From: Hormoscilla sp.
GTDB taxonomy: Bacteria > Cyanobacteriota > Cyanobacteriia > Cyanobacteriales > Desertifilaceae
Assembly (NCBI GenBank): GCA_051439505.1
Contig: JBFRWI010000230.1
Span: forward strand, 1 to 31,341
Direction of reading: 5' to 3'
DNA: 31,341 nt
The position numbers and the translations under genes were made by a program. Each line of letters begins with the position of its first letter. The stretch's first letter is position 1. Below are positions 1 to 31,341 of this stretch, one piece after another. The notes beneath the pieces are model-generated. The model was given only the letters and a program-made list of their open reading frames with translations. It had not been told where the DNA came from and did not search any database.

Positions 1-251
1 GTATTTTCTGGACGCAGAGTAATCGATCGCCCTTTTCTATCGGGGAAGCTATACATTTCCTTCCCGACCACATCCGTCGCTTCTCCGATACCCCGTGCGA
101 ATAGTTCCGTCTGCTCGAAAATCGGCGTGCGGATTTCCCGATAGGCCGATCGATCGAGAATTTCTCGTGCCCTTGCTTCTACCAGCTGCCAATAGCCTAC
201 CTCATCCGGTAGAATATCCCTGGTTCCCCGTAACGCTTGTATTTCTCCCAT
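1..251 (-). CDS. hisS: Histidyl-tRNA synthetase, 5' part (runs off the window start)
   Basis: Not in the ORF track. Manual translation from ATG at 251 gives [83 protein letters not shown], the canonical HisRS N-terminus (RGTRD, TPIFE, KEMY, LRPE). The start overlaps the upstream stop (TAATG). Confidence 0.95.
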
Positions 252-520
252 TATTCCGCTGGCCTTACTTCCCAGGCACCATAGCGCTCGCTATAGTATG
301 CCAGAATTTGCTCCACTTCTACCTTACTCTTCCGGTCAGCTTGGGGAGCATATTCAATCGACAAGCCCCCCACTTGAGATTCGCTATAATCAAATTTTCT
401 CGACTGCTGCCCGATTTCGCCGGCATACACCCCCTTTACTTGCCGCAAGTAAGCGGCTACTTCCCGGTATACTGCCAATGGCATCGAAGGGCAGCCCATC
501 TCTATTCTCTGTTTGCTCAC
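251..520 (-). CDS. Conserved small cyanobacterial hypothetical protein
   Basis: 89-aa ORF with [18 protein letters not shown]...[11 protein letters not shown] motifs; translationally coupled to hisS and co-oriented with pedR. Confidence 0.8.
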
Positions 521-558
521 CTGACTTATGTTACCACCTCCTCACCAGTTGATTGAGA

Positions 559-695
559 GTGTGGTCAAAACCCGTCGATCTCCCATCGGTCGCCGGATCC
601 CCCCAAACCCCCCTTAAAAAGGGGGGCAAATTAGCCCCCCCTTTTTAAGGGGGGGTTTGGGGGGGATCCGCTGTGCAACTACTTTTGACCACACC
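559..695. mobile_element. MITE-like palindromic element (family A), copy 1
   Basis: Ends GTGTGGTCAAAA...TTTTGACCACAC(C) around a GGATCCCCCCAAACCCCCCTTAAAAAGGGGGGC...CCCCCCTTTTTAAGGGGGGGTTTGGGGGGGATCC palindrome; same as 21647-21809 and about 29777-29879. Confidence 0.8.
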
Positions 696-953
696 AGTCG
701 CTCTCGGTTGTATGCTACAGCAATTTACCTCATCAATGCATACTTTACCCCATTTCATTGCCCATCGCACCAGCTCCACCCGGTTTCCCGTCGCTGTCTT
801 CGTCAAAATATTGCTGACATGATTATCTACAGTGCGTTTGCTAATTTCCAATCTTTCGGCAACGTCCTGATTGGTCAAGCCCGCTGCCACCAGTTCGAGC
901 ACTTGCAGTTCTCTTTGTGAGAGAGACACTGGTTTTTTCCTGCCACCAGCCAT
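645..953 (-). CDS. pedR: Small LuxR-type redox-responsive transcription regulator PedR
   Basis: LuxR HTH (LSQRELQVLELVAAGLTNQDVAERLEISKRTVDNHVSNILTK) followed by WGKVCIDEVNCC with three Cys, typical of cyanobacterial PedR; probable start at MAGG (953). Confidence 0.85.
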   Translation of the reverse strand: MAGGRKKPVSLSQRELQVLELVAAGLTNQDVAERLEISKRTVDNHVSNILTKTATGNRVELVRWAMKWGKVCIDEVNCCSIQPRATGVVKSSCTADPPQTPP

Positions 954-1184
954 ATTACTTCTCATCCGGTGTATATCTACCTATCTGACATTCTATAGGC
1001 AATTATATTTAATTGGATCTGTTTTTGGCAGTTGTTGTCCAATTTGGCCAATTACACGAGCGGACTTTGGCCGGGGCGGGCCAGATTGCAATTGGGTTCA
1101 GATCCTGTCAATGGGGATCGCCACATCAATCGGGTCCGGGTGCAAGAGATAATGTAGATACATAATATCAGGCTAGGCTATGCT

Positions 1185-4100
1185 ATGCAAGTTGAAAACC
1201 CACCCATTCAGATCGCTCCGACGTCGCGCACTGCGTATTCGATCTCATTACAAGCTGCCATTGACCCTCATCCCCTGACGGTGGCCCCATCCACTCCGGT
1301 AGTAGAGGCGATCGCCCTGATGAGTCAGTCAGCTAGCAGCTGCCGATTACCTCATTTAGTTCATCCTGGGCTGCACGAACCGCGACCTAGTTGCGTGTTG
1401 GTGCTGTCGGGGACCGACCTCGTAGGGTTGTTAACCGAACGGGATATTGTCAGATTTGCTGCTAGCGGGATGAACTTACAAGGGATCGCTGTGGCCGATG
1501 TGATGACGCCCAACTTGATTACCCTGAGAGAATCTGATTTTACCGATATTTTCACCGTACTGAATCTGTTTCGTCAGCATCGGATTCGCCACTTACCCAT
1601 ACTAGACGATCGCTCCCGTGTCCTGGGGATTGTTACACCCAATCGCATTCGCCAACTGCTACAACCAGTTTACCTGCTGGAGTGGCGACGGGTAGAGGAG
1701 GTGATGACAATAGATGTCATCCGGGCTACAGGAGACGCCTCGTTACAAAAGTTAGCAAAACTGATGGATAAGTATCGGGTCAGTTGTGTAGTTATCGTGG
1801 AAGAAAATACTGACAATATAATTATTCCCGTCGGCATCATTACACAGAGAGATATTGTCCAATTTCAGGCTCTGGAGCTGGATTTTCTCAAGGTCAGGGC
1901 GCTTGAGGTGATGAGTTCGCCGCTATTTTGTTTAAACCCTGCCGATTCTTTATGGACAGCCCACCAACAGATGCTGAGCAGGCGGGTGCGGCGCTTGGTG
2001 GTGTGTGACTCCCGAGGAGCGATCGCAGGAATTGTCACTCAGACTAGCTTGCTGCTCGCCCTGGATCCTACTCAAATGTATAGCACGATCGAGGTATTGC
2101 AGCAAGAAGTTCGCCAACTCCAGGCGGAAAAAGTTGAACTCTTGGAAAACCGGAATCTGGAACTGGAAAAACAATTGCAGGGGGGCAGGGCCTTGCTGGA
2201 AACCCAGGCTGAGTTCGATCGCCTCTTACATACGATAGCTCAGAAGATTCGTCAATCTCTGAATAAGGAGTCAACTCTCAACACCACGGCAGTAGAGGTG
2301 CGGCAGTTGTTGGGGACCTCACGGGTATTGATTTATCGTTTCGATCCCAACTGGAGTGGAACTGTAGTGGTGGAGTCAGTAGATGAGCGATTTTCTTCCA
2401 TGCTAGGGCAAGAAGTCCACGACCCCTGTTTTGCTAAAATCTGGGTCGAACCCTACAAAAACGGTCGCATCCAAGCCACGCCGGATATCTACAGCGCAGG
2501 ACTGACTAAGTGTCACGTTGACTTCCTAGCTCAGTTTCAGGTAAAAGCCAACTTAGTAGTCCCCATCTTACAAGGAGAAAACCTCTGGGGATTGCTAGTT
2601 GCCCAGCAATGCGATGCCCCACGACAGTGGCAGCCTGTAGAAATTGAGTTTCTACAGAAATTGGCAACCCAAGCGGCCATTGCCATCAAGCAGGCGGAAC
2701 TTTACCAGCAAGCCCAAACAGAAATTATTCAGCGCCAGCGCATAGAGGAGTCCTTGCAGCGAGAGCGCGACTTTGCAGCTGCTGTCCTGGATACGGTTGG
2801 CTCTTTAGTGGTGGCGATCGATCGACAGGGACGAATTGTCCGTTTTAATAAAGCCTGTCAGGAAATCACCCTCTATGAGTTCGAGGAGGTCAAGGATAAA
2901 TACTTTTGGGATTTGTTCTTAATTCCCGAGGATATGGAGCCAGTTAAAGCAGTCTTCCAACAACTGCTTGCAGGTCATTTTCCCCAACAGCAAGAAAACT
3001 ATTGCTTAACCAAAGAGGGATCGCGCCGACTGATTGCTTGGTCTTACACCGCCTTGCTCGATCGCGCTGGTGCCGTTGAATATGCGATCGCCACTGGCAC
3101 GGATATTACCGATCGCTTCCAGGCGGAGTTGGAGCTGTTAAAACTGAATCAGGAACTGGAAGACAGGGTGCAGCAGCGCACAACTGACTTAATGAATCTC
3201 AATCAGGAATTATTGCACGAGATTGCCATTCGCCAGCAAGCGGAAGCCGCCCTGCGCGCCAGCGAGGAACGATTCCGCGCTATCTTCGAGCAGGCTGCCG
3301 TTGGCATGGTCGAAGCTGCTTTAGATGGTAGGTTTGGACGGGTTAATCAAAAGTTCTGTGACATTGTTGGTTATTCGGCAGCCGAACTGCTGAGGAAAAC
3401 TTTTTTAGAAATTACCTACCCTGATGACATCGGGCCCGATAAGCAGTATGTCGAGCAGTTGTTGGCCGGGAAAATGAAAACTTTCTCGATGGAAAAGCGT
3501 TATATTCGCCCAGATGGGAAGATCGTCTGGGTGAATCTCACGGGCTCCCTGGTGCGCAAACCTTCTGGAGAGCCTGACTACTTCATTGCTGTGGTTGAAG
3601 ATATTAACTATCGCAAAGATGCCGAGTCAAAGTTGCGGCATAAATCTGACGCCTTAGCCAATTTTAGTACCAATCTGAAAAAACTGCATCGGCTCAATAC
3701 AACTACTTATCAAGATTTGGCCGATTTATTTGCTGATTATCTGCAAACAGGATGTGAAATATTCGGACTGCCTACGGGCATAATTACTGAAATGGATGGG
3801 CGATCGTACCTGCTACGTCACGTTGAATCTGATTGGCAATTCCTAGAAACAGAAGGCAAGGGATCGTTAACAGATCGGGAGCTATGTAGATCTGCGCACC
3901 GCAAGGAAAATACATTTTCCTTTTATCTGAGCGCGCCCATATCTGTCAATAGCAAGAAATACGGAAAATTAATTTTTTACTCGATGGAAGTCGCGAGCAG
4001 AGAAATTGAGTCCTACGAACGGGAAATTCTGGACTTGATGGCCCAAAGTATTGGCAGGTTCATAGCTGCTCGTCAAATGGAAATAGAGCGGGAGCAAGCA

Positions 4101-5588
4101 ACGGCGGCCCTGCGGGAGAGTCAGCGCTTGATTCAACGCATTGCCGAGTCAACTCCGAATATTTTATATTTGTACGATCCGATTGAGGAGGCTAATGTCT
4201 ATGTCAATGGGGGCATCACCGAGATCCTGGGCTATACTCCAGAAGAAGTGCAAAAAATGGGTAGCCAGCTGCTGCATAATCTGATGCACCCCGATGATTT
4301 GGCTAAACTCCCCGAACATATGCAAAGGTTTGCAACCGTCTCAGATGACGAGATTCTAGAAATAGAGTACCGGATGAGAGATGCTTCCGGTGAATGGCGC
4401 TGGTTACACAGTCGGGAGACAATATTTACCAAAACTGGAGAAAATCAGCCTCAGCAGATCCTGGGCACGGCTACGGATATTACCGATCGCAAGCGAGCAG
4501 CGGAGCAGTTGCAGCAGGCAAATGAGCAACTGACTAGCAAGGTGCAGGAACTGGAACAACATAACCAAGAGATGGCTTTGCTTGGGGATCTCAATGAGTT
4601 TATGCAAGCCTGCATGACGGTCGAAGAAGCTTACGAGGCGATCGCCACTCTGATTGTACCCCTATTCCCGGGCTGTGGGGGAGGGCTGTTTATGATTAAT
4701 TCTTCAAACAACTTGGTGGAGGCGGTTGCTGAGTGGGGAACTCTTGAGAACAGTTCTACTATGTTTCTGCCTAATGAATGTTGGGGACTGCGGCGCGGTC
4801 GGGTGCATTTTGTCGAACAGCAGCGTCCGGGTTTGTTCTGCAAGCATGTCCGGAATACTGCCAAAGGGCATGCTGAGGCGACGAGGGCAAACTCTATGCC
4901 GACGGAGTCTCTCTGCGTGCCGATGATGGCCCAGGGAGAAACTTTGGGACTGCTTTATTTGAGCGCTCAAGATCCGCAGGTATTGACGGCAGCTAAACGG
5001 CAATTGGCCCAGACGGTTTCCGAACATATTGGTCTGGCCTTGGCGAATTTACAATTGCGGGAAACTCTTCAGCAACAGAGTATTCGCGACCCCCTCACTG
5101 GTCTATTTAATCGACGTTATATGGAAGAGTCCCTGGAACGGGAGTTGCGACGGTGCGATCGCAACAAGCAACCCCTGAGTATCATTATGTTGGACGTTGA
5201 CCATTTCAAGCATTTCAACGATACTTTTGGTCACGAGGCCGGGGATGCGGTTCTGCGAGAGTTGGGCCTGTTTTTGCAACAAAATATCCGTGACTCCGAT
5301 ATTGCCTGTCGCTACGGGGGTGAGGAGTTGATGTTGATTCTGCCAGAAGCATCATTACATGATACCGAGCAACGAGCTGAGCAGCTCCGGGAAGGAATTA
5401 AGCGGCTGCGCGTACAACATCGCCGTCAGCAACTGGGCGTTGTGACGGTATCTTTGGGAGTGGCTTGTTTTCCCAAACATGGCCCCACAGGAAAGGCGGC
5501 GATCCGAGCTGCTGATGCAGCGCTTTATCAGGCTAAAAAAGCAGGGCGCGATCGGGTGGTCACGGCAAGTGATACTTTGACCCTATAG
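1185..5588 (+). CDS. Diguanylate cyclase: 4xCBS, DXCF cyanobacteriochrome GAF, PAS, PAS, shortened GAF, PAS, GAF, GGDEF
   Basis: CBS motifs (LVGLLTERDIV, VGIITQRDIV); GAF with DPCF and CH; PAS/PAC ends (DITDR, EDINYRK); C-terminal DPLTGLFNRR...DVDHFKHFNDTFGH...RDSD...RYGGEEL. Confidence 0.93.
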   Translation: MQVENPPIQIAPTSRTAYSISLQAAIDPHPLTVAPSTPVVEAIALMSQSASSCRLPHLVHPGLHEPRPSCVLVLSGTDLVGLLTERDIVRFAASGMNLQGIAVADVMTPNLITLRESDFTDIFTVLNLFRQHRIRHLPILDDRSRVLGIVTPNRIRQLLQPVYLLEWRRVEEVMTIDVIRATGDASLQKLAKLMDKYRVSCVVIVEENTDNIIIPVGIITQRDIVQFQALELDFLKVRALEVMSSPLFCLNPADSLWTAHQQMLSRRVRRLVVCDSRGAIAGIVTQTSLLLALDPTQMYSTIEVLQQEVRQLQAEKVELLENRNLELEKQLQGGRALLETQAEFDRLLHTIAQKIRQSLNKESTLNTTAVEVRQLLGTSRVLIYRFDPNWSGTVVVESVDERFSSMLGQEVHDPCFAKIWVEPYKNGRIQATPDIYSAGLTKCHVDFLAQFQVKANLVVPILQGENLWGLLVAQQCDAPRQWQPVEIEFLQKLATQAAIAIKQAELYQQAQTEIIQRQRIEESLQRERDFAAAVLDTVGSLVVAIDRQGRIVRFNKACQEITLYEFEEVKDKYFWDLFLIPEDMEPVKAVFQQLLAGHFPQQQENYCLTKEGSRRLIAWSYTALLDRAGAVEYAIATGTDITDRFQAELELLKLNQELEDRVQQRTTDLMNLNQELLHEIAIRQQAEAALRASEERFRAIFEQAAVGMVEAALDGRFGRVNQKFCDIVGYSAAELLRKTFLEITYPDDIGPDKQYVEQLLAGKMKTFSMEKRYIRPDGKIVWVNLTGSLVRKPSGEPDYFIAVVEDINYRKDAESKLRHKSDALANFSTNLKKLHRLNTTTYQDLADLFADYLQTGCEIFGLPTGIITEMDGRSYLLRHVESDWQFLETEGKGSLTDRELCRSAHRKENTFSFYLSAPISVNSKKYGKLIFYSMEVASREIESYEREILDLMAQSIGRFIAARQMEIEREQATAALRESQRLIQRIAESTPNILYLYDPIEEANVYVNGGITEILGYTPEEVQKMGSQLLHNLMHPDDLAKLPEHMQRFATVSDDEILEIEYRMRDASGEWRWLHSRETIFTKTGENQPQQILGTATDITDRKRAAEQLQQANEQLTSKVQELEQHNQEMALLGDLNEFMQACMTVEEAYEAIATLIVPLFPGCGGGLFMINSSNNLVEAVAEWGTLENSSTMFLPNECWGLRRGRVHFVEQQRPGLFCKHVRNTAKGHAEATRANSMPTESLCVPMMAQGETLGLLYLSAQDPQVLTAAKRQLAQTVSEHIGLALANLQLRETLQQQSIRDPLTGLFNRRYMEESLERELRRCDRNKQPLSIIMLDVDHFKHFNDTFGHEAGDAVLRELGLFLQQNIRDSDIACRYGGEELMLILPEASLHDTEQRAEQLREGIKRLRVQHRRQQLGVVTVSLGVACFPKHGPTGKAAIRAADAALYQAKKAGRDRVVTASDTLTL

Positions 5589-5625
5589 CTGCTAAGAAGT
5601 AATTATAATCGAGCGAAATAGTGTT

Positions 5626-6627
5626 ATGACAAATCCCCGTGTTTTGTGTTTGGGTGAAATGTTATTCGATCTGTTAGCAGATCGACTCGGACTGCCCCGA
5701 GAACAGCTGCAGTCTTGGACTGCTTATCCGGGAGGGGCACCAGCTAATGTGGCCTGTGCCTTGGTGAAGTTGGGGACATCAGCTGGGTTTATTGGTTCTG
5801 TAGGCGCGGACGAACCGGGAAATTCTCTGGTGCAGTTGTTGCAGGATGTGGGAGTGGATGTTACGGGAGTGCAGCGCCATCCGACAGCACCCACCCGCCA
5901 GGTTTATGTGCTGCGTGATGCTAAGGGCGATCGCACTTTTGCCGGGTTTGGGGACATTCCGACTACAGATTTTGCCGATGCTTATTTACAAGCGGATAAG
6001 ATTCCTGTATCTTTATTTGCTGATGCTGATTTTCTGGTATTAGGGACTCTGGAACTTGCCTATCGGGAAACGCGGGTAGCCATTGAGAAAGCAATTGGGC
6101 TAGCAGAACAGTACGATGTTAAGATTATGTTAGATGTAAATTGGCGTCCCGTGTTTTGGTCTCACCCTGAAGATGCCCAACGGCGGATCCAAGCATTGTT
6201 AAAGAAAGTTGATTTCCTGAAAGTCTCTGATGAAGAAGCGGACTTCCTGTTTGGCACCCAGGATGCGGGGGCGATTAAATATCAGCTTGATGCGGTTGAG
6301 GGCGTTGTGGTGACGGCGGGCGATCGGGAGGTGTCCTACTGTCTGGGAGGAAATGAAGGGAAGCTATCTGCTTTCTCGGTGGATGTTCGAGATACGACGG
6401 GGGCGGGAGATGGCTTTATGGCTGGTTTTATTCATCAGCTTTGTCTCCGGGGCATTCAATGCTTGAAGGACTCCCAGACTGCTGCCGATATAATTACCTA
6501 TGCCTGTGCTGTGGGGGCCTTGACTGCCATGAAACCTGGGGCGATCGCATCTCAGCCCACCGCTGCGGAAGTAGAAGCTTTTCTGGCTAATTATGTTAGT
6601 CTGAGATCTGGCACCATTCTAAATTAG
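5626..6627 (+). CDS. PfkB-family carbohydrate kinase (fructokinase-like)
   Basis: PGGAPANVA, DVNWRP and DTTGAGDGF PfkB signatures. Confidence 0.92.
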   Translation: MTNPRVLCLGEMLFDLLADRLGLPREQLQSWTAYPGGAPANVACALVKLGTSAGFIGSVGADEPGNSLVQLLQDVGVDVTGVQRHPTAPTRQVYVLRDAKGDRTFAGFGDIPTTDFADAYLQADKIPVSLFADADFLVLGTLELAYRETRVAIEKAIGLAEQYDVKIMLDVNWRPVFWSHPEDAQRRIQALLKKVDFLKVSDEEADFLFGTQDAGAIKYQLDAVEGVVVTAGDREVSYCLGGNEGKLSAFSVDVRDTTGAGDGFMAGFIHQLCLRGIQCLKDSQTAADIITYACAVGALTAMKPGAIASQPTAAEVEAFLANYVSLRSGTILN

Positions 6628-6739
6628 TCTCCTGGCCCGCCGGGGGTTAAAACCCCCGGCTAACAGCTAAAGCCCGCCGGGGGTTAAAACCCCCGGCTAA
6701 CAGCTAAAGTGGGTTAAAACCCACTGTCCGCATTGTCGA
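6601..6739. repeat. Double-hairpin dispersed repeat (family B) with internal 37-bp tandem duplication
   Basis: CCCGCCGGGGGTTAAAACCCCCGGCTAACAGCTAAAG at 6636-6672 and 6673-6709, then GTGGGTTAAAACCCAC; inverted homolog at 28481-28589. Confidence 0.8.
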
Positions 6740-6770
6740 TAATTTGATAAAATTATTAAATTAGAAGGGA

Positions 6771-6837
6771 GAAACAGGGTTTCTACGCTCTGCGATCGCG
6801 TTCGATATTCTAGCTGCGACCAGAAACCCGGTTTCTT
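6771..6837. repeat. Pair of AGAAACCGGGTTTCT-type short palindromes around a HIP1 site
   Basis: GAAACAGGGTTTCT and AGAAACCCGGTTTCT; related AGAAACCAGGTTTT near 19967. Confidence 0.55.
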
Positions 6838-6942
6838 GACTGACTAGAGTTGGGCGATCGGCTCTAACATCTGCTATACTAATCTTAACTTTGCTAGTTT
6901 TGGTCTGATAATGACCGGTTCACTGTTACCAGAGGTGAGACA

Positions 6943-7599
6943 ATGCAACTGGAACTGAATCAATTGATTATACCACCAGGTCAGGAATTGTTGCTGAAAA
7001 ATATCACCTGGCCGATGTTTGAGAATATTTTAGATGAGTTGGGCGAAACTCGTGCAGCTCGCTTGTCCTATAGTAAAGGAATGTTGTCGATCGTGACCCC
7101 CCTGCCAGAACATGAAGATGATAAAGGAATTATCGGAGACTTTGTCAAGGCCCTTCTGGAAGAACTGGATATTGAATTTCGGGATCTGGGTTCTACCACC
7201 TTCAAAAAGGAAAACATGGCCCAGGCGGTAGAAGCGGACGTATGTTTCTATATCGAGAACGAAGCCCAGATCAGAGGGAAGAAGCGGATAGACTTAAATG
7301 TAGATCCTCCTCCCGACTTGGCAATTGAAATTGACATCACCTCCCGCACTAGGTTTGATAATTACGAAGGGTTAAGAGTGCCGGAAATATGGCGATATAA
7401 CGGACGCAAGCTGGAGATAAATGTGCTGCAAGGATCTGAGTATATTGAGTCGGAAGTTAGCCCCCATTTTCCCGGTCTCCCGATAGTTGAGGTGATGCAT
7501 CAGTATCTGGAACAAAGTAAAGTAGTGGGCAGGAATGCTACAATGAAAGCATTCCGCAATTGGCTGAGAGAACAACTAAACAGGAAAGATGGCAACTGA
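6943..7599 (+). CDS. Uma2 (DUF820) family endonuclease-fold protein
   Basis: LGSTTFK, EADVCFYI, PPPDLAIEIDITS and VPEIWRY motifs; GAGG upstream. Confidence 0.92.
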   Translation: MQLELNQLIIPPGQELLLKNITWPMFENILDELGETRAARLSYSKGMLSIVTPLPEHEDDKGIIGDFVKALLEELDIEFRDLGSTTFKKENMAQAVEADVCFYIENEAQIRGKKRIDLNVDPPPDLAIEIDITSRTRFDNYEGLRVPEIWRYNGRKLEINVLQGSEYIESEVSPHFPGLPIVEVMHQYLEQSKVVGRNATMKAFRNWLREQLNRKDGN

Positions 7600-8062
7600 G
7601 ATAGAACGGAAATTTTTAGTCAAGGGGGATGAGTGGCGATCGCTCGCTAAGGGTGTCGTCTATCGCCAAGGTTACATTGCTACCCAAAATGGCTGCACTG
7701 TCAGGGTGCGTCTGGTAGGAGATCGGGGTTACTTGACCCTGAAAAGTCCAACGGTGGGAATTTCCAGGACAGAGTACGAGTATAATATTCCAGCAGAAGA
7801 TGCGAGGGAAATGCTGGAGAACCTGTGCGATCGGCCCCAAATAGAAAAAACCAGATACAAGATTCCCAGAGATGGTGTAATCTGGGAAGTAGACGAGTTT
7901 GCCGGGGAAAATCAAGGATTAATTATGGCAGAAGTGGAACTGACTGAGGAAAATCAGATCGTCGAACTGCCTGACTGGATAGGGAAAGAAGTTTCGGGCG
8001 ATCGGCGATACTTTAACTCTTATTTAGCCCAGCATCCCTTCAGCAAGTGGTCGGAAGAGTGA
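7589..8062 (+). CDS. CYTH domain protein (triphosphate tunnel metalloenzyme)
   Basis: EIERKFLV, RVR, EYEY, KTRY, WEVDEF and AEVEL motifs; overlaps the Uma2 stop. Confidence 0.93.
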   Translation: MATEIERKFLVKGDEWRSLAKGVVYRQGYIATQNGCTVRVRLVGDRGYLTLKSPTVGISRTEYEYNIPAEDAREMLENLCDRPQIEKTRYKIPRDGVIWEVDEFAGENQGLIMAEVELTEENQIVELPDWIGKEVSGDRRYFNSYLAQHPFSKWSEE

Positions 8063-8163
8063 AAACCGATAGACAATCTCCAGTATGACAGGCGGTCTTT
8101 TGAAAAAGATGGCGGATTGAGTCAAAATCAAAGAGCAAAGAAAATAATTCATAGATCGATCTC

Positions 8164-8922
8164 ATGCTGGACTTATATCTAATCGCATCAGTGGGATTTC
8201 TGGGGAGTTTCGGTCACTGTGCGGGCATGTGCGGCCCCCTGACAGTGGCCTTTTCCCTATCCCAGCAGAAGCAAGCATCTGCCAACAAGTGGCAACCTTT
8301 CTATTTTCACGCCATGCTCAATCTGGGACGGATTCTCAGCTATGCTATGGTGGGTGCCGCGATCGGGGCTGTGGGTTCGGTTCTGATTGCAGGTGGTGCT
8401 TTGGCAGGGGTTGATAGTACCATGCGTCAGGGTTTCGCTATGGTTACGGGTTTGATGTTAATTTGGTTTGGCCTAGTTCAGATAAAGCCCGGTTTTCTTC
8501 CTCGTCTGCCCCTATTACATCCTCTCCTACAAGGGAATTGGCACGATCGCCTGAATGCTGCCATGATGAAACTATCAGCTAATTCCCACTGGTGGACCCC
8601 GATCGCCCTGGGGATGGTGTGGGGTTTAATACCCTGCGGGTTCCTGTATGCGGCCCAGATTAAAGCTGCCGAAACCGGTAGCATGGTGATGGGCGCGGGG
8701 ACGATGCTGGCCTTTGGGTTGGGGACTTTCCCAATGATGCTGACAGTAGGACTGTCCGCTTCTAAGTTGAGTGCTTGGAGGCGATCGCAACTCTATCGTA
8801 TCGGCGGTTGGGTAACTCTGCTCATCGGTTGTCTCACCCTGCTGCGGACGGGTGCTATGCACATGCATCATCACATGCATCACTCCTTAATTAGTTTAAT
8901 TTTCAGCCCGATCGGTACTTGA
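8164..8922 (+). CDS. DsbD_2/TauE-SafE-like membrane protein with His-rich tail
   Basis: GHCAGMCGP and LIPCG motifs, about 6 hydrophobic segments, C-terminal MHMHHHMHH. Confidence 0.85.
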   Translation: MLDLYLIASVGFLGSFGHCAGMCGPLTVAFSLSQQKQASANKWQPFYFHAMLNLGRILSYAMVGAAIGAVGSVLIAGGALAGVDSTMRQGFAMVTGLMLIWFGLVQIKPGFLPRLPLLHPLLQGNWHDRLNAAMMKLSANSHWWTPIALGMVWGLIPCGFLYAAQIKAAETGSMVMGAGTMLAFGLGTFPMMLTVGLSASKLSAWRRSQLYRIGGWVTLLIGCLTLLRTGAMHMHHHMHHSLISLIFSPIGT

Positions 8923-8978
8923 AGCGCAAATGTCGGTTGGGTCACACTGGCGATCGACCCAACCTCATGCCATCCCAT

Positions 8979-9001
8979 GTAGATTTGCGATCTACTATAA
9001 T
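8979..9001 (+). promoter_or_regulatory. Putative operator palindrome abutting a -10 box upstream of cydA
   Basis: GTAGAT-N5-ATCTAC (8979-8995) directly followed by TATAAT (8996-9001). Confidence 0.35.
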
Positions 9002-9060
9002 AGAGAAGTTAATGTCTGCCAAATTAGCCGTTCCCTTACAGATTGACAAACGCAATCATC

Positions 9061-10503
9061 ATGGAATTTTTGTCTGACACAGTAGTGCTGTCGCGCCTGC
9101 AATTCGCGCTGACCAGCATGTTTCACATGCTCTGGCCCGTGCTGACCATCGGCATGGCCAACTATCTAATTATAGTGGAAGCCTTGTGGCTGAAAACCCG
9201 TAACCCCGATTACTATTACCAGGCCCGGTTTTGGTCGAAACTATACCTGCTGAATTTCGGCATTGGCGTCGCTACGGGGGTGCCGATGGAATTTCAGTTC
9301 GGGACGAATTGGGGACCGTTTTCCACCGCTGTCGGGGACTTTTTCGGCAGCGTGTTGGGGTTTGAAGCAACCATGGCATTTATGCTAGAAGCCGGTTTTT
9401 TAGGTATTATGCTGTTCGGCTGGAATCGCGTGCCTCCAGTTATGCATTTTATCGCCACGATTTTTGTTGCCATTGGTGCCAGTCTATCAGCTTTCTGGAT
9501 TGTATCTGCTAATTCCTGGATGCAAACCCCTGCGGGAGGAGAAATGATAGATGGTAAATTTGTCGTTCGGGATTTCTTTCAGGCAATTTTCAATCCCTCA
9601 ATGCTGGACAGCGTCTTCCACATGTACTTTGCCACAGTGGAGACGGCGCTGTTTGTAATTGGTGGTATCAGCGCCTGGTACTTGCTGGGGGGAAAGCATC
9701 GCCCTTTCTTTGCGAGATCCCTCAAAATTGTCATCGCCACGGCTTTGATAGTCGCGCCTTTGCAAATCTTAATCGGACATTTAAGCACCGAACAAGTATA
9801 TCACAATCAGCCGAGCAAATTTGCGGCAATGGAAGCCCAGTGGGAAACAGTCCCCGCCGGAGAATCTGCCCCTTGGGCGTTGGTGGCTTTGCCTAATAAA
9901 GAAGCCCAAGCTAATGATTTCGCCCTGGAAATTCCCAATGGTTTGGGTTACCTGTTAGCATTAAAAAAAGAACTGCAAGAACCGGTATTGGGATTGAAAG
10001 CATGGAAAGCCGAAGACCGACCCGGTCAATTGAGCTTGGTGTTCTATTCCTTCCGGGTCATGGTGGCTGCGGGGATGTTTTTCATGGGGTTAATGGGCTG
10101 GAGTGTGGTAGAATGGCTGCGGGGGAAACTTACCTTGCAAAATATTAGCCAACAACGCTGGTTGATGCGGGCCTGGGTATTAGCTGCGCCCCTGGGATAT
10201 ATTGCCGTGGAAGCGGGCTGGATCGTGCGGGAAGTGGGGCGACAACCCTGGGTTCTCTACGGAGAGATCCGCATTAGCGATGCCGCTACCAATCTGCCGG
10301 CAAGTAACGTTCTTACCTCCTTAATTGCCTTCAGCGCCGTCTATAGCATTTTGTTCGTTTCTGCTTTATATTTCGGTCGGCGCATTTTACTGGAAGGACC
10401 GAATTTAGAACTGCAAATTCCGGGTACGGTCAAGGAGGAAACAATTAATGTATCTCCTGGAGAACATCAGCCCGATCGGCGTCCCGCAGAAGTCCAGCAA
10501 TAG
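9061..10503 (+). CDS. cydA: Cytochrome bd ubiquinol oxidase subunit I
   Basis: LSRLQFA..MFH, EFQFGTNW, AFMLEAGF, ANSWMQTPAG, QPSKFAAME, FRVM and EVGRQPW; ATG at 9061 preferred over TTG at 9043. Confidence 0.97.
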   Translation: MEFLSDTVVLSRLQFALTSMFHMLWPVLTIGMANYLIIVEALWLKTRNPDYYYQARFWSKLYLLNFGIGVATGVPMEFQFGTNWGPFSTAVGDFFGSVLGFEATMAFMLEAGFLGIMLFGWNRVPPVMHFIATIFVAIGASLSAFWIVSANSWMQTPAGGEMIDGKFVVRDFFQAIFNPSMLDSVFHMYFATVETALFVIGGISAWYLLGGKHRPFFARSLKIVIATALIVAPLQILIGHLSTEQVYHNQPSKFAAMEAQWETVPAGESAPWALVALPNKEAQANDFALEIPNGLGYLLALKKELQEPVLGLKAWKAEDRPGQLSLVFYSFRVMVAAGMFFMGLMGWSVVEWLRGKLTLQNISQQRWLMRAWVLAAPLGYIAVEAGWIVREVGRQPWVLYGEIRISDAATNLPASNVLTSLIAFSAVYSILFVSALYFGRRILLEGPNLELQIPGTVKEETINVSPGEHQPDRRPAEVQQ

Positions 10504-10514
10504 TAGGAGGTTGT

Positions 10515-11519
10515 ATGGAAACTATAGAAGATTTACTGCCCCAGGTTTGGTTTCTAATTTTAGGACTTTTCCTCTTGCTGTACGTAGTGCTAGACGGTTT
10601 CGATCTGGGAGTTGGCATCCTATCCCTGACCAGTTCTTCAGAAGAACGGCGCGGCATTTTGATGACCAGTCTCAGCAATGTCTGGGATGCCAACGAAACT
10701 TGGTTGCTAATCATGGGAGGGGGATTATTTGGTGCCTTTCCCCTCGCCTACAGCACCCTGCTGCATGCCCTGTACATTCCGATTTTCATCATGATCTTCG
10801 GACTGATTTTTCGGGCCGTAGCCTTTGAATTTCGCGAACATGCCAGAAGAAAAATATTTTGGAATTTAGCCTTTGGCATCGGCTCTTTTGTGGCCGCACT
10901 CGGTCAAGGGTTTGCCCTAGGGGCGGTGCTGGAAGGCGTGGCAGTCGATCGCGCGGGTTTGTTTATCGGCACGACATGGGACTGGTTTAGCTGGCAGACT
11001 ATGTTGGTAGCTTTGACCTTAATTCAAGGCTACGTCCTGATCGGTTCGACCTATCTGATTATCAAAACTTCCGGGGAGTTGCAAGCAACCCATTACCGCA
11101 CTGCTAAAATTGCGGCTTGGACTACCCTGGTAGGGGCGATCGGGATTACAATTACCACGCCATTGTTTTACCAATATGCGCGGGCCCGTTTGTTCGAGCC
11201 CCCCCTGGTCTATATCTTTGCCGCCATACCTCTGTTAGGCATTTTGTGCATCTGGCAACTGCTGAGAAGTCTCAACCGCAAACAAGAAAATTTACCTTTC
11301 ATCTGGACGGTTGCCATCTTCTTGCTAACATTTGTGGGGTTAGTATTGGTTATTTTTCCCTACATCATCCCCACCCAGATTACCATCTATGAAGCAGCAG
11401 CAGCCCCCAGTTCCTTGGTGTTCATGCTGATTTTCATGGGCGCACTCATCCCGATCATGCTGTTCTACAACATCTATCAATATGTTGTGTTCCGAGGCAA
11501 GGTGACTAGCAGTCACTAG
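10515..11519 (+). CDS. cydB: Cytochrome bd ubiquinol oxidase subunit II
   Basis: LDGFDLGVG, WDANETWL, FRAVAFEFR and YVVFRGKV; AGGAGG RBS after the cydA stop. Confidence 0.96.
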   Translation: METIEDLLPQVWFLILGLFLLLYVVLDGFDLGVGILSLTSSSEERRGILMTSLSNVWDANETWLLIMGGGLFGAFPLAYSTLLHALYIPIFIMIFGLIFRAVAFEFREHARRKIFWNLAFGIGSFVAALGQGFALGAVLEGVAVDRAGLFIGTTWDWFSWQTMLVALTLIQGYVLIGSTYLIIKTSGELQATHYRTAKIAAWTTLVGAIGITITTPLFYQYARARLFEPPLVYIFAAIPLLGILCIWQLLRSLNRKQENLPFIWTVAIFLLTFVGLVLVIFPYIIPTQITIYEAAAAPSSLVFMLIFMGALIPIMLFYNIYQYVVFRGKVTSSH

Positions 11520-11580
11520 GTCGAATAGTTTGTCGGGTAGATGAGTTGGCAGGCAAAATGCCTGCCGCTGGGCCCGGTCT

Positions 11581-12342
11581 TCAAGCCATAATTACTGCCC
11601 GTTCGGGACAAATTGGTCGATATATCTGGCTAGAAAATGGACGAAAATATTGAGGCCACTGGGCGGTCATGTGGCACAATAAACGAAATTGCAGTGGTGT
11701 CTGCTTGGAGTTGACGCGATCGACATGAATCTTTACCAGTTCTGGCTGCTGCTGGATAATTTCTAAGCTATCATCATCCAATAGATAGGGCGGACAATAC
11801 CCCACCAGAAACTTATCCTCAGTACGTAGAACCAAGGCATGGCGAGAGTAAATATTTTGCAAATCCTGAAGCATATATAACTGTTCCCCCTCTTGTAGGC
11901 GATTAATCCGTTCTATTAGATAGTCGGGCAGTTGTCCCAGTCCCCGGGCAAAAAAATGCATGTGGTAATGTCCATTGGCGTCGGTTTCTGGTAAGGGAAA
12001 GACTTCAAATTTGTCCGTTACTCGTTGACCGCCACTACGACTCAGTAAAGCAATTGGATCGTACTCTTCGGTGGACATGTTTAACCACTGGGCAAAGTCG
12101 GGGTAGTCCGGACGCGATCGGGATCTCACGCGATTGGAGAACAAGGGAAATAATTTAGGTGAGGTATAGACTTCCTGCGGGTTGGGAAAACACAGCAAGG
12201 GTTGAAACCCACACCGATTTTGAGCTTCCCGTAAACCGTGAGTGTAAGCAAATTTATATTCCCGACCGTCAAAGGTTAACCGACCAATTGGAAACCAAGT
12301 ACCACTGTTTCCATCCTGCCAAGCTATAAAAAGTGTCTTCAT
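11581..12342 (-). CDS. HIRAN domain protein with HipS/HipA-N-like N-terminal region
   Basis: Start MKTLFIAWQD; FPIGRL..Y.F.Y, LFPLFSNR..SRPDY; C-terminal FFARGL...LQEGEQL...QN.Y..HA...VGYCP (HIRAN-like). The 12 upstream codons in the ORF track begin inside a REP. Confidence 0.75.
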   Translation of the reverse strand: MKTLFIAWQDGNSGTWFPIGRLTFDGREYKFAYTHGLREAQNRCGFQPLLCFPNPQEVYTSPKLFPLFSNRVRSRSRPDYPDFAQWLNMSTEEYDPIALLSRSGGQRVTDKFEVFPLPETDANGHYHMHFFARGLGQLPDYLIERINRLQEGEQLYMLQDLQNIYSRHALVLRTEDKFLVGYCPPYLLDDDSLEIIQQQPELVKIHVDRVNSKQTPLQFRLLCHMTAQWPQYFRPFSSQIYRPICPERAVIMA

Positions 12343-12365
12343 AAGCAATTCAAAATCAAAAATGC

Positions 12366-12499
12366 GTAGGGTGGGCACCGCCCACCAAAACTTGCGGTAA
12401 CTGCAACAAAGGGTCTTTATTCATGCACCGATGTAGGCGTAGGGTGGGCACCGCCCACCAAAAATTGCGGTAAGAAAGGATATTTATTCATGCACCGAT
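12366..12499. repeat. Two GTAG REPs in a ~73-bp tandem duplication at the RAYT 3' end
   Basis: GTAGGGTGGGCACCGCCCACCA at 12366 and 12439, each followed by AAA.TTGCGGTAA...TTTATTCATGCACCGAT. Confidence 0.85.
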
Positions 12500-13059
12500 C
12501 GGGCAATTTCGGTAAAATCTGGTATTTGGGGCTGTCTACCATCACAAGTGCAGCACCAATCAACAGGATACGCACCTTTTCTCACCCAGGAGTGAAAACT
12601 GGAATAAGACCATAAATGGGGACAGGAGACCAAACCATGCTTGACAGGATTATAATGAATATAGTTGAGATGATGTTCGAGGTCTTTTTCGTCCTCAATG
12701 GTATGTTCCCAAAAACGCCGATTCCAAACATCACTTTCTCGGTGCTTGCGGCGTGAACTGGACACATTCTGAGGTAAGGCACGTCGTCCGCGCAAAGAAT
12801 GAGTAAATAAAATTTTAATTCTTCCGACCCGCTTAGAATAGGCAGTGTCTAAGGGAGGCAAAGTCCATAAAAAGTGAATATGATCGGGTAATATGACAGC
12901 CCCAAGGATATTAAAAGGCATCTCAGATTTAATTGTAGCTACAGCTGTGCGTAGTCGCGAGACGTTTTCTGGATCCGCAAACAGTGGCTGGCGATTGTAG
13001 GTGACAATGGTAAAGAAAAATGTTCCACCTGGCACATAATTGCGGCGGTATTCAGGCAT
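12484..13059 (-). mobile_element. REP-associated tyrosine transposase (RAYT, HUH/Y1 family)
   Basis: GGTFFFTIVT, HUH motif LPDHIH, W.RRFWEH and catalytic YIHYNPVKHGLV; GTAG REPs on both sides. Confidence 0.93.
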
Positions 13060-13065
13060 GGTTTA

Positions 13066-13470
13066 TTCTCCTTGTAGGGTGGGCATCGCCCACCATTGAA
13101 AGGGTTCGTTTTCCGACGAGTTTCTCCTTGTAGGGTGGGCATCGCCCACCATTGAAGGGTTCGTTTTCCGACGGGTTGGCGATCGCACGAGAATAATGAA
13201 CGATAATGCCCTATGCATGCAATCTCGCGAGAATAATGAGCGGTAATACCTCCACAAGGGCGATCGCACGGGTGATAATGAGCGGTAATGCCCCATGCAT
13301 ACGATCGCCCGGGGGATGGTGGGCGGTAATGCCCCATGCATACGATCGCCCGGGGGATGGTGGGCGGTGCCCACCCTACAGGGTTGGTTTTCCAATAGTT
13401 GGCGATCGCACGGGTAATGGTGGGCGGTAATGCCCCACAAGGGCGATCGCGCAATGGTGGGCGGTGCCCC
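13066..13470. repeat. REP cluster: 56-bp duplicated REP units, ~40-bp HIP1-containing tandem units and an inverted REP
   Basis: REPs at 13074 and 13130 (+), 13358-13379 (-) and a degenerate one at 13455-13470; intervening units resemble GCGATCGCACGGGTAATGGTGGGCGGTAATGCCCCACAAGG. Confidence 0.85.
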
Positions 13471-13482
13471 GTGAGGTCAAGA

Positions 13483-15342
13483 TTAACTACTGCACCCAGA
13501 TGAGTCTGGAGCTACAGGTTGGTTTTCAGCTAAGGTTACAGAGACTTTATCAATGTAAGAACCTCCACCATTGGATGTCTCTTCGAGATTGTCAAAGCTC
13601 AGACGAGTGCTGCTGCAAAGTGCTAGAACTTTGTAAGAATACTCCGTCCATTTTGTTCCTGAGAGCCCTTCGCCATTTTCCTTCAGGTCGGCAACCAAGG
13701 TTCCTCCCCAAAGCACGCGCAACCTGTTGTCCTCAACATGCGGACGGGGGGAGAACGCAAAGGTAAGTTCATAGACCTTACCTACCTCGGTGGGAATGTC
13801 CTGATAAATTTTACTGATTGCCGTACTATCCAGTTCCAGCTTTTGGTCCCCATCGTAGGCTGTCCCGTCCCCCACACTTCCGCGCTGCAATTCGATGGAT
13901 GGACCCGATCCTAGCTGCCAGCCTGGAATCGATTCTAGACTGCTGGATGAGCCGACGGGTTCTTCAAAACTGCCGTTTACTACTAGGTTGTCGGACGTAG
14001 GTGCCACATTACCGTCGGCGATCGCGATTTCCGCCACTGTAGTAGCACCAAGTGTCAGCCCGGACGAAGGATTGGAAATAGTAAATGTTGCCGTTTCCGT
14101 ACCTTCACTCAGGTTGTCCTCCCTGATGTTGAGAGTAAAGGAGCCTTCAGTAGCGCCGTCGGAAATGGTTATGGTTGCCGGGATGGGAGTGGTGAAATCA
14201 TCTGCTGTCGCCGTACCACCGAGGGCAACATCAATGGTTTGGGAGCCCACAACCGGCGCTTCCGTCGTGGCCGTAATGGTGACAGTAGGGAAGCCTGTTT
14301 CGGTAACTGCAACGGATAGGTTGACGGGAATGGTAGGGATATCAGGGGTAACATCGATAATTTGCAGCCCTGAATTCCCATCTGCCACGTAGGCCCTGTT
14401 GTCCGCGATCGCTACTCCATTGGCTATGTTCGGGGTATCAAAACTGCCGATCAGCTTGGGAGCCTTTGGGTCTGAGACATCGATAATTTGCACCCCTAAT
14501 ACACTATTTGCCACGTAGGCCCTGTTGTCCGCGATCGCTACTCCATTGGCATAGCTCCGGGTATCGAAACTGCCGAGGCGGGTGGGAGCCTTTGGGTCTG
14601 AGACATCGGTAATTTGCAGCCCTGAAGTACGCTCTGTCACGTAGGCCCTGTTGTCCGCGATCGCTACTCCGGAGGCATCGCCCCGGGTATTGATACTGCC
14701 GAGGCGGGTGGGAGCCTTTGGGTCTGAGACATCGATAATTTGCACCCCTGAGCCATCATCTGCCACGTAGGCCCTGTTGTCCGCGATCGCTACTCCCCTG
14801 CCATAGCCCCGGGTATCAAAACTGCCGATCAGCTTGGGAGCCTTTGGGTCTGAGACATCGATAATTTGCAGCCCGTTGAAACCATATAGCACGTAGGCCC
14901 TGTTGTCCGCGATCGCTACTCTGGTGCCACCCGGGGTATCGAAACTGCCGAGGCGGGTGGGAGCCTTTGGGTCTGAGACATCGATAATTTGCAGCCCTGA
15001 GCGATAATCTGCCACGTAGGCCCTGTTGTCCGCGAGCGCTACTCCGAGGGCACCCGGGGTATCGAAACTGCCGATCAGCTTGGGAGCCTTTGGGTCTGAG
15101 ACATCGATAATTTGCAGCCCTGAACCTTCATCTGCCACGTAGGCCCTGTTGTCCGCGAGCGCTACTCTCTTGGCATAGCCCGGGGTATCGAAACTGCCGA
15201 TCAGCTCAGGAGTAACCTTTGGGGGCGGGTCGGCTGCCTGTGCGGGACTGACTGCAACACCCACACAAATAAGAGTCGCAAGAATAAAAATCAACAGTTG
15301 ACGCGCCGATCGAGCAAGACCGTCTATTCGCCAGGTATTCAT
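13483..15342 (-). CDS. Secreted protein: signal peptide, 7 LVIVD repeats (beta-propeller), Calx-beta-like domain, DUF642-like beta-sandwich
   Basis: Hydrophobic leader ending AQA-A; 7x AYVAD..SGLQIIDVSDP..P..IGSFDT; LGGTATADDF..TITI..G...D.LSEGTET; NLVVNGSFE..ELDS..IYQ.IPT..G..YELTF..IDKVSV. Confidence 0.88.
   Translation of the reverse strand: MNTWRIDGLARSARQLLIFILATLICVGVAVSPAQAADPPPKVTPELIGSFDTPGYAKRVALADNRAYVADEGSGLQIIDVSDPKAPKLIGSFDTPGALGVALADNRAYVADYRSGLQIIDVSDPKAPTRLGSFDTPGGTRVAIADNRAYVLYGFNGLQIIDVSDPKAPKLIGSFDTRGYGRGVAIADNRAYVADDGSGVQIIDVSDPKAPTRLGSINTRGDASGVAIADNRAYVTERTSGLQITDVSDPKAPTRLGSFDTRSYANGVAIADNRAYVANSVLGVQIIDVSDPKAPKLIGSFDTPNIANGVAIADNRAYVADGNSGLQIIDVTPDIPTIPVNLSVAVTETGFPTVTITATTEAPVVGSQTIDVALGGTATADDFTTPIPATITISDGATEGSFTLNIREDNLSEGTETATFTISNPSSGLTLGATTVAEIAIADGNVAPTSDNLVVNGSFEEPVGSSSSLESIPGWQLGSGPSIELQRGSVGDGTAYDGDQKLELDSTAISKIYQDIPTEVGKVYELTFAFSPRPHVEDNRLRVLWGGTLVADLKENGEGLSGTKWTEYSYKVLALCSSTRLSFDNLEETSNGGGSYIDKVSVTLAENQPVAPDSSGCSS
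14351..15206 (-). repeat. Seven coding tandem repeats of 123-126 bp
   Basis: ACATCG(A/G)TAATTTGCA recurs at 14351, 14477, 14603, 14729, 14855, 14978 and 15101. Confidence 0.95.
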
Positions 15343-15909
15343 TGTTTTGTTTTTCTCCAGTTTCTTTCATCTCGCACGATGGAACTATCTCCTGAAAGCT
15401 CGCTCCTCGATTGAGGAGAAGAGCCAGAGTAAGTTGTGATGCATTTAAATTGCCTGGTCCCAAATGGCCGTTTAGGCGGCAATGCTTATGGGTCTGGTGG
15501 TGGCCAGGATTTTCCCCTGAGCCCAAATATGCTTACATCACATCCTTTCTCTGTAAAGGGATCCCGGATTTATCCGGCGTGCGGGAAAAACGCAATTCCT
15601 GACCGCGATCAGTATAAGCTATCATGCAACGCCCTGTGCAAATTTTTTCCAAATCACCCTCTTGAGGGAGTTTTGAGAACAGCATTTTGAGCCACTTGAG
15701 CGAGAATCCGTTGTTTTTCCTTTTTCCGTAGAAAGTTGCACCGAAGCGTCTGATGCATTGTCGCCCCCGCAACCAACGCGAGTTCGTCCTTCGTCCTTCG
15801 TCCTTCGGGATCTCTTTAACGCAATCATGGGGGTTTGCTTGCGTTCCGAACCCGATGAGAAATATGAGAAATGAGGGTTATCCCAATCGTCGAACTCACG
15901 TCTCCACGA

Positions 15910-15985
15910 GGGCGATCGCACCCTCAATGAAGTAATGCCTCCACAAGGGCGATCGCGCGGGGAATGGTGGGCGGTGCCACCCTAC
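15910..15985 (-). repeat. HIP1/REP unit overlapping the leuC stop codon
   Basis: CCACAAGGGCGATCGCGCGGGGAATGGTGGGCGGTGCCACCCTAC; the GTAG head contains the leuC TAG (15982-15984). Confidence 0.8.
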
Positions 15986-17301
15986 AGGAACTCCCTGGGT
16001 GAGGTAACATACCCAGTCAGGGCAGATGCCGCTGCTGTATAGGGTGATGCCAGATAAATTTGAGCAGTTTTCTCGCCCATGCGTCCGGGAAAGTTGCGGT
16101 TAGTGGTGGAAACGCAGACTTCTGCTTGGTTCATCCGCCCAAAGGTGTCTTTGGGACCGCCCAAACATGCCGCACAGGATGGCGCTGCCGGTTCGATACA
16201 TCCTGCAGAAGACAAAATCTCGGAAATTGTTTGCCCTTCATGCTTCACTGCAAACAGGTCTTCGTAGACTTTCTGGGTTGCTGGTACTATGTAAGTGGGC
16301 ACTTTCACCTGTTTTCCTTTTAAGACCCGCGCCGCATTCAGAAAGTCCGTGGTTTTGCCTCCCGTGCAGGAACCGATATATACCCGATCGATCTTCACAT
16401 CCCGGCAATTATTGGCCAAGTCCCGGTTGTCCGGAGAGTGGGGTTTGGCGACCACTGGTTCTAACTTGCTCACGTCGTAGCGGTACTCGCTGTAGAAACT
16501 GGCATCGGCATCGGTGTATACTGGCTCGAAGGATTTGTTCGTCCGCGCCCCTACATATGCAAATGTGGTTTCGTCTGGCGCGATCGTGGCATTCTTGCCC
16601 CCCGCCTCGATCGCCATATTGCAGAGAGTCATGCGTTCTTCCATCGTCATCCGTTCAATGGTCTCGCCGCAGAATTCCAATGTCCGATAGTTGGCACCGG
16701 CAACAGTGATATCCCCGATAATTTGCAAGATCAAGTCCTTTGCTAACAGATAGTCGGGCATTTCCCCATCCAGGATAAAGCGCATGGTAGCGGGGACTTT
16801 AATCAGCAGCTTCCCCGTACCCAGGATAAAGGCCGCGTCCGTATTGCCGATACCGGTAGCAAATTGTCCGAAAGCACCCGCATTGCAGGTATGGGAGTCC
16901 GTGCCAAACAGGACTTCTCCCGGACGGGTGTGCCCTTCTTGGGCCAAGGCGATGTGGCAAACTCCTTTATAATCGGGGTTAGCTTTGAAGTCGCCACGGT
17001 CTGTGATGTCGTAAAAGTATTTGATCTCTTGTTCGGTGGCAAAGTCCCGCAGAATATCCACGTTGCGGTTGGCCCGTTCGTCGGCGGTGAAGATGTAGTG
17101 GTCCGGAATGAGTACGACTTTCTCTTTATCCCAGACCTTGGCATCGGCGCCAAATTCCCGCTTGAAAACGCCAATAGTTCCCGGACCGCAGACATCGTGG
17201 GTCATGAGTAAGTCTACATCCACCCAGACGTTCTCGCCGGGAGTGACGCTGTCCCGTCCGGAGGCCCGGGCGATAATCTTTTGGGTAAGGGTCATCCCCA
17301 T
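15982..17301 (-). CDS. leuC: 3-isopropylmalate dehydratase large subunit (short, plant-like type)
   Basis: THDVCGPG, PDH, GVCH, GTDSHTC, YIGSCTGG, CAACLG, STTNRNFPGRMG and YLASP aconitase-family motifs. Confidence 0.92.
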   Translation of the reverse strand: MGMTLTQKIIARASGRDSVTPGENVWVDVDLLMTHDVCGPGTIGVFKREFGADAKVWDKEKVVLIPDHYIFTADERANRNVDILRDFATEQEIKYFYDITDRGDFKANPDYKGVCHIALAQEGHTRPGEVLFGTDSHTCNAGAFGQFATGIGNTDAAFILGTGKLLIKVPATMRFILDGEMPDYLLAKDLILQIIGDITVAGANYRTLEFCGETIERMTMEERMTLCNMAIEAGGKNATIAPDETTFAYVGARTNKSFEPVYTDADASFYSEYRYDVSKLEPVVAKPHSPDNRDLANNCRDVKIDRVYIGSCTGGKTTDFLNAARVLKGKQVKVPTYIVPATQKVYEDLFAVKHEGQTISEILSSAGCIEPAAPSCAACLGGPKDTFGRMNQAEVCVSTTNRNFPGRMGEKTAQIYLASPYTAAASALTGYVTSPREFL

Positions 17302-18037
17302 AGCAGTCTTCCTCTCTAAATCTTGTAAATTTCATGGTATATCCCAGTCACGCCAAGGCTACTAGGCTATATTTCACTTATAACCGATTAATTTTCTATC
17401 CATCGAATAGGTTAAACTCTATACCTCGACCTCTCGTCGGAAGCTGCTGGTACCTTGACCTCCTTTCCTGGGCAGCACCCAGTCGCTACCCGATCGGAGT
17501 TCTCCGGAGGTGGTAACGCCGTCAGCTGTTCCTTGAATTTGGCCCGAAATCCCCACATAACAAGGGTTTTAGCTAATTCATCAATACTTTTCACAGGGAC
17601 AAAAACTTCTGGGAGACTAATTGTCAACCCCGCCAATGTAAATAAAGATTAAGTTAAATTAAATTTCTCAAAGATTGTACTAAATGAAAGGGCTAGTTAG
17701 CAGTAAAATAAGTAAGGAACAAAAAAAGTAAATAAGTCGATAAATCTCAGCAAGCTGCTCCAACAGCGCCCTCCGGCGCTATAATATCCCAGTTATACTG
17801 TCCTGAGTTGGGATAGTCTATTGGCTATGGGAGAAATTGACTTGCTCGAAAACCAATGAAGGGATAAATTCCTAAGCAAAATGTAATAGCATGAATAAAT
17901 CCATGGAATGGAAAACCAGATCGCCGACTTCCATCCGTTAATGGGAGAACTCGATCGAGGGTTTGGGAAACTCAGTGATGGTCCCGAACTTCACCGAAGC
18001 AAGGCATGGGAAATAAAGTATAGACAAGGAGAAAAAA

Positions 18038-19069
18038 ATGACAACAGAGAGGTCATTAGCAGATCAACCGATGGCTCGAAAGTCAGCGAGGATGGCGATC
18101 GGCTCAATATTGATCGCGATCGTGGCGCTGTCCCAAGCGGCAATATTAATCAGGTTGAACGAAATCGAACTCAGTCCTATGGCGACAATCTTCAATCGCT
18201 TCTGGATATCATTTGCGATCTGCGGGGTCTGGCATCTATGGGAGTATGAACGCACAAAAAATGACCCGAACTCCTCATTAGTGCCGCTGAAAGACTATAC
18301 AACTCGCGATCTGGTGCTGCTGATCGGGGCGGGGGTTATGTTCTGGGCATGCTTAATTTCCTGGGCATGGTCTCTGACTCAAACTGGCGTCGCTAACTCG
18401 ACCATCTTGCACAATCTTACCCCGCTGTTCATTACCTTGGGGGCCTGGGCGCTGTTCGGTCAGAAGTTTGACAAGCGCTTCTTGATTGGTCTATTAATCG
18501 CAATGGTGGGAGCGATCGGTCTGGGACTTGACGACCTGCAAGTGGGCGCGGATAACTTTGTCGGCGATCTGGAGGCTTTCGGGTCGGCGTTGTTCTCTGC
18601 TGGAAACCTGATGATCATCGAAAAACTGCGAGACAAGTTTACTGCGCCAACCATCATTATGTGGTGCTGTGGGGTGGGGGCCGTGTTGTGCTTGCCAATC
18701 ATGCTGATCGCCGAAGACCATATTTTCCCAATTTCGGCCTTGGGGTGGCTATGGGCGATCGGTATGGCGTTTATTTGCCAAATTGTGGGTCAAGGGCTTC
18801 AGGCTTATAGCCTCAAACGCTTGTCCTCAGGTTTGGTGGGTATATTCCTACTGCTAGATCCGGTTTTTGCTGCTTTAACTGCCTGGGTGGTCTTCTCGGA
18901 AAGCTTAAGTCTGTTTAACTGGGCGGCTTTTGGCGTAGTCTTGGCGGGCATCTACCTGGCAAAATCTAGTCATTATGCCGATCGGGTAATCGCTGGTGAA
19001 GATCTCTCCGGGGAGGAAAACTCCAACCAAGTGCTGCCATCGAATAAACAATTAGCAAGCATGACTTAA
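18038..19069 (+). CDS. EamA/DMT family transporter
   Basis: About 10 hydrophobic helices in two EamA repeats (NSTILHNLTPLF, LLLDPVFAAL..VFSESL); AGGAG RBS. Confidence 0.9.
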   Translation: MTTERSLADQPMARKSARMAIGSILIAIVALSQAAILIRLNEIELSPMATIFNRFWISFAICGVWHLWEYERTKNDPNSSLVPLKDYTTRDLVLLIGAGVMFWACLISWAWSLTQTGVANSTILHNLTPLFITLGAWALFGQKFDKRFLIGLLIAMVGAIGLGLDDLQVGADNFVGDLEAFGSALFSAGNLMIIEKLRDKFTAPTIIMWCCGVGAVLCLPIMLIAEDHIFPISALGWLWAIGMAFICQIVGQGLQAYSLKRLSSGLVGIFLLLDPVFAALTAWVVFSESLSLFNWAAFGVVLAGIYLAKSSHYADRVIAGEDLSGEENSNQVLPSNKQLASMT

Positions 19070-19187
19070 TCAGTGCTCCCACGAGCGCTCGATTCACGCT
19101 TCTTTATCCGTCTACAGTTACTATGGTAAGTCTGGTAGGCGGATGGCTGTTTTTTGTGAACCCTGGGGCGATCGGGTCTCCCATTTC

Positions 19188-19347
19188 GCGGTTGGCGCGA
19201 TCGTCTGCGGTGAAGATCTAGTGGTCGGGAACGATCGCGACTTTCTCTCTATCCGGTGACTACCGACCTCTGCACCAAATTCCCGCTCTCTTGACCCCGA
19301 TCGTCCCCGGACCGCAGATATCGTGGGTCATGAGATCGTCTACATTG
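19188..19347 (-). pseudogene. Degenerate copy of the leuC 5' region
   Basis: Aligns by eye with 17065-17220; reads NVDDLMTHDICGPGTIGV/fs/REFGAEV/fs/DREKVAIVPDH*IFTADDRANR. Confidence 0.85.
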
Positions 19348-19594
19348 TTTTGACAAAAACATTGTGGCTTTGCACAGGGATGATGGTGATATATTTTCCC
19401 TTTTTGCTAATTGCAGAGGACGAAGTCGCGCAACACTCATCATCCCGTTGTTGTGCAACGCCGATATTTAATTATCATAGGGGATAATGGGCAAAGTTGA
19501 AATGCCGCCGCAGAAAGGAGAAAAAAATCCTCACTTGGTAATTTTGCCAGTCTGATGGTATAATAAAAGCTGATGTGTGAGGTGTAATCTAACC

Positions 19595-19933
19595 ATGAAA
19601 GAATTTCTAGATTTTCTCAAGCATAAATATGCTTATGTCGCGATCGGGGAATTCAAACCCGGCAAGTTTGAAGAAGCGAAGCAACTGTATGAAAAAGCCA
19701 TAGCCACCTATGGTCAAGGGTTCGGAGGATCCTATCTGCTGCAAGAACCGGGAACGGATAAGGGCATCGCCATCATCTTTTGGTCAAGCTTAGAAGAGAT
19801 GGAAGCTAATAAAAATGACGTTCATGAGGCGATCGTCAAGGAGATATCTCATTTATTGGTGGAACCAGCGACGACATCAGTATATGAAGTATGCAGCACC
19901 TTCGATCCTCCCGCAAGCCAGTCAGAAGCATAA
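19595..19933 (+). CDS. ABM-like (dimeric alpha-beta barrel) small protein
   Basis: FKPGKFEEA...QGF.GSYLL...GIAIIFW.S.E.M pattern; ATG at 19595; TGGTATAAT upstream. Confidence 0.8.
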   Translation: MKEFLDFLKHKYAYVAIGEFKPGKFEEAKQLYEKAIATYGQGFGGSYLLQEPGTDKGIAIIFWSSLEEMEANKNDVHEAIVKEISHLLVEPATTSVYEVCSTFDPPASQSEA

Positions 19934-20079
19934 GTTGACATAGGCCACTCGCTCTGCTGGCATTAAGAAACCAGGTTTTTCCCATATACCTGGTTTCCAT
20001 TCGATGTGAATCAGTCGGAAAACCCACCGAAAGACTAAAGTCTTTACTACGAACGATTAACTCAATCTTAGGCAATCTC

Positions 20080-21531
20080 ATGACATTAAAACTGTACAAC
20101 ACTCTCAGCCGCACAGAATCTCCCTTTTCTCCCCTGTCACCTCCCCAGGTCCGCATCTATTGCTGTGGGGTCACGGTCTACGATTTCTGCCATTTGGGTC
20201 ACGCCCGATCCTACATAGTATGGGATACCCTCCGCCGTTATCTCCAATGGTCCGGTTTCCAGGTTAATTACGTTCAAAATTTTACCGATATTGATGACAA
20301 GATTCTCCACCGGGCCCGCCAAACAGGTTCCACTATGCAAGCTGTGGCCTCACGCTTCACGCAAACCTATTTTGAAGATATGGCCCGCCTGAATGTCCTG
20401 GAAGCTGATGAATATCCCCGGGCCACCGACGCGATCGATGGTATTCAGCGCTTGATCCGCGAGTTGGAACAGAAGGGCTATGCTTATTCAGCGGATGGAG
20501 ATGTATATTACCACGTGCGTCAATTTCCTGAATACGGTAAGCTGTCCCGGCGTCAGCTAGAGGAAATGCAAGCCGGTGCTAGCGGACGGGTGGAGGTGGC
20601 AGTCGATGAGGCCCAGAAGAAAAAAGACCCCTATGATTTTGCCCTCTGGAAGGCGGCTAAACCAGAAGAACCCAGTTGGCCTTCTCCTTGGGGTGCCGGT
20701 CGCCCCGGATGGCATATTGAATGTTCGGCCATGGTGCGCGATCGCCTGGGAGATTCGATCGACATCCATTGCGGCGGCGCGGACCTGATCTTCCCCCACC
20801 ACGAGAATGAAATTGCTCAGTCTGAAGCTGCAACCGGTAAACCCCTAGCCCAATACTGGCTGCATAATGGCTTTGTGACAGTCAATGGGGAAAAGATGTC
20901 CAAGTCCTTGGGCAATTTTACTACCATCCGTCAGCTCCTGGATGGGGAAAATGCTCCCGAACCAATGGCCGTGCGCTTGTTTGTCCTCCAGGGACATTAC
21001 CGCAAACCAATCGATTTTACTCCTGATGCGATCGCTTCGGCCCAAAATAGCTGGGAAACTCTCAAATATGGGTTGCTTTTCGGACCAAAGTATGGTACAA
21101 AACTAGGATGGACCGAGACCGGGTCGCTGTTAACAGAATCCGTTGCTAAATTTCAGACGGCGATGGATGACGATCTCAACAGTCCTGGGGCTTTGGCCGT
21201 TTTGTTTGAACTGGCCAAAGAACTCCAGCGGCAGGGAAATATTCTCCTTCATGCCGGAAAAATAGAAATAGACCCCCAAATACTCCAACAACAGTGGTAT
21301 ACTCTGGTCAGCTTGGCAAAAATATTGGGTTTAGAAGCTAGTTTAGAGGAGGAAAAAACAGCATCTGATGGTTTAAGTGATGCCGAAATAGAAGCATTGA
21401 TTTCGCAACGTTCCCAAGCTAGGAAAGCTAAGAACTTTGCCGAGGGCGATCGCATCCGTAACGAACTGCAAGCCCAAGGAATTACCTTGATAGATCGACC
21501 GGGTGGCATAACTATCTGGCACCGCAGCTAA
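20080..21531 (+). CDS. cysS: Cysteinyl-tRNA synthetase
   Basis: [36 protein letters not shown] and KMSKSLGN. Confidence 0.98.
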
Positions 21532-21646
21532 AAGTAGCCTAGTTGATTGTTCGGAGTTGATTGTTGATTGTGAAAATAATTAATTGGGGAAGATATTGCG
21601 ATCGGGGCCTCGATATTCGATCGACAATCAACAACCCCGGATAGGG

Positions 21647-21809
21647 GGTGTGGTCAAAAGTAGTTGATAGAGTAGAGCAATTTTTACACCATACCAGTAG
21701 CGGGCGGATCCCCCCCCAGCCCCCCCTTTCGGAAGGGGGGGAGCAACTGGCCCCCCCCTTTTTAAGGGGGGCTGGGGGGGATCCCTTACCAACGGGTTTT
21801 GACCACACC
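21647..21809. mobile_element. MITE-like palindromic element (family A), copy 2, with target-site duplication
   Basis: TIRs GGTGTGGTCAAAA / TTTTGACCACACC; CCGGATAGGG directly repeated at 21637-21646 and 21810-21819. Confidence 0.85.
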
Positions 21810-21910
21810 CCCGGATAGGGAAATGTTACCAGGCAAAATAGGAGGACATAATTTGTTGTAAGTTTGTAAACTTGGGCAAATTAAAAACATGGATAGCTGA
21901 TAATTATGTA

Positions 21911-21959
21911 ACTGACAACTGACAGCTGACAACTGACAACTGACAACTGACAACTAACA
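21911..21959. repeat. Heptamer tandem repeat (ACTGACA)n, STRR-like
   Basis: About 7 copies just upstream of the AI-2E gene. Confidence 0.9.
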
Positions 21960-21976
21960 AGACTTAATAGCTAATC

Positions 21977-23068
21977 ATGCGCGAGCAACGTATTACCTTT
22001 TCCTTTTTCGGTCTGCTGCTGATTGTAGCATCAGTATTGTCGATAGTCGTGTTGTGGCAGCTGCGGAGTCTGCTAATAATTTTGATGATTTCTGTAGTGA
22101 TAGCAGCTTCTATTGCTCCCTTGGTAGAAGCGGCTGAAAGGTTGCACGTACCGCGTTGGTTGGGAACGATCGTGGTTTACTTCACCCTCTTATCTGGATT
22201 AACAGGAGTAGGACTGTTGCTAGGTCCTGCGGTGGTGTCGCAACTTCAGCGTCTACTCCAGGGGGTGCCAATCTACGCGGAAAAGTTAATCGCCCTGGCG
22301 GAGAATACAATAATGAGATTGAATGACACTCCGACAGAAGATATATTCGCGTTCTTTAATGTCCAGCAGTTCACTAGCTGGCTGTTTCGTTCCAGCCAAC
22401 AGCTAGTATTGCGTTCCTATAGTATCACTAGGGGAATTTTGGGTGGCGCGATTAGTCTGATTCTTTCTTTGTTTATTTCTGGCTACATGGTAGCGGATAG
22501 CAAAACTCTAGTACGCAGTGTCGTGCGTCTGTTTCCCCAACCTTGGGAGGAACGTTTGGCAGCTCAAGTGCCGATTATTAGTTACCGCATGGGCAGTTAT
22601 ATTCGGGGAAGACTTTTGGTTTCCTTGATTTTAGGCATAGCGACCACTGTTGGGTTGCGCTTTTTGGGACTGCGGGAGTTTTCTCTCGGGTTGGGAGCGA
22701 TCGCTGGTGTCACGAATTTAATCCCTTTTATCGGACCAGTTTTGGGGGCTATCCCCGCTTTGGTGGTGGCGATCGCCGCTGGGGGATGGAAGTTTCTGTG
22801 GGTATTGCTGTTCTTCGTGGTGATCCAGAATGTAGAAACCTATTTGCTGGACCCCTTTCTGGTAGGTTCTTCTGTAGGGTTACACCCCCTCTACCAGTTG
22901 CTAGCAGTGGTGGGAGGTACGCAAATATTGGGTATTCTGGGGGCCTTGATCGTACCGCCTTGGGTGGCCGGTGCAGCTGCTTTAATCGAGAATCTGTATT
23001 TAGAGCCTAAACAGCGGGCCGAACAGAAAACAATCGTCATTTCCCCGGAGACAAGTATGCCCCAATGA
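21977..23068 (+). CDS. AI-2E (PerM/UPF0118) family transporter
   Basis: Multi-TM protein with NLIPFIGP, QNVETYLLDP..VG..VGLHP and GILGALIVPP. Confidence 0.92.
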   Translation: MREQRITFSFFGLLLIVASVLSIVVLWQLRSLLIILMISVVIAASIAPLVEAAERLHVPRWLGTIVVYFTLLSGLTGVGLLLGPAVVSQLQRLLQGVPIYAEKLIALAENTIMRLNDTPTEDIFAFFNVQQFTSWLFRSSQQLVLRSYSITRGILGGAISLILSLFISGYMVADSKTLVRSVVRLFPQPWEERLAAQVPIISYRMGSYIRGRLLVSLILGIATTVGLRFLGLREFSLGLGAIAGVTNLIPFIGPVLGAIPALVVAIAAGGWKFLWVLLFFVVIQNVETYLLDPFLVGSSVGLHPLYQLLAVVGGTQILGILGALIVPPWVAGAAALIENLYLEPKQRAEQKTIVISPETSMPQ

Positions 23069-23123
23069 TTTGAGTTGTCAGTTGCCCTGGATGGGCGGAT
23101 CGCCTATCCGGAGGTTGTCAATC

Positions 23124-23357
23124 TTAAATCTTCAATTGAGGATTGTCGAAGAGGATTTGATTGCTAACTTTGATCCTACCTCTGAGTACCGCTCGTAGCA
23201 ATCGATTCACGGCTCTTTGCTCTTGTTCGTCTAGGGACTCATCTAAGATTGCGGCCATCAGTCCATAGCGATCGTTGAGAGTGAGCATGCGACTATCGCT
23301 AGTCGATGCCATAATTTCCGCAATAGCACCAGGTATAAGTTTGATTTGTGGTAACAT
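23124..23357 (-). CDS. Small conserved cyanobacterial hypothetical protein
   Basis: MLPQIKLIPGAIAEI...LTLNDRYGLMAAILDESLDEQEQRAVNRLLRAV.RGRI pattern; ATG at 23357. Confidence 0.7.
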   Translation of the reverse strand: MLPQIKLIPGAIAEIMASTSDSRMLTLNDRYGLMAAILDESLDEQEQRAVNRLLRAVLRGRIKVSNQILFDNPQLKI

Positions 23358-23631
23358 TTTTTTATAGTTGAACCCTACTCTTTTAATATCTCTCTTTTTC
23401 CCTAACCCTAAGGCGATCGCGCTTATAGGTAATGTGTGATACAAATCATTGGTGCCGGTGATGGTAAACACGGCGGATCCTCGATAGATGATGTATAGAA
23501 AAGGGACTCAAGGCCCGATGATTGAGCAGTATCTATATAAGTAGAGTTAAGTATAATTTTACAGCAGTTGAGATCCTGGCGCGGCAGGAGATAAGATCTG
23601 CATAAAGTTGTTTTTACTGAAGCTTTGTCTT

Positions 23632-26106
23632 ATGACTCAAAGGCCGTCTCAATGCGAAAATCTGCCAGAACAGGTGGAGAAGATACTGGGACTATTGCAT
23701 GCAGAGCCATCTTTGCGCAGTCAGGATGTCTCCGCCGTGCAGGCGTCCCTGAAAAAGGCGATCGCGCCCAAGTTTGAAATCCTGTTTGCGGGTGCTTTCA
23801 GTGCGGGGAAGTCGATGTTAATTAATGCGCTGCTGGAGAGGGAATTGCTCTACAGTGCCGAAGGTCACGCTACGGGCACTCAATGCTATATTGAGTATGC
23901 CGAACCAGAGGCAGAACGGGTGGTGCTCACCTTTTCAAGTGCAGCGGAAATTAAAACCCAGGCGGTGGCTTTGTGTAAGGGACTGGGAATGTCTGCTGCT
24001 ACGGATATCGACGAGTCGGAAGTGGTCGAACTGCTGCGCAAAGGATGTAAAGCTATTATTCAGGCAGAGGGTGGGGAGAGTAAGTCGGAACGGGCGAAAC
24101 AGGCCCGAGCATTGCTGCTGCTGCTGTCGGGGTACGAGCAAAATCGCGATCGCATCCATCCTAGCAGCAATGCTACCTACTCTATGGAGCAATTTGATTT
24201 CTCGAATCTGAAGGAAGCGGCGAGTTATGCGCGACGTAGCAGTAACTCTGCTGTGCTGAAGCGGATCGAGTATTATTGCTATCATCCCCTGTTGCAGGAT
24301 GGCAACGTGTTAATAGATATGCCCGGCATTGACGCCCCTGTCAAGCAGGATGCAGAACTGACTTATCAGAAAATTGCCGATCCAGAAACTTCCGCAGTGA
24401 TCTGCGTGCTCAAACCTGCTGCTGCGGGAGATGTGACGACGGAAGAAACGGAACTGTTGGAGAATATCCGCGAAAACCCCGGCATTCGCGATCGGATGTT
24501 TTACGTCTTCAACCGCATTGACGAGACTTGGTACAATACCCAGCTGCGGAAAAGATTAGATGATTTAATCGGTTCTCAGTTTGCCGATAGCAGTCGGGTT
24601 TACAAAACTAGCGGTTTGTTGGGGTTCTACGGCAGTCAGATTAAAGGAACCAGCGGACGCGATCGCTTTGGGTTGGATTCTGTTTTTGCGGAAAGCGTGA
24701 AAAGCATGGACGGAGAGGAGGAGACGCCGCAATTTGTCTATGAGTTTAATCGCTACTGCACCTCTGGTAAACTTTCTCCGAGTAAATTTCGGATTTCGGT
24801 GAATGGTTTTGAAACTCCGAATCAGAATTACGTGCGGATAATGGCGGAACAGGGGACGGCCCTGATCTCACAGTTGATTGCAGATAGCGGCATAGAGGAA
24901 TTCAAAACTGCCATGACTCGCTATCTGACGGAGGAAAAGCGTCCCCAACTGTTTGCTAATCTCGCAGATGACTTGCAACCTCTATGCATTAGCTTGCGCA
25001 AGCATTATCTCAGCATGCAGCGGGATCTAGACAGTCAACCCCGGGAAATTGCCGGGATGAAGGCCCGGGAGTTAGAACAGCTGAACCAGCAGTTACAGCA
25101 GGTAGGATCTGCTTTTTATCAGCATGTGGAAGGGGAAGTAAATCAGGTGGTGACTAACCGCTGTCAGGACTTAGAATCTGATTTTGAGCAGATGCAATCT
25201 CGGATGGTGCGCCGCTTGGATGAGTTGTTAGATACTTTTTCCGTCCGATCGGCCTACGAACGCGCAACTCTCAGTCATCCCCGCAATGCTACTGCCCCCT
25301 TATTGGCGGTTTTGGTGGAGGCCCTTTACGCGATCGCGAACCAGTTGGAAGATATTTTAGTGGAAGCTTGTCAGTCAATTACGGCAGAATTTTTCCACGC
25401 TTTGCTGAAACGCATGCGCCAGGCAGAATATTATCGCGAGTTGTACCGACTGCTGGGCAATGATGGCGGGATCGAACAATGCCTCCAGCAGTTAGAAAAA
25501 CAGGTGACTCTGGCCCTGGCAAATGCGGCCCGGACAGAGTGCGATCGCTATGTGCGGGAAAGTCCGCGTTTTTACGACGAAGGCACCTTTTCCATTTATC
25601 AATTCCGGCAAACCTTGCTGCAAACCTCAGAAGGTTACGATGCGGAAAGTATCATTGAGGCGGAACCTGCCATTCGCCAACTGCTGAAGCTAGATTTTGA
25701 GCCGAAAGTTTCTGCTACAGTGCGGCGCAATTTCCGTCAGGTAATCAACCAAACTCTGAAAACTCAGTTGTTGCCAGCAGCAGCACAACAGCAAGAGGAA
25801 ATTTTGGGCCGATACAGTCAAGCGCGGGCATTTTTAGGGCAAACTCTGGAAAAAGAAGCAGAAGAACGGATCGCCAATAATCAGCGGTTGCTGAGTGAGG
25901 TCGAGCAAAAGATCGAACAGTATAATCAAGCGGTAGGGGGAATAAATGCTTGTCTGAAGGCCATGCAATTGGACCGCCATCAGTTGCCAATAATTGCAGA
26001 AGAAGAATTGCTGCCAGTTGATAATGGTTCAGAAGCAAACACGGCGATCCCCGACGCGATCCCCGACGGGATACCCGACGCGGCGATACCAGACGCGATA
26101 CCCTAA
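23632..26106 (+). CDS. Bacterial dynamin-like GTPase (SynDLP/KGK-clade type)
   Basis: G1 GAFSAGKS, G2 HAT, G3 DMPG, G4 NRID; long helical stalk; KGK genes downstream; ATG at 23632. Confidence 0.92.
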   Translation: MTQRPSQCENLPEQVEKILGLLHAEPSLRSQDVSAVQASLKKAIAPKFEILFAGAFSAGKSMLINALLERELLYSAEGHATGTQCYIEYAEPEAERVVLTFSSAAEIKTQAVALCKGLGMSAATDIDESEVVELLRKGCKAIIQAEGGESKSERAKQARALLLLLSGYEQNRDRIHPSSNATYSMEQFDFSNLKEAASYARRSSNSAVLKRIEYYCYHPLLQDGNVLIDMPGIDAPVKQDAELTYQKIADPETSAVICVLKPAAAGDVTTEETELLENIRENPGIRDRMFYVFNRIDETWYNTQLRKRLDDLIGSQFADSSRVYKTSGLLGFYGSQIKGTSGRDRFGLDSVFAESVKSMDGEEETPQFVYEFNRYCTSGKLSPSKFRISVNGFETPNQNYVRIMAEQGTALISQLIADSGIEEFKTAMTRYLTEEKRPQLFANLADDLQPLCISLRKHYLSMQRDLDSQPREIAGMKARELEQLNQQLQQVGSAFYQHVEGEVNQVVTNRCQDLESDFEQMQSRMVRRLDELLDTFSVRSAYERATLSHPRNATAPLLAVLVEALYAIANQLEDILVEACQSITAEFFHALLKRMRQAEYYRELYRLLGNDGGIEQCLQQLEKQVTLALANAARTECDRYVRESPRFYDEGTFSIYQFRQTLLQTSEGYDAESIIEAEPAIRQLLKLDFEPKVSATVRRNFRQVINQTLKTQLLPAAAQQQEEILGRYSQARAFLGQTLEKEAEERIANNQRLLSEVEQKIEQYNQAVGGINACLKAMQLDRHQLPIIAEEELLPVDNGSEANTAIPDAIPDGIPDAAIPDAIP

Positions 26107-26153
26107 AGGGTATCGCTACATGGACAAAGCCCGCCTGCGCGGGCTAGGCTTTT

Positions 26154-26175
26154 GTAGGGTGGGCACCGCCCACCA
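26154..26175 (+). repeat. GTAG REP
   Basis: GTAGGGTGGGCACCGCCCACCA, identical to the REPs beside the RAYT gene. Confidence 0.9.
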
Positions 26176-26251
26176 GCAGTGCGATCGAAAACAATATTTG
26201 GGGTTGCACAATTACGGGATGATAAGGGCTGCTAATGGGCAAAGCATTACT

Positions 26252-26461
26252 GCGGCAGTATAGTTGCAGCCAGCGGCGCAATGGTTGCAGACAGCGGCGC
26301 AATGGTTGCAGACAGCGGCAGTATAGTTGCAGCCAGCGGCAGTATAGTTGCAGCCAGCGGCGCAATGGTTGCAGCCAGCGGCGCAATGGTTGCAGCCAGC
26401 GGCGCAATGGTTGCAGACAGCGGCGCAATGGTTGCAGACAGCGGCGCAATGGTTGCAGACA
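26252..26461. repeat. 21-bp tandem repeat x10, three variants
   Basis: GCGGCAGTATAGTTGCAGCCA, GCGGCGCAATGGTTGCAGACA and GCGGCGCAATGGTTGCAGCCA, with no spacers. Confidence 0.95.
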
Positions 26462-26553
26462 GCTAGCTACTACAGAAAACAGAGAACACAGAACACCGCA
26501 TCAGGCGTAATTTTCAACCGTTGGCTGCTATAATCCCGCGTGCAACAATATTT

Positions 26554-26575
26554 GTAGGGTGGGCACCGCCCACCA
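26554..26575 (+). repeat. GTAG REP
   Basis: GTAGGGTGGGCACCGCCCACCA. Confidence 0.9.
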
Positions 26576-26613
26576 GTAGCAGGTTGTTATAATGGGAGGA
26601 ATTATTCTCAGAA

Positions 26614-27015
26614 ATGGAGATGGAAATGGAAGATAATATCTATTGGCACAACTTGAGTGATGATGATGTTTTGTCATTCGATCGGGGTGATTATACCTTC
26701 AGAGTAGGAAGATTTAAGCAATTATTAAAGCATACCTTAGATGGGAAAGGAGTAGGATACGAACTATTAAAAGAATTACAAGCTCTAGGCATAAAATTGG
26801 AAATGCCTAGAACTTCGACCGGGCAGCATCCCGAACGTGAAAAATGGTTTCTAGAAGGAGCAGATTGTGAAATAATGAAAACTAAGGAACCAGGCTGGAA
26901 AAAGGGTAAAATTCGCTTAAAAATCGCAATTGAGGTTTGGTCTGAGGAACCCGAAACCAGCGAACCGGAATCGCCCCTTGACGATCTGCGGCAAAAGCTA
27001 AGTGATGAGAATTGA
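26614..27015 (+). CDS. KGK domain protein 1
   Basis: WFLEGADCEIMK...GWKKGKIRLK...EPESPLDDLRQ. Confidence 0.9.
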   Translation: MEMEMEDNIYWHNLSDDDVLSFDRGDYTFRVGRFKQLLKHTLDGKGVGYELLKELQALGIKLEMPRTSTGQHPEREKWFLEGADCEIMKTKEPGWKKGKIRLKIAIEVWSEEPETSEPESPLDDLRQKLSDEN

Positions 27016-27042
27016 CAGTTCCGACTCAGGTAAAAATTGGCA

Positions 27043-27279
27043 ATGGTGACAATAACAGTTGATGTGAATAAGGTAGAGATGGGCTTAAAAGAGTTATTGT
27101 CTCTCGTGCGTGAAGGTACGGAAATTGTCCTGACTGAAGATAATATTCCCCGGGCCCGTTTAGAAGCGATCGCATCACAAACAGGGCCGCGTATTGCGGG
27201 ATTACATTTAGGGGAGATATGGACAAGCGATGATTTCGATCGCCCCTTACCTGACGAATTATGGACAGGGGGTGCATGA
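27043..27279 (+). CDS. Phd/YefM-like antitoxin with DUF2281-like C-terminus
   Basis: L.ELL..V..G.EIVLT....P.ARL followed by R.AGL..GEIW.SDDFD.PLPDE.W; no PIN toxin follows. Confidence 0.75.
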   Translation: MVTITVDVNKVEMGLKELLSLVREGTEIVLTEDNIPRARLEAIASQTGPRIAGLHLGEIWTSDDFDRPLPDELWTGGA

Positions 27280-27293
27280 TCTATTCTACCTAC

Positions 27294-27803
27294 TTATGAG
27301 GCTATGGATTGCCATCCACTGCCAGCGATCGGGAAAGGTGCAAGATGGGAGATATAACCCTTATCTCGTGCCATTTGGATGACAGTATCTAGAAACTCTT
27401 TTAACACTCCTAATACTTGAGAAAGATCGAGATTAAATTGCATCTGTTGGCAGCGATCGCCAACGCCAAACTTCCTGAGAGTGCAGCTAACTTCACCTCC
27501 CGCAGGCACAAACTCGATAATCATCCAACTTTCTGGAAAATCGATCTCAATCTTTTTCCCGCTAGCTAATTGGGATATTTTTTCGGGGAGTTCATTGAGA
27601 ATCAGAATAATATCGGGGTCTAAAAAGACATATTTTACCTCCCCAGCGATTCCGATCGCCACTTTATGATTGCATTCAAAGCAGAATTTTCGCAAGCTGA
27701 TTTCTAAATCATCAAGTTCTCCTAATGGGTCATCCGGGGGTTCCAGACCTGGCCATACCCAAGGTTCCGCTAATTGCAGCTCAAACTTTTGATAATTATT
27801 CAC
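27294..27803 (-). CDS. Hypothetical acidic protein
   Basis: 169-aa ORF, GTG start with GGAGG upstream; no recognised domain. Confidence 0.65.
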   Translation of the reverse strand: MNNYQKFELQLAEPWVWPGLEPPDDPLGELDDLEISLRKFCFECNHKVAIGIAGEVKYVFLDPDIILILNELPEKISQLASGKKIEIDFPESWMIIEFVPAGGEVSCTLRKFGVGDRCQQMQFNLDLSQVLGVLKEFLDTVIQMARDKGYISHLAPFPIAGSGWQSIAS

Positions 27804-27831
27804 CGGTTTTCCTCCAATCTAATGATAATAT

Positions 27832-27971
27832 GATAATACTCCTCGGGCCCGTTTATGTGCGATCGCCTCACAAACCGGGCCGCGCATTGCGGGATTACAC
27901 CTAGGGGCGATCGGGACAAGGGATGCTGCGCGATCGGCCATTACCCGACGAATTTTGGACAGGGTGCATGA
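27832..27971 (+). pseudogene. Degenerate copy of the antitoxin 3' half
   Basis: Aligns with about 27140-27279 (GATAATA.TCC.CGGGCCCGTTTA...GCGGGATTACA...GACGAATT.TGGACAGGG..TGCATGA) with indels. Confidence 0.85.
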
Positions 27972-27995
27972 AGTGGGTTGACAGCGGAGTTGGTT

Positions 27996-28106
27996 TGATG
28001 ATATATTATAAATAACGGTAATCAGCTAACAATAGCATTTGTGTGGTATAATCTGCTGAGAGGACCGGCGAAAAGAGTTAGCAGGAAAATTGTACTGGAG
28101 GTTGAC
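27996..28106 (+). promoter_or_regulatory. Duplicated KGK leader with extended -10 (TGGTATAAT) and GGAGG RBS
   Basis: Homologous to 28591-28703 upstream of KGK3. Confidence 0.6.
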
Positions 28107-28451
28107 ATGGTAAACAAAATCACAAAATGTAGTGATGACACTGCTGTATCATTGAGTGATTATTCATTCAAGGTATCTCAATTGAAGGAAAAATTAATGG
28201 AGCAGGCATTCTCAGATAATAACCTAGGATACCTAGTTTATCAACAGATAAAAATGAGTGGCATTGATGGAAGCAATTACAATAATTGGTTTGGGGATGG
28301 TCTAGATGCTGAAATTCTTGTTCCAGGTGCCAAGGTATGGCAGAAAGGGAAAATGAGACTGAAAGTCAACGTGGAGGTAGAGTTTATCTCGGACGAACCA
28401 GAAACCACTAAACCAGAATCACCCCTGGATGACTTGCGTCAAAAGCTGTAA
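28107..28451 (+). CDS. KGK domain protein 2
   Basis: WFGDGLDAEILVPGAKVWQKGKMRLK...PESPLDDLRQKL; GGAGG before ATG at 28107. Confidence 0.9.
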   Translation: MVNKITKCSDDTAVSLSDYSFKVSQLKEKLMEQAFSDNNLGYLVYQQIKMSGIDGSNYNNWFGDGLDAEILVPGAKVWQKGKMRLKVNVEVEFISDEPETTKPESPLDDLRQKL

Positions 28452-28480
28452 GAGGAAAATGGACAGGGTTGACAGCTTTT

Positions 28481-28589
28481 TCGACAATGTTTGCAGTCGG
28501 TTTTCAACCGACTTTAGCTATTAGCCGTGGGTTTGAACCCACGGCGGGCCAGGAGACCAATTGAGAATGGTGCTGGTGCAAGATCTCAG
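28481..28589. repeat. Double-hairpin dispersed repeat (family B), inverted copy
   Basis: Reverse complement matches 6601-6739 (CTGAGATCT..GCACCATTCT.AATT.GTCTCCTGGCCCGCCG...GCTAA.AGCTAAAGT...CATTGTCGA). Confidence 0.8.
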
Positions 28590-28703
28590 TTTGATGCTAG
28601 ATTAGAAATAACGGTAATTAGTAAATAGGATCGTTCCTGTGGTATAATCGGCAGAGAGTACCCGGGAAAATAGTTAGCAGTAAAATTGTCTTGGAGGTTA
28701 AAC

Positions 28704-29039
28704 ATGGGAGACAAAATCACCATAAAAGGATGCAGTGATAAAGGTGTTTTTTCAAAGGGAGATATGACATTAAAGATATCTCAATTTATCGAAGATATGC
28801 AGAAATCATTTTCAGAGCATAATCTCGGAATACTGGCTAATAACAATATATGTATTGGTTCCGATCACAAAAAATGCTTGACGGATGGGATAGATTGTGA
28901 AATACTCGAACCAGGCAGAAAGGGATGGCAGAAAGGAAAAATTAAACTGCAAGTCAATGTGGAGGTAGAGTTTACCCCGTCCCAACCAGAAACGACCGAA
29001 CCAGAATCACCCCTAGATGACTTGCGCCAAAAGCTGTAA
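28704..29039 (+). CDS. KGK domain protein 3
   Basis: DGIDCEILEPGRKGWQKGKIKL...PESPLDDLRQKL; GGAGG before ATG at 28704. Confidence 0.9.
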   Translation: MGDKITIKGCSDKGVFSKGDMTLKISQFIEDMQKSFSEHNLGILANNNICIGSDHKKCLTDGIDCEILEPGRKGWQKGKIKLQVNVEVEFTPSQPETTEPESPLDDLRQKL

Positions 29040-29052
29040 GAGGAAAATTGAC

Positions 29053-29307
29053 ATGAAAGAAATAAAGAAAACTCCCCGGATAAAAATTCCCCCAGAGGTG
29101 CGGAAATATGTATTCTCTCGGGACTCTTACCAATGCCAAAGCTGTGGCAAAACCCATCAAGAAACAGAACTGACTATAGATCACATTATCCCCCTCGCCC
29201 GTGGGGGCACCAACGACATCAGCAACCTGCAAACCCTCTGCCGCAGCTGTAACCAGCAGAAAAAACATCACTTAGACCCCCGGTTTAAGCGCCATTTCAG
29301 TAGCTAG
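29053..29307 (+). CDS. Small HNH endonuclease (McrA-like, zinc-binding)
   Basis: RD..QCQSCG...IDHIIPLARGGTNDISNLQTLCRSCNQQK; ATG at 29053 after GAGG. Confidence 0.92.
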   Translation: MKEIKKTPRIKIPPEVRKYVFSRDSYQCQSCGKTHQETELTIDHIIPLARGGTNDISNLQTLCRSCNQQKKHHLDPRFKRHFSS

Positions 29308-29387
29308 ACAGGCGAGACGCCTGTCCTACGAAACGATTCCCGTCTTTGTTATAAAATTGATTAGCGCTGGACCAGAATAACAGGTTG

Positions 29388-31067
29388 ATGACACAAGAGG
29401 ATCCACTAGCTACCGCTATAACCCCGATCGCCGAGGTGACCGAACTAGCTGCACTTGCACCCCAAGATGTAGAAGAGGTCTCCCTCGAACAGATCAAAAG
29501 CGAAACTCTCCTCAGACTCAGGGATTCCTCGGATCGCCCCCGGGACTATCCCCCTGGAGAGGCGGTCCAGTCTGCCATGGCACGGTTAGTGCAGATCGTC
29601 TCCGAATTGCGATCGCCCGCCAGCGGTTGGCCTGCGGGAGTGCCTCAAACCCCAGAAAACCTGCTTCCCTACGTAGCAGAAGAAGCCTACGGAGTCTTAA
29701 ACGCTTTCACATCCTCCCAGATATCTGTAGAAACAGCCCCACATATCGATCTTTCCTGGGCCCCCTCCCAGTCGCCCGATCCCCCCAAACCCCCCTTAAA
29801 AAGGGGTGCTTCCGGAAGCCCCCCCTTTCCCAAGGGGGGGTTTGGGGGGGATCCCGCTACCACAAATGCAGACCACACCGGTCCAGATCTGCCCGGTTCC
29901 TTGTTATCTTCCCAATCCCCATATATTCTGATTGAAGGCTTAACCTTCCGACTGCTGTGGTACGTCGCCATAACTTCCTACGAACTGATGCAACTCATGG
30001 GCGGCATCAAAGCCAGAATCTTATCACCAGGAGAACAGTGGCAAACCGGAATTCTGCGACTGGCAGTCATTTTGGCAGCTGAAGCCTCCGATATCAATTG
30101 GTCCCTTGACCTAGTTACCAGTCAACCGGCTAAAACTTCCTTAAAGCCCGACTGTCTGATTCAATTACCAGCAAGGGAAACCTCCGAAACTCTCTCAAAT
30201 TTCACCCACCGACTGCTGCAACAAATTCAAGCTACCACCCCCGAAGTGAAAATCTTCGCTGAAACTGCCAGGGTTGACTTACTCCAACCGGGAAAAAATT
30301 GGCGACAAGCAGAAATTAAGCTCAAACTTGACTGGGAATTTATCGCCGACGATCCCTTTGCCATCGGAGATGATATCTCTACTCGTGGCGATCGCACCAT
30401 CAAATTCGCCGACCCCACCGCGATCGAAGTCTATTCCCAAAGCATTTTAACATGGGAATTAAGCACTGCTGTCGAGATGGTGCAAAGCATATATTATCGT
30501 CGCCATAGCTTGGGGGACGCACCCCATAAAACCCGATCGCTGCTGCTGAAATTCACCGAAACAGCAGTTGCCCTAGTCAACCGCTGCATGGAAAATCCCC
30601 TATACTTAACCTGGGGCCGAGAAATTCAGCTAGACAAATGGATCCCCCATCTGCTATGGCAGTTGACAGGGAGTTCCTACGACATCATGCGGTTGCTGGG
30701 GGGCGTCAAAGCCTATATTCTCCAACCTGAGTGGGGTTGGTGTCTGGGTACCCTGCGACTTTTAGCAGTCCTGAATATCAACCCATCTTTACAACTAGAT
30801 TTAGCCACAGGAGAACCTGTCAAACCCAGTTTCTTTTGGCTGATGAGTGATGGGATAATTGAATTAGCTGAAAGCGGTTTATCTAAAGAACCAGAACAAG
30901 TTGGAGATCTCCTGACTAAGTTGCTAGACCAAGTCCAAGCAACCACTCCCACTCTCAAACCATTCCTGGACGGTACCCCGATCGAATTACTAACCGCCGA
31001 TAAAAATTGGCAACCCGGACTACTTCAACTCAGCATCGACCTAGAATTCATTCCCGAAGATAATTGA
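29388..31067 (+). CDS. Hypothetical protein: degenerate MazG-like N-terminus plus internal duplication with four KGK-like motifs
   Basis: LVQIVSELRSP.SGWP...QTPENLLPYVAEEAYGV resembles the MazG N-terminus; two ~145-aa repeats, each with two 'IL.PG..W..G.L.L' motifs. Confidence 0.75.
   Translation: MTQEDPLATAITPIAEVTELAALAPQDVEEVSLEQIKSETLLRLRDSSDRPRDYPPGEAVQSAMARLVQIVSELRSPASGWPAGVPQTPENLLPYVAEEAYGVLNAFTSSQISVETAPHIDLSWAPSQSPDPPKPPLKRGASGSPPFPKGGFGGDPATTNADHTGPDLPGSLLSSQSPYILIEGLTFRLLWYVAITSYELMQLMGGIKARILSPGEQWQTGILRLAVILAAEASDINWSLDLVTSQPAKTSLKPDCLIQLPARETSETLSNFTHRLLQQIQATTPEVKIFAETARVDLLQPGKNWRQAEIKLKLDWEFIADDPFAIGDDISTRGDRTIKFADPTAIEVYSQSILTWELSTAVEMVQSIYYRRHSLGDAPHKTRSLLLKFTETAVALVNRCMENPLYLTWGREIQLDKWIPHLLWQLTGSSYDIMRLLGGVKAYILQPEWGWCLGTLRLLAVLNINPSLQLDLATGEPVKPSFFWLMSDGIIELAESGLSKEPEQVGDLLTKLLDQVQATTPTLKPFLDGTPIELLTADKNWQPGLLQLSIDLEFIPEDN
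29777..29879. mobile_element. Family A palindrome read in frame within the CDS
   Basis: GATCCCCCCAAACCCCCCTTAAAAAGGGG...GGGGGGGTTTGGGGGGGATCC...GACCACACC, encoding PDPPKPPLKRGASGSPPFPKGGFGGDP. Confidence 0.8.
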
Positions 31068-31086
31068 TATTGGTATAATTGATATG

Positions 31087-31108
31087 GTAGGGTGTGTACT
31101 GCCCACCA
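31087..31108 (+). repeat. Degenerate GTAG REP
   Basis: GTAGGGTGTGTACTGCCCACCA. Confidence 0.65.
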
Positions 31109-31125
31109 AGTCAATGTGTACATTG

Positions 31126-31227
31126 TTAGCCATTAGCAATTAGCAATTAGCAATTAGCCATTAGCAATTAGCCATTAGCAATTAGCCATTAGCAATTAGC
31201 CATTAGCAATTAGCCATTCACAGCCAT
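31126..31227. repeat. Heptamer tandem repeat TTAGC(C/A)A, STRR-like
   Basis: About 13-14 copies ending at the next start codon. Confidence 0.9.
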
Positions 31228-31228
31228 T

Positions 31229-31341
31229 ATGTATACTTACGCATTTATCAAAACTCCAGAAGTTCCTCTCAAATTACCCCAAGGGATCAAGGGTGATCTG
31301 GAACTTGTTACGGAAAAGCAAATAGCAGCTATTGTCGAACC
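31229..31341 (+). CDS. GvpL/GvpF-family gas vesicle protein, 5' part
   Basis: Not in the ORF track; MYTYAFIKTPEVPLKLPQGIKGDLELVTEKQIAAIVEP matches the Y.Y.F...LP.GI...IAA.VE N-terminal pattern. Confidence 0.65.
   Translation, partial: MYTYAFIKTPEVPLKLPQGIKGDLELVTEKQIAAIVE

Follow-up and report, generated by a model that had tools for sequence, protein, structure and literature searches.

A MazG-derived helix pair joined to four KGK-like units in a cyanobacterial protein family associated with a GvpL/GvpF relative

The 559-residue protein gene and its surroundings

The gene under study occupies positions 29388..31067 (+ strand) of the window, that is, the whole 31,341-nucleotide stretch of Hormoscilla sp. 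DNA that was analysed. It is an intact single open reading frame encoding 559 aa from an ATG. It has 30 homologues and its product aligns end to end with the family defined below (E 1.3e-171). A TTG at 29385 provides an alternative start that would give 560 aa. Translation probably begins at the ATG (29388), since the database copy is 559 aa long and homologues open with MTQ or MTE; residues are numbered here from the TTG (560 aa). A promoter and terminator scan of 28400..31341 stayed at chance level and detected no terminator on the + strand. Compared with the nearest genome record (L111), dN/dS of the gene is 0.32 over 497 codons, the values for two neighbours being 0.17 (the dynamin-like protein gene) and 0.68 (KGK1, a free KGK gene). 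Three relatives, 77–92% identical, are full-length proteins. As judged by sequence comparison, this is a real gene under constraint.

Directly upstream lies a gene for a stand-alone HNH nuclease of 96 aa (29017..29307, + strand; Pfam HNH_5, E 4e-24), which overlaps the end of the last of three free KGK genes (26614..27015, 28041..28451 and 28686..29039, all + strand; Pfam KGK, E 1e-25 to 1e-29). A search of the organism's own genome for free KGK genes gave three matches, all in the window. The KGK genes are headed by a gene for a dynamin-like protein (DLP) of 832 aa (23608..26106, + strand; Pfam Dynamin_N, E 1.9e-16). In the cited parts of PMC5827413 and PMC10104851, KGK proteins (PF08872) are described as proteins of about 120 aa encoded downstream of KGK-clade cyanobacterial DLPs such as SynDLP, and the former calls the function of the KGK domain ‘enigmatic’. 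On the other side of the gene, the first 37 codons of a GvpL/GvpF-family gene, cut by the contig end, are found at 31229..31339 (+ strand; 57% identity to the orthologue in genome G029, E 5e-13). The G029 protein itself scores E 2.5e-25 against PF06386.

The order KGK array, HNH, MazG/KGK-like gene, GvpL/GvpF-like gene recurs in two taxonomic families, and the HNH gene holds the same position at seven other loci (L007, L055, L061, L062, L063, L111 and L112). Conserved synteny with the DLP gene was considered and rejected: among 12 loci with 9-kb flanks only that of G029 carries it, to which L112, a Hormoscilla record, can be added. With a DLP nearby only in the window, G029 and L112, this synteny is not general. 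At least seven family-positive genomes (G401, G402, G264, G404, G408, G080 and G158) are without a free KGK gene (E<=1e-8). In terms of gene content, the link to free KGK and DLP genes holds in some lineages only. A Ser/Thr kinase was likewise dismissed as a conserved upstream neighbour, being present at L034 and L038 only.

A helix pair derived from MazG

The earlier note had read the N-terminus as following the MazG consensus. Residues 57–113 (29553..29723, + strand) indeed align by BLASTP with the MazG of the same genome (282 aa, contig C62) with 25/57 identities (44%, E 4e-12). The NCBIfam MazG profile NF007113 matches residues 65–112 at its positions 2–49 (E 3e-6), the family profile matches 19 cyanobacterial MazG sequences with 98.7% probability (E 3.8e-16, hhalign) and, at E 1e-9, E. 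coli MazG in the PDB (3crc/3cra). The aligned segment comprises helix 1, the LRSP-G-x-P-W loop, the QTP turn and helix 2 (EEAYxV), and the model of the 559-aa protein places helices at 59–76 and 90–117 (pLDDT about 86–95). No MazG chain was listed among the Foldseek or VIA-align matches, for which the query was the whole model rather than the helical part alone.

In contrast to MazG, the 559-aa protein lacks both the ExxD helix and a second MazG domain. No similarity to MazG past helix 2 could be aligned when the family profile was compared with the 19 MazG sequences by hhalign, and a conserved acidic pair after residue 106, where the ExxD helix would be expected, is absent among 172 family sequences. 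Curated MazG cut-offs are missed by far (NF007113, 27.1 vs 208 bits; TIGR00444, 21 vs 148.3), and the Pfam MazG score also falls below its cut-off (12.3 vs 22 bits, E 0.22). Within the aligned segment, the substitutions that had been pointed out are seen in the alignment: the G-C-P-W-D of MazG has become G-W-P-A-G, and Gly103 takes the place of the final Glu in EEAYE, Glu100 being kept. In Sulfolobus solfataricus MazG, according to section 3.3 of PMC2954211, the metal ligands are Glu35 and Glu38, which share a helix, and Glu54 and Asp57 on the helix that follows. Since the first pair reads Glu100/Gly103 and there is no ExxD helix, the MazG remnant of this protein, as its residues predict, cannot by itself form the MazG metal site.

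The wider family differs in this respect. An acidic residue (E/D) is found at position 99 in 163/172 members, at 100 in 167/172, at 103 in 149/172 and at 106 in 128/172, and R76, T89 and Y96 are further conserved residues in the MazG-like motif. Gly103 and Asn/Lys106 (Asn106 in the window copy) characterize the 559-aa protein and its close relatives (77–92% identical), in which the rest of the protein is kept. An acidic quartet retained in most members is hard to explain on a purely structural helix and suggests that metal, nucleotide or partner binding may occur in the wider family. The description of the module as inactive thus fits this copy, with its Gly103 and missing ExxD, but in the family at large ligand or metal binding may still occur.

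Two double repeats of KGK-like units

The remainder of the protein contains the two repeats that had been noticed in the sequence. Repeat 1 (189–326) and repeat 2 (422–558) share 55/141 identities (39%, E 3e-27), and each is made of two units matching the C-terminal beta-hairpin half of the KGK domain. When compared by hhalign with a profile of 34 free KGK proteins, unit 1a (residues 176–262; 29910..30170), modelled as two short helices followed by a long beta-hairpin, scored 68.9% (E 4.5e-5), unit 1b (263–330; 30171..30374) 96.9% (E 1.6e-10), unit 2a (413–497; 30621..30875) 95.3% (E 2.4e-8) and unit 2b (498–560; 30876..31064) 95.1% (E 3.1e-8), all on the + strand. The four units are also related to one another (91–99.9% probability by hhalign, with 1a vs 2a at 99.9%). 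Scanned as a whole, the protein passes the Pfam KGK cut-off in two stretches (40.8 bits vs 25.6, E 3.6e-10), the match in unit 1b covering residues 274–324 and profile positions 44–97. Scanned singly, units 1b, 2b and 1a gave E 0.0013, 0.0012 and 0.22, and unit 2a gave no match to Pfam KGK. The proposal of four KGK-like units therefore stands, and profile comparison recovered both similarities, to KGK and to MazG, that the earlier note had put forward.

The likeness does not extend to the full KGK domain. Only positions 44–97, 45–97, 58–90 and 59–96 of the 119 in the Pfam profile are matched, and hhalign covers columns 67–103 of the 126 in the KGK alignment. The units share with free KGK proteins the hairpin F-x-x-G-x-x-x-E-h-L-x-P-G-x-x-W-Q-x-G-x-h-R-L, whereas the Lys-Gly-Lys itself reads TGI, QAE, LGT and PGL in the four units (WQTGILRL, WRQAEIKL, WCLGTLRL and WQPGLLQL, vs W-Q/K-K-G-K in free KGK). 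The ESPLDD(L/I)R tail conserved in free KGK proteins is missing from the 559-aa protein, and four units are carried in one 560-aa protein, free KGK proteins being of about 120 aa.

One repeat folded alone gave a confident model (pLDDT 90). A search for solved relatives of the repeat model gave none: Foldseek assigned the KGK-like pair to no known fold (best E 0.046, TM <= 0.18), and VIA-align over 48,161 chains gave a best Z of 3.1, none reaching 5. Nucleotidyltransferase-fold chains recurred at Z 2.1–2.8, too weak to be used. PCNA/sliding-clamp chains filled the top Foldseek rows for the whole model (E 0.012, TM 0.07–0.12); none reached Z 2 by VIA-align and the repeat folded alone had no clamp match, so that this fold was set aside. 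An ESM Atlas search gave no usable match.

Between the two repeats, a central pair of long helices is modelled at 344–374 and 380–403 (30375..30620, + strand), with no significant sequence match. Its structure matches are generic helical hairpins (Z up to 6.0). A second MazG-like hairpin at this place was not borne out, with residues 355–405 vs MazG 19–67 at 2% probability (hhalign), nor was a relation between the N-terminal and central helix slices (5.4%, hhalign). Weak NusG rows (E 0.04–0.15) for profile positions 353–416 were taken as chance.

An unnamed family and its GvpL/GvpF-like partner

The combination of a MazG hairpin with four KGK-like units was found in 94/401 sampled Cyanobacteriia genomes and 50/170 genera, and forms 221 clusters at 50% identity (E<=1e-30). 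Residues invariant in the family and shared by the 559-aa protein are L68, R76, Y96, E100, W192, R225, D242, W306, W425, W452 and D472. A metagenome scan added one distant relative only. The literature covered, subscription journals lying outside it, held no description of a MazG + KGK-like architecture. As far as this genome sampling goes, the family is unnamed and widespread in cyanobacteria.

The GvpL/GvpF-like subfamily is present in 90/94 family-positive genomes vs 212/401 overall (E<=1e-30), a co-occurrence that is overstated because related genomes are not independent samples. The gene is nearly always single-copy. Among 89 genomes with coordinates, 33 have it immediately downstream in the same orientation, with gaps down to 6–9 bp, 5 more have it in divergent orientation 2.1–2.4 kb away, and in 51 it is elsewhere or on another contig. 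It is also found in 122 genomes devoid of the MazG/KGK-like family, so the partner does not need a protein of the 559-aa type. This GvpL/GvpF-like partner sits away from gas-vesicle structural genes, and the canonical gvp cluster of the present genome is on a separate contig (C148). By gene distribution and position, the GvpL/GvpF-family gene is the most consistent neighbour and a general partner of the family. A predicted complex between the G029 orthologue and its GvpL/GvpF-like neighbour (score 0.00, mark 0.32) speaks neither for nor against binding.

Proposed function and alternatives

We propose, at about even chances, that the 559-aa protein, with its MazG remnant and two double KGK-like repeats, is a non-catalytic scaffold or adaptor acting with the downstream single-copy GvpL/GvpF-family protein. 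The protein would not hydrolyse nucleotides, and its MazG-type helix pair would pack with the central pair as a helical core. Its binding partner would be the GvpL/GvpF-like protein, perhaps joined in this lineage by the free KGK proteins. A bolder extension, which we consider quite unlikely, is that both proteins constitute an unrecognised cytoplasmic assembly system of cyanobacteria, in which the paired KGK-like fold, without a counterpart in solved structures, would serve as a multivalent platform and a relative of gas-vesicle nucleation proteins would be reused beyond flotation, with some lineages recruiting free KGK proteins and a KGK-clade dynamin.

The conserved acidic residues raise a different and somewhat unlikely explanation, a ligand-sensing pseudoenzyme whose helix pair would bind a divalent metal and/or a nucleotide (NTP, (p)ppGpp) without hydrolysis and signal to the KGK-like modules and their partners. 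The retention of E99, E100, E/D103 and D/E106 in 128–167 of the 172 members, together with conserved R76, T89 and Y96, is what such a sensor would predict; yet the window copy and close relatives have replaced two of the four and kept the rest of the protein, and the family as a whole lacks the ExxD half of the MazG site. The same absence, the loss here of the second Glu of ExxE, a MazG likeness of only about 57 residues and scores far under the MazG cut-offs make an active MazG-type pyrophosphohydrolase with KGK-like regulatory domains very improbable, even if a second copy or the genuine MazG completed its active site in trans. Such complementation would have a parallel in those MazG proteins in which, as the cited part of PMC2954211 states, the four-helix core arises only on dimerisation, two helices coming from each chain, and one source does name a homologue ‘NTP pyrophosphatase’.

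Lastly, the open frame might have no selected function left and be drifting to loss in this lineage. In the two nearest genome records the gene is broken: in L111 its frame changes near residue 272, and in L112 frame changes are accompanied by about 660 bp missing between units 1a and 2a. Without an intact copy in either, the gene may be dispensable in this lineage. The in-frame insertion of a mobile repeat (see below), the loss of two of four acidic residues and a dN/dS (0.32) exceeding that of the DLP gene (0.17) point the same way. We nevertheless hold this to be unlikely: 560 codons have stayed open, the insertion lies in a disordered linker, dN/dS is well below 1 and under the 0.68 of KGK1, the three relatives at 77–92% identity are full-length, and the breaks in L111 and L112 may be indel errors of long-read metagenome assemblies. 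Our preferred reading remains the scaffold or adaptor.

The find is incremental in that its parts are known domains and its function is only predicted. The family, represented in roughly one in four sampled Cyanobacteriia genomes, nevertheless shows that several copies of half a KGK domain can be combined with what is left of an enzyme. It is tied to a single-copy GvpL/GvpF relative, and this in organisms and loci that have no gas-vesicle genes. KGK proteins and KGK-clade cyanobacterial DLPs have no known mechanism, and the family offers a defined two-gene module and, as a target for structure determination, a confidently modelled repeat domain that lacks solved relatives.

A dispersed palindromic repeat within the gene

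Residues 122–165, in the linker that follows the MazG-like helices, are encoded by a 132-bp in-frame insertion (29749..29880, + strand), a G+C-rich palindromic dispersed repeat with inverted arms. The linker carrying it is predicted to be disordered (pLDDT < 50). The insertion is absent from 27/27 aligned homologues and also from the DNA of L111 and L112, the two long-read metagenome assemblies. In its own genome, the 132-bp repeat was scored at 40 places, with 87–96% identity.

The open frame and its MazG-like N-terminus

The window is an entire contig of a 6.47-Mb draft genome; among public records, those nearest to this genome were assembled from metagenomes and carry the label Hormoscilla sp. 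The gene occupies one uninterrupted reading frame (29385..31067, + strand; 560 codons). Translation likely starts at the ATG at 29388, since this gives the 559 aa of the database copy and corresponds to the Met with which homologues start. Residue numbering counts from the TTG at 29385.

Residues 57-113 share 25/57 identities (E 4e-12) with the N-terminus of the MazG of the same genome (282 aa, contig C62). NCBIfam MazG models matched residues 65-112 at E 3e-6 and 2e-4, but scored 27 and 21 bits where 208 and 148 are required. A profile of 28 family members (A1), compared with 19 cyanobacterial MazG proteins, gave 98.7% probability (E 3.8e-16) over the MazG-like stretch only, with no alignment to MazG beyond helix 2; E. 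coli MazG (3crc/3cra) matched it at E 1e-9. Over 401 phylum genomes, A1 found a match in 252, most being the resident MazG gene, restricted to profile positions ~29-107.

As described in PMC2954211, two acidic pairs on consecutive helices, ExxE and then ExxD, bind the metal of MazG. In the window protein the first pair is Glu100/Gly103, and no conserved acidic pair is found anywhere downstream in 172 family sequences. The two substitutions pointed out in the earlier note are both present: G-W-P-A-G stands in place of G-C-P-W-D of MazG, and Gly103 in place of the third Glu of EEAYE. Because of Glu100/Gly103 and the lack of a conserved downstream acidic pair, the module by itself is unable to form the MazG site, which agrees with its earlier description as inactive.

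Two repeats, four KGK-like units

Behind this part, the two repeats proposed earlier were recovered at residues 189-326 and 422-558 (39% identity, E 3e-27), and inside each there is a further, weaker match. Pfam KGK scored 40.8 bits on the whole protein, against a cut-off of 25.6, in two stretches. The family alignment was then sliced, and each slice compared with 34 aligned free KGK proteins from the genomes. The C-terminal hairpin part of KGK was recovered in every one of the four units: 1b (96.9%, E 1.6e-10), 2a (95.3%, E 2.4e-8), 2b (95.1%, E 3.1e-8) and 1a, at only 68.9% (E 4.5e-5). Unit-to-unit matches reach 91-99.9%, and the N-terminal and central helical slices gave no match to the free proteins. 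Scanned singly against Pfam, 1b and 2b scored E ~0.001 and 1a E 0.22; 2a had no match.

In contrast to free KGK proteins, the four units have no N-terminal domain half, no Lys-Gly-Lys and no conserved ESPLDD(L/I)R tail, which makes them KGK-like motifs, not KGK domains. The earlier count of four such motifs stands. In the free proteins (e.g. window 28041..28451, loci L076-L104), ESPLDD(L/I)R is C-terminal, after an acidic linker, and looks like a short docking motif.

Predicted structure

AlphaFold2, run on the whole protein with A1, gave a mean pLDDT of 78.3 and a pTM of 0.74. The model begins with a helix pair (residues 59-76 and 90-117) and a disordered linker, followed by units 1a and 1b, both built from two short helices, one long hairpin and some short strands, then by a long helix pair (residues 344-374 and 380-403) and by units 2a and 2b. 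The N-terminal and central helix pairs may pack together, as a few structure alignments span residues 58-412. The second repeat was also folded alone with 33 sequences from 36 extracted rows, leaving out L033 (broken) and the near-duplicates L050 and L075/L006, and reached pLDDT 90.4 and pTM 0.83. Searches for solved relatives of this repeat gave a best E of 0.046 with Foldseek and a best Z of 3.1, none at Z >=5, with VIA-align over 48,161 chains; by these searches the predicted fold has no relative among solved structures. The whole model obtained generic matches for its central helical hairpin only (Z up to 6.0). PCNA headed its Foldseek list and failed a second look. A sequence search for solved KGK structures found none.

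Family and distribution

A first homologue search returned 30 proteins of 330-572 aa, cyanobacterial wherever named, called 'hypothetical protein' and, once each, 'NTP pyrophosphatase' and 'molecular chaperone'. Twenty-seven were aligned with the window protein, an identical copy and two partial sequences being left out. An exhaustive profile search gave 2233 proteins at E<=0.001; at E<=1e-30 it gave 221 clusters (50% identity). Most of the proteins have 500-650 aa. The family is present in 94/401 sampled class genomes (E<=1e-25) and 50/170 genera, mainly within a few taxonomic families, and is seldom met in the order to which the window belongs. The whole protein is not covered by any Pfam or NCBIfam model, and we found no description of this architecture in the literature searched.

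A putative GvpL/GvpF-family partner

A Pfam scan of 132 ORFs neighbouring homologues revealed a GvpL/GvpF-family gene (PF06386, ~229 aa), which in four loci comes next downstream on the same strand. The window closes with 111 bases (31229..31339, + strand) from the start of such a gene, with 57% identity (E 5e-13) to the orthologue of genome G029; the contig end truncates it, and a search of the own assembly did not find the remainder. The partner is present at 16 of 38 loci extracted with 1.5-kb flanks. A profile of 14 partners (A4) detected one copy in 212/401 class genomes (E<=1e-30), including 90/94 family-positive genomes; the four without it are the own genome, where the gene is cut, and three drafts. 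In the 89 genomes with coordinates, the partner is directly downstream in 33 (gaps down to 6 bp), divergent and 2.1-2.4 kb off in 5, and at some other place or on a different contig in the remaining 51; five non-adjacent genomes checked directly each hold exactly one strong copy. The partner occurs without the family in 122 genomes, the reverse being rare. This co-occurrence is an association and not a test, since related genomes are not independent. The partner is not the canonical GvpF; the gas-vesicle cluster of the own genome, with GvpA-type genes and an equivalog-level GvpF, sits on contig C148.

KGK arrays and other neighbours

Upstream in the window lie a dynamin-like gene (DLP), three free KGK genes (this genome has no others) and a small HNH gene. 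Among 12 homologue loci with 9-kb flanks, the whole DLP/KGK/HNH arrangement recurs in G029 only. In genomes G411, G445, G428, G474 and G460, a KGK array (up to 5-7 genes) and then HNH come before the gene, and this order also occurs within the window's own taxonomic family; tandem arrays of 3-7 free KGK genes are common. The stand-alone HNH nuclease gene (96 aa, 29017..29307) overlaps the end of KGK3 and has as best NCBIfam match the HNH part of IscB (E 1.5e-18). Its 69-96% identity across taxonomic families, versus only ~34% for the flanking gene, suggests strong constraint or mobility.

Between KGK1 and KGK2 are an 80-aa ORF (within 27037..27803) with a weak VapB-antitoxin match (E 1.9e-4) and, on the opposite strand, a 169-aa ORF (27294..27803) matching no known family. 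In two genomes of one taxonomic family (L034:10728-12668 and L038:10908-12761), the gene just upstream of the homologue encodes a Ser/Thr protein kinase and overlaps it. Unrelated window genes encode a 1467-aa CBS-GAF-PAS-GGDEF signalling protein (1185..5588) and an IS200-like transposase (12484..13059).

Possible role and state of this copy

The predicted anatomy argues for a non-catalytic protein, in which a helical core, at least partly MazG-derived, would carry two paired beta-modules. Genomic context ties the protein to the GvpL/GvpF-like partner more than to KGK or dynamin. The pairing with free KGK proteins put forward in the earlier note was not upheld as a general context, at least 7 family-positive genomes having no free KGK gene (E<=1e-8). 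From this anatomy and this genomic tie, we give about an even chance to a scaffold or adaptor working with the GvpL/GvpF-like partner. Acidic residues of helix 2 are kept family-wide, with E/D in 163, 167, 149 and 128 of 172 sequences at positions 99, 100, 103 and 106; the window protein and the three relatives nearest to it (77-92% identity) depart from this, having Gly103 and either Asn or Lys at 106. As rival readings, a ligand-sensing pseudoenzyme appears rather unlikely, and an active pyrophosphatase, whose incomplete site would be completed in trans, most improbable.

That the gene is drifting towards loss in the window's lineage is to us quite unlikely. Compared with its orthologue in L111, one of the two nearest records, it has dS 0.198, dN 0.064 and dN/dS 0.32 over 497 codons, comparison values being 0.17 for DLP, 0.09-0.30 for HNH and 0.13-0.28 for the partner; KGK1 (26614..27015) has a high 0.68 against its orthologue in L112, the other record, next to the DLP. 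The L111 orthologue (L111:5917-7541) has a frame change near residue 272, and the L111 HNH an in-frame stop. The L112 orthologue (L112:6001-6887) has frame changes and has lost what lies between units 1a and 2a; there is an 8-nt overlap where the ends join, and the loss looks like the product of recombination between the repeats. These broken copies could be pseudogenes or assembly errors, both records being long-read metagenome assemblies.

The window copy itself carries a 132-bp insertion (29749..29880, residues 122-165), in frame, 44 codons long and stop-free, at the position of the disordered linker of the model. None of the 27 aligned homologues has it, nor does the DNA of L111 or L112. 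The insertion is a G+C-rich palindromic dispersed element, present in the own genome at 40 scored places of 223 candidates (87-96% identity). Several copies are at contig ends, so that this repeat probably breaks the assembly.
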